Shown: positions 1 to 64,000 of the stretch, piece by piece | Layout of the letters: the number at the start of each line of letters is the position of its first letter | Position numbering within the stretch: the stretch's first letter is position 1 | Source of the DNA: Candidatus Obscuribacteraceae bacterium | GTDB taxonomy: Bacteria > Cyanobacteriota > Vampirovibrionia > Obscuribacterales > Obscuribacteraceae | Direction: 5' to 3' | Length of the DNA stretch: 64,000 bases | NCBI GenBank assembly: GCA_044226015.1 | Contig: JBGAHS010000010.1 | Location: forward strand, 256,001 to 320,000 | Made by a program: the position numbers and the translations under genes | Notes under the pieces: model-generated | Seen by the model: only the letters and a program-made list of their open reading frames with translations | Told to the model about the DNA's origin: nothing | Databases searched by the model: none

Positions 1-20
1 TTCCATGTTGCAAGTCTTAT

Positions 21-1244
21 TTAGAGTGGCAAATCATGCCGTTTTCTAGCAAATGCAAGTTGCGAGTTGATATCGTTGCTTTCGTTTGATCCTTTCTTTC
101 TCTTTAATGGTTTAGCCTGCTGCTTAATGCTAACGATTCTGCGCCCGAGCGGGTCGTCTGATCCGTTAGAGTCTAAGAGTTGCTCTCCTTCGACAAGTTC
201 CCTTAGGTCAAGATGGCTCTTATAGAGCGTTGCACCATACAAGGGCATTATGTTCAGGTCTTCTTCGCGTTCGATTCCATCTTTCGGAATTATGCGTGAT
301 TTTTCGGTTTCATTTTTGCTGACGCAAATTTCATCGCCTTTGTCCGCAGCGTAAGTGTAGGGTCTATATGCTATTCGAAAAGTCAGTACTGCAGCTTTTC
401 CTTGAATGCCATAAACGCGCATGATTCCATCATCTCTGTACTCTACTATTGCAGCCGATTTCTGCGGCACATCTATTTCACCAAAATCAGTACGTAGTTC
501 CAAATTGCTTCTTGAACCTGCAATCAAAATCATTTTTCCTTTGTGCATCACCAACTGATCCCGACGTTTATAAAATCTGCATCCACTGTCTGGAAGCACA
601 AATGCACTTGGGTCATTTTGCATGATGAATCTCTGACCCTGACCCGCGACTGCATTGAACATCGTGTCAGGCTTAATCAAGAAATTACCAGCTTCTTTAT
701 AGTAGTCTTCTCTTTCTGGTTCTTTCGAAAAATCATTATCTATTCGAATGGGATCTTTTGGTTGGCTTGTACTTGTTTGAGAGTTTGGTGATCCGCTTGG
801 GTTTGAACTTGTTGGTGAGTTTGTCGATCCGCTTGGGTTTGCATTTGTTTGCGAGTTTGGTGATTCGCCTGTGCTCGGAGTAGCTTGAGTTTCTTGGGAT
901 TCTTTTAGATTTGCATCCGATTGAGATTCATTGGAACAGCTTGAATTGGCAGCTGATTTGTTGAGACCTGCGTCACTACTTGAGGTAGACCATGCGTCTG
1001 ATCCTTCCTCTGTAGAATCCTCCGCACCTGAGTTTTCATTCGTGTTTATAGATGCATCAAATACGGTGCCCGGCGATGAAGTAACCGCGATTTTGTCTGA
1101 GTTGGTTCCACTTTGTGATTCAGTAGCCATTGCTACAATCTGGCTGTTTGAACCAATCAAAACTGAAAGAACAAGTGTGCCGCTTGTTTGTTTCCAAAGG
1201 AAACTCGGCGTTCTGAACGAACGCGACTGCGTATATTTAGCCAT
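21..1244 (-). CDS. Hypothetical exported protein with Ser/Thr/Asn-rich linker and a beta-rich (possibly FecR-like) C-terminal domain
   Basis: ORF 21..1280. ATG at 1244 follows GGAGAGG. Hydrophobic stretch TLVLSVLIG, then low-complexity SPNSQT-type repeats. Confidence 0.6.
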   Translation of the reverse strand: MAKYTQSRSFRTPSFLWKQTSGTLVLSVLIGSNSQIVAMATESQSGTNSDKIAVTSSPGTVFDASINTNENSGAEDSTEEGSDAWSTSSSDAGLNKSAANSSCSNESQSDANLKESQETQATPSTGESPNSQTNANPSGSTNSPTSSNPSGSPNSQTSTSQPKDPIRIDNDFSKEPEREDYYKEAGNFLIKPDTMFNAVAGQGQRFIMQNDPSAFVLPDSGCRFYKRRDQLVMHKGKMILIAGSRSNLELRTDFGEIDVPQKSAAIVEYRDDGIMRVYGIQGKAAVLTFRIAYRPYTYAADKGDEICVSKNETEKSRIIPKDGIEREEDLNIMPLYGATLYKSHLDLRELVEGEQLLDSNGSDDPLGRRIVSIKQQAKPLKRKKGSNESNDINSQLAFARKRHDLPL

Positions 1245-1498
1245 GCGAAAACCTCTCCGAAACAGAGTTTCGTAAAACATCTGGAAGACAAATTCAATCG
1301 GAACCGATTAGTCGCGGTTCGATAGCGGGAAGCCAATTTTCATCTTACCTCTTGCTCACCAAGCAGGCATCCGTCATTTAACGGACCCGATACTAATCAA
1401 TAACGCCCGTAGTGGCTTCAATGAGCACATTGGGCGTTAACTCGTTCGTGTATAGCGAGAGGTTCAGAAGCTAAAGCCATGCTGCCGGTCTGGTAGCT

Positions 1499-1622
1499 TG
1501 AGGATCCCTGAGCTGATGAGGATCTAAGAGATGATGAGGATCTAAGAGATGATTGCGGTATCTAAGAGCTGATTGCGGTATCTAAGAGCTGATTGGGGTA
1601 TCTGAGAGCTGATGAGGATCTG
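1499..1622. repeat. Intergenic tandem repeat, about 6.5 units of 18-20 bp
   Basis: Units TGAGGATCTAAGAGATGA and TTGCGGTATCTAAGAGCTGA lie head to tail with no unique spacers. Confidence 0.9.
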
Positions 1623-1638
1623 TGCCTTCAAGAACAGT

Positions 1639-2376
1639 TCAGGTTGAGAGTGCCAGTCCTGCTGGACCTTCTGCAGATTGTCCCTCTGCAGCCTGCATCG
1701 CTTGCTCAAGGTCCAGGCGGTAACCTTTGTTGCGTTCGGTTTTGATCACTGACTTGCGGTCAGGCAAGTCGACAGATCGGCGAAGCAGCTTGATGTGAGA
1801 TCTCACAGTGTCCAATGATGCTAGTGAGTCGTCGTGCCAAACCCGTTGAAGTAGCGCCTCAGCGGAGAAGAACTGGTTGGGATGGCGCATGAAGAATTCC
1901 AGCAAATTAATAACCATTGGACGAGCGTGAATCTCCAGCCCGTCACGGCTCAGTTTGCGAGTCACTGGGTCCAAAGCCAGGTGACCGGCAGTCAAGACAG
2001 TGCCGACGAAATCTGGCGGTCTGCGCAGTAGAGCGCGAATGCGAGCGGCCAGTTCCTTGTTCTCAAATGGCTTGGTCAGATAGTCGTCTGCACCTGCGTC
2101 GAGGCCGGTCTCTTTGTCGTCAGCAGATGTTCGGCAGGTCAACATAAGAATTGGGGTCTTGTTGCCAGCAGAGCGCAATCGCTCGCAAACGTCGACGCCG
2201 CTCACTCCCGGCATCATCCAGTCGAGGATGATCACGTCATAACTGTTAACCCGCAGGAGTTCCAGGGCTTCGCGACCACCCTGAGCTGATTGCACGGTGA
2301 AACCCTTGATCTGCAGAGTGTGCGTTATAACCTCTGTCATATCGCTGTCGTCGTCAACTAAAAGTATTTTTGCCAC
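1639..2376 (-). CDS. OmpR/PhoB-family response regulator
   Basis: Receiver motifs ILLVDDD, ILDWMMP and DDYLTKPF, plus a C-terminal winged helix (VRSHIKLLR...KGYRL). Confidence 0.95.
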   Translation of the reverse strand: MAKILLVDDDSDMTEVITHTLQIKGFTVQSAQGGREALELLRVNSYDVIILDWMMPGVSGVDVCERLRSAGNKTPILMLTCRTSADDKETGLDAGADDYLTKPFENKELAARIRALLRRPPDFVGTVLTAGHLALDPVTRKLSRDGLEIHARPMVINLLEFFMRHPNQFFSAEALLQRVWHDDSLASLDTVRSHIKLLRRSVDLPDRKSVIKTERNKGYRLDLEQAMQAAEGQSAEGPAGLALST

Positions 2377-2446
2377 TGAGGTGTACTCTATCGCCGCTGT
2401 TCTTCTCTAGTAATGTACCCTTCCTTGGGTGAACAGAGTGTGAACA

Positions 2447-3529
2447 TCACCCAGGCAGCTCAAACCAGAAGGCTGCGCCGCTTCCCGGCTTGCTGTCCAC
2501 TCCGATTGCTCCATCGTGGGCTTCGACTATTTCCTTGCAAATGGACAATCCCAACCCACTACCACCTCTCATTCGGCGGTCTGGTGAGTCAAGTTGTTGA
2601 AACTTTTCAAATAATTTGGTCTGGTCGTAGGCCGAAATTCCTGGTCCATTGTCGCTGATGTTCACCCGCCCTCTGCCATTCATTCTGGAAACGGACACTC
2701 TGACCACTGAATTTGGAGGTGAGAATTTGACAGCGTTAGACAGTAGGTTCTCGGTGACCTGGAGAATTCGCTGGGTATCCGCATAGACAAATGGGTACCC
2801 GACGCTTTCGAAACTAAGCTCGATGCCAGCTTGCTCTGCCACGGGTTTGAAGTCAGTTACAGCGTTTTCTATTAGCTCCGCAAGAGAAACGCGTTGTTTC
2901 AATAGTCGAAACTTGCCTGATTCGAGTTTCTTGAAGTCCAAAATGTTTTCAATCAACTTCCAGAGGCTCTCCGCCGCTCGGTTGGAGATGTCGATGAATT
3001 TCATGGCGGTATCATTTATGGTGCCAGCTTCTCCGTCGCTTATTACGGATAGCGAGCTTTTAATTTTGGCAATCGGACTTCTTAGCTCGTGTGAAACGAT
3101 TGAGTAAAAATCGGAAATCCTCTGCTCTGCTTCGATGCGCTTTGTGATGTCGTTTTGAACACCCACGAAAGCGAGCAGCCTACCTTGCTTTGAATGAACT
3201 GGCGATATCGTGAGCTCATTATAAAATCGCTCTCCGTCTTTCTTGTAGTTTTTGAGAATGACGGTGACAGCAACTTCTTCTTTGAGTGCCCTTTTTATTT
3301 CTCTGATTGCTTCCTGGTCGCGGTCTTCCCGTTGCAAGAAGCGGCAATTCTGTCCGAGGATTTCATCGGCGGAATAACCCGTGATATCACTGAAAGCCTT
3401 ATTCGTATAAATAATCGGGTTGTCTGGCTTCGTGGGGTCGGTGATGACGATTCCGTTTCTGACGCTCTCAATCGCTCTGAACATGAGAGCAAGCTGGTCT
3501 TGTTCACTCAGTTCGTCTTCAATAAACAT
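2447..3529 (-). CDS. LOV-domain (flavin, blue-light) sensor histidine kinase
   Basis: LOV signature GQNCRFLQ, NYKKDG and FVGVQND. HisKA SHELRSP. HATPase NLLSNAVKF, DNGPGI and GSGLGL. Confidence 0.92.
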   Translation of the reverse strand: MFIEDELSEQDQLALMFRAIESVRNGIVITDPTKPDNPIIYTNKAFSDITGYSADEILGQNCRFLQREDRDQEAIREIKRALKEEVAVTVILKNYKKDGERFYNELTISPVHSKQGRLLAFVGVQNDITKRIEAEQRISDFYSIVSHELRSPIAKIKSSLSVISDGEAGTINDTAMKFIDISNRAAESLWKLIENILDFKKLESGKFRLLKQRVSLAELIENAVTDFKPVAEQAGIELSFESVGYPFVYADTQRILQVTENLLSNAVKFSPPNSVVRVSVSRMNGRGRVNISDNGPGISAYDQTKLFEKFQQLDSPDRRMRGGSGLGLSICKEIVEAHDGAIGVDSKPGSGAAFWFELPG

Positions 3530-3555
3530 TTTTTCCTCTAAGCAAATTTCTACAT

Positions 3556-5001
3556 TTACTGATTCATTTCTGAATTCTCAATTCGATCTGTTGCTTCTTT
3601 TGTCTCCATAGGTTTGAGATAAAACTCTTCGCATAATAGCAGACCTACTGATGTAATGGGAATTGCTATTAGTGCACCGGCTACACCAAGCAAAGTAGCG
3701 CCGATCAAGATGGAAAATAAAACGATCAGTGGATGCAGGTCAACACTCTTGCCGAGCAGTTGGGGAACGATGAAACTGCTCTCCACCCATTGCTCAATTC
3801 CATACAGTAAAAAGACGAGCCCCGCCAACACCGGTCCACCCCCAGTGTCTTGATTCAAGGCAACGAGAATAGCGCTGCCGGTTGCAAGAAGAGAACCTAC
3901 GAATGGAACAAGATTAAGCAGCCCTGCCATAATTCCTAGAATCAAAGCGTATTTTAATCGCAGAATGGAAAAGCCGATGAAAAGAAACGCAGCGACGCAG
4001 AGTGATACGAGCAACTGTCCACGCACGTATCCTCCCAGTCGATTCTCCAGAGGACGTATCAGCTGTGCCCATCTAGAGCGTTTGGGTTCGGGCAGCCATC
4101 GGAGTATTTTCGGCCAAAGCGATTCGGCTTCCACAACAAAGTATGCTGCAAGGAACAGCGTGAGCACCACATTTCCCAGCAAACCAAGAACGCCAGCCGT
4201 CAGGTCTATTGTTTTGGACAGCATTTTGCTTACGAAGTCTTGCAGAGTGTCGCTCTTCACTGAAAAGTTTTTGACGAGATGACTTGCAGCAGTAGATGTT
4301 GCTTGAATTTTGCTTACTGTTTCTGTTTTGCTATGTATTACTTTGTTGGAACCTTCCTCGTTTCTGTCTGAGCCAGTAAGTTCATCGCTATCAACCAGGC
4401 TTGATTTTGCGGACTTGCCTGAACTTTTACCAGGTTCATCAGAAGCAGATTTGGGGCTGGAAGTTTGACTTTCTTCAGCCGCGCTTTCTTTACTCGCGTC
4501 TTCGTTGCCAGATGCTTCTTTACTCGCGGCTTCTTTGTCAGATGCTTCTTTGACAGATGCGTCTTTGCCTGTGCTTTCGGTCTTCGAGTCTGGTGATTTT
4601 TCCGGTTCCGAACCAGTCGTTGTCAGCTTACTGTTTCCCGATGGGAGTGCTTTCGCGTTCTCAACCAAAACTGCTGCTTTGTCTAAATAGGTTGGAAGAT
4701 TGTCATACAATTGACCTGCTTCCTCTCTAATTGTGGGTACGGCTGATATTGCTAGAAAAATGTAGATCCCCATTGTAATCAGATACATGCAGAGCACCGT
4801 AGCAATGCGCGGAACTTTTCGTGCTTGTCCCCACTCGGCCACGGGAGACATTGCTGACGCGATGGTCAAAGCAAAAATGAGGCAAATAATCAGCACCTTC
4901 AACTCAATGGCGATGTAGATAAAGAGTGCTGCAAGTAGGGCGAAAAGTACAGTTTTCAGCGCAATAGCAGTTGTTTGATTTTTCTCCGTCGGGCTGAGCA
5001 T
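3556..5001 (-). CDS. AI-2E (UPF0118) family transporter with a long disordered insertion
   Basis: Multiple TM segments and motifs YVRGQ, LNLVPFVG, PQLLGKSVDLHP and GALIAIP. S/E/K-rich insert after the third TM. Confidence 0.9.
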   Translation of the reverse strand: MLSPTEKNQTTAIALKTVLFALLAALFIYIAIELKVLIICLIFALTIASAMSPVAEWGQARKVPRIATVLCMYLITMGIYIFLAISAVPTIREEAGQLYDNLPTYLDKAAVLVENAKALPSGNSKLTTTGSEPEKSPDSKTESTGKDASVKEASDKEAASKEASGNEDASKESAAEESQTSSPKSASDEPGKSSGKSAKSSLVDSDELTGSDRNEEGSNKVIHSKTETVSKIQATSTAASHLVKNFSVKSDTLQDFVSKMLSKTIDLTAGVLGLLGNVVLTLFLAAYFVVEAESLWPKILRWLPEPKRSRWAQLIRPLENRLGGYVRGQLLVSLCVAAFLFIGFSILRLKYALILGIMAGLLNLVPFVGSLLATGSAILVALNQDTGGGPVLAGLVFLLYGIEQWVESSFIVPQLLGKSVDLHPLIVLFSILIGATLLGVAGALIAIPITSVGLLLCEEFYLKPMETKEATDRIENSEMNQ

Positions 5002-5078
5002 CTTTTATTCCGCCTTTTATCTGTGAGAATTCTACATCAAAAATGATTCCCGGTCTTTTGCCCTTGAGTTTGCGCCAA

Positions 5079-6299
5079 TCATTTCTCGGATGATATCAGT
5101 TGAACCGCATAATCCAGAGCATCATTAACGTCTGGGAAAATCCCCCTGCATAATGGTCGAAGTGCGTTCTGTTTATTTTCGTCTCTGGCAATACCGAACG
5201 CTACAACATCAACTTCCATATTCGCTGCTTTCAATAATTCAGGAAGCCTTACCATAGGTTTGATTCCTGAAATCGTGTCTTCAAAAACATAGATTCTGAA
5301 CCGCTTTGAGCCGCTGAGATCGCGCAATTCCTGAGCGTCTCCGCTTCGGGTTGCGCGATAGGCTAAATTCAAAGTTCTGCTGTCTCCCGTGTTGAGCAGA
5401 GCAGCAAGAAACGCAGAAAGTGAATGGGTCAAATTCGGTTTAGTTAGCGCTTCTGATTTCTCATCGTGCTGAGCTGCTAACCATTCCATGCTTCCCATTC
5501 CTACTAGTGGGAAAATGTCAAGCTTCGCTGCTTGAGCTGCTATTTCGGCTTCAGGAGAATATCCCACTGTGTTGTCTATGTCGGGCGGAGGATGACTGGG
5601 TCTTGCAGTGTAAATTGCAACTCGAATTCGTTTGTCCAGGCTGAGTGCTTTGAGTTTCTCGCTGCTTGAGCTTGTCATCAAAACCTCATCAATTGTTTTC
5701 AACAATGATGGACCTTCATATGAACTGCCCAATCCGTAAGTCGAAGTGAAGTCGCTTCCTAGAATAATGTTTTGGAAAATTCTCGTTCCAAAGCTGTTGT
5801 ATGGCGAGCGCGTGTCGCTCATGAAACCATTTATTAGCGCAGAAAAAAACGCCTGGTTCCTATTACCCGAGAGTCCCTCAATCAAGATTTCTGAGAGGAG
5901 GTCTGGTGGATGACTGCTTTCACCGTGGTTTCGATAGTATTCTGCCAGGCTGATATAGTCGGGGCGGGGAGCACAAGGCGTCAGCGAAATTAGCTTGGAA
6001 AGCGCTTGTTCAGCAGTCAGCTCTATTTCTGTCGATTCTATTGATACTGTATTCAACTGCTCTGCGCAGTTTTTCAAAATTGCTGCAAATGCGATGTTTG
6101 TTATGTCCCACACATCGTGAATGCCCGTTGATTCCATGTGGGCAATTTCTTCATCACTCAAAATGAGTTCCTCAGAATTTTGAATTCCGGCAAGCTTACA
6201 GAGAAACTTCAAGCTGCTGTTTATGCCGACTTTGTACGCCAGTGGCGAAACAATGACACCATCTACGTCAAACAAGAATATGTGCTCAAAGTCGGTCAT
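5079..6299 (-). CDS. HAD-superfamily phosphatase with a large cap (candidate histidinol-phosphate phosphatase)
   Basis: Motif I FDVDGV, II YTAR, III KP, IV FEDTISG. Starts 16 nt after the kinase-like gene. Confidence 0.75.
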   Translation of the reverse strand: MTDFEHIFLFDVDGVIVSPLAYKVGINSSLKFLCKLAGIQNSEELILSDEEIAHMESTGIHDVWDITNIAFAAILKNCAEQLNTVSIESTEIELTAEQALSKLISLTPCAPRPDYISLAEYYRNHGESSHPPDLLSEILIEGLSGNRNQAFFSALINGFMSDTRSPYNSFGTRIFQNIILGSDFTSTYGLGSSYEGPSLLKTIDEVLMTSSSSEKLKALSLDKRIRVAIYTARPSHPPPDIDNTVGYSPEAEIAAQAAKLDIFPLVGMGSMEWLAAQHDEKSEALTKPNLTHSLSAFLAALLNTGDSRTLNLAYRATRSGDAQELRDLSGSKRFRIYVFEDTISGIKPMVRLPELLKAANMEVDVVAFGIARDENKQNALRPLCRGIFPDVNDALDYAVQLISSEK

Positions 6300-6315
6300 T
6301 CTTATTTTTGCTCGC

Positions 6316-7653
6316 TTAGTTTGGCTCGGTAAAGATATCGGATACTATCTCTGTGAATTTATTTTGTCCAGTGTGCTTGATGGAACCGAGAGCGATCGCG
6401 AGGGCTAGACCCAGCCATTTTATTGATTGCGGGTAGCGTTCTGCGAGTGTTCCATTTGGCACGTAATCAGCAAACAAATTTACAGTGAGGAAGGGACAAC
6501 AAAATAAAGAGCAGTGTAAATATTCCTTCCAATTTGCAGGAAGCAAATTTTTGCTCTTAAGCAGTCCAATCGTCGGTTGCAATAAGTGTGCTTTCTTTGC
6601 AGAAAGGTGTTGCAGCCTCAGAGAACTAGGGCAGAAATCGTGCTCTATGGTTATACGCTTGTTTTCGATCTCTGCGTTGAGAGTGATTTCACCAGCTACC
6701 TGCTCGGGGAAGTACATCCATCTAGCAAATATGTTGTGAAACAGTGGCTTCGTTAAGTCAAGGAGTGCATTGTGTCGACCGGCGAAGGCTGGGTCAAACA
6801 TCTTCAACTCGTGGTTTTGTCCGACCAGGAATATATTGCCATTATGAGCATCTCCGTGTCCCACAACAGTGGCAGTCATCTCTTCTGGCGCATTTTCGGG
6901 AGTGAGAAGCTGGACGCTGCGTTCGATTATTTTTGCAAGAGTATCTTCGTAGCTCACTCCATTGATTGTCCAGGTGCAGTCAGCAAGCTGTTCAAAGTTA
7001 ATGCTTCTTTCTTTGAGCGTGATGGCTTTGCTTTTGTAAAACAGCCCCAGTCGCCCATCTGCTCGGAGGCGATGTGCGAAGAGCTGGTTTATCGGAGCGC
7101 TGGACTGTTTAGATTGCGCTGTAAGTTCGAGCGATTTCTCGTAAATTGAAAATACCTGTTTCTCAAGTTCAATTTGTCCATCGAGATATGTTTCTGTCTT
7201 ATTGCTCTTGTTATTTTCTGAACTCGGATGAGAATTGGAATTAGAGCCAGCGCCCGATTCGTTGCCCTGTGAATTCTTGAGGATGATGTCCTCTGACTCT
7301 TTCAGCTTGTCGAAGAGCGTAGGGTAGGTCAGAATTTCATAAAGCGCAATTTGTTTTCCGGGTCTATGTTGAATTTGTTTAGCCGAAACTACTGGATATC
7401 CCGCTTCTGCCAGTGATTTTGCATTGTAGTACTCCGAGACTTGCTCGTTTTCTTCAACGTGAGTCTTGAAGAATACTCTTTCATTATTTGAGTATGTTAT
7501 AAATCCATTTATGGAGTTGAGGGACTCCGGTCTTGGAGTCAACTCGACCTTCGTTATTTCGGTGTCTTCGTTTTCTTGTAAAAACCTGAGTAGTTCCAGT
7601 TCCGCTCGCTGTTTCTCACTAAACTGCAATTTCTGAATCTCTAGAAGTTGCAT
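6316..7653 (-). CDS. Aminoglycoside-phosphotransferase/choline-kinase-fold protein
   Basis: FFKTH (ATP-binding Lys), HGDAHNGN catalytic loop, FDPAFAG metal-binding loop. Confidence 0.75.
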   Translation of the reverse strand: MQLLEIQKLQFSEKQRAELELLRFLQENEDTEITKVELTPRPESLNSINGFITYSNNERVFFKTHVEENEQVSEYYNAKSLAEAGYPVVSAKQIQHRPGKQIALYEILTYPTLFDKLKESEDIILKNSQGNESGAGSNSNSHPSSENNKSNKTETYLDGQIELEKQVFSIYEKSLELTAQSKQSSAPINQLFAHRLRADGRLGLFYKSKAITLKERSINFEQLADCTWTINGVSYEDTLAKIIERSVQLLTPENAPEEMTATVVGHGDAHNGNIFLVGQNHELKMFDPAFAGRHNALLDLTKPLFHNIFARWMYFPEQVAGEITLNAEIENKRITIEHDFCPSSLRLQHLSAKKAHLLQPTIGLLKSKNLLPANWKEYLHCSLFCCPFLTVNLFADYVPNGTLAERYPQSIKWLGLALAIALGSIKHTGQNKFTEIVSDIFTEPN

Positions 7654-7688
7654 TGTTCCCTCAATGATGGTTGATAGATTTGCGGAGC

Positions 7689-9017
7689 CTAGACGCCTGT
7701 TTTGTCGAAGCGAATGTCAACGCTGCGCTTGTGTGCATCAAGACCTTCTACGGTAGCGATTGTCTGCACAATCGGGCGCAGGCGCTCAAGTCCTTTCTTC
7801 GTCAATGTCGAGTACTGAACTCGCTTCATGAAAGTCCAGACTCCGACTGCTGATGTTTGCCTTGCCCAGCCGCTGCTGGGAAGTACGTGGTTAATGCCGG
7901 TGGCATAATCACCGGTCGCGACCGGATTGTAGTAGCCTAAAAACGCCGAGCCGGCATTCTCTATTTTTTCTAGCGTAGCTTCCGGTTTTTCCGTGAGTAT
8001 TTCAAGATGTTCAGGCGCATACTCGTTTGTGAAATCGATGGACTTGTCTACAGATTTTGTGACTACGATTGCGCTGTAGTTTGCCAGGGCAGTCTCAATA
8101 TACTTCTGACGGCTAAGTTGCTGATACTGCTTCTCTACTTCAGCTTGTGTCAGCTTTGCCAACTCCATTGATTCCGTAACTAGAACACCGGCAGAGTCTG
8201 GTCCGTGTTCGGCTCTAGCGAGAATGTCGGCTGCGCAATATTTTGCCTTAGTAGCAAGGTCAAGCTCGCTTGTGGTGCTGCCATCGGCCAAAATGATAGC
8301 TTCACTAGGACCCGCTGGCATATCGATGCCTACCTTGCTCTGACAAAGAATCTTGGCGGCGGTGACGTATGGGCTGCCTGGTCCAGCAATGATCTGCACC
8401 GGTGCTATCGTCTTCGTGCCGTAGGCCATAGCTGCAATTGCTTGCGCTCCACCTACCCGATAGATTTCACTGACACCACACTCATTTGCTGCGATGAGAA
8501 CCTCGTACCCTTTGCCCCTTGGTGAAATGCAAGAGACTATGCGTTTGCACCCGGCTGTTTTGGCTGCGATTGCCAGAATTTGTTGCACTGTAGGAAACGG
8601 GTTTTTTCCGCCTGGTACATAGAGTCCGGCAGATTCTATCGCTGTCCACTTCTCACCAACTGTAATACCATCTTCCAGTTGCTTTTCCCAGTTTGGAACT
8701 TGCTCTTTTTGGAGTTCATGAAAGCGCCGAGCTAACGAAATTTGTTCCTTGATTTTTTCGATTATTTGTTTGTCTGTGTTCGCGTAAGCCTCATCGATGT
8801 CTGCTTTACTAACAACCAACTTTGACTGTTCATATTCAGTGTCGTCCCATTCTCTGGTGAAGCGAACCAGTGCTTCGTCACCGTGCACACGCACTTCTTG
8901 TATGATCTCCTCGACTTTTGGTTTTACATTATCTATGTCCTGGTTTGCGCGCTGCATCACCTTTTCCATTTCAGCTGCAGAGCTTTTATCCAGTTCGTAT
9001 ATTTTGATCATGTTCAT
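7689..9017 (-). CDS. hisD: Histidinol dehydrogenase (divergent)
   Basis: Motifs YVPGG, GGAQAIAA, IDMPAGPSE, AEHG, APEHL, GDY, NHVLP and EGLDAH. Confidence 0.92.
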   Translation of the reverse strand: MNMIKIYELDKSSAAEMEKVMQRANQDIDNVKPKVEEIIQEVRVHGDEALVRFTREWDDTEYEQSKLVVSKADIDEAYANTDKQIIEKIKEQISLARRFHELQKEQVPNWEKQLEDGITVGEKWTAIESAGLYVPGGKNPFPTVQQILAIAAKTAGCKRIVSCISPRGKGYEVLIAANECGVSEIYRVGGAQAIAAMAYGTKTIAPVQIIAGPGSPYVTAAKILCQSKVGIDMPAGPSEAIILADGSTTSELDLATKAKYCAADILARAEHGPDSAGVLVTESMELAKLTQAEVEKQYQQLSRQKYIETALANYSAIVVTKSVDKSIDFTNEYAPEHLEILTEKPEATLEKIENAGSAFLGYYNPVATGDYATGINHVLPSSGWARQTSAVGVWTFMKRVQYSTLTKKGLERLRPIVQTIATVEGLDAHKRSVDIRFDKTGV

Positions 9018-9022
9018 AACCT

Positions 9023-10258
9023 CTAGTTCTTAAGGGCGAATTTTTCAAGTCGATTGCAAGCTTCCATGAGTTCGTCCTCTGCTGCTCCGAAAGAAAGTCG
9101 AATATGTTGTTCTCCGGTGGGACCAAAGGCAGCACCTGGCACTGTGATTACCTTGCCTTCCTTGAGTAATCTGACTGCATAGTCTATCGATGCTGCTCCA
9201 GAATTTATTTTCGGAAAAACGTAGTAACCACCCTGTGGTTGGTTGTAACTAAAAATATTGCTCAATCTGTCGAGCCTTTCGCAAACAAGGTCGCGTCGCT
9301 GCTTGAGCGCATCGCAGAGTTTCTGGATGCTCTTATCACCTTCGCCGTCTTTACCATTTGTAGCTTTCAGTGCGGCAAGAGCTGCAAACTGTGAAATTGT
9401 AGGAGCGCAAATGGCAAATGTGTCGTGAACCTTCAATACTTGTTGGAGAATGCGTTTGCTTGTATACATGAAGCCTACTCGCCAGCCTGTCATGCAATAG
9501 CGCTTTGAAAAACTGCAAGCTGCAATAATGTTTTCCTTGAGTTCCGGCATTGACATCAAGCTGAAGTATTCTGTCTCATCATAGATAAGGAAATCGTATG
9601 CTTCGTCGGTGACTATGAACAAGTTGTGTTCTAATGCTAGTTTTGCAATTGCCAGAAGATCCTCTTTTGCAAAAACTGTGCCTGTTGGATTGACAGGGTT
9701 GCATAAAACTATTGCTTTCGTTTTCTTGTTAATGGCTTTCTTGAAACCCTCAACATCTAGTTTCCAGCCGTCGTCTTCTCTCAATGGAACAAAGATGGGG
9801 GTGCCTTCAGCAAACAAAATCTGCTCAATATGTGACGCGTAGGTAGGCGTAGGAAGAATGACTTCATCACCTCTCTCTATGATGGTGCTGATGCCAGCTG
9901 CGAGAGCTTCCATACCACCACAAGAGATGAATATATTGTCGTCTGGGTCAACATCAACATTCTTTGTCCGTTTCAAGTCGGCTGCAATTGCCTGCTTCAG
10001 TTGCGGCATACCAGGTTGCATTGAGTATTTGCCTATCAGGCTGTCTTCCCGAGAAAGCTCTTCAATGACAGCCTGACGTATAAATTCTGGAGTGTTGAAT
10101 GATGGAATACCCTGCCCCAGCGTGACGCAACCACCAACTTGCGCTGCCAGAATGGGCATTTGTTTTATCGCGGAAACAGTTATTTGAGCCACTCGCTTAG
10201 CTATGCCAGCGTGATTCTCTTCCTGTCCTATGCCTTCGAAAACTGAACGACTCTGCAT
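9023..10258 (-). CDS. PLP-dependent class I aminotransferase (AspAT-like) inside the his operon
   Basis: NPVNPTG, DEAY and SFSKRYCMTGWRVG. ATG at 10258 overlaps the TAA of the upstream hisA-IE gene (TAATG). Confidence 0.9.
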   Translation of the reverse strand: MQSRSVFEGIGQEENHAGIAKRVAQITVSAIKQMPILAAQVGGCVTLGQGIPSFNTPEFIRQAVIEELSREDSLIGKYSMQPGMPQLKQAIAADLKRTKNVDVDPDDNIFISCGGMEALAAGISTIIERGDEVILPTPTYASHIEQILFAEGTPIFVPLREDDGWKLDVEGFKKAINKKTKAIVLCNPVNPTGTVFAKEDLLAIAKLALEHNLFIVTDEAYDFLIYDETEYFSLMSMPELKENIIAACSFSKRYCMTGWRVGFMYTSKRILQQVLKVHDTFAICAPTISQFAALAALKATNGKDGEGDKSIQKLCDALKQRRDLVCERLDRLSNIFSYNQPQGGYYVFPKINSGAASIDYAVRLLKEGKVITVPGAAFGPTGEQHIRLSFGAAEDELMEACNRLEKFALKN

Positions 10259-11493
10259 TAGCGACGTCTGCCTCCCAGTTCTGCTTCGATTTCCTTCCAT
10301 TCGATGCCTTCATCTACCGCCAAAACTGACATCATAAAAATAAGGTCTGCGATTTCCCAGCGGAGGTTGTCTTGTGATGTGTAGTTTAAGACCTCTTCTG
10401 ACTCCTCAGCAATTTTTGCAAGTAATTCCTTTCGGTCTGCAAACAGTTTGGCAGAATAAGAGTTCGGCAATGCATGCTTCTTGCGATTCTGTAGTGTTTC
10501 ATAAAGTTCGTGCAAGGTGAAATTTCGGTTCGCGCCAGCTCTGCCGAAGCAGCTATAGGTACCGTTATGGCAGGCGGCATCGGTTTGCTCAACTGTGAAC
10601 AAGATTGAATCTCTGTCACAATCAACACGGCATGATATGAGCTTTTGCGTGGAACCTGAAGTCAAACCTTTCTCCCAGATTTCCTTTCTTGAGCGGCTGT
10701 AGTAGATGCCTTTGCCCTCTGTTAAGGCTCGTTTGAGTGACTCAGCGTTGCTATAGGCAAGCATCAATACCTGTCCGGCTTTATCTTGGACAATCGTGGG
10801 GCAGAGACCGTCGCCTGCAAATTTGATAGCGCCGATTACTGACTCTGCCAGGTCGATTTTTCCGGTGTAAAGAGCCATTCCCACCTGAACATCAATGCCT
10901 AGCTTTGAAATCTCAACTATCTCTTCTGTTTTAGCGATGCCACCGGCTACGGTGAGTGGTGCCTTAATCTTTTCAATCAGTTCTTTAACTGCATCGATGT
11001 TCATTCCTCCCATGCCACCTTCGTCTTCTATGAAGGTGCTGAGAAAGCCAGAACAAAATGGAGCTAGTCTTTCGGCTCTTTCTATGAGTGTTTCACCGGT
11101 TGGGTTGACCCATCCTTTATCATAGACTTCGCCTTTCTTCTGGTCTAGAGCAACCATAACTGAAGTCCGTGGAAGTTTGCTGAGAAATTCGGGCGTGGCT
11201 GCAGTTCCGATGATAACTTGCCTGGCCCCAGCTCTCAGAATCGCTCTTGCTGTTTCGTGGGTTCTTATGCCACCTCCAACACGCGCATCAGCAACCCGGC
11301 AGATTCTTTTGATAAGCTCGAGGTTGCTTCCCTTGCCTAACGCTGCATCCAGGTCAATAACAGCAATTTCGCCATATCTACTGAATTCTGCCGCTAATTC
11401 TACGGGGTCTCGCTCGCTCTGCAAGACGAATTCCTTGCCTTGCTTTAACTGAACTGCTCGTCCATTTTGGATGTCTATACTTGGTATCAGCAT
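10258..11493 (-). CDS. hisA/hisIE: Fused HisA (ProFAR isomerase) - HisI (PR-AMP cyclohydrolase) - HisE (PR-ATP pyrophosphatase)
   Basis: HisA: IPSIDI, IDLDAA, GGGIR, VAGGI. HisI: YYSRSR..WEKGLTSG, DCDRD, ACHNG..SCF. HisE: SYSAKL..KIAEESEE..EIADL. Confidence 0.9.
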   Translation of the reverse strand: MLIPSIDIQNGRAVQLKQGKEFVLQSERDPVELAAEFSRYGEIAVIDLDAALGKGSNLELIKRICRVADARVGGGIRTHETARAILRAGARQVIIGTAATPEFLSKLPRTSVMVALDQKKGEVYDKGWVNPTGETLIERAERLAPFCSGFLSTFIEDEGGMGGMNIDAVKELIEKIKAPLTVAGGIAKTEEIVEISKLGIDVQVGMALYTGKIDLAESVIGAIKFAGDGLCPTIVQDKAGQVLMLAYSNAESLKRALTEGKGIYYSRSRKEIWEKGLTSGSTQKLISCRVDCDRDSILFTVEQTDAACHNGTYSCFGRAGANRNFTLHELYETLQNRKKHALPNSYSAKLFADRKELLAKIAEESEEVLNYTSQDNLRWEIADLIFMMSVLAVDEGIEWKEIEAELGGRRR

Positions 11494-12371
11494 ATTCTCA
11501 CCGGTATGTGTCTGGCTTTAATTTGTTCCTTCAATTTGTTTGGAGTCCAGCGACCATCATGAAAGATTGTCGCTGCTAAAGCTGCATCAGCAAATGCATC
11601 TTCGAAAACTTCGATGAAACTATCTGGACCCTGGGCGCCACCAGATGCAATGACAGGCACTGATAATTCAGACGCAAATTTTCGCACCATTTCAATATCA
11701 AAGCCCTTCTCTGTACCATCTCTGTCCCACGAGGTCAAAAGTATCTCGCCCGCTCCGCGCTTGACGCATTCCTGCGCCCATACAAAAGCATCTTTGTTTG
11801 TGTTAAGTCTGCCACCTTGAATGAGCACATCCCAGACAATTTCTTGAAAGGAATCTGCTTCTGTCTGGCTTGCGTCAGTCGTTGAGGTTATTTCGCCAAG
11901 CTTGCTCGATGGAGTCTTCGCATCTTCATTAGCCTCGCACCTGGCTTGCTTGCTTGCTCGTTTGCGCGCGTCTATTGCAAGCACGCAACATTGTGAACCG
12001 CAAGCTTCTGCTATTTCTGTGACGAGTTCTGGACGCTTTACTGCTGACGAATTAACCGAAACCTTGTCGGCACCACAGTTGAGAAGTGTCTTCACGTCGG
12101 AGAGCTGAGAGATGCCACCGCCTACGGTGAAGGGAATTGAAAGTTTGTGAGCCACCTTCTCCACAAGAGTGTATATTGTCTTTCGCTCTTCGTGAGAGGC
12201 TGTGATGTCCAGAAACATCAATTCATCTGCTCCATCTTCTTCATATCGTTGAGCAAGTTCGACAGGGTCACCCATATCACGCAAGTTCGTGAAGTTGACC
12301 CCTTTGACTGTGCGTCCATTGGCTACGTCGAGGCAAGGAATGATTCTTCGGCATAGATTATTTAGCGACAT
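11487..12371 (-). CDS. hisF: Imidazole glycerol phosphate synthase cyclase subunit
   Basis: RIIPCLDV, FLDITAS, GAGEILLTSWDRDG, IASGG. Carries an extra polar insertion of about 30 aa. Confidence 0.97.
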   Translation of the reverse strand: MSLNNLCRRIIPCLDVANGRTVKGVNFTNLRDMGDPVELAQRYEEDGADELMFLDITASHEERKTIYTLVEKVAHKLSIPFTVGGGISQLSDVKTLLNCGADKVSVNSSAVKRPELVTEIAEACGSQCCVLAIDARKRASKQARCEANEDAKTPSSKLGEITSTTDASQTEADSFQEIVWDVLIQGGRLNTNKDAFVWAQECVKRGAGEILLTSWDRDGTEKGFDIEMVRKFASELSVPVIASGGAQGPDSFIEVFEDAFADAALAATIFHDGRWTPNKLKEQIKARHIPVRIC

Positions 12372-12972
12372 TTTGCACCCACGTTCTTAAGAGTGTTTTG
12401 CCAAAACTGCTGCTTTTTTCTGGGTGAAACTGAAATGCCGTTATGTTGCCTGTCTTCACTGCTGCGCAGAACTCTACATGATAGTTAGAGCTATACAGAA
12501 TGGAATCAGCGTCTCTGGGTGCTGGGTAGTATGAATTTACAAAGTATACAAAGCCTGATTCGGGAAAGCCTTCATTGCCATTTTTTCGTTCTATCTGGTT
12601 CCAGCCAATTTGAGGCACTTTGCCTTCCTGGAATTTACGCACCGTGCCTGGTATCAGCCCGAGACCTGGCACTCCTTCGGCTTCTTCACTTGAGTCAAAG
12701 AGTATTTGCATTCCCACACAAATGCCCAGGTAGGGAGTACCTGCTTTTACGAGGTCTCTCACTCTGGCATCAAATGAGCTTGCTTTGAGATGCTGCATCA
12801 CAGGTCCAAACGCCCCTACTCCAGGCAGCAAGACCGGCTTGTCACCGCGTGGTGGATTTTCGAGGTCAGCCATGCTGAAATCCAGTTCCAGCATTTCAAG
12901 GCAGCGGCGAACACTGCCAATGTTTCCTCCACCCACGTCAACTAAATCGACTTTTGCCACCATCTTTCGCAC
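12358..12972 (-). CDS. hisH: Imidazole glycerol phosphate synthase glutamine amidotransferase subunit
   Basis: LPGVG, GICVGMQ, VPQIGWN and QFHPEKS. Confidence 0.97.
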   Translation of the reverse strand: MRKMVAKVDLVDVGGGNIGSVRRCLEMLELDFSMADLENPPRGDKPVLLPGVGAFGPVMQHLKASSFDARVRDLVKAGTPYLGICVGMQILFDSSEEAEGVPGLGLIPGTVRKFQEGKVPQIGWNQIERKNGNEGFPESGFVYFVNSYYPAPRDADSILYSSNYHVEFCAAVKTGNITAFQFHPEKSSSFGKTLLRTWVQNVAK

Positions 12973-12977
12973 CCAAC

Positions 12978-13862
12978 TCAGGTCACAATTTTCTCAAGCT
13001 TGTATTCCAAAATATCAGTGGCGCCTAGCTTGACTAATTTGGGAATGAGGTCTGGAACCTCTTTTGTGCTCACTGCAACTTTTACTGCATAGCCGTCACT
13101 GTTGTGTAGTTTGGAAACTGTGGGTGCTTTCATGCATGGCAGGTCGCCAACGATTTTGTCGAAGACATTTGCCGGCACATTCATTTCCAGAAGTACTTTT
13201 TGTCGTGCTTGCAAAGTACTCTTCATTAGCATGGTCATTTCTTCAAGCTTTTCGCGCTTTTCGGGATTGTCCAGAGCGGCTTTATTACAGATGAATCGCG
13301 TTGAAGAGCGCATCAACTCTGCCACTATTTCAAGTCGATTTTGACGCAGGGTTGCACCGCTTGATGTGTTGTCAATGATAATGTCAGCATCCTCTGGCGG
13401 CAGAGCCTCTGTGGCACCATAGGCGTGAACAAAGACTGCATCAAGGTTTTGACTCTTGATGTAGTCATTTGAAATTCGTTGATATTCGGAAGCTACAATG
13501 ATTTTTCTGCCGTTGAAGGCTTCCTTTCCTGCGCTAACGAGTTCTTCCGGCATCGCGGCAACGATACGTACAGGGTCAAAACCAAGGTCTAGCAATTCGA
13601 CAACGTCTGCATTTTGTTCGTAAATCCAATCGCGACCAGCGAAGCCGCAATCATGCCGCCCGAGAGCAACCAATCCGGGAATGTTCTTCGCTCGAAGCAT
13701 TTTTGTGACTATGAAAGAGTCGTTGCAAACGGGTCTGTAAGACCTGCCCGTCTGAGAAAAGCCGATTCCAATCTGTTCGAGCAGGTGCAGAACCTTTTCC
13801 TGAATTCGACCATTTGGAAGAGTTAGTTTGAGCTTGTCATCGTAATGCTTTTCTGTTGTCAT
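12978..13862 (-). CDS. hisG: ATP phosphoribosyltransferase, long form
   Basis: LPNGRI, GATEA, DIIIDNTSSGATLRQN and a C-terminal regulatory domain (APTVS...GATDIL). Confidence 0.95.
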   Translation of the reverse strand: MTTEKHYDDKLKLTLPNGRIQEKVLHLLEQIGIGFSQTGRSYRPVCNDSFIVTKMLRAKNIPGLVALGRHDCGFAGRDWIYEQNADVVELLDLGFDPVRIVAAMPEELVSAGKEAFNGRKIIVASEYQRISNDYIKSQNLDAVFVHAYGATEALPPEDADIIIDNTSSGATLRQNRLEIVAELMRSSTRFICNKAALDNPEKREKLEEMTMLMKSTLQARQKVLLEMNVPANVFDKIVGDLPCMKAPTVSKLHNSDGYAVKVAVSTKEVPDLIPKLVKLGATDILEYKLEKIVT

Positions 13863-13998
13863 GTGTTGTCTCGTTTTGCCTGTTTTGCGGGCATTGCTGT
13901 ACGAGTTGCTAGTCTACTCGGTGTAAGCTGCCAAGAAGGGCAAGTCTAAACCTCGCTGTCCATTGTTGTAATGTACTGATGCCGTTTAGTTTCACCTG

Positions 13999-16578
13999 TT
14001 GCTTTTACGGTGCTGCAGCGGGATGCGAATGTGCTATTTTTGTCAGAAGCGATTTGATGCACTGAAAGGCTGCTCTGTGACAACGCAATCCTCAAAGAAT
14101 CCCGAAGAGAAGAGCGCAGAGCAAGAGGCTCGTGAGGCTGAATTTGCCAGATATATGGTTTATCGTCAGCCCGCTGATGATGCCATGTCTGCTGAAGATT
14201 ACGAACTAGCCATGCGGCTTTATGCTCAAGGTGCCCGCAAAACAATTGCGGACGGGTTGGAAAAAGAGAATCGGGCAGCGACAATGTTTGCGGGTGCTTG
14301 TGCTTGCGCCATGCGAAGTGAAAAGTACTCGTTGGCGCTGCGTTATTTGCGAAACTCTTTTGAGCATCTCAGTGAAAACGAGCCAGTGTTTGCTGACACG
14401 ATGAATTATTTAATCGATCAGATACACTCGCTTCCATATTATCTGAAGACCTCGGCTCAACGCGAGCTACTTGAATCGATTAAGTCGGAATACTATCAGA
14501 AGTTCTCATCATGTTTGCGACGAGCGTTCTTCTCTGCCCAGAAGAAATTAGCTGCACAGGCGCCAGAAGGCGAGGCTGAGAAACGGAAGCTTCATGGTGT
14601 CGATGTCATCGATAAGTTTCCGTTTCTGGAAGACCTTTTCTCGAAAGTGACGCAGTCTTACATCAAAAAAGAATATCTTGCCGGGCAGAACTTTCTTCAA
14701 TTGGCGCTGCTCGATTTCAAGCTGCCGGAAGAATACTTTCGCAAGGACAGGCAGCAGCCAAACCGAATTCCATTCCGCGTGGGAAAGAACTATTATTTCC
14801 GCATGACAGATCCATCAACTCGCCATAGGATTGTGAGGTGTGCTCAAAACGTTAACAGAAAAGGGAAAATAATTCTTTCGGGACAGGAAGTTTGTCCCCC
14901 CGATTATTTCATCAACTCCGAGCGTTATAGAAAAGATGGTAAGTACATCGCTTATGGCATCTCGAAACATGGCTCTGATTGGGAGGAATGGTACGTAAAG
15001 TCGACTGTCACTGGACGCCAAATTCCGCATTTGAAATTGGACATTCGTCATGGTGGCATTATGTTTCATCCCGATGGAAAAGGACTTGTTTACTGGAAAC
15101 AGGGAAAACCTGAGAATGTCGAAGACCATTTGAAAGTCGTCGAGAAAAGTGTTCGAATATACTACAAACCCTTGCATCCGAAAGATTCAAAAGAGCATTT
15201 GATTTATGCTCCGAAGGATGAAGAAGTAGACCGAGTGAATTTGAATTTCCTTATGGACGGCAAATTCATGCTTATCCAAGAGAAGCGAAAAGGCGAGACA
15301 AAGGGACGCTTTTATATTCTGAAGGCACCGAAAGCGCAGCTGATACCACTCTTCGCAGGGAAAGCACGAGACTGCGTTTACATGGGGTGGCGGCGCAACA
15401 AGTTGTATTTCGAGACCAACGATGCGGCGCCTAATGGAAAGGTTTTTTCGCTTACATTAGATGATGGTGGCAAGCCCGCGAAAGTGGAAACTGTGATTCC
15501 TGAATGCGAAAAGGTAATCAGTGAAACTTATCTTTTAATGGATAGAATTATGGTCAACTATCTTGTTGACAGAAGCACCAAATCTGAAATTGTGAGCTAT
15601 CCACTTGATGGTGGTGCCGCAGTGACTGTTCCTCTGCCGGCTGAAGGGATAGTTGATAATCTTAGTTGCAGCTATGACGACAGCAACCTATTTTTTAGTA
15701 TCAATAGTTTCAGCAATGCTAGCAGCATTTTTTTGCACAATTTGAAATCGAGAAAGACACGCCTTTATTTCGCACCGACGGGACAGCCTTGCCGCGACCT
15801 GGTCAGTGAAGTTGTGAACGTGAAGAGTAAGGATGGCTCTATCGTTCCTATGTGGCTTGTCCACAGAAAAAAGGTGAAACTTGGACCCGACACACCTGTT
15901 CTGATGATGGTGTATGGTGGCTTTAATGTGCCATGCTTACCATATTGCAATTACGAAATTTTGAGTTGGACCGAAATGGGAGGCGTCTGGGCTCAGCCTT
16001 ATCTTAGAGGCGGCGGTGAGCTTGGCGAGCATTGGCATGAATCTGCTAAGAAGCTCAAGAAACAGAATACATTCGATGATGCAATTGCGTGCGCAAAATA
16101 TTTGATCGATAACAAGCTTGCAAGTCCCGCTAAACTAGCGGTAAAAGGCGGCAGCAATGGCGGGCTGACTGTGGCCGTTTTGCTAAATCAAGCCCCTGAG
16201 TGCTTTGCCGCTGCAATCGCAAGTAATGGGCTTTACGATATGCTCAAATTTCAAAATCACACTATAGGCTGGGCTTGGGAGTGTGATTATGGCAGCGTCG
16301 CGAAGAAGAAAGAGTTCCAGACCATATTCTCTTACTCGCCCATACATAATCTTCGAAAGGTCTCAAGATTTCCAGCTCTCTTATTGTGCGCTAGTGAAGG
16401 AGATGACCGTGTGCCGCCCTGGCACACAATGAAATACCTGGCTGAACTCAGGCAGCATGTACCAGCAGAGTCAATCTTAGTATTGCGAATCGAGCGCAAG
16501 AGTGGTCATGTAAGTCACCGTAGTAGCTGGGAGATTCGTGATCAGCAAGCGTTTTTGAAGCAAGTGCTCGGAATGTAG
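13999..16578 (+). CDS. Prolyl oligopeptidase (S9A) with N-terminal extension
   Basis: YGGFN, RGGGE, nucleophile GGSNGGL, DDRV and C-terminal GH. GTG at 14077 is a likelier start. Confidence 0.9.
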   Translation: MLLRCCSGMRMCYFCQKRFDALKGCSVTTQSSKNPEEKSAEQEAREAEFARYMVYRQPADDAMSAEDYELAMRLYAQGARKTIADGLEKENRAATMFAGACACAMRSEKYSLALRYLRNSFEHLSENEPVFADTMNYLIDQIHSLPYYLKTSAQRELLESIKSEYYQKFSSCLRRAFFSAQKKLAAQAPEGEAEKRKLHGVDVIDKFPFLEDLFSKVTQSYIKKEYLAGQNFLQLALLDFKLPEEYFRKDRQQPNRIPFRVGKNYYFRMTDPSTRHRIVRCAQNVNRKGKIILSGQEVCPPDYFINSERYRKDGKYIAYGISKHGSDWEEWYVKSTVTGRQIPHLKLDIRHGGIMFHPDGKGLVYWKQGKPENVEDHLKVVEKSVRIYYKPLHPKDSKEHLIYAPKDEEVDRVNLNFLMDGKFMLIQEKRKGETKGRFYILKAPKAQLIPLFAGKARDCVYMGWRRNKLYFETNDAAPNGKVFSLTLDDGGKPAKVETVIPECEKVISETYLLMDRIMVNYLVDRSTKSEIVSYPLDGGAAVTVPLPAEGIVDNLSCSYDDSNLFFSINSFSNASSIFLHNLKSRKTRLYFAPTGQPCRDLVSEVVNVKSKDGSIVPMWLVHRKKVKLGPDTPVLMMVYGGFNVPCLPYCNYEILSWTEMGGVWAQPYLRGGGELGEHWHESAKKLKKQNTFDDAIACAKYLIDNKLASPAKLAVKGGSNGGLTVAVLLNQAPECFAAAIASNGLYDMLKFQNHTIGWAWECDYGSVAKKKEFQTIFSYSPIHNLRKVSRFPALLLCASEGDDRVPPWHTMKYLAELRQHVPAESILVLRIERKSGHVSHRSSWEIRDQQAFLKQVLGM

Positions 16579-16607
16579 TCGAGCGCTTTTGGGAAAAACA
16601 CGTACCC

Positions 16608-16664
16608 TGCCAAATTTTTGCCAAATTTCTGCCGGGATTTTGCCAATCTTGACAGCTTAGAATC
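16608..16664 (+). promoter_or_regulatory. Four 11-bp-period direct repeats (TGCC core) upstream of a TAGAAT -10-like hexamer
   Basis: TGCC at 16608, 16619, 16630 and 16641 (TGCCAAATTTT TGCCAAATTTC TGCCGGGATTT TGCCAATCTTG). TAGAAT at 16659. Confidence 0.5.
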
Positions 16665-16720
16665 TGTTCATGGGGTGAACGAAATCGCTTGATTGGGTTA
16701 AGGGTTTGGAGGTAATTGGG

Positions 16721-17158
16721 ATGAGTGACTTACATCAGGATCCGTCGTGGAGAGAAGCGGCACGAAATGTGGCTCGTGAGCTTGATCAAAATGATGTGCG
16801 CGGTGCGCAAGAACTAATGCGACAGGACCTATGGCAATTGCAAAATGACCCACGGGGTCAACACGAGTTTATCAATATGGTTAGCCGAATGGACCAGAAG
16901 GGCGTTGGCGCTGACCTGAATATTTATCATGGACCGAATGGGCAAGAGCAATGGCAAATTATGCCTGCTAACTACGGACGGGACAATCGCTATCCAGTAC
17001 CGCCACCGCAATCTTTACCAGCACCAGATGTGGTGATTGTTGAGCCGCAGAGACCAAGCCCCGGTGAACGTATTGTTGATGGTATCGTGACTGGTGCAGG
17101 AATTGGCATCGGCATGGGCATCATGGGAAGAGTTTTTGGCGGGCATCATCGCCGCTAA
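16721..17158 (+). CDS. Hypothetical protein with Pro-rich linker and C-terminal glycine zipper
   Basis: GGAGG precedes ATG 16721. C-terminus GIVTGAGIGIGMGIMG. Confidence 0.75.
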   Translation: MSDLHQDPSWREAARNVARELDQNDVRGAQELMRQDLWQLQNDPRGQHEFINMVSRMDQKGVGADLNIYHGPNGQEQWQIMPANYGRDNRYPVPPPQSLPAPDVVIVEPQRPSPGERIVDGIVTGAGIGIGMGIMGRVFGGHHRR

Positions 17159-17267
17159 ACCAGATGGTTCGCGACCTAGTGGGGAGCCAAGGGCTGACGG
17201 TTCCTCAGCTAAGCTCGGTCTGCTGATTCAAGGGCTGACGAATAGCAGATTGAGCTTGGCACGGGTC

Positions 17268-17496
17268 GAGACTTCCTAACTCCTTGAGCGTATTCAATTA
17301 AATATCCGTTTTTTATTTGCTGCGAGACCCCCCGAAACTCTCGTTGCAATTCGTAGGACAGGCAACTCACCTCTGCCTGTCCTCTCCCCTTTTTGGCTTT
17401 CACGGATCACCTGGGAGAGCCGGACTCCAGCCGGCATATTCGTTTTTATACTCTCAAGCGAAACACTTGGTGCCTGGCACTAACTAGGAAGCCCTC
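17268..17496 (-). ncRNA. Candidate structured non-coding RNA (multibranch, about 230 nt)
   Basis: Nested pairings 17272-17278/17485-17491 and 17283-17293/17448-17458. Internal hairpins 17355-17383 and 17419-17435. Strand inferred from G-U compatible extensions. Confidence 0.35.
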
Positions 17497-17590
17497 CGAT
17501 ATGTTTTGGTGCATTCTTTGCTATCAGTTGGAAGCTATTTCTTATTTTCGTTTTAATGCTTATAATCACTGTTAGTTCGGTAGCTCTACG

Positions 17591-18664
17591 GTGAGGGTAT
17601 TTCTTTCAGTGAACAACTCTATTAACTCACCGCTGGAAATGGCTATGGATGCGCCTGTCCTGCATACATTTATTTCTTATCTGGCTGAAAAGAAAAAAGA
17701 ACTTGAGGACAATCCGAACGGGCACATCAAAATTCAACTAAATCGTGACTTTATCTGGCGCGTTAGAGAGTCGTTCAGGCAGAACATCCTTGATGGCGAG
17801 CGACACATGCATACTCTTGCGCACCTTCTTGCCACTCATTTGCTGGATGGGGAATTTGACCTGCACAGCAACGTAATCGGCATTTTGCCGGAAGGTGATC
17901 GTCCGTTCTTAATCAGGGAGAGAATCACACAGGAAACGTTGCTCTCCGTGCTAGATATTGATCTCGGTAATCACTTGCTAGATAACTTTCGCTATCAAAA
18001 AGACCGTGCTTGGCTGCCACTAAATTTGTCGGCAAACTTTGTCGAGTACATTCCTAAAGCTGAGACGCAGTGGAAAGTTAATCGGCTAACCAGCCGTGTC
18101 AAGGCTGAGGAAGAGCTTTGGAACAAAGTCGCGGATGAGTTGTTTCAGCTTGATAAATTGGTGAGCAAAGACAAGCACTTACGTCAGTACAGCAAATATG
18201 TGAAGGACATTTTTGGAATCAAGATTGTTTGTGAGGACGAACGCACGTGTTGGAAAGTCCATGAGATGCTCAAAGATCTCACAACTACTGTTCCTGTTGA
18301 GCACGCAGCTGAAGGAAACCCTGACTTCGGTGAGAAGTTGCTCCAATTCATAGAGACAAAAGATTATCTCACCTGCAATCCCAATGCCATGAAGAAAACG
18401 GGCTGGAAAGCAATAAAGAGTGTCGTTAAGTGGTGTGATCGCTTGTTCGAATTGCAAGTTCAACCGCTGAGCAATTACTACCTCGAACTCGACCACATGT
18501 CTGGACCTTCCCACAGTTCGTTTAAAAGTTTCCGAGACAAGATGAGAGACGATGTCTCTGAAAGAGTTCCACTCTATGGATTCTATCGCAACTTGCTCAG
18601 GACTCTGTTCATGGGCAGCAATATGTCATTTGAATATGATCAGGCATCTGTCGAGATCAAATAG
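17591..18664 (+). CDS. Divergent RelA/SpoT synthetase-domain (nucleotidyltransferase-fold) protein, stand-alone
   Basis: Ordered motifs RVKAEEELWNK, DIFGIKIVC, KDYL, GWKAIK and FELQVQP. TATAAT at 17561 upstream. Confidence 0.6.
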   Translation: MRVFLSVNNSINSPLEMAMDAPVLHTFISYLAEKKKELEDNPNGHIKIQLNRDFIWRVRESFRQNILDGERHMHTLAHLLATHLLDGEFDLHSNVIGILPEGDRPFLIRERITQETLLSVLDIDLGNHLLDNFRYQKDRAWLPLNLSANFVEYIPKAETQWKVNRLTSRVKAEEELWNKVADELFQLDKLVSKDKHLRQYSKYVKDIFGIKIVCEDERTCWKVHEMLKDLTTTVPVEHAAEGNPDFGEKLLQFIETKDYLTCNPNAMKKTGWKAIKSVVKWCDRLFELQVQPLSNYYLELDHMSGPSHSSFKSFRDKMRDDVSERVPLYGFYRNLLRTLFMGSNMSFEYDQASVEIK

Positions 18665-18747
18665 TCTACAAGCCCAAGGCAAATTTGACTGACTTAACCA
18701 ATTCGCTTGGCTAATCAAATTCGATTGGCGGAGGCTGATTCGAGCTG

Positions 18748-19980
18748 CTAATCTATATATTCGCGAAGTCTTCTGCTGCGGTTTGGATGCCTGAGCTTTC
18801 TCAGCGCTTTTGCTTCGATTTGACGAATTCGCTCACGCGTTACAGCAAATAGTTGTCCAACTTCTTCCAGTGTACGCTGGCGTCCGTCATCGAGACCGAA
18901 TCGCAAGCGCAACACGTCTCTTTCGCGAGCTGATAGTCCCGCCATAACTTCGATGATGTCTTCCCGCAAGAATTCCTTGGTTACTGAGGTCGCCGGTGTT
19001 TCAGCTTGTTCGTCTTCGATAAAGTCGCCCAGCTTACCGTCTTCTTCCTTACCAATAGGAGTTTCCAGTGAAATTGGCTCTTGCGATACCTTTATAAGCT
19101 CACGCAATTTTGTGAGACTCATATCCATCGCTTCAGCAATTTCTTCGTCCGTCGGTTTTCTGCCTTTGGCTTGTTGAAGATTGCGAGTGGTTTTCTTGAG
19201 CTTATTGATTGTATCAATCATATGAACAGGAATACGAATTGTTCTTGCCTGGTCGGCGATCGCTCTGGTGATGGCTTGTCTTATCCACCAGGTTGCATAG
19301 GTGCTGAACTTGTAACCTCTGCTGTGGTCAAACTTTCCGGTTGCTTTAATCAAACCGAGGTTGCCTTCTTGAATCAAATCGAGGAATAGCATGCCGCGAC
19401 CGGTGTATTTCTTGGCGATCGAAACAACGAGTCGAAGATTTGACTGAGCCAGTTTTCTTTTGGCAATCGCCGCTTGCGCTCCGCCTTGTTCGATCAGTCG
19501 TGCAAGCTCGATTTCTTGTTGCGCAGTTAAGAGTGGAATGCGCCCGATTTCTCTCAAGTAAAGTCTGACTGGGTCGTCTGAGGACAAACCTTTGGAAACG
19601 TTCTCAACAAAATGACTTGGGTCGTCTTCCGACTCTTCGTCATCAGTGAAGTAAAACTCGTCTTCAGAAGATTCCTCAAAACTGTTTGTCACAGGTGCCG
19701 GAGCTTCCTGTCCTGGTTCGTAATCGTCCGTTTCGTCGGAATAAGTTGACACTACTGACTCTTTTTTGGCGCCTTTCTTCGACGCCTTATCTGTTCCGGG
19801 TTTTTCTTCTGATGCACTCATAGGATCTCGTTTCGACACACCTTTTGCTTCATCTAACTGTTTAGCTTCTAAATCTTTGTGGCACTTCTCAGAACCAGAT
19901 TTCTGGGGTTCGGCATTCTTTGACCTGGCATCGATCGCTTCACCCTTTGTGCCATCAGGTTTTTCACCATCCAAACTCAT
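18748..19980 (-). CDS. rpoD: RNA polymerase sigma-70 factor, RpoD/SigA type
   Basis: [38 protein letters not shown] and [19 protein letters not shown]. Long acidic N-terminus. Confidence 0.9.
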
Positions 19981-20156
19981 TCTCTCTGAACCTCATCTGG
20001 TCTGCTTTTAGGATTTATTCCCCGAATCTTATTCACTTCAATCAAACTTGGCTTCCTTTCTATCTCTTGGCTTCATTTTCTTCATGATTTTGTATTCCCT
20101 GAGCTATCAAGCCGTTGACTTTGTTCAGTCTAATAATGTGGACAATCCCTCCCAGC

Positions 20157-21677
20157 TTAGACTTTTGATTTTACCTTGAGGCAGCGGTCGGCCGCATATC
20201 TAGCAGAGGCTACAGCCCCTTCAAATGATTGTCCTCGAGAACTGCTGTGTGCAAAGCTCATCCATTCGGGGTCCATGCCTTGAATTTGAGAGCGAATTGA
20301 CCTGGAAGTCGTGCTTGGAACACTGAAAGCATGTCCCCATCGTGTCAAAACGACTTGATCAAGACTTCCCTGAAACCCCTCAATCATTGTGTTTAGCTGT
20401 TGGATTAATGAGTCTGCGAGTTTCTCGCGGTCATCCTCAGCCAATAGCTGAGCTCGTCCCATCGGTCCGTGCTCGTAAGGATGGTAGACAGTAAGGACAG
20501 AGCCCATTTCGGGTTTGTATCTACCCGTCGCCTGGTAAGGTGCCTCTGCCATCACCATCTGTCCATATGGGTACGGCTCATCGGCAAAACTCTGGTAGGG
20601 ATTTTGAAACACTTTCTTCTTCATGCAAAAGTTCGCGACTAAAAAGGCAGCATACTCCTGGCTTTGCAGCTTTTCTCTGTACGCTTGAGAAAGCTTCGGA
20701 GCTATGCGTGCGGTGACAAAGGGCGGTGCAGCTACAACAGCGTGTTTGCAATTGACTCGATGCATTTCGCCATTTTTGTCGCTGAAGACAACTGATGCGC
20801 CTTTCTCTGTTGGTTCGACGAGCCAGACAAAAGCAGAGGTTTGATATCGATCGGGGCTGCTGGCGTCGAGGCTTCGCTTCAAAGCCCGCGCGATGCCTGA
20901 GTTGCCGCCATCACATACGTAGCTGTCCGTAGTGAGTATGCGCATCAACCCGAGTCCAGCCGCTGCTGCAATGTAATCGGGACCGCCACAGTAAAACGAG
21001 CGGCAAATGTTGGATACAAGTTTCACAAAGCCAGCATCGTAACCTTTCAGAAGAGTATCGAAAGTCGAGCTAGCCAATTTTTGAGAGAGAGCGTCACGAT
21101 CTGCGCTGTTGGGGCTCTGTAACTTTTGGGACAAGTCGTTGCTTTCTTTGGCAAAGCGGTTTAATTCCGAATAGAATTTATCGGCACCAGAGTTCCCTTT
21201 CACCCATTTATTGTCATAGTGCCAGGCTATCTGGTCTGGAGGAATGAGGGCAGGTTTGAGTGAGAGTTCTTCAAACAGTTTGCCAATCTCACCGTCATGA
21301 GACCCAGTGCAAACTGCTCCCATCGAATAGTCTATGCCGTTGTAGGATCCACCGCTGGACGTTCCGCCAGTTTGCGCATATTGTTCAAGAAGCAAAAAGT
21401 TTTCGCCTTTGAGAAAGTGAGCAGAACAAAGCCCTGCCATGCCACCACCAACAATCACAAAGTCTACTTTTCGTTCTGCCTTATCTGGAAATTTGGGAGC
21501 TTCACCATCTCTCAGGCGATGGCCAAGAGTAAAGTCGTCGCCAGCCCAGGGTAGCACTTTGTAATTCCGCTCTTCTGAAGCGATGGCATGTTCTGAGTTG
21601 TTGAAAGTTCCCTGAAGTCCAAGGGTCGCTGCTGCTCCCAAAAGTTTGAGAAAATTCCGCCTGGAAGAATCTGGCAT
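20157..21677 (-). CDS. Tat-exported FAD-dependent oxidoreductase (amine oxidase-like)
   Basis: Tat motif SRRNFLK, dinucleotide-binding VIVGGGMAG and C-terminal RWGHA...FEGA. Confidence 0.85.
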   Translation of the reverse strand: MPDSSRRNFLKLLGAAATLGLQGTFNNSEHAIASEERNYKVLPWAGDDFTLGHRLRDGEAPKFPDKAERKVDFVIVGGGMAGLCSAHFLKGENFLLLEQYAQTGGTSSGGSYNGIDYSMGAVCTGSHDGEIGKLFEELSLKPALIPPDQIAWHYDNKWVKGNSGADKFYSELNRFAKESNDLSQKLQSPNSADRDALSQKLASSTFDTLLKGYDAGFVKLVSNICRSFYCGGPDYIAAAAGLGLMRILTTDSYVCDGGNSGIARALKRSLDASSPDRYQTSAFVWLVEPTEKGASVVFSDKNGEMHRVNCKHAVVAAPPFVTARIAPKLSQAYREKLQSQEYAAFLVANFCMKKKVFQNPYQSFADEPYPYGQMVMAEAPYQATGRYKPEMGSVLTVYHPYEHGPMGRAQLLAEDDREKLADSLIQQLNTMIEGFQGSLDQVVLTRWGHAFSVPSTTSRSIRSQIQGMDPEWMSFAHSSSRGQSFEGAVASARYAADRCLKVKSKV

Positions 21678-21737
21678 TTTGTCTCCGATGCTGGATAAAT
21701 ATCAGACAAGTCTGTCTGGCATATTATCCAACATGCG

Positions 21738-23051
21738 TCATTTTAATTCCAATCGTTTTCTCTTTCTTATGAGGGCGGCGGAGGCTTCAACTGCTTTGTC
21801 GTAGTCAACTCCTTCTGGCAGGCTGTCTGCTTTTGCAAGTAAGAAGTTCAACAGCAATGCCTGCTCGTTTTTCATTTTGCTTCTCTCGCTTCGTAGCCCG
21901 GTTTCTGTGCTTGACTCAGCTTCTTTCGAATTTGAGGACTCTGGCTTTAATGTGAGGTGAACGTCAGTGATATAACCGTGGGTGTTGGCGTTGCTGAGGT
22001 AGCCGTCGGTGTTGGCGAGGTAGCCGTGGTTGTTGCTGAGGTGACCGTCGCTGAGTTTTCCGTCAGCAAGCTTGCTGTTTGCAATAATCTGGTCGAGTTC
22101 GTGATTCAACTCAGCTTCGTCTGGAAACTTATCATCGCGTTCAAGCATTACTCTGCGTGCTGGTGTGAGAGTATGGAGAACCTTTAGCAGATTCAAGACT
22201 TCGTCCTGCACCGGATGAGCATGCGTGTCATGGTAGAACTTTCCTTTCATTGTACCGCCGGCTATATGAACGTACGCCAGTCTATCGAGTGGAAGTCGTT
22301 TCAAGTATTCCGCCGGGTCAATTCCATGGTTTATTGAATTAGCCAGAAGATTTGAGACGTCGAGAATCATAAAGCTGTCGGTCTGTTCTAACACTTCAGC
22401 ATAGAAGTCAGCTTCGTTAATCTCGCTATTTTCCCAATCGCAAATTGTCGCTATGTTCTCTAAGGCAAAATTAGTGTCTAGAAACTGCTTGATGTATTTG
22501 ACGTTCTCTATCGTGACCTTGAGCGATTCTCTGCTGCGTTTAACTGGAAGCAAGTGCCCGGAGTACTCGTGGTTAGCGCGAACAAAAGAGATGTGGTCGC
22601 TGACAAATTCTGAGTTTAAGGATTTTGCTAGTTTATTTATTCTCTTTATCTGTTCTTTGTTGGGACGTTCATACCCGCATGGAGCAAGTGAGATGCAGTG
22701 TGTCATCACTGAAACACCTTTCTCTTTCAGCTCGATGAGCGATTCGGGAAGATCTCGCTTTAGATAATTTTCGGCTACTATCTCTACAAAGCTCAGGTCA
22801 CTTCGCCTTGAAATTGCTAGTGCCAAACCGGCTCGCCAGCCGATGCCCAACTCAACTTCAGCCGACTCTGGGTAAGGACTGAAGTTCATTTCGTTCGGCA
22901 CAGACTTTAAAAACTGCTTTTGAATGTGGAGCTTCTCTTCAACTGTGCTGAACCAATTTCGAATCTTAGAAGTCAAAGTTCTGGTGTTCATAATTGTCTC
23001 GTTGGAATCTGCAGTAATTGTCTCGTTGGAATTGGGTGTTTGAATGTCCAT
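21738..23051 (-). CDS. DUF692 / MNIO (multinuclear non-heme iron oxidase) family protein with C-terminal extension
   Basis: GIGWR, VEIVAEN, SDHISF, GHLLP, ALENIA, LDVSN, YVHIAGG, DTHAHPV and LERDD. ATG 23051 lies just downstream of the upstream gene's stop. Confidence 0.92.
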   Translation of the reverse strand: MDIQTPNSNETITADSNETIMNTRTLTSKIRNWFSTVEEKLHIQKQFLKSVPNEMNFSPYPESAEVELGIGWRAGLALAISRRSDLSFVEIVAENYLKRDLPESLIELKEKGVSVMTHCISLAPCGYERPNKEQIKRINKLAKSLNSEFVSDHISFVRANHEYSGHLLPVKRSRESLKVTIENVKYIKQFLDTNFALENIATICDWENSEINEADFYAEVLEQTDSFMILDVSNLLANSINHGIDPAEYLKRLPLDRLAYVHIAGGTMKGKFYHDTHAHPVQDEVLNLLKVLHTLTPARRVMLERDDKFPDEAELNHELDQIIANSKLADGKLSDGHLSNNHGYLANTDGYLSNANTHGYITDVHLTLKPESSNSKEAESSTETGLRSERSKMKNEQALLLNFLLAKADSLPEGVDYDKAVEASAALIRKRKRLELK

Positions 23052-23056
23052 TTCGT

Positions 23057-23941
23057 TTAACCACCGCAGCCACCGCCACAGCCTCCACCACAGCTTCCTC
23101 CACAACTTGCTCCGCCTTCTCCTGCTCCGCAGCCGTAGGCATAGTCGCTAACGTCGTTGTTGAATGCATTGCTGAATACTGGTTGTGGTTTCAGTAGCTC
23201 AATTGAAACTGGGGCAAAAAGCGCAAGTGCAAGTTCCACGTCTTTCAGGCGTAGGCTTGAGCCAAAGGATTTGAAATTATCTTTGAGAGACTTATTCTGC
23301 GCTCGCCATGTTTTCAATACAGTGTCACCATATCTGGTTCTGGCAAATCGGTCTCTTTTCAGAGAGTAGAGCCCGATGAATGCAGTTATGATTAAAAAGA
23401 GCAAAAACAGTATTGGTTTGTGATTGGCTATGCCTGAAAACAGTCGAGGTAGCTCAAGGGTGAAGATTGGCGCACAGTACACGAAAATAGCTAGAATTTG
23501 TGCGACATCTTTTTGGAAATCACTGGGGACCAGACCTGCTTTTACCAGGAATGATTGTGATTTTTCTAACTCGAATTTCAGCAGTTGGAACACTGTTTGG
23601 ATTTGTTTTGTTTCTGGACCAATGGCGTAGAATATTCTGCTTTCATAATCGTTTTGGGGTGGGTTGGCTGAAGTGGCTAATTTCACAGTCTTGTCGTAGC
23701 TGTTTATTTCTACAATTTGTTTCTTCTCCATCACCTTGAGCATCGTGATGAATAGATGCTCTACGCCACCGTTAAGGTAAGCCGCAGTGTGAGAATCTGC
23801 CACGATGTCATCGCCAATTCGCGCTTTCTGGTTCTGCGACTCAATGAGATTTCGCACAAGCAGAGCTGCAGGGTATGCTGCGATTTGCAGCAAAATTGCC
23901 ACTTTCAAAAACTCAGGACCTGTCAACATAAATATATTCAT
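23057..23941 (-). CDS. TIGR04222-like membrane protein with C-terminal Cys/Gly-rich tail
   Basis: N-terminal GPEFL, AYLNGG, RTRYG and three TM segments. Tail GCGAGEGGASCGGSCGGGCGGGCGG. GGAGG precedes ATG 23941. Confidence 0.85.
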   Translation of the reverse strand: MNIFMLTGPEFLKVAILLQIAAYPAALLVRNLIESQNQKARIGDDIVADSHTAAYLNGGVEHLFITMLKVMEKKQIVEINSYDKTVKLATSANPPQNDYESRIFYAIGPETKQIQTVFQLLKFELEKSQSFLVKAGLVPSDFQKDVAQILAIFVYCAPIFTLELPRLFSGIANHKPILFLLFLIITAFIGLYSLKRDRFARTRYGDTVLKTWRAQNKSLKDNFKSFGSSLRLKDVELALALFAPVSIELLKPQPVFSNAFNNDVSDYAYGCGAGEGGASCGGSCGGGCGGGCGG

Positions 23942-23985
23942 GCGTGAGCGCCTCCAAGCACTCTTGTTTTGCAAACAGATGCGAT

Positions 23986-24078
23986 ACGTGCAGTCAGCGA
24001 GCAGTAACGTGCAGTCAGCGAGCAGTAACGTGCAGTTAGCGAACTGTAACGTGCAGTTAGCGAACAGTAACTTGCAGC
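23986..24078. repeat. 21-bp tandem repeat, about 4.4 copies
   Basis: ACGTGCAGTCAGCGAGCAGTA twice, then ACGTGCAGTTAGCGAAC(T/A)GTA twice, then a partial copy. Confidence 0.9.
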
Positions 24079-24601
24079 TTTTGTATGTGGTTTTGAAACT
24101 TTGTCTGTTCTAAGCGCGAATTTAGCGCTATCTACTTTGAACTTTTCTTCTGCTACTCGAGATGCTTTGTGCGTGTATTTGCTTATTGCATCTTGGGCTT
24201 TGTGTGCTTTTAGCGCGATATCAGTACTGTCTGTTTTTGCGCTTTGTGTTGTACGTCTTTCTTTTTCTAATTCTTCAAATAACGATTTTGCTTTTCTGTA
24301 CCTTTTTTCTTCTTTTTCTTTCTTCTTATTCTTCTTTTCCTACTTCCATCATAGGATTGGTCGTTTAAGGAGTTGTTAAATGAGACTCATGTTTAATAAA
24401 CAAGCAAGACCGCGCGGTTTCTCTTTCTGCAGCTACGTTTCCAGCGATTCAGGGCACTTTGGGAAAAACACTAATTAGTGCCTAGTCATCGTCCAAATTG
24501 CTGCTTAATATGAAGTCACCTGGCTCAGGGCGTCACAGCCTGGCGTTAGCGCGCTTATCCAAGTTGAGATATTGAAGCGCCGCCCCTGGGGAGGAATAAC
24601 T

Positions 24602-26362
24602 TTGGACAATCTGTTGGCGTGTTGCGATGTAAAAGTCGGAAAAGAAAACACCGATTCTGAAAAGAAGAATCAAAATTCAGAGCAGCTTTCGTCAGACATC
24701 TGGTCTGACATATTCAAAGCTACAAATGACGTAAACCAGCGTTTGAAAAACAACGAAACCGTTAAGCGGGCGCTTGACGCTCTGGATAAACTTGCTCCAC
24801 CTCCTAAAGAGAAGCAAGCCGACTGGACTTTTGCCATAAATTTCACCACCGATTTTGGTGACAATCAGGGTGTTATGTCAGGAATGGAAAGGCTGGAGGA
24901 GTTTGCAGCAAAGACAAAAGGAAGCAATGTGAAAATTGTGGCTCAGGCTGCTTTCCCGCGCGATGCTGAGATTTGTGGTGAGGACATTCAGTGCTTTGCT
25001 CCAGGTTCCAGCAAATACAGGTTAGACCGATATTTGCTTGCCGACGGGAAGCTGAAATTTATCGACTCTGTTGATTCGAATGGATATGCTGCTGATGTGG
25101 AGTCGCTCGTCAAACTCACTTCCAAGAACTATCCTGGAAAGCGAATGGGCTTAATTATTGATTCTCATGGCAGTGGAAATGAAGGTCTTCTCGGAGACAC
25201 TGGCACAGCTGGGGTGGATGAGTTTGTTCAAGCTGTGCAGAATGGACTCAAAGATAGCGGACACGCAAAGTTCGACATTCTGGACTTTGATACTTGTTTG
25301 ATGGCCCAAGATGGTGCGCTCGGAAAAATTTCCAAAGTTGCAGATCAGGTAGTAGCTTCTGCAGAAACTGAGAGTATTTATAACGCACAAAATTACCTGG
25401 ACCCGATTGCTGGGTTAATAAAAAAGCCAGAGACAGATGGTTTTACTTTAGCTCGCCAGATTGTGTCGGAAACACATAAAGATATGGAATTTTGGAAGTT
25501 TGAAGGCTGGATGCCTGCCGTGCAAACTCTCGGTCATTTCAATATGCGTCAGTATGAGCAGTTCAAAAAGAATCTTGATCAATTCGGCGAGGAACTAGTT
25601 AAGTCGCTAAATAATCCAGCAAACCGCCCCGTAATCGAAGCGGCAATTGATAATTCCCGGAAATATGGCAGTAGCGGACATCTTATGGCACTCATGTTCG
25701 GCACAAGCATTAATCAAAAGAACAGAACTGATTTGAAAGACTTTACTGAAAGGGTTCTTTCTGCCATTGATTCTGGTGAAATCTCGGACCCTGATCGAAC
25801 GCTTAAAAAGGCTGCGTACGATGTAATGTCGGCGCGCGGAATGTTTGTTGATTCCTACCATGGTGATGGTGACTACAAAGCTGCCGGTGGAATTTCAACT
25901 TTTCTGCCATCCAGATCTCTCCGTAATGTAGAGCGTGAAGTTCAAATGAGTTGTACTGCTGGGCGCTTGAAAGACCTTACTGATCCTGCCAAGTTTAATG
26001 CCGTCAATAGAACAGAGAAGACCCGAAGCGAATTTTTGGAAAAGGTTGTCGCTGAGTCATTTATGACAAATCATGGATTCTTCTTTTTCGGAGGAGTAAA
26101 GGGTGTAGAAAAAGAACTTAAGGCAGTCGACGATGCTGCTCTGAAATTCAAGAGCGCTGCCAACGACAACGCGCGCAAGACCGCCTTTGAGGAATTGCAT
26201 AACGCTTGTGTGACTCTGGCTAAATCAGCTCCTTTCACTGCTATACAAGATAGACACAAGAATGATCTTGAAGGAAAAGTTTCGAAGGTTTACAAAGCGA
26301 ACTTTATCGAGGAAACGAAAGACACAGGTTGGTCAAAATTCCGCCTTAAGCTAAAACAGTGA
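24602..26362 (+). CDS. Clostripain-family (peptidase C11) cysteine protease
   Basis: LIIDSHGSG (catalytic His), LDFDTCLM (catalytic Cys) and VASAETE. TTG 24602 follows GGAGG. Confidence 0.85.
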   Translation: MDNLLACCDVKVGKENTDSEKKNQNSEQLSSDIWSDIFKATNDVNQRLKNNETVKRALDALDKLAPPPKEKQADWTFAINFTTDFGDNQGVMSGMERLEEFAAKTKGSNVKIVAQAAFPRDAEICGEDIQCFAPGSSKYRLDRYLLADGKLKFIDSVDSNGYAADVESLVKLTSKNYPGKRMGLIIDSHGSGNEGLLGDTGTAGVDEFVQAVQNGLKDSGHAKFDILDFDTCLMAQDGALGKISKVADQVVASAETESIYNAQNYLDPIAGLIKKPETDGFTLARQIVSETHKDMEFWKFEGWMPAVQTLGHFNMRQYEQFKKNLDQFGEELVKSLNNPANRPVIEAAIDNSRKYGSSGHLMALMFGTSINQKNRTDLKDFTERVLSAIDSGEISDPDRTLKKAAYDVMSARGMFVDSYHGDGDYKAAGGISTFLPSRSLRNVEREVQMSCTAGRLKDLTDPAKFNAVNRTEKTRSEFLEKVVAESFMTNHGFFFFGGVKGVEKELKAVDDAALKFKSAANDNARKTAFEELHNACVTLAKSAPFTAIQDRHKNDLEGKVSKVYKANFIEETKDTGWSKFRLKLKQ

Positions 26363-26369
26363 TAAATGC

Positions 26370-26399
26370 AAGAGGGAAGCAGCAAACTGCTTCCCTCTT
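26370..26399. terminator. Hairpin terminator between convergent genes
   Basis: AAGAGGGAAGCAG-CAAA-CTGCTTCCCTCTT. Confidence 0.8.
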
Positions 26400-26418
26400 T
26401 GGGGGATTGGATAAAGAT

Positions 26419-26937
26419 TTAGCGGGCTGGACTGAGTCCACTTTGCTCGAATTCTCTCTGTATTTTGTGCAGCTTCATTTGAGTTTCCATCTGCTGGTAT
26501 TTTGTTACAGCAAGCTTGTTTTCACATTCGATAGGAGCTGTCGCTTCAAGAGTCTTAAGGTCCATTTTTGCTCTCATCTCGCGTAGCTGAGCCTCAGAGC
26601 GTTCTGCATTAGCATTCGCCAATTCTGCTTCTGCGCGAGCCTTCTTTGCTGCTTCTTTCACGATGCCGGCTTCCATTTCTGCTTTGAACATTGATTCAAT
26701 CAACTTCTGCTTCATCAGTGCTTCTTTCAGATGGGTTTCTTCACGAGCCTTTTCTGCAAGTGCTTTAGCTTCTTCGGCGTCTGCCTCGGCTTGCCTGGCT
26801 TTCTCTGACCTTCCGCCATTGTTCATACTAGAGTCAGGTTTGCTCTGCTTGTCTGGCAGGTCATTTGCATACGTAATACTTGAAAGGCTGAACATAAGAC
26901 TGAGGGCAAACAGGACTGGACGGCTGTGATTTTTCAT
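26419..26937 (-). CDS. Secreted coiled-coil hypothetical protein
   Basis: Signal-like N-terminus ending TYA, A/E/K-rich helical body, AGGAG upstream. Confidence 0.75.
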   Translation of the reverse strand: MKNHSRPVLFALSLMFSLSSITYANDLPDKQSKPDSSMNNGGRSEKARQAEADAEEAKALAEKAREETHLKEALMKQKLIESMFKAEMEAGIVKEAAKKARAEAELANANAERSEAQLREMRAKMDLKTLEATAPIECENKLAVTKYQQMETQMKLHKIQREFEQSGLSPAR

Positions 26938-27062
26938 AGCTTTCTCCTGAAACTTATTTTGTCGGTCGCCATGCTCGATATAACCACTCTTTCACAAAGT
27001 GTCTATTTTGAGGCTGACAACCATTGACATGTTTCGAAAATGTCACAAGTGTGATGTTTCGT

Positions 27063-27187
27063 CACCAGATGTGGTGGCTAGGTTGTGTCACCCTTCTCCG
27101 ATGAGCTGTGTGGTGCCCCGAGCTAGCGGAGTGGCTGCAGTCTGAAATGAGAACAGGCGGAACGGAGGACCCGAGCGCCATGTCGTG
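27063..27187 (+). ncRNA. Candidate small RNA with 6S-like architecture
   Basis: Closing stem 27068-27076/27176-27184, central bubble, inner stem CTCCG/CGGAG (27096-27100/27127-27131). TTGACA at 27024. Confidence 0.3.
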
Positions 27188-27192
27188 TACTC

Positions 27193-27376
27193 TGAATCCG
27201 GGTTGTGTGTGCGAATGGAGCTGCGTGATCTGTGCAAATGAATCCGGGTTGTGTGTGCGAATGGAGCTGCATGATCTGTGCAAATGAATCCGGGTTGTGT
27301 GTGCGAATGGAGCTGCGGGATCTGTGCAAATGAATCCGGGTTGTGTGTGCGATTGGAGCCGCGTGATCTGTGCAAA
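27193..27376. repeat. 46-bp tandem repeat x4, each unit made of two related 23-bp halves
   Basis: TGAATCCGGGTTGTGTGTGCGAA-TGGAGCTGCGTGATCTGTGCAAA starting at 27193, 27239, 27285 and 27331. Confidence 0.95.
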
Positions 27377-27399
27377 TGGAGCCGCGTAATGTGCTCCGT

Positions 27400-28719
27400 T
27401 CAGGCGGCAGCTTCAGTGGGTTCCTTAACCTCATGCGTTTCGCCCTCAAGGCGTTTGAATTCTTTGCTCAGTTGGGTAGCTGAGTAAAACCAGGCAGCTG
27501 CAACTACGATTCCTGCGCATAGCACGCCCATAGACCCCAGACCCAGAACCGTATTCACGATGAAGATCAGCACTCCTGCCAAGCCACGTGCAAATCGGTA
27601 AAAGAACATCTCGATTACCGGCTTTACTGAATAAAGCACTTCGCGAGGTGTGACAGTGTACATGAGTTCTTTTGCTGCTTTGAACCAGGCGTGCCTACAG
27701 CCCTCATCGAGGTGAAATACCACGATCAAAACTGCAGGATTCGGGACGAGCGCGTAAGTTATCAATCCTGCAAAGATGACGGTTGCATTCGAAGTTAGCG
27801 CAAAAACGCTCCCAAACTTTCGCAAGATTGCAGATACCAAAAACATCTCCACGAAGAACTCTACTATGGCTCGCCATCTTTCGAAATTCGCATCAAGAGT
27901 TGCGATTGCGTCACGTCCACTTGCAAGATTCTTTAGTACTTCATTGTAGAGAAATTGCACCAAATCTGGTGTCACTCGTTCGAAGGTAACCAGAAATGTC
28001 AGCAACAACAATAATTTGTTTGAGAAGATGGTTTTTAGAATGCCACTAAGATTGCTCATGTCAGCAGTTTTTATGTCTCTTGCAGCTTTTCGTTCTGTGG
28101 AGAGTCCTTGAGCTGTTTTCTCCAGAAGCAGGAAGATGATCAGTGTTACACCGACTAATCCTGCAGCAACCAACAGCATGTTCGGTGCGCCCAGTAAGTT
28201 AACGAGTGATGCAGTCAGCGTGCTACCCAAAACAGCCCCAAGTCCACCACCAGCTGCGAGAATACCAAAGAGTCGTCTTGCTCTATCTGAGTTGAAAACG
28301 TCGTTTGCGTACATCCAGAAGAGAGTCACTCCCATGATGGAGAACACATCTAGCCAAACCCAGAAAATGCCTGACGCTACAGGTGAAGGATGTTGAAAAA
28401 CCTGCCACCATATCAATAAATTGACACAGAAGAAGCCATAGACTGCGCTTATGAGCGTTTTCCTGGGCAGGTGGCTAAACTTTGAATAAAGCCAAACGAC
28501 AACTCCTGTTACCAGAGCTGTTCCAATATAAACCAGCGGCATCCATTCATTTCCCAGTCCGTCGAGAAACAATCCTCTACGAATGGGCCGCAAAACATAA
28601 TAAACGCAGATGAAAATAAATTGCCAGAGAAAGAGCATGACTGTGATTGCGCGCTCTTCCTTCTGTACGTTCATAAAAAGCTTAAGCGATTCGGCGAGAG
28701 AGGTTTCTGATTTTGCCAT
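27400..28719 (-). CDS. NTT/TLC-family (Npt1/Npt2-like) nucleotide transporter, MFS fold
   Basis: About 12 TM segments. YYVLRPIRRGLFL, FWMYANDVF..ARRLFG and AAKELMY..K..IEMFFYR resemble ATP/ADP translocase motifs. Confidence 0.8.
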   Translation of the reverse strand: MAKSETSLAESLKLFMNVQKEERAITVMLFLWQFIFICVYYVLRPIRRGLFLDGLGNEWMPLVYIGTALVTGVVVWLYSKFSHLPRKTLISAVYGFFCVNLLIWWQVFQHPSPVASGIFWVWLDVFSIMGVTLFWMYANDVFNSDRARRLFGILAAGGGLGAVLGSTLTASLVNLLGAPNMLLVAAGLVGVTLIIFLLLEKTAQGLSTERKAARDIKTADMSNLSGILKTIFSNKLLLLLTFLVTFERVTPDLVQFLYNEVLKNLASGRDAIATLDANFERWRAIVEFFVEMFLVSAILRKFGSVFALTSNATVIFAGLITYALVPNPAVLIVVFHLDEGCRHAWFKAAKELMYTVTPREVLYSVKPVIEMFFYRFARGLAGVLIFIVNTVLGLGSMGVLCAGIVVAAAWFYSATQLSKEFKRLEGETHEVKEPTEAAA

Positions 28720-28986
28720 TTATCACCGCTTAAGTTGCTTCATCTAGTTTCGCGCGCTGTATACGCCAAATCTTCTAGATTTAAGAAGGAAACCAAAAGC
28801 ACCAGGGAAAGTCAAGAGTCAACGTTTTAACACTCGAAGTTTGGCCATAGCGCCATTCAAAAGCAACTCGAAATCGTCCCGAAATCTGCATGTTAAGGGC
28901 TGATTAAGAAAAACTAGGATTAGCCTAATTCAGTTATTTTTACCGCTGATTCAAAAACGGACATCTCGATCTTCCGAAGCTCCTTC

Positions 28987-30834
28987 TTATTTTTCAGGCT
29001 TAGCTGCGACCTTTGAATGGTCGTCAATCCACGTTGTTAAAGCGTCAATAAGAAGTTTGGATGGCGTGAAAGTTTCGAACATAAGGTGCTCTGCTGTTCC
29101 GACAATCAACAAATTCTTGTCTTCACAGGGTATTGCCTCGAACAACTGTACTGTTCCTTCTGGCTTAACAAGCCGGTCTTTAAGACCCTGTACAACAAAC
29201 GTCGGGGTTTTCTTGATCAACTCACATTCTTTTTTGGTGGTTCTCATGAACACCGCAAATTTGATTAGCTCTTTCGGTGTCATTTCCATTTTTGCTTTTG
29301 CATCTTGCTTCCATTTATCAGATAGCGCTTGATTTGAAGTCGCTTGTTCGGTAATCATGTCGCCAACACGGAAGGGGCGATTTTTTCCTTGCAGTAAATG
29401 CGCCGCCACAGTGAAGCCCATTCTGCGTTGCTGAAATAATTCAGCAGAAGGCACCGAAGAAATCACGCCTGCTAACTGAGGTCCATATGCCGCAGCACCA
29501 CGCAGCGCGATAGCACCACCCATCGATTCACCAAGCAAGAAAACCGGAAGATTGGGCTCTCTTCTATGAATAACATTCAACATACTCTGAATGTCTTTTA
29601 TAGATTCGCTGAAATGAACGTCTTCCTGTCCTTGCGCGCTTTGCCAGGAACCGAAACCGCGCACATCCATAGCGTAGACGCTATAACCCTTTCCAGCCAT
29701 AGTCTTGCCGAAATCGGAGTATGCTCTGTTGTCCAGTCCGAGGCCATGTACGCAGAGAATTGCGGCTTTGGCGGAATCATCGGGACCCCAGTGAATCAAT
29801 GGTAGCGAGCGCATTCTGAATTCATTTGCAAGCCACAAATAATCTGCTGATGTCTCCGGATGAAACTCATTGATGTATTTTTCTTCAAAGGTCTCTCTTA
29901 GGAAACTGACCTCATCGTCTCCTCCCCTCTTTTGGAAGTTGGAAATCAGTTTCAGAAATTTCTCTAGCATTGGCAAAATCTCAGCAGCCATTTTCTCTCT
30001 GCTGGCATCATTGTTGGTATTTCGATAGATGTTCGCCATTTGAATGCGTGCCCAGAAGAGCGCTCCGAGTGCATCAAGGTCGTCATTTTGAGCTTGCTTT
30101 TCCGCTGCGGCTAGCAACTGCTTACCATACTCTTCTGCATTCTTATAATCTTTTGCGTAGACGTAAGAGCCAGTAATGGACTCTAAAAGCAACGGAACAA
30201 GAGGATCCGGCGGATTCGTCTTACTGATGATGTCGAGTGATTTCTTGTAGTACGAAATTGCTTCAGAACTCTTTCTCATGCCCCAATAGCAAGAGCCGAT
30301 GCGTCGCTGAAGCAGCGCTGAACTACGGGCGGTGGCACTAGTTCCACGCATTTTTTCGACTTCGAGCAGATTTGCTAATGCATTGGGGTACTGGTCTGCC
30401 TGGTATTGAATTGCCGCAAGAAGATAGAGCAATTCTGTACGCTCGCTTGCTTCAAGTTTTCCTTTGAGTGCGGTAGTGACAGTGTCCTTCGCTTCTGCAT
30501 ACTTACCGTCCATTACAAGAACATAGGCTCGCGATTGCACATCTCCAAAAGTATCCTGTGTTTTGGATTGCTTGTCTGAAGACTCCGTCGATGGCTTTCC
30601 GCTATCTGCTAGCGGTTTGTCATCCGCTGCGGTTTTTGCCATTTTAGCGAGAAGAACGTGTTCTTTCACCGAGCCGAAAGTATTGCCACTGTCTGCGGCA
30701 AGGCAGCTTGAATTAAGGCTCATGTTACACATTGACAGTAACAACGTTGAGAGCAAAACTCCTTTTGCCAGCTTAATTCTGGCGCTTGACTCTGTGTGAC
30801 TTTTATGTTGAGCCAATTTCAGCGGCATAATCAA
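28987..30834 (-). CDS. Exported TPR-repeat + alpha/beta hydrolase (monoacylglycerol lipase-like)
   Basis: Signal-like N-terminus and TPR helices, then VHGLG, MDVRGFG, GESMGG, QGLKDRLV and AEH. Confidence 0.85.
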   Translation of the reverse strand: MIMPLKLAQHKSHTESSARIKLAKGVLLSTLLLSMCNMSLNSSCLAADSGNTFGSVKEHVLLAKMAKTAADDKPLADSGKPSTESSDKQSKTQDTFGDVQSRAYVLVMDGKYAEAKDTVTTALKGKLEASERTELLYLLAAIQYQADQYPNALANLLEVEKMRGTSATARSSALLQRRIGSCYWGMRKSSEAISYYKKSLDIISKTNPPDPLVPLLLESITGSYVYAKDYKNAEEYGKQLLAAAEKQAQNDDLDALGALFWARIQMANIYRNTNNDASREKMAAEILPMLEKFLKLISNFQKRGGDDEVSFLRETFEEKYINEFHPETSADYLWLANEFRMRSLPLIHWGPDDSAKAAILCVHGLGLDNRAYSDFGKTMAGKGYSVYAMDVRGFGSWQSAQGQEDVHFSESIKDIQSMLNVIHRREPNLPVFLLGESMGGAIALRGAAAYGPQLAGVISSVPSAELFQQRRMGFTVAAHLLQGKNRPFRVGDMITEQATSNQALSDKWKQDAKAKMEMTPKELIKFAVFMRTTKKECELIKKTPTFVVQGLKDRLVKPEGTVQLFEAIPCEDKNLLIVGTAEHLMFETFTPSKLLIDALTTWIDDHSKVAAKPEK

Positions 30835-31090
30835 GTCCTTCTTCTCCGTCTGCTAACGTCCGAATTCTACCCCGTTTTGTTTGATGATTTTTCAAATTCT
30901 TCTCAATTCCGAGATTCTACTGCTTATGTATAGTCGATAATGGCTCTAAGTTTATGCAAAATATATAGGTTCTCGGCAAGTCGAGGGGCGTGTCACGCCG
31001 GATTCTCCTGTGATAGTTTTGCACAGCTCGCCACATCTAGAGGCACTTACATGATATGCTCTACTTCATCTTGCTTGAGGAGGTCATGTC

Positions 31091-32212
31091 ATGCATTGTG
31101 GCTGGAATTTCACGCTCAAATGCAATCATGTGAACGGCTTAAAAAAGAGTCTGCTGTTATCTTTGCTCTCGCTGCTGATGCTTTTAACGTCTGTGAGGGT
31201 CGATGCCGCTGAGAGCACGATGCCACCCAGTTATGTCGAAAATATTGTTCCTGAACTTGGACGTCTCTACGCTTACTCAGAGAAGGGGCAGTTTTCTACT
31301 GGCTCAGTGCTTCCGGTATACGAATGGATGCCCACCACTGGGCACCTGAAGGCAATTATATTGGGTATTCATGGGCTGACTCTTCATGGCAGACGTTACC
31401 GCATTCTTGCGCGCACATTCGCTGTCAATGGAATTGGGTTTGTGTCAATGGATATGCGCGGATTTGGTTCCTGCAAATTCGATGATTCTGGGCGGGAAAA
31501 GCCTAAAGATGATATGAGTTCGATAAACCACGAGAAGAGCTATCAGGACATAGCTCTTTTGATGAAGGCAATTAAGTCGCGTTATCCTCAGGTGCCTTTG
31601 ATCGTGTTGGGAGAGAGTCTGGGATGCACTTTCTGTATTCGTCTTGCTGGCGAATATCCAAGCTTGGTGAATGGTGTTGTTCTTTCAGCCCCAGCCGTCA
31701 GGGTAAATCCTAAAATGTATGCCTCTGAAAGCGACATCAAAGCCGGGTTGAAAGCACTGATTTCCAATCATCATCTAGTAAACTTAAACGGTTTCTTCCA
31801 TGACCTCGTTTCCCCGCGACCTCAAGTTGTGCAAGAGATGATTGAAGACCCATTTATCGTCAAAGCGCTGTCATTTCATGATCTGATTTCTACAGATGCG
31901 TTTGTTGATAAGACGGCTGAATGGGCTAGCACCACAGCATCTAATTTACCAATGCTTGTGATTCAAGGCAGCAATGATAAGTGTGTAGTGCCAAAGCATC
32001 TTACCGATATGATGATGAACATGAAATCTAACGACATGCGTATTGCCTGGAAAGGTACTTATGGTCATCTACAGCTGGAGACAATGTTCTTGCGAGCTAA
32101 TATTATGGATACCATTGGAATGTGGTTGGATGATCATAGCGTCGATGGTCGAGCAAAATTAGAACGTCTAGAGCAGAATATTTCCGATTTGGGAGGATCT
32201 CTGGTGCGTTAA
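31091..32212 (+). CDS. Exported alpha/beta hydrolase (lysophospholipase/monoacylglycerol lipase-like)
   Basis: IHGLT, MDMRGFG, GESLG, QGSNDKCV and GH, with a signal-like hydrophobic stretch. Confidence 0.85.
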   Translation: MHCGWNFTLKCNHVNGLKKSLLLSLLSLLMLLTSVRVDAAESTMPPSYVENIVPELGRLYAYSEKGQFSTGSVLPVYEWMPTTGHLKAIILGIHGLTLHGRRYRILARTFAVNGIGFVSMDMRGFGSCKFDDSGREKPKDDMSSINHEKSYQDIALLMKAIKSRYPQVPLIVLGESLGCTFCIRLAGEYPSLVNGVVLSAPAVRVNPKMYASESDIKAGLKALISNHHLVNLNGFFHDLVSPRPQVVQEMIEDPFIVKALSFHDLISTDAFVDKTAEWASTTASNLPMLVIQGSNDKCVVPKHLTDMMMNMKSNDMRIAWKGTYGHLQLETMFLRANIMDTIGMWLDDHSVDGRAKLERLEQNISDLGGSLVR

Positions 32213-32227
32213 AACATCAGAGCAGGT

Positions 32228-33157
32228 TTGGACGATACTAACGCGATAGACAATTCCAGAGCAGGCGAAAAGACTCGTCTCTACGTGGGTATATCCTACG
32301 CCATCTGTTGTATTGTCTGGGGAACAACCTGGTATGCCACCAGAGTTTCGGTTGAACCAGGTGATGGACTTCCGCCTATTTTTGCGGGTGCGTTTCGATT
32401 TCTGGTTGCGATTTTTTGCTATTTGCCAATTATTCTGATATACAGAAAAAGACTCACTGGCGTGAGCAAGCAAGAGTTTGCTTGGATCTGCCTTGCAGGT
32501 CTATTCAACGGTTGCTACCAGTGTTTTATCTATTCCGCTGAGTGCACCATATCTGGTGGTCTTGCGTCCGTGATAATGGCTACTGCACCTCTCATGGTGG
32601 CGGCCGTTGCATTTCTATTTCGGGTGGAAAAAGTAAGGCGCTTCACCATGATTGGTTTTTGCATTGCACTTGCTGGAGTCTCGCTGGTTTGTTTTGACCG
32701 TTTGAACAGCGCAAATGATCAATTCGCAGGAATTTGCTTGGCGCTTGCAGCAGCATTTTTCACCAGTCTCTCTAATGTGACGCTAAAGCGGCAGGGAACA
32801 AGCGTGCATCCTCTTAGTTCTGCGATGATATTTCTGGTTGCCACTGACATTCCGGTGTGGATAGCAAGCCTCCTGGCTGGTGAGCGCTGGAATCTTTTTC
32901 CCTTAAATGAGCATGCTGCACCGCTCTTTGCTATTTTGTACATGGCAATTTTGAGTTCCATTATTGCCTTCATGCTCTATCTCTACATGCTGCGCCATAT
33001 GAGTTTAATGGCGATTTCCACGCTGCAATTCGTTCTGCCAGTTTTTGCTCTTATAGTTGACATGTTTCTGGAAAAACGCGTGGTGTTGAGTCCTCAGGTG
33101 TGGATAGGCATTGTAGTTGTGATGATTGGCGTTGCGGTAAGCATGCGACGCCACTAA
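32228..33157 (+). CDS. EamA/DMT-family transporter
   Basis: About 10 TM segments in two repeats, with IVWGTTW and FRF motifs. Confidence 0.9.
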   Translation: MDDTNAIDNSRAGEKTRLYVGISYAICCIVWGTTWYATRVSVEPGDGLPPIFAGAFRFLVAIFCYLPIILIYRKRLTGVSKQEFAWICLAGLFNGCYQCFIYSAECTISGGLASVIMATAPLMVAAVAFLFRVEKVRRFTMIGFCIALAGVSLVCFDRLNSANDQFAGICLALAAAFFTSLSNVTLKRQGTSVHPLSSAMIFLVATDIPVWIASLLAGERWNLFPLNEHAAPLFAILYMAILSSIIAFMLYLYMLRHMSLMAISTLQFVLPVFALIVDMFLEKRVVLSPQVWIGIVVVMIGVAVSMRRH

Positions 33158-33269
33158 GCCATAAGCTCTTGATTCCATGCAGTTTCGAGCATTACGTTTA
33201 AATTGGCGAGGGCATTGAATCCTACGAATCAATGCCCTCTATTGAACACTTTCAATGGATAAAGAATCG

Positions 33270-33890
33270 TCAGTCCAAGCTTGCGGTTGGATTTCCACCG
33301 CCTGGGTTCATTAGGCCTGGGTCAGGGTGGTCTATGTTTCCACCACCTGGTTTGCCTGGTGAACCTGCTGGTCCTTGCTCGCCGAAGCCGGCCCCTATTG
33401 CAGCGATGGAAACAATCGGTTCGACAGCTTTAGCCTGGAAGTCAATCGTGCTTGGCAAAAACGGAAAAGGAACAGGCAGCTTCACCTGCATGGAGGTCAC
33501 AACTCCGACATCTCCCACGTTTGGAGGTGGAAGACTCGCTGGCCAGGACGAACCCTGACTGTCTGCGGTACCAGTTCCATTCCAGGAATATCCTGCCAGG
33601 AAAGAGCCCGTGCTTGGCTTTGCGATAAGTCCACTTTCTGCAAATGTGTTTGCGGTCTGCGTTGCAGCTGTGAACCCAGCTGCGGGGGTGCCTTCGTTAG
33701 TGCCTACATCTTTGGCACTAGCCGCCGCTCTGGCAACCGTTTTTGCCAGATTGTCGTTTGCAGTGTTTGCCATTACGAGAACCGCAATGTCAAACAGGAA
33801 TAGAGCAATCGGAACCATGAAAATGATTCCAGCTACAGTTTCGATTAGGGATTGTGCTTTTGTCGCTCTTCGGCTTGTAGATCTAGGCAT
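33270..33890 (-). CDS. TadE/pseudopilin-like protein
   Basis: Basic leader, then AQSLIE (G-Q-x-x-x-E-like processing site), a hydrophobic helix and ARAAA. Confidence 0.6.
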   Translation of the reverse strand: MPRSTSRRATKAQSLIETVAGIIFMVPIALFLFDIAVLVMANTANDNLAKTVARAAASAKDVGTNEGTPAAGFTAATQTANTFAESGLIAKPSTGSFLAGYSWNGTGTADSQGSSWPASLPPPNVGDVGVVTSMQVKLPVPFPFLPSTIDFQAKAVEPIVSIAAIGAGFGEQGPAGSPGKPGGGNIDHPDPGLMNPGGGNPTASLD

Positions 33891-33947
33891 AGTAATATTC
33901 CGGGAACGTGCCCTTAAGTTATGCCCATTAGACGTCTCATTTATGCG

Positions 33948-36608
33948 TCATTGCTGACTGTTAGTTTGCTGATTTAATGTTTTCCACTCTTTAGCTAGAG
34001 TCTCAGCTTCTGCCTGCCGATTTTGACCATTGAGAAGACGAACATATCCGAGGAACGGAGAGTTACCTAGTCCCTCTTTCAAGTTGGGGTCTTCTTTAAT
34101 CGCCGAGAAAATTTCCTTGTATGTGTTTTCTGCTGTCTGGGTATCTTTCTTTGCGCTTAAAACCTGAGCGAGCCGGTTTAAAGTTATTAGTTTTCCGAGG
34201 GTTGTCTTACCTTTATTATGTTCGTCGATTTTTTCTAGTGCGCTTCGTAGATTTGCTTCAGCGTCTCCGAGTTTTCCATTCTTTATATCTATGGCTGATT
34301 GAATTTGAAGAGTTTCTGGTTCCATGAGTTCGATGTTTGCTTGACTGAAACCTTTCGTCATCGCTTTGGCCCTATCGAGGTAGGCCTGAGCTAGGGCTGG
34401 ATTGCTCGAAGAATAATGTGCAGCGAGATATTTGAGTGCTTTCACTAATTCGGCATAGGGTTTGATTGTTTCCTCCTCAAATGTACCGAGGGCTTTCAAT
34501 GCGAGGTTTTCATCATCTGTGCTTTTTGCCAGTGCGAAATAGCTCATGGCTAGCATGCCTTTTACTTTGTCTGGCTCTCCGGGAGCTTTTGAAAGAATTT
34601 GAATCGCACTATTCAGCTGTTTCTTTGCGTCTGATTTCTTTCCTTCCATTGCATCCAGGCGAGCAAGTTGATATTTCACAGAGCCAAGCTCGTACGAGAA
34701 AGGTCCAAAGCACGCACGTTTGATCCTTCCCGCTTCCATCAACAATTCTCTTGCTTCGTCCAGATGGCGTCCGTCGGTCATGTAAACATTCGCCAAGCCT
34801 ACGAGAGTCTTTCCCTTTAGCTCATCGTTCGGAGTTATTGCTGTTTTAGCTTTGTCGAGAGCATTTTTGTAATGAGCGATGGCTTCTTCGAAGTGTCCCT
34901 GTGCCGATGCTATTTCGCCCTTATTGTGTAATGCACGAACCGATATTCTCGAGTTCGGAAGGCTTATCTTGCAGACTTCTCTTATTGCTTCAATTAGCTC
35001 TGTTGCTTTCTTAAAGTCTCCTGCAATCATTAGCGTGGTGGCAGAGTCCATTGAGTCATTCATTCTTTGCTCAAGTTGTTGCAGTTCTTTGCTATCTGTA
35101 GTTATTCTCTTCTTTTCTCTGGCTATTTCATTATTGATATCGGTAAGCAATTCCTTATCTGAAGCCTCTTCGCCAGTTGTGCTTTTCTTCAGTTCGGCGA
35201 CTATAGCCTCGGCTTCTTTTGTGTGTCCGAGAGCAAAATTTATGTCTTCAAGTTCTGCTTTTGAGGCGATAATAAAGTCCTTGTTGCCAAGCTTCGTTGC
35301 CATATCGAGGGCTTGCTGGAAAGTACTCAATGCTGCGGCCTTGTCGCCATGGTCGAATTGCTGTTGCCCTTTTCTATCAAGCTCTTTCCACGTGGCTTCA
35401 GACGCTATTATCGCCTGCGGTTTCTGTTGATATACCAGGTAAGCGATGCCACCGATGGTGATGGCAATTGTCGCTGCCACCAGAGGTAGCCGAGACATCA
35501 TTGGTTTCAGATTTCGAGACAGCTGTCTGAAATACCACTGCCTGATGAATGATTTGAGATAGGCAAGTGGTCCTTTCGCTGGCGCATCATAAATGTGCTC
35601 AAGATCGTCCTTCATTTCCTGCATAGTTTGATAGCGATCATTAGCATCTTTAGCTATGCTTCTGAAAATTATGGTTTCGAGCGAGTCTCTCAAAGGTTTG
35701 TCAGAAACGCTCTTGCCCAAGCCTGCCGGTGCCTCGTTCATCTGTTTGAAAATGAGTTCGTAAACGCTATTACCTGTGAATGGCGTTTTACCAACTAAGG
35801 CTTCGTAGAGCACGCATCCCAGTGAATAGATATCAGTCCGAGCGTCGAGGTTGAGACCCTGGCACTGCTCAGGGCTCATGTACATTGGCGTTCCAAAAAT
35901 CTGCCCTGTCTGCGTGAGTTTGGCTAGCTCGGTGTCCTCTGCCACCATTTGAGCTATTCCGAAGTCCACGACCTTTACAAAGTCCTCCACCCCATCTTGT
36001 TTTACGAGCATAATGTTGCTTGGCTTTATGTCGCGGTGAACAACGTTTCTGCTGTGGGCGTGACTCAGTCCGGCTGCCGCTTGCGTAATCAGCTTGATAG
36101 CTCGTTCGGGATTTAGCTTCGAATCTTCGCTAATTGCTTGCGCAAGAGTGATTCCCTCAATGAAGTCCATAACGATGTAAGGGTTGTCGTCTTTCGTTAT
36201 GCCGAATTCGTAGACTTTCACTACGTTCGGATGGTCTAATCGACTGGTTGCTTCTGCTTCACGTTGAAATCGTGCGAGTGATTCTTTATCGCTGGTCAAA
36301 TGAGGGTGAATCATTTTCAGCGCCAGAGTTTTGTTCAAAAGCATATGCTTTACTTTATAAACAGAGCTCATGCCACCACTGCCAACAAAGCTCAGTACCT
36401 GATATTTGTTGTCGATGAGTTCGCCTACGAGGTCTTGCTCTCTCTTGGCTTTAACTCTGCTGCCACCTTGAGTTACATTCAGATTGCTTTGCGTGCTGAG
36501 ACCACCGGTTGATTGAAGATGTTCAGGATTAGCTGCCACTATAGATGGTGACGACTCAGCTTCCTGAAAGTCAACTTTAAGTTGCTCTTTTTTCTTTGTC
36601 TCATCCAT
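33948..36608 (-). CDS. Membrane Ser/Thr protein kinase with TPR repeats
   Basis: GSGGMS, ALK, HRDIKPSN, DFG and GTPMYMSPEQ, then a TM helix and TPRs. Confidence 0.95.
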   Translation of the reverse strand: MDETKKKEQLKVDFQEAESSPSIVAANPEHLQSTGGLSTQSNLNVTQGGSRVKAKREQDLVGELIDNKYQVLSFVGSGGMSSVYKVKHMLLNKTLALKMIHPHLTSDKESLARFQREAEATSRLDHPNVVKVYEFGITKDDNPYIVMDFIEGITLAQAISEDSKLNPERAIKLITQAAAGLSHAHSRNVVHRDIKPSNIMLVKQDGVEDFVKVVDFGIAQMVAEDTELAKLTQTGQIFGTPMYMSPEQCQGLNLDARTDIYSLGCVLYEALVGKTPFTGNSVYELIFKQMNEAPAGLGKSVSDKPLRDSLETIIFRSIAKDANDRYQTMQEMKDDLEHIYDAPAKGPLAYLKSFIRQWYFRQLSRNLKPMMSRLPLVAATIAITIGGIAYLVYQQKPQAIIASEATWKELDRKGQQQFDHGDKAAALSTFQQALDMATKLGNKDFIIASKAELEDINFALGHTKEAEAIVAELKKSTTGEEASDKELLTDINNEIAREKKRITTDSKELQQLEQRMNDSMDSATTLMIAGDFKKATELIEAIREVCKISLPNSRISVRALHNKGEIASAQGHFEEAIAHYKNALDKAKTAITPNDELKGKTLVGLANVYMTDGRHLDEARELLMEAGRIKRACFGPFSYELGSVKYQLARLDAMEGKKSDAKKQLNSAIQILSKAPGEPDKVKGMLAMSYFALAKSTDDENLALKALGTFEEETIKPYAELVKALKYLAAHYSSSNPALAQAYLDRAKAMTKGFSQANIELMEPETLQIQSAIDIKNGKLGDAEANLRSALEKIDEHNKGKTTLGKLITLNRLAQVLSAKKDTQTAENTYKEIFSAIKEDPNLKEGLGNSPFLGYVRLLNGQNRQAEAETLAKEWKTLNQQTNSQQ

Positions 36609-36744
36609 GCCTGAATGACCCCTCAGTCACTGTTTTATACCCTGTTGGCAGATTAAACAGACTGGAAGCGTCATTACTTGTAATAGATTCCGACTGCCTG
36701 ATAAAACAAGCAGCCTTTCGGCACGTTATGTTCTGGCGAACTCT

Positions 36745-37554
36745 TTAGAAATCTTGCTTGGCGAATTCGTAACTGAGTCCAGTTGTGTCAGGCGTTATGT
36801 CACCCATGTAACCAAGTTTGCTGTTAGTAACACGCATTGAGCCCTGTCCAACCTTGGTTAAAGTGGTTACTGTGTTGTCCGGTCTGATGATTTCGCCGCC
36901 AGTCTCTGTAATCTTCATTGTGCCGCGCGCACCATTAGTGTATTGCACTATGAAGAGACCATCGGGCTGCTGGCAGGCGAAGGTTCCATCAAGAAATCCG
37001 CCCTGAATTCGAATACTGTTATCTGGATATTTGTAGATGTGTGAGTAGCTTCCATCAACGAACTGCGCTTCTGCGGCAATGTATGGAATGTCTGGATGGG
37101 CTGGCATCTCGTAGGGGTCTCTACCCGAAACTGAAAATGCCAGGAACATGTCTTTACCTAGGTCGCCCATTTCCATCCCCAGTTCCTTCTTCAAACCTTT
37201 GATGATAGGGTGCTTCTTCTTGCCTGGAGGAGGCGGGGGTGACTGACCTGGTGGATATTGAGCCTGGCAAACGCATTGCTTAGTGTAGAGTCCTGGCTCG
37301 GGTTTCATGCCATCATTTGTGGTGATAGTCTGCGTTGGAACGGAATCTGTTTTTGTAACCTGTCCACCAATTGTTGGCGGATTGCTTGCTCTATCTGCAG
37401 CTGCAGCAGTGTTCGTCTGTGCAAGTGCTGTGCCGCAAAAAAGAAAGAGCGAAATTAAGGGCGTAAGTCCCAAGAGGGCAAGTTTCGTCGTTCTCAGCTG
37501 TTTGGCATTATCCATAAGACTCGGCTCCGTGATGCAATACTGAAATCCTATCAA
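36745..37554 (-). CDS. Hypothetical secreted protein
   Basis: Signal-like segment ending ALA, poly-Pro stretch, beta-rich C-terminus. The start may lie downstream (MDNAKQ). Confidence 0.65.
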   Translation of the reverse strand: MIGFQYCITEPSLMDNAKQLRTTKLALLGLTPLISLFLFCGTALAQTNTAAAADRASNPPTIGGQVTKTDSVPTQTITTNDGMKPEPGLYTKQCVCQAQYPPGQSPPPPPGKKKHPIIKGLKKELGMEMGDLGKDMFLAFSVSGRDPYEMPAHPDIPYIAAEAQFVDGSYSHIYKYPDNSIRIQGGFLDGTFACQQPDGLFIVQYTNGARGTMKITETGGEIIRPDNTVTTLTKVGQGSMRVTNSKLGYMGDITPDTTGLSYEFAKQDF

Positions 37555-37652
37555 CTGCGCGCGTGTCTTTCATTGGCATCTGCTCACATCGGCGCTGGAA
37601 GTCAAGGGTGGCGCGTCTAAGTGAGTTTTAGCCGGCAGAGCTCTAGTAATTT

Positions 37653-38279
37653 TTAGCGTTGATAGGTGCAGGTAATCTGCCCCTGGTCCAGAATGTGACC
37701 TCGAAGAGCTTTCTGAAACTCGTCTTTGTTGCAATTTGCTGACAGAGCTAGCTCATTGTCTAGTGCATAAACTGTGAAGACATAATGATGCAATTTTCCT
37801 GGCGGTGGTGAAGGTCCGTTATATCCAGGCTTGCCGAAGTCGTTTTGTCCTTGCATGACACCCTGAGCCAATTTGCTTAATTTTGGAACGTTTTCGCCTA
37901 ATTCCGTAGTGTTCGGTTTGATATTGAAGACAATCCAGTGCCACCATACACCCCCCGGAGCATCAGGGTCTGAGCAGCTCACCGCGTAAGTTTTCGTTTT
38001 TGCCGGACCAGCGGTCCATTTCAAGGCTGGTGAAACGTCTTCTCCATCGCCAGAGTAGCGCTTTGCAATCTTTGCGCCTTCTTGAATGCTGCTGCTTGTC
38101 ATCTTGATCGAGCCGGAAGCTGCTGCAGGCTCTGTGGTTGAATTGAGAAGCAATGAGACCAGGCAAATTATGAAGTAACCGAAAAGACCAGAACGTCGAT
38201 TAATCACAAGGAATTTAATTGGCAGGTTCACAGTTTCTCCTTGATTCGGCAAATCAGAGTTGCTTCCATTGTCCATCAA
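37653..38279 (-). CDS. YbhB/YbcL (PEBP / Raf kinase inhibitor-like) protein
   Basis: SPALKW, DPDAP..WWHW and GPSPP..HHYVFTVYALD. Confidence 0.92.
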   Translation of the reverse strand: MMDNGSNSDLPNQGETVNLPIKFLVINRRSGLFGYFIICLVSLLLNSTTEPAAASGSIKMTSSSIQEGAKIAKRYSGDGEDVSPALKWTAGPAKTKTYAVSCSDPDAPGGVWWHWIVFNIKPNTTELGENVPKLSKLAQGVMQGQNDFGKPGYNGPSPPPGKLHHYVFTVYALDNELALSANCNKDEFQKALRGHILDQGQITCTYQR

Positions 38280-38444
38280 AAAACGAGAAGTTTAGCACGA
38301 ACAGTGCCTTCTTCTGCCGTCTGTTTGATATCATAGCGAGCTTAGGAAACCAATGCTGAGAAGCTTGAGAATTCATTCTTAATGACTTCTTTCAGTGCCG
38401 CCTGGCAGGTGGCTTCGGTTCGAACATCTCAAAGGAGAAAGCTC

Positions 38445-40100
38445 ATGTTAAGTGAATTCGCGGGAAAGCCAGCAAGACCCGAGATGTTGGTGAACATTGC
38501 CAAGCTTGTTACAGCCTACTTTAGTGATCTTCCTGATGTGTCTGTGGCTGAGCAACGAGTTGCTTTTGGAACCTCTGGTCACCGCGGCTCTGCATTCAAA
38601 AGATCATTCAATGAGCAGCATATTTTAGCCGTCACGCAGGCGATCTGTGAGTATCGTCACGCTAACAAGATCAATGGACCTCTTTATTTGGGCATCGATA
38701 CACATGCGCTTTCTGAGCCAGCCTTCGTATCTGCTTTAGAAGTTCTGGCAGCCAATGAAGTAAATGTGATGATTGATTCCGAGCGTGGATATACTCCAAC
38801 TCCGGCTGTTTCACTGGCTATTCTCGAATACAACAAAGGTCGCAGTTCTGGTCTCGCTGATGGCATTGTTGTCACACCTTCGCACAACCCACCGCAAGAT
38901 GGTGGTTTCAAATACAATCCTCCAAATGGTGGACCCGCTGACACGAACATTACAGCATGGGTCGAAGACAGAGCTAATCAGATTCTCAAAGATGGCTTGA
39001 AGGACGTTAAGAGAATATCTTTCGAGAGAGCCATGGCTGCTGGCACCACTCACAAATTTGATTTTGCAAAGTTGTACATTGACTCTTTGGCAAAAGTCGT
39101 AGATATGGAATTGATTGCGAAATCGAATGTTCATATTGGGGCAAACCCTCTCGGTGGGGCTGGCGTTGCATACTGGCCGCGCATTGCTGAGCAGTACAAG
39201 CTCAACCTGGATGTGCTTAATAAGTTGGTCGACCCAACCTTCTCATTTATGAATGTAGATTGGGATGGCAAAATTAGAATGGATTGTTCGTCACCATATG
39301 CGATGGCAGGTCTGGTTCAGCATAAGGATCAATTTGACATTGCTTGTGCAAACGACACTGACCATGACAGGCACGGCATAGTCACTCCGACGGCTGGTTT
39401 GATGAACCCAAATCATTACCTGTCAGTCGCCATCGATTATCTCTTTCAAAACCGCAACGGTTGGAACAAAGATGCGGCTATCGGCAAGACTGTCGTAAGC
39501 AGCAGTATGATTGATAGAGTTGCAAAACGTCTGGGCAGAAAACTCATCGAAGTGCCAGTCGGATTCAAGTGGTTCGTTGATGGTTTGCTCGATGGTTCTG
39601 TCGGCTTTGGTGGCGAAGAAAGTGCAGGAGCTTCTTTCTTGCGCCTTGATGGTGGCGTCTGGACAACAGACAAAGATGGCATCATCATGTGTCTGTTGGC
39701 TGCTGAAATAAAAGCGAAGACCGGGAAAAATCCATCTGAGCACTATCAAAGATTGACTCAGGAATTCGGCAGCCCAGTTTATGAGCGCATTGATGCTCCT
39801 GCGAATTCTGAGCAAAAATCAAAATTGAAGAAGCTCTCTGCTGATCAAATTACTGCTAAAGAACTTGCCGGTGAGAAGATCATTAGCAAGCTGACCGAGG
39901 CACCAGGCAACCATTCTGCAATAGGTGGGCTGAAAGTGGTAACCGAAAATGGCTGGTTTGCTGCGCGTCCATCAGGTACTGAAGACGTTTACAAAATCTA
40001 CGCGGAGAGTTTCCTTGGCCAAGAACATTTGAAGAAATTGCAATCGGAAGCTCAGGAATTGGTTACCTCTGTACTGAGCCCTGCTCCGCAGCGAAGTTAA
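38445..40100 (+). CDS. pgm: Phosphoglucomutase (glucose-1,6-bisphosphate-dependent)
   Basis: [28 protein letters not shown] and RPSGTE. AGGAG precedes ATG 38445. Confidence 0.96.
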
Positions 40101-40207
40101 TCATCGAAGCAGAGCAGAGTATCGAAGCGAAGCAGCAAAGCCGTGAAGCGAAGTAAAAGAAGCGTATCTGTGTTTTAGCGCTTCAAGGTAACGTGATAAA
40201 TATGCTG

Positions 40208-40240
40208 AGAAGCGCAGTTCTATGAGCTGCGCTTTTCTGT
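40208..40240 (+). terminator. Rho-independent terminator after pgm
   Basis: AGCGCAGTTC-TAT-GAGCTGCGCT followed by a T-rich tract. Confidence 0.7.
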
Positions 40241-40479
40241 TTCCAATTAGTGTGAACGAAACTTTGAGTCAAATTCTTTCAGATCCAGTCTCATTGGCTT
40301 TATCGGTAATGGATATTTATTGTATATCCCTGCTTTGCGCCTAATCTTCAATGAATTTCTTTTTGCTTGCCCGTTTTCCTTGTGCTGCCTCAATTCCTTG
40401 TCAGTAACTCTCTTGCAATGCTGCGCAAAGCTCTCATTTCTGCTAAAACTTGCACCGTCAGGTATGCAGGAGACGGTTC

Positions 40480-42435
40480 ATGAAAAGGCTGAGCAAGGTT
40501 GCTTCGAGTGTGGTTTTCTCAAATAAGATAGCCATACTTCTATCTTTGTCTTTAACTTTCTCTGCTTTCACAATTTTGCCTTCTGATGCTGCAGGTAAAG
40601 CTCCCGCAGGCTCTAAAGCGAGCATGTCGAAGACGACCGTAGTTCGCAAAAAGATTATGCCAGCGTTCAGAGATAGATTGTTTCAAGGCAAACTCACTGC
40701 AACAGATGCGAAAGGTGAGCAAGCGCTTTTGAACGCAAAATTTGATGATGCCGCGGATGCCTTTCGTAAATCACTGAACACTAATTCGAAAAATACTACG
40801 GCGCTGACAGGGCTCGGTTTTGCTCTGGCTTCGCAATTTAAATTGGATGGTGCCGATCAACAATTCAATAAAGCAATTGCTGTTGATCCCAACTTTCCTC
40901 TTGCTCACGTTGGCAAAGCGTATGTCATTTTGAATCGCTTGCAGTCGTCTTCGATGACAGTAATTAAGCAAAAAAACAGCCTTCTGGCTGCGGCAGAGAG
41001 TGAATGTCGTCGCGCACTTAAGAAAGATTCTGGAATGCCGGAAGCGCTTGCGGTATTAGGCATGGTGCAGAAGGAACAGGGACGCTTGCCGGAAGCTGTG
41101 GCAAGTTACAGCCAGGCTATTAGTGGTGACCCCAAGTATGGTCACGTTTATGCTCAACGAGGTTTAGTTGAGCTACAGATGAATGAAATTGGCGCAGCCG
41201 AAAGTGATTTCAAGCAAGCAATTCAGTTGCGTAGCTCTGACTCTACTGCGCATTTCGGGTTGGGTCGAGTATTGCTGGTAAAAGGAGATGCAAATTCTGC
41301 GCTCAAAGAGCTGAATACTGCCCTTTATCTAAACCCCAACAGCGCACCAGTGCAGACGGCACTGGGCGATGCTTACAGAATGCAAAAGAATTACAATGCA
41401 GCTATCAATGCGTATCAGAAAGCGATTCTTATAAAATCGGAAAACGAGCAAGCCTATTTGAATCTCTCTGACATCAGAGAGGAACGCGGAGACATGGAGC
41501 TTGCCTTAGCGGAGCTTCGTGCTGGAATCGAACTCAACAAAAATAGCGTGCCTCTGCATATGCGAGTAGGTGATATTTGTCTCAAGCTTGAGAAGACCGA
41601 CCTCGCGCTCAAAGAATATCAAACAGTACTGCAGTTAGACCCTTCAAATGCAGAAGCCGTAAAAGGCATGGTGCGCTCCTATGTTATTAAGGCGCAGAAG
41701 GAAGCTACTGGTGCTTTCTTTATGTCCAATAATTATGAAGCTGCTGAAGGAATGATTCAACAAGCCATAGCGATGAATCCCAATGACATGGAATTGCGAC
41801 TGATTGATGCAAAGTTTCGTTCAATGTCAGGAAAGCAAGTTGACCTCTCCAAATTAGGAACACCAACAAGTGATCCCGAGAGAATCACGTACGCAGAAGC
41901 ATTAACTGCACAGTTTCGCTTTGACGAAGCAGCTCAAATGATGGCCGGTGTTATAAATAATACGAACGATGCGAAGCAACTGCTGGCGGTGGCAGATATT
42001 TCATTGATGAATAAGGACCTGGACAGCGCACAAGCTGCATATCAGAAAGCATCGATGATGCCAGATGTTTCTGCGCGGGCTCGCCGCGGGCTCGATGCTG
42101 TAGCAAAAGCAAAAGATGATGCACAGAAAGAACTCAATTTCGCAAACGATTTAGCAAAGAGAAAACAACTTGCTAGCGGCATAGACAAATACAGAAACGC
42201 TGCTTATCTGAACCCTCGTCTGGCAGATGCTCATCTTGGGCTAGCCGAAGCGCTTAAAAAGTTCCTCTCCAAAAATCCACCTTCCCTGCGTGAAGCTGCA
42301 CTTCACTATCGTGCCTATGTCAGCCTGACACCAGGAATGCCTGAAAAGGAGAAGGAAAAATACTATAAGCTGGCTGCTAAGTTAGAAGAGAAAGCTTACA
42401 AAATTGAGAGAAAGCAAAAATACGAGGACGACTAA
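40480..42435 (+). CDS. Exported multi-TPR protein
   Basis: Signal-like segment and many TPR helices (AHFGLG..., ALGDAY...). AGGAG precedes ATG 40480. Confidence 0.88.
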   Translation: MKRLSKVASSVVFSNKIAILLSLSLTFSAFTILPSDAAGKAPAGSKASMSKTTVVRKKIMPAFRDRLFQGKLTATDAKGEQALLNAKFDDAADAFRKSLNTNSKNTTALTGLGFALASQFKLDGADQQFNKAIAVDPNFPLAHVGKAYVILNRLQSSSMTVIKQKNSLLAAAESECRRALKKDSGMPEALAVLGMVQKEQGRLPEAVASYSQAISGDPKYGHVYAQRGLVELQMNEIGAAESDFKQAIQLRSSDSTAHFGLGRVLLVKGDANSALKELNTALYLNPNSAPVQTALGDAYRMQKNYNAAINAYQKAILIKSENEQAYLNLSDIREERGDMELALAELRAGIELNKNSVPLHMRVGDICLKLEKTDLALKEYQTVLQLDPSNAEAVKGMVRSYVIKAQKEATGAFFMSNNYEAAEGMIQQAIAMNPNDMELRLIDAKFRSMSGKQVDLSKLGTPTSDPERITYAEALTAQFRFDEAAQMMAGVINNTNDAKQLLAVADISLMNKDLDSAQAAYQKASMMPDVSARARRGLDAVAKAKDDAQKELNFANDLAKRKQLASGIDKYRNAAYLNPRLADAHLGLAEALKKFLSKNPPSLREAALHYRAYVSLTPGMPEKEKEKYYKLAAKLEEKAYKIERKQKYEDD

Positions 42436-42467
42436 AGTTTTGCAAACTCCTCAATTCAGGTAACACC

Positions 42468-43160
42468 TTGATGGCAAACCAGACCTTGTCAAAACGTGTC
42501 GTTGCATTTGTGCGCGAGCAACTTGAGTCTCATGCTGATTCTGCTAAAGCAGTAGAGATGGCTGCATACATGAAAACAACTATGCCATTCTATGGGGTTC
42601 AGAAGCCTCAGCGAGTGCCCATTCTTCGAAGCTTGAAGAAGGAGTTCAGACCCTCTGATTTGTCGGAGTATCAGGACAGTGTTCTCGCTTTATGGAAGCA
42701 AAAGCATAGAGAGGAAAAGTACTGCGCCATTAACTATGCAAGCATGTTTTCACAGTTTATAGTGCTAGATTCTCTGCCATTGTATGAGGAGATGATCCGC
42801 TCAGGTTCCTGGTGGGACTTCGTCGACCCCATCTCGGCAGATCTTGTTGGAACGCTTCTTCTGGACGAAAGAAAGCGCATGACACCTGTCATGCGAAGGT
42901 GGTCCAAAGATTCCGATTTCTGGATCAGAAGAGCTTCCCTACTTTCACATCTTCATCATAAGAGCGAGACCGACGAGTCTCTCTTGTACGAATCGTGCTT
43001 GCTGCTTGCAGATGAGACCGAATTTTTCATTCGTAAAGGAATGGGATGGGCTCTGCGCGAATACAGCAAATCAAATCCGAAGTCAGTGCGCGCCTTTGTC
43101 CAGAAAAACAAGAACAAGTTCTCTTCTTTGACGTTGAGGGAAGCAAGCAAGTACATTTAG
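42468..43160 (+). CDS. AlkD-like DNA alkylation repair protein
   Basis: MAAYMK..FYGV, REE, WWDFVD, FWIRR and EFFIRKGMGWALREYSK. Confidence 0.88.
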   Translation: MMANQTLSKRVVAFVREQLESHADSAKAVEMAAYMKTTMPFYGVQKPQRVPILRSLKKEFRPSDLSEYQDSVLALWKQKHREEKYCAINYASMFSQFIVLDSLPLYEEMIRSGSWWDFVDPISADLVGTLLLDERKRMTPVMRRWSKDSDFWIRRASLLSHLHHKSETDESLLYESCLLLADETEFFIRKGMGWALREYSKSNPKSVRAFVQKNKNKFSSLTLREASKYI

Positions 43161-43424
43161 TGCAGTTGAATCTGCGTTTTAGTTGAATCTGTCTCATTGA
43201 TTCGACAAATCGCAAGTAACTTATCCTTCAGTTTTGTGTAGAGGAATCTGGGCAATACCTTCTGAGTTCCTGTATTTAAGTCAAAGCGCTCCGATAACTC
43301 TTGTTATGGTCAGAAGTAAAGTGCCAGAGATACTGAACTTTTGATGATTAGTTTCGTTCATTCAAATTAATCAGCAGACAATGGAAACAGATGTTCTGGT
43401 TTAGGCCACACAAAGGAGAGTTTC

Positions 43425-43934
43425 ATGAGCGAATTGGTTGTCATTGGATACGATGATGTGCATAAGGCAGAAGAGGTTCGCCTGACACTTATTAAGCTGC
43501 AGAAAGAGTATCTAATCGATTTAGAAGATGCTGTTATCGCAGTTAAAAAGCCTGATGGGAAGATCAAACTTCATCAGATGTGGGATGCCACCTCATATGG
43601 TGCTGTAAGCGGAACCTTCTGGGGCATGCTAATTGGTGCGTTGTTCTTGAGCCCATTTTTTGGAGCAGCGATTGGTGCTGCGTCTGGTGCTATTTCAGGT
43701 GCGTTGACAGACGTTGGAATCAATGACGATTTCATGAAACAACTTTCTGAAGCACTAAAACCGGGTAGCTCGGCTCTATTCGTTCTTATCAGAAAAGTGA
43801 CTCTGGATAAAGTTCTTGAAGAACTCAAAGGCACAGGCGGAACAGTAATAAAGACTTCTCTCAATCACGAAAATGAAGAGAAGTTGCAGGCTGCACTCAA
43901 CGAAGTGAAGAATACCGCAGTTTCTCCAGTATAA
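43425..43934 (+). CDS. DUF1269-family membrane protein
   Basis: DAVIAVK..G, glycine-zipper TMs and DVGINDDF..PGSSALF. Confidence 0.85.
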   Translation: MSELVVIGYDDVHKAEEVRLTLIKLQKEYLIDLEDAVIAVKKPDGKIKLHQMWDATSYGAVSGTFWGMLIGALFLSPFFGAAIGAASGAISGALTDVGINDDFMKQLSEALKPGSSALFVLIRKVTLDKVLEELKGTGGTVIKTSLNHENEEKLQAALNEVKNTAVSPV

Positions 43935-43952
43935 GTTCGGAATGCAAAAGAG

Positions 43953-43986
43953 AACGAGGGGAAGCGGGCTGGCTTCCCCTCGTTTT
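43953..43986. terminator. Hairpin terminator
   Basis: AACGAGGGGAAGC-GGGCTG-GCTTCCCCTCGTT. Confidence 0.8.
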
Positions 43987-44060
43987 CATAAGAAATTTCA
44001 GAATCAAGCGAAGAGAGTCGTCGACGAATCATGCTGATTTGCATATTCGGAAATCGCTCT

Positions 44061-44537
44061 TTACTCCTCGCTATCAATTTCCTGAGCTGCAGGCGGAAAT
44101 TTTACAGGAATTGAAACCAGGGAGATTGATTCTTCCCCAAGCGAATATTCTACTTCCAAAACTGTGTCTTGCGCGTTTTCGAAATCCATGCACATGCATG
44201 TAGATTGCACCACAGCTGTTCCATGAGTTTGTCCGACCCGCATCTCGCATGGTGCCAAGTGTTTGCTTTCGTACCCGTATTCTGGGAAGCGTGTTATGCA
44301 AGTTATGTCCGACGATAGGCGCTCGGTGGCGTCGAAACGTTCCACATGCAAAGACAATCGTACATTCTCAAGTGCGTGAGCAAGATGGCTCTCTCTGCCA
44401 ATCACAGGTGTTAAAGTTGCCGCGAGTAGTTTAACAGCAATACCGTTTTGGTGAATGCTTAACGGACCATACCTGGTAGGGGTGTCTGGTGGCAATGGCT
44501 GAACTGATGATGCTTTGGTTGGCTTTGATTTCTTCAT
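44061..44537 (-). CDS. Hypothetical protein
   Basis: 158-aa ORF filling an otherwise empty interval; no motif recognised. Confidence 0.5.
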   Translation of the reverse strand: MKKSKPTKASSVQPLPPDTPTRYGPLSIHQNGIAVKLLAATLTPVIGRESHLAHALENVRLSLHVERFDATERLSSDITCITRFPEYGYESKHLAPCEMRVGQTHGTAVVQSTCMCMDFENAQDTVLEVEYSLGEESISLVSIPVKFPPAAQEIDSEE

Positions 44538-44840
44538 ATGTCATGCTCTTCTAATTTATGCTCTACTTCAATGAGGCTAGTGTACCACTCCTCTTCTATT
44601 ACTCCCGGTCAATCCTCGCTTTCTGCGTGCCCTATCTATATGAAAGCAGCGATAATCCGTGGAAATTGATCGCAATAATTAGACCTCTGAGTATGCAGCA
44701 TCAGTTCGTTCACAGAATCTGAGCCCAGCTTGCGAAGTGAGTTTATTAAGATTCGTGAGTTTCGCAATCAAGGCAGGTCCTGCCGTAATAAAGGCTGCGA
44801 CCGACTGTTGGCCCGCGCGTTGAAGACTATCTTGTGATAG

Positions 44841-45788
44841 CTAGATTTTGTCGTAAGCCTCATCCACAGCATTCAAAAGTGCATTCAAAATGCCCGGCTC
44901 ATCATAGGCATGTCCTGCATCAGGAATGATTTGCATCTTCGCTTCCGGAAATGCCTTGTGAAGATCCCACGCGTTTTTGACAGGGCAAACTACATCGTAT
45001 CTTCCGTGAACTATCCACGTTGGAATTTTGCGAATCTTGTCCACATTCCGAATCAATTGATCTTCTGAGAACCAGCAATCGTGAATGAAATAGTGGCATT
45101 CAATTCTTGCCATAGCAAGCGCCTTCATGTCAGATTCGAATGAGCTGATGGTGTCAAGATCTGGTATCAGTTTGCATGTTGAACCTTCCCAGATGCTCCA
45201 AGCCTTTGCCGCTTCGAGCTTTTTCTTTTCGTCTTTTCCATCCAGAAGTTCGTAATACGCTTTCACCATTTCATGCCTGCGATCAACCGGAATTGGTTTG
45301 ATGTAATCTTCCCAAAAATCTGGAAATAGCAAATCGATTCCGCCCTGGTAGAACCATTCGATTTCCTCTGGACGACAGAGGAAGATGCCGCGCAAAATCA
45401 ATCCGCTAACGCTTTCCGGATGTGTTTCGGAATAGGCGAGCGCTAGCGTACTGCCCCAGGAGCCTCCGAACACCAGCCACTTCTCAATTTTGAGATGCTT
45501 TCGAAGCAACTCGAGATCATTGACGAGGTGCCATGTTGTGTTGTCTTGAAGCGATGCGTGCGGTGTGCTCTTTCCCGAACCTCGCTGATCAAGCAAAATG
45601 ATGCGATATTTTGTTGGATCGAATAAGCGTCTGTGTTTGACTGAGAAGCCACCTCCGGGTCCGCCATGCAAAAATACTACCGGCTTTCCTTGTGGATTTC
45701 CCACCTCTTCGACGTAGAGTTTGTGCGGTTCATCCACGGAAAGAAAAAATGTGTTGTAGGGCTCGATTTCCGGATAGAGATTTCTCAT
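44841..45788 (-). CDS. pip: Proline iminopeptidase (S33)
   Basis: LHGGPGG, DQRGSG, GGSWGST, GRYDVVCP and AGH. Confidence 0.95.
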   Translation of the reverse strand: MRNLYPEIEPYNTFFLSVDEPHKLYVEEVGNPQGKPVVFLHGGPGGGFSVKHRRLFDPTKYRIILLDQRGSGKSTPHASLQDNTTWHLVNDLELLRKHLKIEKWLVFGGSWGSTLALAYSETHPESVSGLILRGIFLCRPEEIEWFYQGGIDLLFPDFWEDYIKPIPVDRRHEMVKAYYELLDGKDEKKKLEAAKAWSIWEGSTCKLIPDLDTISSFESDMKALAMARIECHYFIHDCWFSEDQLIRNVDKIRKIPTWIVHGRYDVVCPVKNAWDLHKAFPEAKMQIIPDAGHAYDEPGILNALLNAVDEAYDKI

Positions 45789-45913
45789 TTCGATGGGGCT
45801 TCCTCATGATTTCATCTGCAATGTCGGCGACTAGTATAGCGCAGGAGATTGCAGCTTTTGGAACCGCTCGAGCTCAGTTGCGTCTTCAAGAGCACAAATT
45901 GGAGGAATCAACA

Positions 45914-46204
45914 ATGAAAAAGCTAGCAATCAGCGCCTTCGCATTGCTTAGCATGATGATGACGTGCAGTAATGCAGCGCTTGCAGGTTTCGATTGGAAG
46001 GAAGGCTACACAAGAATTAGCCGAGGTACTGCTCACCGAATTGCTTTGACACAAGCGCACGGTTACATCAAAAACTCTGACCTCGATATGAGAGACGGAA
46101 GACCTCGTTGGAAAGTACAGGTTCGTGGTGCTTTCGGCGAAGACAGCGATGTGTTCATAGATGCAATGACCGGAGCTATCATCGGTGTGAAGTATAAGGG
46201 CTAA
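45914..46204 (+). CDS. Secreted PepSY-domain protein
   Basis: GGAGG before ATG 45914, a signal peptide and the C-terminal motif VFIDAMTGAII. Confidence 0.85.
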   Translation: MKKLAISAFALLSMMMTCSNAALAGFDWKEGYTRISRGTAHRIALTQAHGYIKNSDLDMRDGRPRWKVQVRGAFGEDSDVFIDAMTGAIIGVKYKG

Positions 46205-46239
46205 GTTCCCTGCGTTGCACCTGAATTCAATAAGAAAGA

Positions 46240-46267
46240 AGAGGGACAAGCTTTAGCTTGCCCCTCT
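46240..46267. terminator. Hairpin between convergent genes
   Basis: AGAGGGACAAGC-TTTA-GCTTGCCCCTCT. Confidence 0.6.
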
Positions 46268-46303
46268 CGTGTTTTGTTTATTTGAGCCAGGCGCTCGGTC
46301 TGG

Positions 46304-47299
46304 CTATCCGTCCTGATTTATTTTTTCGATCAGTTCTTTCAACACTTCGTCAGCCTTGTCATTTTCAATCTGGCAAGTTCCTGCTTTTTCGTGTCCACCT
46401 CCGCCATACTTGAGACAGAGTTCACCTACGTTGGTCTTAGAACCACGATCAATAATGGATTTTCCGATTGCAAACACTGTGTTTTGTTGCTTAAGTCCCC
46501 ACAAAATGTGAATCGAAATATTGCACTCTGGATGCATCGCGTAAATCATGAAGCGGTTGCCGGCATGAATTACTTCTTCATTTTTCAAGTTCAAGATGAT
46601 CAGATTCTTGTGAATCGTGGAGCAACGCTCGACTTGTTCTTTGAAGAGTTCTGCCTGCTGGGTATACAACTCCACACGCTCTTGTACGTCAGGCATCTTC
46701 ATGATTTCATCAATGTCGTGGTCCTTACAGTAATCGATAAGGTCCATCATCAAATTGTAGTTAGAGATTCTGAAATTGCGGAAGCGACCGAGACCAGTGC
46801 GTGGGTCCATCAAATAATTCAGTAGAACCCATCCCTGAGGATTCAAAATCTCATCCTTGCTGAATTGCGCCGCGTCAGCTTTATCGACTTCTTCCATCAT
46901 CAGGTTCCAGCGTGCTGGAAAGGTTTTCAGCCCACCATAGTAGTCGTAAACAACTCGAGCAGCCGACATCGCTTCTGGATGAATTATGTGATTTGATTTC
47001 TGGTCTTTGTTTCGGATGGTTTCGCTGAGATGGTGGTCGAAAGCCAGGTGCACCCCATCGACGTAAGGAAGGTTTGTTGTGATGTCTCGGTCTGATATCT
47101 GAATTTTCCCGTCCTGCATATCTTTCGGGTGAACGAAGAGAATGTCATCAATCATGTCCATGTGCTTCAATAGGACTGCACAGACTAATCCGTCAAAGTC
47201 GCTACGTGTGACCAAACGATACTTTGTGGCACTTTTCACGGCTTCCGGTGTTTGATTTAAGCTCGTCATTGCTTCGATTTGCCTCTTTCCTCGGGACAT
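46304..47299 (-). CDS. DHH-family phosphoesterase (NrnB/exopolyphosphatase-like)
   Basis: RSDFDG, AFDHH and GGGGH...AG. Confidence 0.85.
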   Translation of the reverse strand: MSRGKRQIEAMTSLNQTPEAVKSATKYRLVTRSDFDGLVCAVLLKHMDMIDDILFVHPKDMQDGKIQISDRDITTNLPYVDGVHLAFDHHLSETIRNKDQKSNHIIHPEAMSAARVVYDYYGGLKTFPARWNLMMEEVDKADAAQFSKDEILNPQGWVLLNYLMDPRTGLGRFRNFRISNYNLMMDLIDYCKDHDIDEIMKMPDVQERVELYTQQAELFKEQVERCSTIHKNLIILNLKNEEVIHAGNRFMIYAMHPECNISIHILWGLKQQNTVFAIGKSIIDRGSKTNVGELCLKYGGGGHEKAGTCQIENDKADEVLKELIEKINQDG

Positions 47300-47407
47300 C
47301 TCATATAGTGTGCCCGGCGGAAAAGACTTTTTCTCGTCTGCCTCGAAAACTTGTAATGAATTTGTGCCAGCCTCTCGGGCGGTTTCAATAGCCTGTAGCA
47401 GCGGTTT

Positions 47408-47890
47408 CTAGAGTCCCCAGGCAATCCATGAATCCGGGAAAGTCTTGTTCATCAGCCGCATATAGACTACCCATTGTCCATGATGCAAGGTTTCGTGCGC
47501 CACAAGCCGCATCATATGCTCGAAAACATTGACCTTTTCACCAAACCAGTCCATATCGTCGGTCCAATCGAGCTTGTCCAGAGATTCGAAAAGGGAATCG
47601 TCGAGTCTGCGAAGGTAAGCCTGCAGCCATTTTTTAGATGGACCCTGGTCGTAACTTTTGCCTTCAGGAGAAAAGTCGACTATTCCCGTGTTCAATGCCT
47701 CGATGTAACATTCTTGAACCCTGCCGACGTGCCTGAATTGCTTCCAGAAAGCCCCAAGTTGAGGACCTGGCAAAAAGAGCAAATCAGAGCTGCTCATTTC
47801 CTCAAGCAAGTCTAGCGTGAGCCCTCGAGAGAATTTCCAGGCAGAACCAAATGTAAGTGCATGGTTGAACTCAGTCGAATTCATCGCCAT
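47408..47890 (-). CDS. DinB-family protein
   Basis: Helical protein with QFRH and HETLHHGQ His motifs. Confidence 0.8.
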   Translation of the reverse strand: MAMNSTEFNHALTFGSAWKFSRGLTLDLLEEMSSSDLLFLPGPQLGAFWKQFRHVGRVQECYIEALNTGIVDFSPEGKSYDQGPSKKWLQAYLRRLDDSLFESLDKLDWTDDMDWFGEKVNVFEHMMRLVAHETLHHGQWVVYMRLMNKTFPDSWIAWGL

Positions 47891-47918
47891 TCCTTTGCGA
47901 CGCTAGAGCGTTGCCTGT

Positions 47919-48728
47919 CTAGATTGCTTTGATTCTGGTGCGAAGAAGACGATTTAGTTCGGCTTGAACCTCGCCTTCGAGGCGCTTAGAGAGCGATAGT
48001 GCTGTTTCATATCGCTCGTTGCGGCTTTCTACCTTTTCGTAGTCAACTGCTTTCAGAATTCGCATTTTCCAATTGCCTGGCAATGACGCCATGTTAAGTG
48101 GGAAAGGAAGCAACGGCATGAAAGGAGTGATTGGAAAAGCTGGCAGGTCGAGCATTTTCGCTACACCATCAAGGTTGGCAATAATGGGGAATGACTCATC
48201 ACAGCCCAGAGTAGCCATTGGAAATATTTTTACGTTTTCTTCGATTGAGGGCAGCACTCGGGTCCAGTCGAATTCTCTGAGTCTGTAGCGCTCGGAGAAG
48301 GGCTTGATGGCTCCCTGTACGCCTTCGGGGAAGATTGCAACTAATTCGCCTTGAGCAAAAAGCTTCTTAGCGTTATCTGCGGACCATGGAACGAAGCCGA
48401 GTTCGCGAGCCAGGTGATGCAACCTCTCGTCTTCAATCCAGCCCATTTCACACATGATATTGAGTCGACGCGGCGCTGATTGTCTGTTCATCAGAGCGTA
48501 GGCGAGCATGATTCCTGACCACGGTAAAATACCGGCGGTGTTTCCGACGATAAGACCTGGACCTTCTTTTGGGATTCTGTCTAGCCCGTCACAAGTGACG
48601 CTCCACCAGTTTTTGTAGAGAAAGCTCAGCCATGGCTCGAGTTGTGCCATAGTTTTGAGGCTTGAGCCAAACTGCGTTGCCTTGCGGGCCGCTTTTATGT
48701 ATGACTTATATGTTTCTGAAAAACTCAT
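47919..48728 (-). CDS. PlsC-like acyltransferase homologue lacking the catalytic His/Asp
   Basis: GLDRIP and FPEG are present, but GNTAGILPWS replaces NH...D. ATG 48728 directly follows the stop of its paralogue. Confidence 0.8.
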   Translation of the reverse strand: MSFSETYKSYIKAARKATQFGSSLKTMAQLEPWLSFLYKNWWSVTCDGLDRIPKEGPGLIVGNTAGILPWSGIMLAYALMNRQSAPRRLNIMCEMGWIEDERLHHLARELGFVPWSADNAKKLFAQGELVAIFPEGVQGAIKPFSERYRLREFDWTRVLPSIEENVKIFPMATLGCDESFPIIANLDGVAKMLDLPAFPITPFMPLLPFPLNMASLPGNWKMRILKAVDYEKVESRNERYETALSLSKRLEGEVQAELNRLLRTRIKAI

Positions 48729-48729
48729 T

Positions 48730-49608
48730 TTAATCACCATCCCATCCTGCAAACGCAGACTTTCGTTCGCGTAGCAGTTCATTAAGGTCTTTTTGTATCT
48801 GATACTGAATGTCTCTAGCTATGCGCAGAGTCAGCTTTCTGTCGCTTGCTTTTTCTGGAGGGTAGTCCAGTTTGATAGGCTCATGCACTTTCATCAACCA
48901 TCTGACTGGCAGCGGAATGAACATCATTGGAGTGGGCAGCCAGGGGAAAGCCGGAGTGATTGGGAAGAATGGCATCTTCAGCAACTGCGCGAGACTCTTG
49001 CAATTGGCAAAATTTGGGTATATCTCGTCACCACCAACGGTGGCAATCGGAACCAGTGGTGTCTGTGTCTGAATCGCTAACTGTACAAACCCTGGGTTGA
49101 AATCGTGAACGCGATAACGCTCTGCAAATGTCTTTCCTACGCCTCTGATACCTTCGGGATAAATGCCGACGATTTCGTCAGCATCTAGCAACTTGATGGC
49201 ATTTTCTTTGCTGGCGCGAACCTGTCCGGTTTCCATCGCCCATTCTCTGAGTCCTGGCGTGCTGAAAAACCAGTCGGTAGCCAAAAAGCGTATTCGACGG
49301 GGACGCTCGTGTGATGTACACATCAGAGACGTTAGCAGTCCGCCATCCATCGGCAGCAACCCAGAGTGGTTTCCGCAGAGAATGACTCTGCCTTCGTTGG
49401 GAATGTTTTCGAGACCCTTGATCCTCATCTTGAAGTATTCTTCGTTGAGAAAGCGGAAATAGCGTTCCCAACGGGCGAATGTCTCGAATTTAAAGCCGAA
49501 TTCATCCTCGACTCCAGCATAAAGCTTGTAAAAGTCGGGATTGCGCTTCGACAACTCCTCAAGGGCGTCAGCCGGCTTTAGCGCTTGAATAGTCGACCAA
49601 TAATCCAC
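48730..49608 (-). CDS. Lysophospholipid/glycerolipid acyltransferase (PlsC-like)
   Basis: GLENIP, NHSGLLPMD, YPEG and GFVQLA...VP. Confidence 0.9.
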   Translation of the reverse strand: MDYWSTIQALKPADALEELSKRNPDFYKLYAGVEDEFGFKFETFARWERYFRFLNEEYFKMRIKGLENIPNEGRVILCGNHSGLLPMDGGLLTSLMCTSHERPRRIRFLATDWFFSTPGLREWAMETGQVRASKENAIKLLDADEIVGIYPEGIRGVGKTFAERYRVHDFNPGFVQLAIQTQTPLVPIATVGGDEIYPNFANCKSLAQLLKMPFFPITPAFPWLPTPMMFIPLPVRWLMKVHEPIKLDYPPEKASDRKLTLRIARDIQYQIQKDLNELLRERKSAFAGWDGD

Positions 49609-49754
49609 AAAACCCCCAGGACGCCAGGTCCGAAACAGATGAATACAACTAGTTTTTTGAGCATGGCGCGTATGAATTCGCCTGCATGGTTTGAAGTTTC
49701 GACTTCGTCTTCGAATGTGCTTGAGGTGTCGTTGCTGGTTTCGTTGTCTTGCAT
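49578..49754 (-). CDS. Small membrane protein (58 aa), not in the ORF track
   Basis: Translated by hand: MQDNETSNDTSSTFEDEVETSNHAGEFIRAMLKKLVVFICFGPGVLGVLWIIGRLFKR*. One C-terminal TM helix. Confidence 0.5.
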   Translation of the reverse strand: MQDNETSNDTSSTFEDEVETSNHAGEFIRAMLKKLVVFICFGPGVLGVLWIIGRLFKR

Positions 49755-49994
49755 ATCTCTCTACCGGTGGTACGTACGCGACACTACCAGTATAAGCGCG
49801 GACGCAGCCTATATATATGCTTGATTAACAAATCGATAAGCAACGACTATGCTCTGAGAATGGCTGTTTTGTGGCGTTTTCAGAGTAGTTTTGACCCACT
49901 TATAAAACTTTAAGGACATTCAAATCGTCACTAAAGAGGCGTCTCAGGCTCGGCGCTATGAGATAATTTTCCTCTCTCAGGAGGAGCAAAGATA

Positions 49995-50327
49995 ATGTCA
50001 CAACCAGATTTCTCAAAAATGATGCGAGATGCTCAAAGTTCGATTCTGAAAATGAAGCAGGATATGGACAAGATGCAGTCAGAACTCGCTGCCGTAATCA
50101 TCGAAGGCACCGCAGGTGGTGGCGCCGTTAAAGTGATTTGCAATGGCAATCAGGAGTACAAGTCTGTCAAAATCAAGAAAGAAGCTATCGATCCAAACGA
50201 CCCTGAAACTCTGGAAGACCTCGTACTTGCTGCCATTAAAGATGCTTCTACCAAAGCTCAAGCATTGATGCAGCAAAGAGCTGGTGCGCTCACCGCTGGC
50301 ATGAATTTGCCACCAGGTTTGATCTAA
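49995..50327 (+). CDS. ybaB: YbaB/EbfC nucleoid-associated protein
   Basis: GTAGGGAVKV and D.ETLEDLVLAA. Upstream of recR, with a GAGGAG RBS. Confidence 0.93.
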   Translation: MSQPDFSKMMRDAQSSILKMKQDMDKMQSELAAVIIEGTAGGGAVKVICNGNQEYKSVKIKKEAIDPNDPETLEDLVLAAIKDASTKAQALMQQRAGALTAGMNLPPGLI

Positions 50328-50363
50328 TCAGCGCGAAAGTTTTCGGAAGAGACTCGACTATAG

Positions 50364-50960
50364 ATGTTTTTTACTCGCCCGTTAGCAAAGCTCATTGAGG
50401 AGTTTCAAAAGTTTCCGGGCGTAGGTCCGAAGTCGGCACAGAGAATGGCATTCTTTGTGCTCGACTTAAGCGCTGAAGAAGTCCATGACCTTGCGCAGAC
50501 TATTCTGGAAGCTAAAGAGAAAGTCAAACACTGCAGTGTTTGTTTCCACTTAAGTGCGCAAAATCCTTGCGAAATTTGTGCTGACGACAGGCGCGATCGC
50601 AGCACCATTTGTGTGGTGTCTGATGCTCGAGATGTCATCGCGCTTGAACGAACTCGTGAGTTCAAAGGCTCATATCACGTTTTGACTGGGTTGATTTCCC
50701 CTATGGAAGGACGCGGACCTGACCAACTGAGCATTCGCGAGTTGATTCAGAGGCTGCAAGCTGGGGGCGTCAAGGAAGTGATTCTAGCGATAAATCCAAC
50801 AGTCGAAGGAGACGCTACAGTCCTTTATTTGACGCAGCTTCTCAAGCCTAGCGGAGTAAGAGTTAGCCGTATCGCTTTCGGTTTACCCATGGGGGCTGAC
50901 CTGGAGTATGCCGACGACGTCACGCTATCCAAAGCAATGGAAGGTCGTCGCGAAATTTAG
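50364..50960 (+). CDS. recR: Recombination protein RecR
   Basis: [11 protein letters not shown]4 zinc finger and [21 protein letters not shown]. Confidence 0.97.
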
Positions 50961-51041
50961 TTTCGAACATTCAATTCTGGTTTGAGGTTCGAGTGAATTT
51001 ATCCGTCTGAATCTAGTTGCTGCAACTGGTTTCTGGCAAGC

Positions 51042-52739
51042 CTAGTCTGGGCTCGGAATCGACGTCAGATTTTGGTTTGTCTCAAAGTCAGTTAGCATCT
51101 CATCTGCTTTGGCTGTGGCTCCAAGATTGCGGAGAACTTCAGCATAGTCGTTTACTGCCTCGGGCATCATTCCCCCCGGGTACTTTCCCCACTTGCTGAA
51201 TATGCGCAGCGATTCTCGATAAGGTGCCACAGCTTCCTTGAACTTACCCAACTTTAAATAGCATTTGCCGAGGTGTGAGTAATTCTCAGCTAGATAGCTG
51301 TCTTCGCGGCCTGCCCCAACGTTTCTTCTACCATTTTCTTTGTATGTTTTGATACCAAACTCAAGCAAAGGAATGGCCTGCTCATACTTGCCTTTAACGA
51401 AATAGGTGTAAGAGAGCTGATCAAGCCGTTCCGCATCTTTGTAGGGATTGACCGGCGCTGGAGTTGCGTTTTGTTGTGCTGGAACGGCTGGGGGAGCTGA
51501 ATTCATTACCTTATAAATGGTCGCGAAAAAAGTCGCTAATAAAATTCCCAACAGTCCATATGTCACCACTTGTGTTTTGGGCGACGAAAAGGCTTTCTCA
51601 GATTTTTTCTTTCTTTGTGTAGAACGCTGCTGGGTGGGCGATGAAAGAGCTTCATTGTCGCGCAAGCATTCGAGGTCTTTCTTGAGTTCTCTTGCATTTT
51701 GATAGCGGTCTTTCACGTCTTTTCGCAGGCAAGCTTCCACGACGCGGTCGAGGTCTTTGTTGATGTAATCTGCTGGATGAATAAGCGAGGGTGCCTTGGC
51801 TTCTGTTGTGACGATCTTTATTATGGTGTCAACAAAATTCTTGCCTTCGAATGGATGCTGTCCTGTTAGGGTTTTGTACATGACGCAACCGAGCGAATAG
51901 ATGTCGGTACGTGCATCTAAGTCCAGTCCCTTACACTGCTCGGGTGACATGTACATTGGGCTGCCGAAGAGGTCTCCGGTTTGAGTTATGTCTCCTGTAA
52001 GGTCAATTGTTTGATTGGGCAGAACTTTGGCGATTCCGAAGTCGAATAGTTTGGCGTAGTCGATGCCGTTTTTTGTGCTGACCATTATGTTGCTGGGCTT
52101 TATGTCTCGATGGATAAGCCCATTGTTATGGGTGTGTTCAAGCGCCTCGCAAATCTGAATGAATATGTCGATTGCCTGTCTCTGCGACAATCGATTTTGT
52201 GCCTTTAGCATTTGGTCTAGAGTTTTGCCTTCCAGCAAATCCATCACCAGAAACGGGGTGTCATCTTTTCCAATGCCGTACTCATAGACTGCTGCAAGAT
52301 GTGCGTGGGTAAGCATCATCGCTGCTTTTGCTTCTTGTTCGAAGCGCTTTACCGAGCTTTTGTCATCGATTAGCTGGGGGTTGAGCAATTTCACAGCAAA
52401 TGTCTTGTCACTGGCTTTTTCTTTCGCCTTCACGACGGTGCCCATTCCGCCTTGCCCGAGAATTTCCATTACCTGAAAGCGTTCGTCCAGAATGCTCTGT
52501 GCTTCTTCAATAGAAAATGATAGTTTCGCTTTTGACAGTTTTGTTTCTCTTTCGCCGCTTGTTTGTGATGAGTCGACGCCGTCGGGACTTGTTTGCGTCA
52601 GCCTGCACTGGCAGCGGCTGCTGTCAGCCAGATAGCGAGTCACGTCGGTTCTGGCTTTCTCGCCAGCGATCGGCAATCCACAGTCTGCGCAGATCAGTTG
52701 AGCTACATCTGTTTCGGTTTTAAGTTCTTTCTTTTGCAT
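51042..52739 (-). CDS. Membrane Ser/Thr protein kinase with C-terminal TPRs and an N-terminal Cys motif
   Basis: GQGGMG, AVK, HRDIKPSN, DFG and GSPMYMSPEQ, then a TM helix and TPRs. Confidence 0.93.
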   Translation of the reverse strand: MQKKELKTETDVAQLICADCGLPIAGEKARTDVTRYLADSSRCQCRLTQTSPDGVDSSQTSGERETKLSKAKLSFSIEEAQSILDERFQVMEILGQGGMGTVVKAKEKASDKTFAVKLLNPQLIDDKSSVKRFEQEAKAAMMLTHAHLAAVYEYGIGKDDTPFLVMDLLEGKTLDQMLKAQNRLSQRQAIDIFIQICEALEHTHNNGLIHRDIKPSNIMVSTKNGIDYAKLFDFGIAKVLPNQTIDLTGDITQTGDLFGSPMYMSPEQCKGLDLDARTDIYSLGCVMYKTLTGQHPFEGKNFVDTIIKIVTTEAKAPSLIHPADYINKDLDRVVEACLRKDVKDRYQNARELKKDLECLRDNEALSSPTQQRSTQRKKKSEKAFSSPKTQVVTYGLLGILLATFFATIYKVMNSAPPAVPAQQNATPAPVNPYKDAERLDQLSYTYFVKGKYEQAIPLLEFGIKTYKENGRRNVGAGREDSYLAENYSHLGKCYLKLGKFKEAVAPYRESLRIFSKWGKYPGGMMPEAVNDYAEVLRNLGATAKADEMLTDFETNQNLTSIPSPD

Positions 52740-52870
52740 AGAGGAGTTATGCCCGAATTAGCTCTGCGAACATACCCACACTTGTTTATTTGAACATTGA
52801 GAGAAATGAAAATTTTGGATTCTCTCCTGAGCTTCGGATAGGAGCGGATTACTGATCTGGATCTGATCGT

Positions 52871-52952
52871 GATCAGTTCTAATTTGCTTTTGATTGCTTC
52901 TAATCTGCTTCAGATTGGTTCTGATCTGCTTTGATTGGTTCGGATCTGCTTG
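52871..52952. repeat. Degenerate 20-21-bp tandem repeat x4
   Basis: GATTGGTTCTGATCTGCTTT-like units at 52871, 52892, 52913 and 52933. Confidence 0.75.
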
Positions 52953-52955
52953 TAA

Positions 52956-54017
52956 TTAATACCGGCGAGTAGCTTGCAGCAGCATGTTCTTGGCTGCGTT
53001 TATAACTGCCTGTGCTGATAGTTCTGTCAGGCACTGGCGTTTGTCATCGCAGGTCTTTTTGTAATTGCAGGGGCGGCAGCTGAGATTGCTATCGAAAAGT
53101 GCCAGATTCTTCGTGCCCCAGGGAGCCCAGCGCTCTGGGTCCGTCGGTCCGAACAAGGCGAGTGTCGGCGTACCCGCAGCGGCCGATAAATGTGCGGGTC
53201 CGGAGTCAGTGCAAATTGCTAAGTCCATATTCGCAAGCAGAGCCATGCTTTGTTGAAGGCTGAGCTTTCCGGAGGTGTTGATCGCTTCAATGCCCGAGGT
53301 CCGATCCAACTCCTCATACATTTTTGTGTCTTGCGCTGAGCCTGCATGGAAAGCTAGATATTCTCCGCTTTCACAAAGCCCACGCATCACCTCTGCCCAG
53401 TTTTCTAGAGGATACATTTTGTCGGGATGCGCGGCTGCGGCATGGAACAGAATTTTGGGCTTACGGCTTTTCAGCTCAGGCACGAGTTCTTCAATTTGGC
53501 TTTGCTCACTTGCCGAAATCCATGATTCCATCTCTGTGTTCACTATCGGAATATCCGCTGCTCGCAATACGTCGAGCGTGGATTCGACTTCGTGTATAGA
53601 CGGATTCCACTTTACGGCTGTGGTCAAAAATAAGGATCTGGGCGGACTACCATAGCCGATTCTGTTTCTGCAGCCAATCAGAAGCGGGAGTAGAGCCGCA
53701 GACCAGGAGCGTTTTAGAACAAAAGCTGTGTCGTATTTTCGCTCTTTCAGTTCGCTAACGTATGACCAAAATGAACGTGGCTTGCCCGCCCCGCTGTCAT
53801 ACTTGTGAAATCGAGTGGTATCGTAGCAAATCAATTCATTGATGTAAGGACATCCCTGAAGAACCTCGCCGCTTTGGGGACCAACAAGCACATCGATTTT
53901 CGCATTCGGGTATGCTTCTCGCAAATTTCGCAAGAAGGGAACCGTAAGAATGGTGTCACCGATAAATCTATATCTGATGACGAGAATTCTTGAGGCAGCC
54001 GGTTTGCTGTTAGCCAT
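52956..54017 (-). CDS. waaF: GT9 LPS heptosyltransferase (WaaF-like)
   Basis: ILVIRYRFIGD, DSGPAHL and LFGPTDP..WAP. In an operon with lpxK and waaA. Confidence 0.8.
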   Translation of the reverse strand: MANSKPAASRILVIRYRFIGDTILTVPFLRNLREAYPNAKIDVLVGPQSGEVLQGCPYINELICYDTTRFHKYDSGAGKPRSFWSYVSELKERKYDTAFVLKRSWSAALLPLLIGCRNRIGYGSPPRSLFLTTAVKWNPSIHEVESTLDVLRAADIPIVNTEMESWISASEQSQIEELVPELKSRKPKILFHAAAAHPDKMYPLENWAEVMRGLCESGEYLAFHAGSAQDTKMYEELDRTSGIEAINTSGKLSLQQSMALLANMDLAICTDSGPAHLSAAAGTPTLALFGPTDPERWAPWGTKNLALFDSNLSCRPCNYKKTCDDKRQCLTELSAQAVINAAKNMLLQATRRY

Positions 54018-54046
54018 TACCGCTTCTCTTCAAAGTGCGCATTGAA

Positions 54047-55171
54047 TTATCTTGCGGCTCCAGCTGGAAGCTTCGAAGAATTCTTCATTTTTTTCAAAAT
54101 TGCTCTGAGTTCTTGCAGGTCCGTTAGTTCGACACCGCTCCAGCTTGTTGAAAGCGACAATTCGGCGAGAGGAACTTTGTCGATGAATTCTTCTGGCAGT
54201 CTCACGCGGTCTTTCGCTGTTGTTACCAGGAATTGGGCACCACTTTCTTCAAAGTCGCGTGCGAGCTTATCCAACTCCTGCGCTGTAAGCCAGTGGTGGT
54301 CGGGATAAGTCTGTTTTCCAGCTACAACACAGCCAGCAGAATACAGTTGTTTGATGAAACCTTCTGGACGTGCGATGCCGCAAAACGCGAAGACTCTAAC
54401 TCCATCACCACGGGTGGTGATAGTTACCTTCTGCGAATTATAGACCCGGTGGAGCCCATCAGTTTCAAACCGGCAGCTCAAAACTGGTATGCCTGGTCTG
54501 AATTGATTTGCCTTGACCCTGAGTTGTTGAATTTTTCGCGGGTCAGGGTTGTCTGGCAGTTTGCTTATGACGATGCAATCTGCACGAGCAATTGATGTAA
54601 TTGGTTCTCTGAGTCGTCCTGCAGGAAGAAGCTTCAGGTCTTCCAAGTCATCGTTGTAATCGTAGACAAGAATATCGAAATCACGATAAAGCTTCAGGTG
54701 CTGAAATCCGTCATCGAGAATAAGTATGTCGCACGCATAGTCCTTAATTGCCATCTGACCCGCAGCATAGCGGTCTGCCGAGACAATCACTACTGCGCCT
54801 GGCACGGACTGTGCAATCAAAAATGGTTCATCGCCCGCCTGGGCGGAGTCAACGAGAATCTGCCGACCATCACTCACAACCAGCACTTTTTCGCTTGAGC
54901 GTCTCTTGTAACCACGGCTCAATATGCCGACTTTCAGCCCAAATCTCTGTAAGCCCTTAGCCAGGTCGATGGTGATTGGAGTTTTGCCAGTGCCGCCTAC
55001 GGTCAGGTTGCCTATGGAGATGACGGGTGCGCTGAGGCGTTTCTGCGTGAGAATCTTGTTCTCGTAGCCTTTCAATCGAGACAAACTACCCAGCTTATAG
55101 AATGCACTCAAGGGGCTGAGCAACGAGTTCAAAAGCTTTTCTTGAGTTGTTTCTGGTTTGTACCAGCTCAT
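54047..55171 (-). CDS. lpxK: Tetraacyldisaccharide 4'-kinase
   Basis: GNLTVGGTGKTP, SRGY, GDEP, DDGFQH, PAGRLRE and DHH. Confidence 0.96.
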   Translation of the reverse strand: MSWYKPETTQEKLLNSLLSPLSAFYKLGSLSRLKGYENKILTQKRLSAPVISIGNLTVGGTGKTPITIDLAKGLQRFGLKVGILSRGYKRRSSEKVLVVSDGRQILVDSAQAGDEPFLIAQSVPGAVVIVSADRYAAGQMAIKDYACDILILDDGFQHLKLYRDFDILVYDYNDDLEDLKLLPAGRLREPITSIARADCIVISKLPDNPDPRKIQQLRVKANQFRPGIPVLSCRFETDGLHRVYNSQKVTITTRGDGVRVFAFCGIARPEGFIKQLYSAGCVVAGKQTYPDHHWLTAQELDKLARDFEESGAQFLVTTAKDRVRLPEEFIDKVPLAELSLSTSWSGVELTDLQELRAILKKMKNSSKLPAGAAR

Positions 55172-56493
55172 CGTCGTACCCCTCCCACAGTCTCGACTCG
55201 TAACTCTGTATCTGGACCCTTGTGATGCAGGTATTCTTCCAGCAGGGCCAGTGTTTTGGCAAGTGCCCCCTGGCTTTGAGCCAGGAAATTGTAGCCGTTT
55301 TCTCCGAGCTCTTTCCGCTTCTGAGGCGATTCGAGCAGTGATTTTATTGCTGGGCTAAGCTCTTTTTCATCGTTCAAAACTTGCAGGGCATTTGCCTCTT
55401 GCATCTTTTGGAATAAGTCTTTTGTCTTGTGAATATGAGGTCCGCAGATGACAGGCGTTTTATAAATGCATGGCTCAACTAGATTGTGCCCACCGACGTT
55501 TGCGATAGTGCCACCAACAAAAGCAATATCTGCGATTGAATAAAAGCGGGTTAGTTGACCAATTGTGTCGAGCAAATATACGTCTCTAGCAGCCTCAATG
55601 GATTCATTGAGGCTAAATCTCTTTGCTGTTGATCCAGCGCTCTCTATGAGGCTTGCGACGCGCTGAAATCTTTCCGGGTGCCGTGGCACCAGTATGAGTC
55701 GGAACTTGTAATCGAGCTCTTTTAACGCGTTGATAAACGCAGTTTCTTCACCTTCGTGAGTAGAGCCTGCGACTACTACAATTTCGCTTGCGTTCAATCC
55801 GAGCTTATGCCGAAGCTGCATCTTCTCTGCTTCACTGCAAGGCTTCGCTCCATCAAGTTTGATGTTGCCGCAGACTCTTATTGGAACCTGAGGGTTTCCC
55901 ATTAGCTCAGCGAACCGTTCTTTCTCTGATTCTGATTGGACTGCCAGCGCTGAAAATTTGTTCAATACCGAAGCAAAGAAAAATTGAAATCTCTTGTAGC
56001 CACGGAAAGATTTTGGAGAGAGTCTTCCGTTCAGAAGTAAGACAGGAATTTTTCGCGTCTTGCATTCTTCCATGAAGCCCGGCCATCGCTCGGTCTCGAC
56101 GATTGCAACTACGCTGGGGTTTATCAGGTCTAGCCAGGCGTTGGTTGCCCAGGGCAAATCGAATGGAAAGAAGAACAAGTCAGCTAGTTTTGCTGCTTTC
56201 GCTTTAGCTTGTTCATGACCAGTAGCAGTCGTGTTTGAAATGAAGATTTTGTATTCGGGATGCTGTTTGTGAAACTCTTCGATCAAAGGAAGTACAGCAT
56301 TCAATTCTCCTACCGAAACTGCATGAAACCAGATTCGCGGATAAGAACCGTAGCGACTGACCTTTGACCTAAGTTCAGAAGGAATGAAGCCGAGTTTTTG
56401 CGTGAGTCCTGCGCGAGCCTTTTTGGCGCAGAGCAAGAACGGTCCTACGGTAAATAGGACGAGCCCAAAGACGAAGTAGTAGATGATTGTCAC
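55168..56493 (-). CDS. waaA: Kdo transferase
   Basis: WFHAVSVGE, ETERWP, AGSTHEGEE, PRHPER and GGHNLVEP. Confidence 0.96.
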   Translation of the reverse strand: MTIIYYFVFGLVLFTVGPFLLCAKKARAGLTQKLGFIPSELRSKVSRYGSYPRIWFHAVSVGELNAVLPLIEEFHKQHPEYKIFISNTTATGHEQAKAKAAKLADLFFFPFDLPWATNAWLDLINPSVVAIVETERWPGFMEECKTRKIPVLLLNGRLSPKSFRGYKRFQFFFASVLNKFSALAVQSESEKERFAELMGNPQVPIRVCGNIKLDGAKPCSEAEKMQLRHKLGLNASEIVVVAGSTHEGEETAFINALKELDYKFRLILVPRHPERFQRVASLIESAGSTAKRFSLNESIEAARDVYLLDTIGQLTRFYSIADIAFVGGTIANVGGHNLVEPCIYKTPVICGPHIHKTKDLFQKMQEANALQVLNDEKELSPAIKSLLESPQKRKELGENGYNFLAQSQGALAKTLALLEEYLHHKGPDTELRVETVGGVRR

Positions 56494-56746
56494 TATAATC
56501 GCAACTACTCATTACTGAGTAGCCTGCCAGAAACCCAAAACCAAACCTTGGTACAAGTTTACAAGGGTCGTCAGGTGCTTACAATCATACTCTTTTAAGT
56601 TTCGAGGTTTTTTCGGGCTCTTTTGCCAGAACTCGCTAATCCTTAGTTAATGAAGGGGATTTTGAACAGCATATTGGCTCCAGCTAATCTTCGCGACAGC
56701 GAATCACCTGTTTATCATATTGTTGGGATTCTCATTGCACTAACTC

Positions 56747-59410
56747 CTAGATCAGATCGACAGGATCTACATCAACGGTAATTCTTACCCCTGGCGGTGA
56801 GAGACGCTTTCGTAAGTAGCTGGCTATTGCCAGGTTTCCTTGGTCACCCATCATATTTTTGATGATAACGTGCTGCCGATACATGCCTTTTATTTTTTCG
56901 ATCAGGCAGGCCGCTGGACCAAGAATTTTTACTTCCTCGAATTCCTCAAGATAATTGCTCATCTCTTCTGCTATTTGCTCAAGCGCCGATTCTACCTGCT
57001 CTGAGTTGGTTCCACTTGCGAGTATGCGGATGAGCTGACTGTAAGGTGGGTATTCAAAGTCACGTCTACTTACCAGCTCTTGATCAATGAAAGTCTGATA
57101 GTCCTGTTCTTTTGCAAGTGCTAACGCCGGCAAATCTGTATTATGTGTTTGCAGAATTACTCGTCCGGGAAACTTGCCTCTGCCTGCCCTTCCAGAAACC
57201 TGCGTCAGAAGTTGAAATCCTCTTTCCAATGAGCGAAAGTCAGGTAAATTGAAAGCTGCGTCAGCTGCAAGAACACCCACAAGCGTAACTCTTGCGATAT
57301 CCAGTCCTTTTGCCACCATTTGCGTTCCAATTAAGATGTCGGCATCACCCCGAGAAAATTGGTCAAAAATCTCCTGATAGGCACCTTTCTTGCTGCTGAT
57401 ATCACTATCAAGCCTCAGAATTCTCGCTTTTGGAAAAAGGTGAAGGGTCTCTTGTTCAACCTTTTGAGTTCCCATTCCCGATTGCTTCAAGAATGGACTC
57501 TGGCAAGACGGGCAAACTTCGCTGGCTGATTGCTGGAAACCACAATGGTGGCAACTGAATCGTCCACCCTTAGTCAAGCTTGATTCATTGAACTTATTTT
57601 CATTGTGATAGACCAGTGAGACGCTGCAGTGTTTACAATTAATCACCTTGCCGCAGGCGCGGCAGAAGACATGACTGGCATATCCCCTTCTATTCATGAG
57701 TAGAATCGCTTGCTCACCTCGTTGCAGGCAGTCAGCAATTTCTTGCTGTAATCTGGTTGAGATGATCGACTTATTTCCAGTGATAAACTCGCGGCGCATA
57801 TCCACGATTATTGACTCTGGTAGGGCTTGATCGTGTACCCTCGTGGGCAGGCTTACTATTCGGTTCGCTTCTCTTGCTTCCAGATAAGTCACTGCATCTG
57901 GTGTCGCACTTCCGAGGAGAACCAGGCACTTGTCGCGCTTAGCTCTTTCAACTGCCAGATGCTTTGCGGAATATCTGGGGTTAGGCGTTGATTGCTTATA
58001 GCTGCCATCATGCTCTTCATCTAGAATGATTAGTCCCAGATCTGGAATGTTTGCGAGAATTGCAGATCTTGCTCCCAGAACTACTCGCAGTTCTCCCGAT
58101 TGGATGCGTCTGAATGTATCGTAGCGTTCTCCGGCAGATAGAGCGGAATGCCAGATCGCGACTTGATCTCCGAAGCGTCCCACCAGTCGTTGCGCTAGTT
58201 GAGGCGTGAGGCTTATTTCCGGCACCATAAGCAGTGCGCTTCGTCCTTTTTCCAGTGCGGCTTCAATAAGCCTGAGGTATATTTCGGTTTTTCCTGAACC
58301 TGTAACGCCATGTAGCAGCCAGGGGCGATAAGCCGCGTCGTCCTCAAACCCAGTGCCGTCATTTCCCTGCGCCAACTTCTCATCCAGTTCTTTATGTAAG
58401 ACACTTAGCACCCGTGACTGGTTTTCTGTAAGAGCGGGCTTTTCGTTTGGCTTGAATCCAATTCCTTTTAAGGGATCACGTACAGTATCTACTTGCGTCA
58501 TCGCAAGTACTCCATCGCTGACCATGCGTTTAATTGTCGCTGAGCTACTTTTGGTATCTTCAATCAATCGTTGCAACGCTACAGAGCCGTTGTTTCGCTT
58601 AACGTGCTCTAGAATTTCTTGATGTCTCTTAGAGCTGGGTTCTTGCCCGGTCCAGATAACATGATTTATTAGTCTAGGCGCGGCAGTTTCTTCCTGTTGC
58701 CCATAAATCTCTACTTCTCCTCGCTTTTTTAAGCGGGTCAGAGCCGCATAAAAATTTTGTGGCGTGAGCCCAGATCGGTCTTTAAGGGTTCGGATGGAAA
58801 TGCTTTTCCCTGCTTCCTTCAGCACGGTTTTCAGCCGCTCATCTGTGCTTGTTTGAGTTGGACTTTGATGGAAATGTTGAAGTAGTTCAATCCGATTTTG
58901 CTCTTCATTTTCAATCAGCCGAACCATGCGTTTTACACGCGCGCCAATTTCAGCAGGAATTGCTGCAAGCAGAACATCTGAAATGCTGCATAAATAGTAT
59001 TCTGAAATCCAATAGAGAAACTCTATGTATTTAGGATCAAACAGCGGGTTAGAGTCGAGGACTTCGCTTATTGCTTTGATCTTCTCGGGCAATTCGCTTG
59101 TTTGAACACCGCTGCGCCGACTCGCGCTGGCAAGAATTTGATTGCGGTCGCGAATGGAAACTACGAACGCGCTGACGAGTTCTTGTTTGCCGAAGGGCAC
59201 CAGAACCTGTGACCCGACAAAGATCTCGCTTCGAAGATGAGCGGGAATTTCGTAGGTGAACAATCTGTCGCTGATGTCTTTAATGTTCACATCAAGCGCC
59301 AGTTCTGCGAATAGCATCTCTTCTTCTTGCAGTGTCAAAGATTTCAGCCTTGCGCTTGTATTTGGTCTCTTAGAAAAAGTGTAGCGCCCCAGCAGCTCAG
59401 TTGGACTCAT
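56747..59410 (-). CDS. priA: Primosomal protein N' (replication restart helicase)
   Basis: HGVTGSGKTE, DEEH, SAT, two Cys-pair zinc clusters and QVSGRAGR. The start may be at MLFAEL. Confidence 0.96.
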   Translation of the reverse strand: MSPTELLGRYTFSKRPNTSARLKSLTLQEEEMLFAELALDVNIKDISDRLFTYEIPAHLRSEIFVGSQVLVPFGKQELVSAFVVSIRDRNQILASASRRSGVQTSELPEKIKAISEVLDSNPLFDPKYIEFLYWISEYYLCSISDVLLAAIPAEIGARVKRMVRLIENEEQNRIELLQHFHQSPTQTSTDERLKTVLKEAGKSISIRTLKDRSGLTPQNFYAALTRLKKRGEVEIYGQQEETAAPRLINHVIWTGQEPSSKRHQEILEHVKRNNGSVALQRLIEDTKSSSATIKRMVSDGVLAMTQVDTVRDPLKGIGFKPNEKPALTENQSRVLSVLHKELDEKLAQGNDGTGFEDDAAYRPWLLHGVTGSGKTEIYLRLIEAALEKGRSALLMVPEISLTPQLAQRLVGRFGDQVAIWHSALSAGERYDTFRRIQSGELRVVLGARSAILANIPDLGLIILDEEHDGSYKQSTPNPRYSAKHLAVERAKRDKCLVLLGSATPDAVTYLEAREANRIVSLPTRVHDQALPESIIVDMRREFITGNKSIISTRLQQEIADCLQRGEQAILLMNRRGYASHVFCRACGKVINCKHCSVSLVYHNENKFNESSLTKGGRFSCHHCGFQQSASEVCPSCQSPFLKQSGMGTQKVEQETLHLFPKARILRLDSDISSKKGAYQEIFDQFSRGDADILIGTQMVAKGLDIARVTLVGVLAADAAFNLPDFRSLERGFQLLTQVSGRAGRGKFPGRVILQTHNTDLPALALAKEQDYQTFIDQELVSRRDFEYPPYSQLIRILASGTNSEQVESALEQIAEEMSNYLEEFEEVKILGPAACLIEKIKGMYRQHVIIKNMMGDQGNLAIASYLRKRLSPPGVRITVDVDPVDLI

Positions 59411-59528
59411 GACAAGCGCCCTCCGTAAAAGGAATAAGGCATGTAAACAAGACTGCCTTTAATTCTTCATAACGAAAAAATCATGCCAAGGGTTCAATTG
59501 AGGGACATAAAAAGTTTTGGCAAACTAA

Positions 59529-59560
59529 AAGCCGATGCTCTTAATAAGGGGCATCGGCTT
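59529..59560. terminator. Hairpin terminator after the HNH gene
   Basis: AAGCCGATGCTCTT-AAT-AAGGGGCATCGGCTT. The A-tract on its left is a U-tract on the minus strand. Confidence 0.7.
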
Positions 59561-59583
59561 CTATTTCTTATTCTTGAGATGCA

Positions 59584-60123
59584 TCAGGCTCCAATCAAAT
59601 ACTTGTCCCAGGTGTTCTGACCAGAAGCAGAATGCTTTGAAATCTCGAACGACACGTGGCTGCTAGGTCTCTTTGGCACTGTCATAAGAGGCATGTTGGA
59701 CTCGCGTGGAGTCCTGTCCCCTTTCTTGACATTGCACTTAAGGCAAGCTGCGACAACGTTTTCCCAGTGATCGCCTCCCCCGCGTGAACGTGGGACGATA
59801 TGGTCTATCGTCAGGTCATGGCGCCTATCGCCGCAGTATTGACAGGTATAGTTGTCTCTGTGAAGAACATTACGACGTGACAAAGATATTTCTTTGTATG
59901 GAATCTTCACATACGAGCGCAGTCTGATGACTAGGGGAAGCGGCACGTCAGGAGTCAGCATTTTGCCGTTATGCTCCACCTGCTCTGCCTTTCCCTTGAG
60001 TACCAGAATTATGGCTCGGCGCCAGCTCGTAATATTGAGCGGCTCGTAAGATGCGTTAAGTACAAGAACTTTCAAGACGGATCCCTTACCCTTTTTTTCT
60101 TGTTTCTCTCTGTCCGCGGGCAT
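59584..60123 (-). CDS. HNH endonuclease (McrA-like)
   Basis: VLVLNASYEP, RDNYTCQYC, TIDHIVPRSRGG and CLKCN..K. Confidence 0.93.
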   Translation of the reverse strand: MPADREKQEKKGKGSVLKVLVLNASYEPLNITSWRRAIILVLKGKAEQVEHNGKMLTPDVPLPLVIRLRSYVKIPYKEISLSRRNVLHRDNYTCQYCGDRRHDLTIDHIVPRSRGGGDHWENVVAACLKCNVKKGDRTPRESNMPLMTVPKRPSSHVSFEISKHSASGQNTWDKYLIGA

Positions 60124-60480
60124 TTTGACGAGAATTTCAAATTACCCGTGTGTTCTTTTGGTTTTCTCTTGGAGACTTTAACCCCGTCGGAACGCGACTT
60201 CTTAACTAAATCTTTACGATTTACATTATAACGACGCATGTCGTATTTTGTCTAGGAATCACGTCTAGTGAGCCTTTTGTGTTAGAATGTCCCTCCTGTC
60301 CCCAAACAGATATGGGTTTGCTATGCCCATATAGCCTCATCCTGAGGGAGGCGCAGAGCGCCTCCAGCGAGAGAAGCAAGTGTTTGCAGCTTATCAAAAC
60401 CGCAAAAAGCTTGCTTGGCAGTGGGGGGAGCAGCACTCAAATAATCACGCAACTAATTAGCGGAGGATAAAAAGAAGACC

Positions 60481-61263
60481 TTGCCAGTAGCATCGATGAG
60501 ACAATTATTGGAAGCAGGAGTGCATTTCGGTCACCAGACACGTCGCTGGAACCCGAAGATGCGTCCTTATATCTATGGTGAACGCAATGGCATTTACATC
60601 ATAGACCTGGAGCAAACTTCCAGAAAGCTCGACCAGGCTTGCGAATTTTTGAGAAAAGCTGCATCCGAAAGAAAGAATATCGTTTTCGTCGGAACCAAGA
60701 AGCAAGCCTCTGAAATTGTTGAAGAAGAAGCTCGCCGCTGCGACGCTCACTTTGTGAACCGTCGTTGGTTGGGTGGAATGCTCACCAATTTCGAGACCAT
60801 CAGACTTCGCATCAACAGACTGAAAGAACTCGAAGAAATGCGCGACACCGGCGAATTCTATCGCCGCCCTAAGAAGGAAGTCGCAGTTCTGAACCGCGAA
60901 CTCACCAAGCTTGAAAAATCGCTCGGTGGTATTAAGACAATGCGCGGCAGACCGGATGTGCTTTTTGTGATCGACCAGAAGCGCGAACTCAACGCAGTTG
61001 CAGAAGCGCTCAAAATCGGCATCACAGTAGTAGGAATGATCGATACCAACTGCGACCCAGATGGCATCAACTATGTAATTCCTAGCAACGATGATTCCAT
61101 CCGTTCCATCAAGCTGATTTGCTCTAAGCTCGCTGATTCGATCATTGAAGGTCGTCAGGGCCAAGTTCAAAACCAGATCATCAAAAAAGAAGATCGTGAT
61201 GATTGGAAAAAAGACGAAGCTCCAGCTGAACAGCAAGCTCAGCCAGTTGAACAACAATCCTAA
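60481..61263 (+). CDS. rpsB: 30S ribosomal protein S2
   Basis: [25 protein letters not shown] and [11 protein letters not shown] start after GGAGG. Confidence 0.98.
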
Positions 61264-61271
61264 TTGAGAAG

Positions 61272-61305
61272 ACAAAGTACGCAATTCAAGAATTGCGTAC
61301 TTTGT
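61272..61305. terminator. Perfect 16-bp-arm inverted repeat between rpsB and tsf
   Basis: ACAAAGTACGCAATTC-AA-GAATTGCGTACTTTGT. Confidence 0.6.
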
Positions 61306-61365
61306 TGAGACAGGTCCCACGCGGGCGTAAGCTCGCCGTCTAATAACAGGAGTTAAAGGAGAAAC

Positions 61366-62253
61366 ATGGTTATGGCAGAGATTTCTGCTTCGCAAGTTAA
61401 AGAACTGCGCGAACAAACCGGCGCCGGCATGATGGAGTGCAAGAACGCGCTCAAAGATTCTAACGGTGACATGGGCAAAGCGATTGAATGGCTCCGTCAG
61501 AAGGGTCTTGCTGCGGCTGCTAAGAAATCTAGCCGTGCCGCCTCTGAAGGAATCGTTGTCGGTAAGACCAGCCCCTGCGCGAAGAGAGCTGTGCTTCTCG
61601 AAGTTAACTGCGAAACAGACTTCGTAGCTAAGAACGACAAGTTCCAGGCTTTCACACAAGAACTCGCTGGTATCGCTCTTGATACCAAGTCGCATGATGC
61701 AGACGCTCTCTTGGCTCAAACCCATGGTGACAAGAAAGTGGCTGATTACATTGCCTCACAGGTTGCCACAATCGGCGAAAATATCGTTCTCCGTCGGGTC
61801 ACCTACATGGAAATCGGCGGCGAAGGCATCATCGGTTTGTACGTTCATGCACTCGGTGGAAAGATGGGCGCGCTCGTAGCTCTCGAGTCTAACAAAGCTC
61901 TCGCTTGCGATGAAGTTGCTCCGGTTGCTCGTGACCTTGCAATGCACATCGTATCTGCAAAGCCACAATTCGTTCAGAGAACAGACATTCCTGAAGAGCA
62001 AATCGAAAACGAACGCAGAATTGAACTCGGTAAGGAAGACCTCGCTAAGAAGCCAGCTGAAATCCGTGAAAAGATTGTCACTGGACGCGTTGACAAAATC
62101 TTCGCTGAGCGTTGCTTGCTAGAGCAAGACTTCGTCAAAGATCCTAGCCAGAAAATCTCCCAGGTTCTCAGCATGAAAGATAAGGGTATCGAATTGAAGC
62201 CAAAACAATTCGCTCTCTTCATCCTCGGCGAAAACATGGAAGCTGCTGAATAG
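61366..62253 (+). CDS. tsf: Elongation factor Ts
   Basis: VKELREQTGAGMM and EVNCETDFV. Confidence 0.98.
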   Translation: MVMAEISASQVKELREQTGAGMMECKNALKDSNGDMGKAIEWLRQKGLAAAAKKSSRAASEGIVVGKTSPCAKRAVLLEVNCETDFVAKNDKFQAFTQELAGIALDTKSHDADALLAQTHGDKKVADYIASQVATIGENIVLRRVTYMEIGGEGIIGLYVHALGGKMGALVALESNKALACDEVAPVARDLAMHIVSAKPQFVQRTDIPEEQIENERRIELGKEDLAKKPAEIREKIVTGRVDKIFAERCLLEQDFVKDPSQKISQVLSMKDKGIELKPKQFALFILGENMEAAE

Positions 62254-62275
62254 TTCAGCTGAATTGAAAATTTTG

Positions 62276-62309
62276 AAGAGGGGAGAGCGATCTTCCCTCT
62301 TCTTTTTTT
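62276..62309 (+). terminator. Rho-independent terminator after tsf
   Basis: GAAGAGGGGAG...CTTCCCTCTTC followed by T7. Confidence 0.75.
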
Positions 62310-62759
62310 CTGCCGTCGAATCGTTTTTTTGTACCGAGTTGCTTTCTGTCGTTGGATCCGGTCTGCTTCGTCGCTTCCGTTTCGTCGTTGAATCCGTTTC
62401 GTGCCCAATACTACTGTCCTTCGATTGTAGACGCTCACCCGCAACGCTCTATGTCCAGATACAGTTGAATCTATATTCTGCTGCTCACAAATGTCACTAA
62501 TGGGCGTGTTCGGAAGAATAACAAAACTAGCCATCAAAAATTACCATGAGTTAACGTTGGCTCTGATGACCATAGGAAGCCCATCTTGGGGATATATAAG
62601 TGCTATCTTTGATGCAAAATGTGAAAAGGTTTATCAGCGCAACCTCTTGCTAGGCAAGCGTTTTAGTCGATAGAGTGCTTTGACGAGAGCAAGTAAATGT
62701 ATTGAACGCCTGAAGGCGCTATCATTCAGGTGTAGCCTTCCCGAGCCAATTACGGAATC

Positions 62760-63524
62760 ATGACAGTTAGCGAACCAATTAGTAATGCAAGCGCTGAGCC
62801 ACTCAGCCTCAACACACGTTATAAGCGCGTCCTTCTCAAAATCAGCGGTGAAGCCCTGATGGGGAAGGAGAAATTTGGAATCGACCCTGTCAGCATAGAA
62901 GGCATTGCTGATGACATTAAGCAGGCTCATCTGCGCAAAGTACAGGTCGCGGTGGTCGTAGGTGGTGGCAACATATTCCGAGGAGTACAGGGTGCTCAGT
63001 GGGGCATGGACAAAGCTGCAGCTGACTATGTCGGCATGATTGCGACCGTGATGAATGCGCTCATGTTGCAAGAAGTACTGAAGAACAAGGGTGTTGAAAC
63101 CCGGGTCCAAACAGCAATCAGCATGCCGCAAATTGCAGAGCCTTTTATTCGCCAGCGCGCATTGCGTCACTTGAACAAAGATCGTGTAGTCATTTTTGGC
63201 GGTGGCACCGGCAATCCTTACGTGACGACTGATACTGCTGCTGCGCTTAGAGCTGCTGAAATCAAAGCCGATGCACTTCTGATGGCCAAGAACAAAGTTG
63301 ATGGCATTTACGATGATGACCCGCGTACAAATCCTAGTGCGAAAAAGTTTGAGTCGCTGAAATTCGAAGAGCTCATCAAATTAGGTCTTAAGGTCATGGA
63401 CCCGGCCGGAGTTTCTCTCTGTCAGCAGAACAACATTCCAATTGTTGTTTTTGATTTTGCCAAAGCTGGCAGCATAGACAAAATAATTAGTGGAGACCAA
63501 GTAGGAACAATCGTTTGGGGGTAA
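62760..63524 (+). CDS. pyrH: UMP kinase
   Basis: [17 protein letters not shown] and GNPYVTTD. Confidence 0.98.
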
Positions 63525-63526
63525 TT

Positions 63527-64000
63527 ATGTCAACGAGTACAGAAGGTTATGCTTCAGCCGAAAAGCGCATGAAGAGCGCGCTTGAAACACTGAAAAAGGA
63601 ATACGCTACAGTACGAACTGGTCGTGCAAATCCAGCTTTGCTTGATCGTGTTGAAGTTGAATATTATGGTTCATCCACACCATTGAAGAGTCTGGCTAAT
63701 ATCACGGTGACTGATGCTCGCACTCTCGTTATTCAGCCGTTTGATAAGTCTGCCAACAAAGAAATAGAAAAGGCAATTGTCGCCAGCGGGTTGGGATTAA
63801 CTCCAATGGCTGATGGCGGTGTCATTCGTATCAGCATTCCTTCATTGACAGAAGAGCGCCGCAAGGACCTCACCAAAGTCGTTCGCAAATATGCCGAAGA
63901 AGGTCGTGTTGCAGTGCGAAACGTCAGAAGAGATGCTCTCGATGATTTGAAGAAACTAAAAGGAAAAGAAGTCTCTGAGGACGACTTCAAGAGACAAGAA
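63527..64000 (+). CDS. frr: Ribosome recycling factor (truncated by the window end)
   Basis: Translated by hand from ATG 63527: ...[12 protein letters not shown]...LTEERRKDL...VRNVRRD. Confidence 0.96.

Follow-up and report, generated by a model that had tools for sequence, protein, structure and literature searches.

Histidine biosynthesis is generally presented in teaching as one route in which, to our knowledge, no enzyme other than IGP dehydratase (IGPD, HisB) performs its step. The canonical HisB-HisC-HisN-HisD pathway, in the accessible part of PMC3896937, accomplishes a dehydration, an amination, a dephosphorylation and a four-electron oxidation. The locus described here has the same first half to IGP and the same operon context, and its late route would have the same net chemistry, but it has a kinase-fold protein (KIN) for IGPD, a HisD without the zinc-binding Gln (HisD*), an aromatic-type transaminase and a predicted different order of steps. 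Enteric bifunctional HisB is an HAD phosphatase fused to IGPD (PMC13759103, available portion); HAD::KIN proteins are likewise fused and occupy the same operon position, but the partner is KIN, and the HAD is large-capped and has no NCBIfam match. In DHPS catabolism (HpsN/HpsO/HpsP/SuyAB), the HisD-like HpsN forms a 2-hydroxy acid by oxidizing a diol, and a lyase acts afterwards, according to the available text of PMC11382572. The same oxidation is proposed here for HisD*; the predicted eliminating enzyme of the KIN system, however, is a kinase-fold protein, and the predicted substrate is an imidazole. Class III LanKC and lanthipeptide kinases dehydrate by phosphorylation and then elimination (PMC10604976, sections available).

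Bacteria of several phyla without HisB have KIN beside an altered HisD and likely finish histidine by reordered reactions via imidazole pyruvate. No description of the KIN family or of a HisB-free route was found in searches of the openly licensed main texts of PMC and bioRxiv.

The window (the whole stretch of DNA that was analyzed, 64,000 nucleotides) contains a his operon of eight ORFs, all on the minus strand. The first-pass annotation had described a tightly packed hisG-hisH-hisF-hisA/I/E-aminotransferase-hisD-kinase-HAD run; the ORF listing of the window gave the same positions, and Pfam/NCBIfam assignments (HisG, HisH, HisF, HisA+PRA-CH+PRA-PH, Aminotran_1_2 and Histidinol_dh) confirmed this layout. 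Four junctions are gaps of 5, 5, 35 and 16 nt, and the remainder are overlaps. The features are as follows.

12978..13862, minus strand: hisG, long-form ATP phosphoribosyltransferase (PF01634+PF08029; TIGR00070 above cut-off)
12358..12972, minus strand: hisH (TIGR01855 above cut-off)
11487..12371, minus strand: hisF, cyclase subunit of IGP synthase (TIGR00735 above cut-off)
10258..11493, minus strand: hisA-hisI-hisE fusion (PF00977, PF01502, PF01503)
9023..10258, minus strand: aromatic/aspartate-type aminotransferase (PF00155; the ORF opens at 10300)
7689..9017, minus strand: HisD*, altered histidinol dehydrogenase (PF00815, E 6e-143)
8214..8216, minus strand: Arg268 codon of HisD*, at the zinc-binding Gln position of HisD (alignment to solved HisD chains)
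6316..7653, minus strand: KIN, APH/choline-kinase-fold protein of an unnamed family (AlphaFold model and fold matches)
5079..6299, minus strand: large-cap HAD phosphatase (HAD motifs, fold match)

Met15 (10258) is the most likely start of the transaminase; it would overlap the hisA-I-E stop by 1 nt and is where several orthologues begin. Neither hisB nor hisC is present among the eight ORFs profiled, and a promoter/terminator scan gave signal at chance level.

The source genome (92.2% complete, 13 contigs) was searched for the late-pathway genes. The genome-wide profile search for IGPD (PF00475) that had been suggested gave no match, while the control was positive in 14/14, and tblastn was also negative. 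No gene of the known HisN families (HisB-N HAD, PHP, IMPase; TIGR01261, TIGR01856, TIGR02067) scored above cut-off genome-wide: PHP-type HisJ was not found, and IMPase-type and HisB-N-type phosphatases gave matches below cut-off only. One HisC-family gene above the TIGR01141 cut-off stands alone and unlinked at G000:C7:279174; it carries both phosphate-binding residues (lid Tyr and Arg), and its orthologues also occur in the hisD-less relatives G184 and G067. HisD* is the sole HisD. Thus, the first-pass view that hisB, hisC and a phosphatase were all unrecognizable held genome-wide for hisB and the known phosphatases but only within the operon for hisC, and its caveat that hisB and hisC may lie elsewhere proved apt for hisC and not for hisB.

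KIN (445 aa) has only a weak APH match (E 0.014; 15.6 bits versus a PF01636 cut-off of 23.2), and in the ESM Atlas it falls in unnamed or APH-labelled clusters only. Its AlphaFold model (pLDDT 87.6) has a two-lobed protein-kinase-like fold, and the fold matches (VIA Z 15.5 to 13.8 to PsiK, MtnK, LxmK, NahK and TvaE) include none that stands out. Lys63, Glu74, His266, Asp268, Asn273 and Asp287 are identical in 47/47 alignment rows; we take these to be the beta3 Lys, the helix-C Glu, the HxD catalytic loop with its Asn, and the metal-binding Asp. The model thus indicates an APH/choline kinase superfamily fold with intact kinase motifs and no specific nearest family. The small-molecule APH/choline kinases MtnK, PsiK, NahK and LicA share the fold (Z 13.8 to 15.5) and catalytic motifs with KIN but only 10 to 14% identity, and KIN, below the Pfam APH cut-off, is assignable to no single family. 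Lanthipeptide kinase LxmKY (PDB 9DK1) likewise shares the APH-type fold (VIA Z 14.9, rmsd 4.6, 296 aligned) at 11% identity and ranks level with several other kinases. Lanthipeptide systems have peptide substrates and a separate lyase; neither a lyase nor a precursor peptide was seen among the recurrent neighbours of 80 KIN loci. We infer that KIN may act as a phosphorylation-elimination dehydratase. A salvage role for KIN, producing IGP or histidinol phosphate, was also considered and rejected, as it would be futile beside a phosphatase in IGPD-less operons.

KIN and HisB almost never co-occur. A total of 416 relatives were confirmed, in 43 of the 64 parts of the genome collection; KIN had no match in phages. 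Profiling of the kinase against hisB absence found IGPD in 0/14 KIN genomes of Obscuribacteraceae versus 50/52 other hisD genomes (the two exceptions, without IGPD or KIN, are 65% and 71% complete) and in 1/50 KIN genomes outside the family, which represent 50 of 72 loci; KIN hosts are mostly incomplete MAGs and related genomes are not independent, so the Fisher values overstate significance. In Chloroflexota, IGPD was found in 0/16 KIN genomes, where HisD* is the only HisD, versus 158/164 other hisD genomes (3 of the 158 are unpublished). Control Cyanobacteriia had IGPD in 230/230 and KIN in none. Both genes occur in the cyanobacterium G267. Neighbourhoods are conserved: hisD lies directly upstream of KIN in 59/80 genome loci, with IGPD there in 0/80, and metagenome loci with KIN have hisD in 59/80 and IGPD in 1/80. 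In one locus, L381, an intact-looking IGPD adjoins a Glu-type HisD and KIN. Fusions of KIN with HAD come in three different layouts, and in Ktedonobacteraceae-type loci HAD::KIN fusions stand where hisB would, ahead of hisH-hisA-hisF-hisI. Because of the mutual exclusion and the conserved linkage in several phyla, the non-orthologous late histidine pathway proposed in the first-pass annotation is strongly supported, and KIN very probably performs the step done elsewhere by HisB.

HisD* scores 450 bits with TIGR00069 and retains the Glu336-His337 catalytic pair as well as His271, Asp370 and His429. Of its zinc ligands, Gln is replaced by Arg268, and the remaining three (His, Asp and His) are kept. 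This alteration had been overlooked in the first-pass annotation. In Medicago HDH, the equivalent Gln binds zinc upon substrate binding (PMC5585171). The zinc-binding Gln is always replaced in KIN-linked HisD, by Arg in the Obscuribacteraceae operon or by Glu elsewhere (all of one set and 56/56 scorable in another), versus Gln in 58/60 HisD from IGPD genomes and Arg or Glu in none. Three sister HisD proteins, 65 to 68% identical to HisD*, keep Gln, and two of them sit in hisB+hisC operons; only three positions differ consistently between these sisters and the Arg type. In a quick tree, the Arg type and its Gln-type sisters adjoin the Glu type, a placement that fits reversion and convergence alike. 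The Glu type has gained an Arg in the NAD loop. Six cyanobacteria with KIN but not IGPD were checked, and in 6/6 zinc or catalytic residues have been lost from the native HisD and the acquired HisD* is intact; the native HisD is intact in G267, which retains IGPD. As described in the available text of PMC11382572, HpsN keeps Gln and has a sulfonate-binding His; HisD* has neither, its segment lacks the HpsN sulfonate-binding His motif, and it is nearer to HisD than to HpsN chains. Since HpsN acts on a 2-hydroxy substrate yet, in that text, keeps Gln, an OH-for-NH2 change alone cannot explain the loss of Gln.

The operon transaminase does not reach the HisC cut-off (TIGR01141, 125.8 bits versus 276.55), and its best solved relative is 1GD9/1DJU, labelled an aspartate/aromatic aminotransferase (E 7e-77). 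Orthologues with 63 to 75% identity occur in 12/14 Obscuribacteraceae KIN operons, the source operon included; the gene is absent from the other two. Five genomes without such a gene in the his operon gave best matches of ≤35%, and KIN operons of a second lineage carry a 43 to 49% identical aromatic/aspartate-type transaminase. KIN-linked cyanobacterial HisC lacks two residues in 9/9 loci, the lid Tyr and Arg322 (E. coli numbering), versus Arg kept in 9/9 IGPD-linked HisC. In Mtb HspAT, the homologous Tyr and Arg bind histidinol phosphate (PMC4703992); we map them by homology onto HisC. Both residues are kept in the HisC of five KIN loci that share one type (L073 from Micromonosporaceae, L345, L349, L359 and L360). 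Ordinary transaminases convert imidazole pyruvate to His (10.1101/2024.03.19.585368), and this is the predicted reaction of the operon enzyme. A GntC-like cyclodehydratase role for it was rejected: the top NCBIfam match is under cut-off (315 versus 415 bits), and the gene is dispensable.

The large HAD (406 aa) has no Pfam or NCBIfam match. Its model (pLDDT 94.9) best matches 1QYI, a structural-genomics target (Foldseek E 1e-9), and Asp11, Asp13, Thr231, Lys287 and Asp341 are invariant in 23/23 rows, consistent with HAD motifs I to IV (DxD, Thr, Lys, acidic pair). HAD homologues close five canonical hisB operons as well as being fused to KIN in Ktedonobacteraceae-type loci. A search of 25 other KIN genomes for the large HAD was negative in 22, mostly Anaerolineae; the 22 cyanobacteria and the Micromonosporaceae are outside this count. 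The enzyme may dephosphorylate IGP in the KIN operon and histidinol phosphate in canonical operons. The first-pass idea that three noncanonical genes form an exact substitute set did not survive: an obligatory trio was rejected in view of HAD in hisB operons, the KIN-bearing Anaerolineae in most of which HAD was not found and the two operons without the transaminase, and KIN alone is constant.

HisD* and KIN also occur in plasmid clusters, with an ABC importer, an SDR and a Zn-dehydrogenase in 5/5 read. HutC is present in three, an alpha-hydroxy-acid oxidase in two and an aromatic transaminase in one; an HAD phosphatase is listed in 0/5. These clusters resemble the DHPS cluster in the available part of PMC11382572 (regulator, importer and two-oxidoreductase layout), and the homologues appear catabolic.

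From the observed gene content, linkage, HisB exclusion and changed residues, we infer a reordered late histidine route through HAD, HisD*, KIN and the transaminase, with a probability of roughly 0.6; each reaction is a prediction. HAD would strip phosphate from IGP to give imidazole glycerol, whose freed primary alcohol HisD* would oxidize to imidazole glycerate. KIN would then phosphorylate the 3-hydroxyl, and elimination of the phosphate would yield imidazole pyruvate, which the aromatic-type transaminase would aminate to histidine. That the late route ends in imidazole pyruvate is, on balance, probable; the exact order HAD, HisD*, KIN is tentative. The noncanonical HisD* favours a changed step order over one-for-one replacement.

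Such a replacement, which we consider unlikely, would keep the usual order: KIN would be an ATP-dependent IGP dehydratase forming imidazole acetol phosphate, which would be aminated by the transaminase or by the distant HisC, HAD would be HisN, and HisD* would still oxidize histidinol. In their phosphatase::dehydratase layout, HAD::KIN fusions do resemble enteric HisB, and they lie in the hisB position; HAD also terminates canonical hisB operons, as fits a histidinol-phosphate phosphatase and the usual step order; the source genome has a HisC-family gene; and canonical partners are kept in L381 and in the five KIN loci with normal-looking HisC. This reading, however, leaves unexplained the two different substitutions of the zinc Gln across all KIN loci, the cyanobacterial gain of HisD* with decay of native HisD, the exit of hisC from the operon or loss of its phosphate-binding residues, and KIN in plasmid uptake clusters. 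Rated slightly lower is a variant that also ends in imidazole pyruvate, with KIN before HisD*: KIN would either dehydrate to imidazole acetol (phosphate) or leave a 3-phosphate, to be eliminated once HisD* has carried out its first oxidation. Imidazole-assisted elimination, as in IGPD chemistry, requires no carboxylate, an Arg that could bind phosphate has been gained close to the active site in both HisD* types (Arg268, or the NAD-loop Arg), and the three fusion arrangements also speak for it. On the other side, the plasmid 2-hydroxy-acid enzymes and the DHPS-like SDR/Zn-dehydrogenase pair fit a diol-to-hydroxy-acid step by HisD*.

A side branch from IGP or histidinol to another imidazole metabolite, raised as an alternative in the first-pass annotation, would leave the organism auxotrophic or making histidine via undetected genes. 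The catabolic appearance of the plasmid homologues is in keeping with it, as is the absence of hisD from 38/104 Obscuribacteraceae genomes, where auxotrophy is therefore common. It is nonetheless improbable and not supported for the source operon: KIN stands in the place of hisB in his operons that are otherwise ordinary, it replaces IGPD in cyanobacteria, whose controls all keep IGPD, and HisD* is the only HisD in the source genome and in the KIN-positive Chloroflexota. An assembly gap, with hisB merely missing and the linkage incidental, could draw on a source genome 92% complete and on hosts that are mostly MAGs, but its likelihood is negligible, with IGPD not found in 14/14 and 49/50 KIN genomes and near-universal in controls.

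The odds are marginally better than even that the reordered route is a second histidine route that never makes histidinol, that gene transfer has carried it into Melainabacteria, cyanobacteria, Chloroflexota and other groups, and that the same HisD*-KIN core lets rhizobia and enterobacteria scavenge imidazole glycerol. In the available part of the GapMind 2026 study, the four commonest gaps include HisN and HisI and not HisB (PMC13759103). If true, the route would mean corrected auxotrophy calls in several hundred genomes, a small-molecule dehydratase built on a kinase fold, and a role for the hisD2 clusters of rhizobia, so far unexplained. Even plain replacement would mean that a new family of IGP dehydratases exists, along with a new HisN candidate family. 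IGPD is a herbicide and antimicrobial target (PMC5828572, available portion), and organisms with KIN would be independent of it.

The first-pass annotation had described a tightly packed histidine operon in the window, running hisG-hisH-hisF-hisA/I/E-aminotransferase-hisD-kinase-HAD. This layout was borne out: eight ORFs, all on the minus strand from 13862 to 5079, encode hisG, hisH, hisF, hisA-I-E, an aminotransferase, hisD, the kinase (KIN) and the HAD, with gaps of 5 to 35 nt, or overlaps, at their junctions. The late part of the operon and a downstream gene are located as follows.

9023..10258, minus strand: aminotransferase of the aromatic/aspartate type
7689..9017, minus strand: hisD, encoding an altered histidinol dehydrogenase (HisD*; codon of Arg268 at 8214..8216)
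6316..7653, minus strand: KIN, 445 aa
5079..6299, minus strand: large-cap HAD, 406 aa, last ORF of the operon
3556-5001, minus strand: AI-2E family transporter that contains a long insert of low complexity, separated from the HAD upstream by 77 nt; such a gene is also close to the operon in G232 and G233

A profile search and tblastn of the genome containing the window (8.19 Mb in 13 contigs, 92.2% complete) found no IGPD, the HisB dehydratase that acts on imidazole glycerol phosphate (IGP). One hisD was present, and one gene, unlinked to the operon, scored above the HisC cut-off (TIGR01141). The earlier suggestion that hisB and hisC may lie elsewhere in the genome thus held for hisC and failed for hisB. 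Since same-genus genomes without hisD and IGPD have orthologues of this unlinked HisC-family gene, it is retained without a histidine pathway; a coding stretch of tandem repeats lies downstream of it (L001:2792-4040). As had been noticed from the sequence, no known phosphatase was recognizable: no gene in the genome was above the cut-off for known histidinol-phosphate phosphatase (HisN) families.

Among 104 Obscuribacteraceae genomes, KIN was present in 14, IGPD in 53 and HisD in 66. hisD adjoined KIN in all 14 KIN genomes, and none of these had IGPD. IGPD was found in 50 of the 52 hisD genomes without KIN; the two misses were only 65% and 71% complete. No hisD was found in 38 of the 104 genomes, same-genus G184 and G067 included, which suggests that histidine auxotrophy is frequent in the family. 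A scan of a genome collection gave 416 confirmed KIN relatives in 43 of its 64 parts, and yielded 80 loci. Outside the family, 50 of 72 KIN genomes were tested for IGPD and one, a Pseudanabaena, had it. Twenty-two of the 50 were cyanobacterial (one so assigned by its neighbors), and 21 of these were without IGPD. An even control sample of 230 Cyanobacteriia outside the KIN set, at least 90% complete, gave KIN in 0/230 and IGPD in 230/230. Within Chloroflexota (n = 221), the 16 KIN genomes all had HisD and none had IGPD, and hisD genomes without KIN had IGPD in 158/164 cases (155/161 leaving out three unpublished genomes). Related genomes are not independent in these counts, so that Fisher values are overstated, but the same pattern was seen in three groups. 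Apart from the Pseudanabaena, KIN and hisB were mutually exclusive in the family, cyanobacterial and Chloroflexota samples. One genome (G212, contamination 7%) carries hisD-KIN twice (L027 and L028), the second copy being broken by a contig end.

hisD was directly upstream of KIN in 59 of the 80 genome loci, and a his gene of any kind was there in 67. In 80 further loci from a metagenome scan, whose taxa partly overlap the first set, hisD was present in 59 and IGPD in 1. The 13 other KIN genomes of the family had no hisC in the operon (13/13), the HAD in 13/13 and the aminotransferase in 11/13; hisC was present in five family operons containing IGPD. The cyanobacterial order is hisD-KIN-HAD-hisC, and many Anaerolineae have hisD-KIN opposite hisG and hisZ. 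In Ktedonobacteraceae-type loci a HAD::KIN fusion precedes hisH-hisA-hisF-hisI, in the usual place of hisB; fusions of KIN with HAD domains occur in three arrangements. Metagenome loci of a further lineage contain an aminotransferase (43 to 49% identical to that of the window), hisG, hisD, a small HAD, KIN, hisH, hisF and hisI/E. Of the linkage proposed for the kinase, HAD and aminotransferase, the KIN-hisD association was conserved, and constant co-occurrence of all three genes was not, the HAD being separable.

Several loci showed other features. In L381 (1040-4496), possibly a transitional locus carrying both routes, IGPD directly follows a Glu-type hisD, and KIN is on the opposite strand. 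HisI of three Ktedonobacteraceae-type operons (L140:7059-8060, L144:12504-13499 and L133:11905-12900) is ~310 to 330 aa, with a 200-aa C-terminal part without a Pfam match; weak Atlas leads (0.76 to 0.86) point to a divergent HisE. The similarity of a hisC ORF in G181 (L015:7670-8704) ends after about residue 250, as with a frameshift or assembly error.

The KIN model (pLDDT 87.6) has an APH/choline kinase fold, with PsiK, MtnK, LxmK (a lanthipeptide dehydratase kinase) and NahK tied as matches (Z 14.7 to 15.5, 10 to 14% identity). Because the ATP- and metal-binding residues are invariant in 47/47 rows of a diverse alignment, KIN probably still transfers phosphate, as judged from sequence. A profile search with KIN gave 532 clusters (50% identity); E was 1e-30 or better for 164. 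Four distant homologues (P0355, P0362, P0366 and P0371; 650 to 720 aa) carry an unrecognized N-terminal domain of ~280 to 320 aa. We put the probability that KIN performs the HisB step at about 0.9.

Residue 268 of the window's HisD is Arg; solved HisD chains have Gln there, and in the Medicago enzyme this Gln joins the zinc ligands upon histidinol binding (PMC5585171). In a first alignment all KIN-linked HisD were of the Arg type (the family and L043) or the Glu type, the latter also with Asn for the zinc Asp and Ala for a conserved His. In a second set, the column could be scored in 56 of 60 HisD, giving Glu in 44 and Arg in 12. HisD from 60 IGPD-positive, KIN-negative genomes had Gln in 58, Asp in 1 and Asn in 1. 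Three sister HisD, 65 to 68% identical to that of the window, retain Gln, and two of them are in hisB+hisC operons. All KIN-positive Chloroflexota checked had Glu-type HisD, including unlinked hisD, and KIN and HisD trees (both by quick methods) gave matching groups. In six KIN-positive, IGPD-negative cyanobacteria (6/6), the acquired Glu-type HisD is intact and the native one is missing one or more zinc or catalytic residues; native HisD is intact in the KIN-positive cyanobacterium with IGPD. The native hisD is still a full-length ORF in L298, L299, L305, L306, L313 and L319; it could be decaying, or encode a pseudo-enzyme with a different role. Two genomes (G703 and G750) in which no KIN or IGPD was found have Glu-type HisD. 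Extra HisD paralogues in G592 and G726 (L249, L250 and L251) have Lys following the zinc Asp, a feature described for HpsN, and form a separate clade.

The operon aminotransferase scores far under the HisC cut-off, and its best solved relative, 1GD9/1DJU, is labeled an aspartate/aromatic aminotransferase. The HisC-family gene adjoining KIN in cyanobacteria is still above TIGR01141. At nine of nine loci, probably one clade, it is without the lid Tyr and the Arg at positions aligning with E. coli Tyr20 and Arg322, and retains the Arg aligning with Arg335; IGPD-linked HisC retained Arg322 in 9/9. In M. tuberculosis HspAT, histidinol phosphate is held by a lid Tyr and two Arg (PMC4703992), residues that presumably correspond to these HisC positions. 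Five KIN loci of another type, with both residues retained in HisC, count against the changed-transaminase argument.

The catalytic motifs of the HAD are intact by alignment, and its best fold match is the structural-genomics target 1QYI. It was found in 20/22 KIN cyanobacteria versus 3/26 of the remaining KIN genomes tested, and searches of 10 IGPD genomes of the family gave no hit. Homologues close five canonical Chloroflexota operons with hisC and hisB (L192 to L196); two more (L197 and L198) are outside his operons. Because it also ends canonical operons and is separable from KIN, the HAD appears to be a pathway phosphatase in both settings, and it is a candidate new HisN family.

Distant KIN members (~30% identical) were found on 106 plasmids. 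All five clusters read (L233, L234, L235, L236 and L321, on plasmids of Sinorhizobium, Pantoea, Rhizobium, Shinella and Klebsiella) contain HisD and KIN plus an ABC importer, SDR and zinc dehydrogenase; three of them also encode HutC, two an alpha-hydroxy-acid oxidase and one an aromatic aminotransferase. The four HisD aligned were of the Glu type. These clusters probably scavenge an imidazole polyol, for instance imidazole glycerol. In an S. meliloti tolC mutant, hisC3, ABC, hisD2 and GntR regulator genes decreased jointly with hut and nitrogen-scavenging genes (PMC2912261); we equate them with the plasmid locus on gene order alone. The sections available of PMC8844928 do not give the importer's substrate. 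In layout the clusters resemble the DHPS cluster, where HisD-like HpsN takes a diol to a 2-hydroxy acid alongside two oxidoreductases and a lyase (PMC11382572).

The four late-pathway reactions could run in a different order. The HAD would dephosphorylate IGP to imidazole glycerol, whose C2 geometry, derived from its D-ribose origin, is that of L-histidinol with OH replacing NH2. HisD* would oxidize this to imidazole glycerate, its changed zinc site giving space to the additional 3-OH. This hydroxyl would then be phosphorylated by KIN, and phosphate loss aided by the imidazole ring would give imidazole pyruvate; the ring likewise assists elimination in IGPD chemistry. An ordinary aromatic aminotransferase would then form histidine, a conversion that general aminotransferases carry out on imidazole pyruvate (10.1101/2024.03.19.585368).

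This single scheme would explain why hisB and hisC are missing, why HisD is altered and native HisD decays, and also the transaminase type and the uptake clusters, and we lean toward a route through imidazole pyruvate. The exact order HAD, HisD*, KIN, transaminase is more tentative, at somewhat less than even odds; other orders, with KIN acting ahead of HisD*, make up the rest of that route's probability and are unlikely. Plain replacement, in which the steps keep their usual order, is unlikely, and several observations speak for it. The large-cap HAD serves canonical operons too; HpsN, unlike HisD*, keeps its Gln while acting on a 2-hydroxy substrate (PMC11382572); and Arg-type HisD differs from its Gln-type sisters at only three group-consistent positions. 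In addition, L381 combines IGPD, Glu-type HisD and KIN, G267 has both KIN and IGPD, and no lyase linked to KIN was seen.

Neither an alternative to HisB nor a description of the KIN family was found in the main texts of the openly licensed literature searched. In the portions available, GapMind 2026 mentions hisB only as fused hisBN (PMC13759103), and a gut-microbiome reconstruction gives one histidine route (PMC9026213). The non-orthologous late pathway raised by the first-pass annotation was strongly supported by KIN/IGPD exclusion in three groups and by the conserved linkage, and we regard it as a real and widespread HisB-free variant of histidine biosynthesis. This variant is apparently undescribed, probably has a new order of steps and is amenable to direct testing in E. 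coli.

Follow-up and report, generated by a model that had tools for sequence, protein, structure and literature searches.

A kinase-fold protein of his operons lacking IGP dehydratase probably replaces the HisB step and marks a second late route to histidine

The locus described here raises the question of how the HisB step of histidine biosynthesis is accomplished where the gene for IGP dehydratase (IGPD) is missing and a kinase-fold gene stands next to hisD. The window, i.e. the whole stretch of 64,000 nucleotides analysed from a Candidatus Obscuribacteraceae genome, contains an operon with the order hisG-hisH-hisF-hisA/IE-aminotransferase-hisD-kinase-HAD, from which IGPD is absent (Table 1). 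Every other his gene is present in the window genome (G000), and a search of this 92%-complete assembly for IGPD retrieved none (search control, 14/14). The first-pass annotation had proposed that the kinase acts on IGP as an ATP-dependent substitute for HisB, alone or with a PLP enzyme, or else serves as a salvage kinase for histidinol or imidazole-glycerol. Our analysis finds the substitution at the HisB step to be real and well supported, and the kinase probably marks a second late histidine route; overall, we give a probability of roughly 55% to the reading that the kinase does the job of IGPD, probably at the expense of ATP and probably within a re-ordered late pathway.

Table 1. Features of the his operon and neighbouring genes in the window.
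Feature	Coordinates	Strand	Evidence
AI-2E family transporter carrying a long Ser/Lys/Glu insertion of low complexity, just beyond the operon	3556..5001		
Large-cap HAD-family phosphatase	5079..6299	minus	DVDGV, T, K and ED motifs; no Pfam match
APH/choline-kinase-fold enzyme, 445 aa	6316..7653	minus	Motifs, model and fold searches, genome distribution
Variant histidinol dehydrogenase HisD*	7689..9017	minus	TIGR00069 over cut-off; alignment to solved HisD; Arg268
Class I PLP aminotransferase, AspC-like, not HisC; start uncertain	9023..10300	minus	PF00155; TIGR01141 125.8 bits, cut-off of 276.55 unmet
hisA-hisI-hisE fusion, 411 aa	10258..11493	minus	PF00977, PF01502 and PF01503
hisF	11487..12371	minus	TIGR00735 329.6 bits, over cut-off
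hisH	12358..12972	minus	TIGR01855 187.8 bits, over cut-off
hisG, long-form ATP phosphoribosyltransferase	12978..13862	minus	PF01634 and PF08029; TIGR00070 over cut-off
Prolyl oligopeptidase, extended N-terminally by ~190 residues and oriented divergently to hisG	13999..16578		
357-aa ORF, possibly with a nucleotidyltransferase/alarmone-synthetase domain	17591..18664		By-eye resemblance

The kinase ORF starts 35 bases past the hisD stop, and the HAD-like gene begins 16 bases beyond it. The FFK, HGDxHxxN and FDP motifs that had been described as intact directly after hisD were indeed found there (FFK, residues 61-63; HGDAHNGN, 266-273; FDP, 286-288), and they do not reflect chance because they are conserved across 134 aligned homologues: H266, D268, H270 and N273 never vary, K63 and D287 are found in 133/134 and 132/134, respectively, and the basic residues R195, R201 and K302 are also invariant or nearly so. 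Every one of the 145 copies that could be classified, of which 102 are biosynthetic and 43 catabolic, retains the four residues K63, D268, N273 and D287 (18 unclassified rows were excluded from the count). The homologue search gave 1744 matches among 8000 scored candidates, with 94 clusters at E up to 1e-30, and close relatives are labelled Melainabacteria/Obscuribacterales. A beta-3 lysine, an HGDxxxxN catalytic loop and a metal-binding aspartate define APH/choline-kinase-like small-molecule kinases, and all three are present. The protein scored 15.6 bits against the Pfam APH model (PF01636), under the gathering cut-off of 23.2, and a homologue with the same single-domain content (P0053) passes it at 25.8. 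The AlphaFold model (pLDDT 93.7, pTM 0.92) displays a two-lobed protein-kinase-like fold (Foldseek E 1e-6; VIA Z up to 15.3), matching APH/choline-kinase-like enzymes at Z values of about 13-15; the top structural matches are tied and therefore indicate no specific family. A PDB sequence search with the 134-row profile returned nothing significant, the ESM Atlas only unnamed clusters of the family itself, and NCBIfam holds no family for it. The kinase did not match the IGPD model PF00475 and has no His-His pair such as the twin (D/N)xHHxxE motifs of IGPD contain, showing a kinase fold instead. Judging from its conserved residues, the protein is likely to use ATP.

Genome distribution argues for a role at the HisB step. 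In an order-wide sample of 107 genomes, 53 gave an IGPD match, 14 (covering 8 genera) a kinase match and 66 a HisD match; among these 66, 14 had the kinase only, 50 had IGPD only, none had both and two, 65% and 71% complete, had neither. A profile search for the kinase in G013, G038, G039, G007 and G239, in a run without a positive control, found none. The kinase occurs in 11 and IGPD in 112 of 161 Chloroflexota genomes (the IGPD set including G182 and G314, which are flagged as unpublished and on which no conclusion depends), with no overlap. No IGPD gene was detected in any of 80 related kinase loci, nor in any of the 9 biosynthetic kinase loci from metagenomes. The genomes behind 50 of the 80 loci were tested (of the other loci, 11 come from the order surveyed above and 19 fell outside the size limit of the search), and IGPD was present in two of these 50 kinase genomes across phyla. 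One of them, G118 (Pseudanabaena), is a genuine case with both genes. The other, G107, was rejected as a true co-occurrence: its IGPD belongs to a second, complete operon, and the contig with the kinase shows the gene order and the HisD of the window's order, which makes a mis-bin likely. Among 151 cyanobacteria at least 95% complete, 150 have IGPD and two have the kinase, and the single IGPD-less genome, on which this sample was centred, is a kinase carrier. All five IGPD-less genomes checked possess hisF, and some cyanobacteria (G123 and G128, for example) combine hisF and the kinase with no IGPD and no other shared candidate gene. These are related, non-independent genomes, mostly incomplete assemblies, in which the exclusion pattern repeats in three phyla; because of this relatedness, Fisher p-values calculated for the exclusion are overstated. 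Hence the anti-correlation with IGPD that the first-pass annotation had proposed as a check was found (overlap in 0/14 kinase genomes of the order, 0/11 of Chloroflexota and 2/50 across phyla), and the genomic comparison showed no regular co-occurrence with canonical hisB. The kinase fills the IGPD gap in genomes having the other his genes and, because it is found almost only in his operons of genomes without HisB, it is very likely a replacement for the HisB step.

Some observations on these samples deserve mention on their own. HisD was not found in 41 of the order's 107 genomes, 4/7 genus mates at 70-91% completeness among them, a pattern of patchy histidine synthesis. Kinase-bearing cyanobacteria are common among the related loci, yet amount to 2/151 in the sample at least 95% complete; it might be speculated that hisB loss itself depresses their marker-based completeness. 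Gene order and HisD clade conflict with the record labels of L042 and L111 (Acidobacteriaceae and Pleurocapsa), probably through binning or labelling errors, and one genome with 7% contamination (G020; L030 and L035) carries two hisD-kinase copies of different sub-lineages.

Besides its distribution, the kinase has a characteristic neighbourhood. Some his gene accompanies it in 73/80 loci and hisD lies directly upstream in 52/80; hisD-kinase is the most constant gene pair. Cyanobacterial cassettes have the order hisD-kinase-HAD-hisC-like, and Ktedonobacteria and other Chloroflexota have hisZ-hisG-[HAD+kinase]-hisH-hisA-hisF, where the kinase occupies the position before hisH that hisB has in IGPD-using relatives. 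It fills the same slot in the CPR-like operons that make up most of the 9/80 metagenome loci of biosynthetic type, as judged by gene set, and in both groups a HAD phosphatase is often joined to it. HAD-kinase fusions, of which P0121 is one, were seen with at least three HAD types. The window HAD resembles the cyanobacterial cassette HADs in profile comparison (probability 95.4, E 2e-8), and its gene was found in the same 14/107 genomes as the kinase; the cassette HAD was not found in 4/5 kinase genomes queried. This protein may be an IGP or histidinol-phosphate phosphatase. HisN (IMPase) was discarded as a marker since the search was non-discriminating, 5/5 genomes matching and all under cut-off. 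The PLP enzyme is missing from the operon in G012, G016 and all Chloroflexota clusters, and its best NCBIfam match is a cyclodehydratase model, 100 bits under cut-off. Thus, the substitution for HisB put forward by the first-pass annotation stands on the exclusion with IGPD, and the PLP enzyme, absent from many kinase clusters, was dropped both as a constant partner and as an obligatory lyase. Among candidates for an eliminating partner only the variant HisD is near-constant, PLP and HAD partners varying among loci. As to genes around these operons, an AI-2E transporter gene also adjoins the operon in G063 and lies nearby in G065, and a Chloroflexota genome (G259) encodes a 654-aa HisD-IGPD fusion (L169:1447-3411).

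The constant partner of the kinase is a variant HisD (HisD*). In Medicago HisD, zinc is bound by Gln299, His302, Asp401 and His460, and His408 lines the site, as described in the available text of PMC5585171. The window HisD keeps the catalytic Glu-His and the zinc ligands His, Asp and His, and has Arg268 at the zinc-ligand Gln position of the solved enzymes. Sixty distinct HisD from kinase-holding loci comprise 19 with Arg and 41 with Glu accompanied by Asp→Asn and His→Ala, and a further 10 cassette-type HisD of kinase genomes all belong to the Glu type; kinase-linked HisD from genome loci thus have Arg or Glu at this position in 70/70, versus 2/44 of the others (37 Gln, 5 Asp or Asn, 2 Glu type). 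The HisD next to distant kinase copies have Arg or Glu in 40/40. In a quick tree of 66 selected sequences, the Gln-type HisDs of the IGPD users G013 and G039, plus that of G038, branch from within the Arg clade; both HisD trees were of this quick kind, in which reversion and repeated gain look alike, and the residue state tracks the partner rather than the tree. Two HisD genes occur in 21/21 kinase-bearing cyanobacteria tested versus 1/5 IGPD-only controls. The second copies from IGPD-less cyanobacteria lack zinc or catalytic residues in 9/10 cases, and that of G118, which keeps IGPD, is intact. Since the residue state follows the kinase and these second copies have decayed, we infer that the kinase route requires the variant HisD and not the standard one. 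A full-length native hisD is kept in IGPD-less cyanobacteria at L136-L140, L143, L144, L152, L154 and L158; the degraded native genes suggest a non-catalytic role or slow decay. According to the accessible portion of PMC11382572, the HisD paralogue HpsN acts as a diol oxidase with both Gln and Asp in place, and the change in HisD* therefore does not identify its substrate.

The aminotransferase is a less faithful partner, being AspC-like, degenerate or absent across kinase loci; an AspC-like enzyme is also found in 4/9 CPR-like loci. Mycobacterial HisC grips the substrate phosphate with two arginines, and the residues anchoring phosphate in HisC also anchor the carboxylate in the aromatic enzyme (both in the available part of PMC4703992). 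The first substrate-anion Arg and the lid Tyr are missing from 19/19 HisC-like proteins of cyanobacterial cassettes, and the Arg is kept in 25/26 HisC-like proteins from loci without the kinase. It is likewise kept in 8/9 HisC-like proteins of catabolic clusters and in L098, which weakens the aminotransferase argument for a re-ordered route. HisC scoring over cut-off is encoded elsewhere in the window genome and in 8/10 other kinase genomes tested, with none found in G151 and G156. The stand-alone HisC of the window genome was rejected as a pathway marker, given that it is also present in two genomes of the same genus without HisD. The window aminotransferase may well be an imidazole-pyruvate transaminase.

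Kinase copies are not confined to biosynthetic operons. Distant copies, with ~31% identity, were retrieved from 106 plasmid records, mostly rhizobial, and the pSymA cluster of S. meliloti consists of an SDR, an ABC importer, hisD, a zinc dehydrogenase, hutC, the kinase and a lactate-dehydrogenase-like gene. Fifty of the 80 metagenome loci are of this catabolic type, some with hutH and hutU and none (0/50) with a HAD gene, 21 of the 80 being too short or unclassified. These clusters preserve the same kinase active site together with an ABC importer, HisD*, two dehydrogenases, a lactate-dehydrogenase-like enzyme and hutC/H/U. In two genomes that gave no kinase match, G239 and G257, a diverged IGPD stands where the kinase would be in a cluster of this kind; kinase and IGPD-like proteins thus replace one another in biosynthetic and catabolic settings alike. 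The clusters point to an undescribed imidazole nutrient for rhizobia and soil bacteria; the accessible text of PMC8844928 gave no substrate for the S. meliloti transporter. Undescribed clusters with an ABC importer, HisD*, kinase, SDR, zinc dehydrogenase, FMN hydroxy-acid dehydrogenase and hutC/H/U were observed at L227:587-11415 and L245-L307. At L205:3681-9401 and L206:5870-12903, a diverged IGPD paralogue with an altered metal motif and no C-terminal Ser neighbours a Glu-type HisD, an ABC importer and an SDR. Four proteins of 660-720 aa (P0227, P0252, P0260 and P0267) have an extra N-terminal domain, a distant kinase domain and an altered motif after the metal Asp.

Substitutions in the partners suggest, at the level of sequence, that the kinase acts on a substrate other than IGP, and we regard a re-ordered route ending in imidazole-pyruvate as reasonably probable. 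The exact order HAD, HisD*, kinase, aminotransferase is more tentative. The HAD phosphatase would remove the terminal phosphate of IGP to give imidazole-glycerol, which HisD* would oxidise to imidazole-glycerate in analogy to HpsN acting on a diol; the kinase would then phosphorylate the ring-adjacent hydroxyl with ATP, the phosphate would depart aided by the imidazole ring to leave imidazole-pyruvate, and a general aminotransferase would convert the latter to histidine. IGPD takes off the same ring-adjacent hydroxyl via imidazolate and diazafulvene, as far as the text of PMC4509728 is available, and phosphorylation would turn this hydroxyl into a good leaving group. Such an order would explain all three contexts with one HisD* substrate, imidazole-glycerol, and a single anionic kinase substrate, imidazole-glycerate, would suit the invariant Arg/Arg/Lys. 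On the other hand, from chemical considerations a 3-phospho-2-hydroxy acid could shed CO2 instead, which counts against the proposed order, and precedent dehydrations by kinases rely on a separate eliminating enzyme in the accessible parts of PMC11342911 and PMC8449060; none is constant here but HisD*, which counts against our best explanation as well. We hold as an even bet the wider view that at least five phyla possess a second post-IGP route to histidine bypassing HisB, HisC and histidinol, with the kinase-HisD* pair also feeding imidazole-polyol catabolism via Hut in rhizobia and other bacteria.

Other readings have to be weighed against this one. The plain replacement in which the kinase turns IGP into imidazole-acetol phosphate, with transaminase, HAD phosphatase and HisD following in textbook order, was the reaction originally proposed for this gene, and it would account for the hisB slot and for HAD fusions mirroring bifunctional HisB; R195, R201 and K302 could hold the IGP phosphate, cassette HisC-like proteins pass TIGR01141 and the catalytic Glu-His is kept in HisD*. 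We rank it second and consider it rather unlikely because it leaves the altered HisD and aminotransferases unexplained: it provides no reason for HisD residue 268 to track the kinase, for the decay of native HisD in IGPD-less cyanobacteria, for the Arg loss in cassette HisC or for the same active site in importer clusters without a phosphatase. Somewhat less probable is that the kinase acts before HisD*, phosphorylating the ring-adjacent hydroxyl of IGP or imidazole-glycerol, and that HisD* itself brings about the elimination: its oxidation of C1 to the aldehyde would set off the loss of phosphate, and a second oxidation would yield imidazole-pyruvate; sharing its end with our best explanation, this sequence is counted within the weight given to the re-ordered route. 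It fits the constancy of the hisD-kinase pair and the kinase-plus-oxidoreductase precedent of LvaA/LvaC or ACAD10 in the available part of PMC11342911, and Arg268, or Asp→Asn with His→Ala, could free space for a phosphate. Nevertheless, G239 and G257 have the Glu/Asn/Ala HisD beside an IGPD-like gene and no kinase; therefore, the signature needs no kinase product.

Two further possibilities depart more widely from the preferred re-ordered route. A metal-dependent dehydratase built on the kinase fold, with no net use of ATP, could exploit the Asp/Asn/Asp metal site and the conserved H65, H270 and H306 as a lyase, and identity to solved kinases is 8-16%; the beta-3 Lys and the N-lobe SLNS loop, however, match the C-lobe in conservation, an indication of nucleotide binding that makes this option very unlikely. 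Least credible of all is a salvage kinase for histidinol or imidazole-glycerol unrelated to the absent IGPD, the alternative offered by the first-pass annotation, even if distant copies adjoin ABC importers on rhizobial plasmids and G118 holds both kinase and IGPD. Near-complete exclusion with IGPD in three phyla and genomes such as G123 and G128 speak against it, and it does not hold for the biosynthetic copies, since a kinase that produced IGP or histidinol phosphate in a cell lacking IGPD would run into a dead end or accomplish nothing.

To our knowledge, IGPD, a herbicide target, has been treated as the sole and universal answer to a chemically hard step. Our literature search, beyond whose reach most subscription papers lay, found no description of the kinase family or of the route. 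The GapMind 2026 survey of alternative amino-acid enzymes (PMC13759103) and a gut-microbiome reconstruction (PMC9026213) name no IGPD substitute in their accessible text, and the supplements of either could list one. The textbook histidine pathway would have to be altered to admit a second family and, probably, a second late route, and false calls of histidine auxotrophy would be corrected in some cyanobacteria, Chloroflexota, Melainabacteria and CPR-like genomes. It would also follow that hundreds of genes annotated as hisD may act on a different substrate.

Among known systems, PsiK, 5-methylthioribose kinase, N-acetylhexosamine 1-kinase and type II homoserine kinase share the fold at Z 14-15 over ~290-320 residues, solved small-molecule kinases showing rmsd of 5-7 Å and 10-13% identity to the model, with no sequence-level PDB match. 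Closer in logic are LvaA/LvaC and ACAD10/11, where a small-molecule kinase fold likewise activates a hydroxyl as leaving group and ACAD10 also joins HAD and kinase domains (available part of PMC11342911), the 25-hydroxysteroid kinase with similar hydroxyl activation (9fsg, Z 13.4; available part of PMC8449060) and lexapeptide LxmK/Y (9dk1, Z 14.6). These kinase-plus-elimination systems differ in their substrates, in identity of only ~10% and in having a separate lyase each, and none acts in the biosynthesis of an amino-acid ring side chain. HpsN, which with HpsO/HpsP serves DHPS catabolism, is a HisD paralogue converting a diol to a 2-hydroxy acid, and its accompanying oxidoreductases and transporter resemble the catabolic kinase clusters; unlike HisD*, it retains Gln and Asp as ligands, and it has a His motif of its own and a sulfonate substrate and works with no kinase in the portion of PMC11382572 available. 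IGPD itself (HisB; PF00475, EC 4.2.1.19) has an unrelated fold, being in the accessible text of PMC7284861 and PMC4509728 a Mn-dependent 24-mer with HHxxE motifs that proceeds through imidazolate and diazafulvene without ATP. Nonetheless, it is alike to the kinase in gene slot, in HAD fusions and in the net job that the latter would perform, and the distributions of the two are mutually exclusive.
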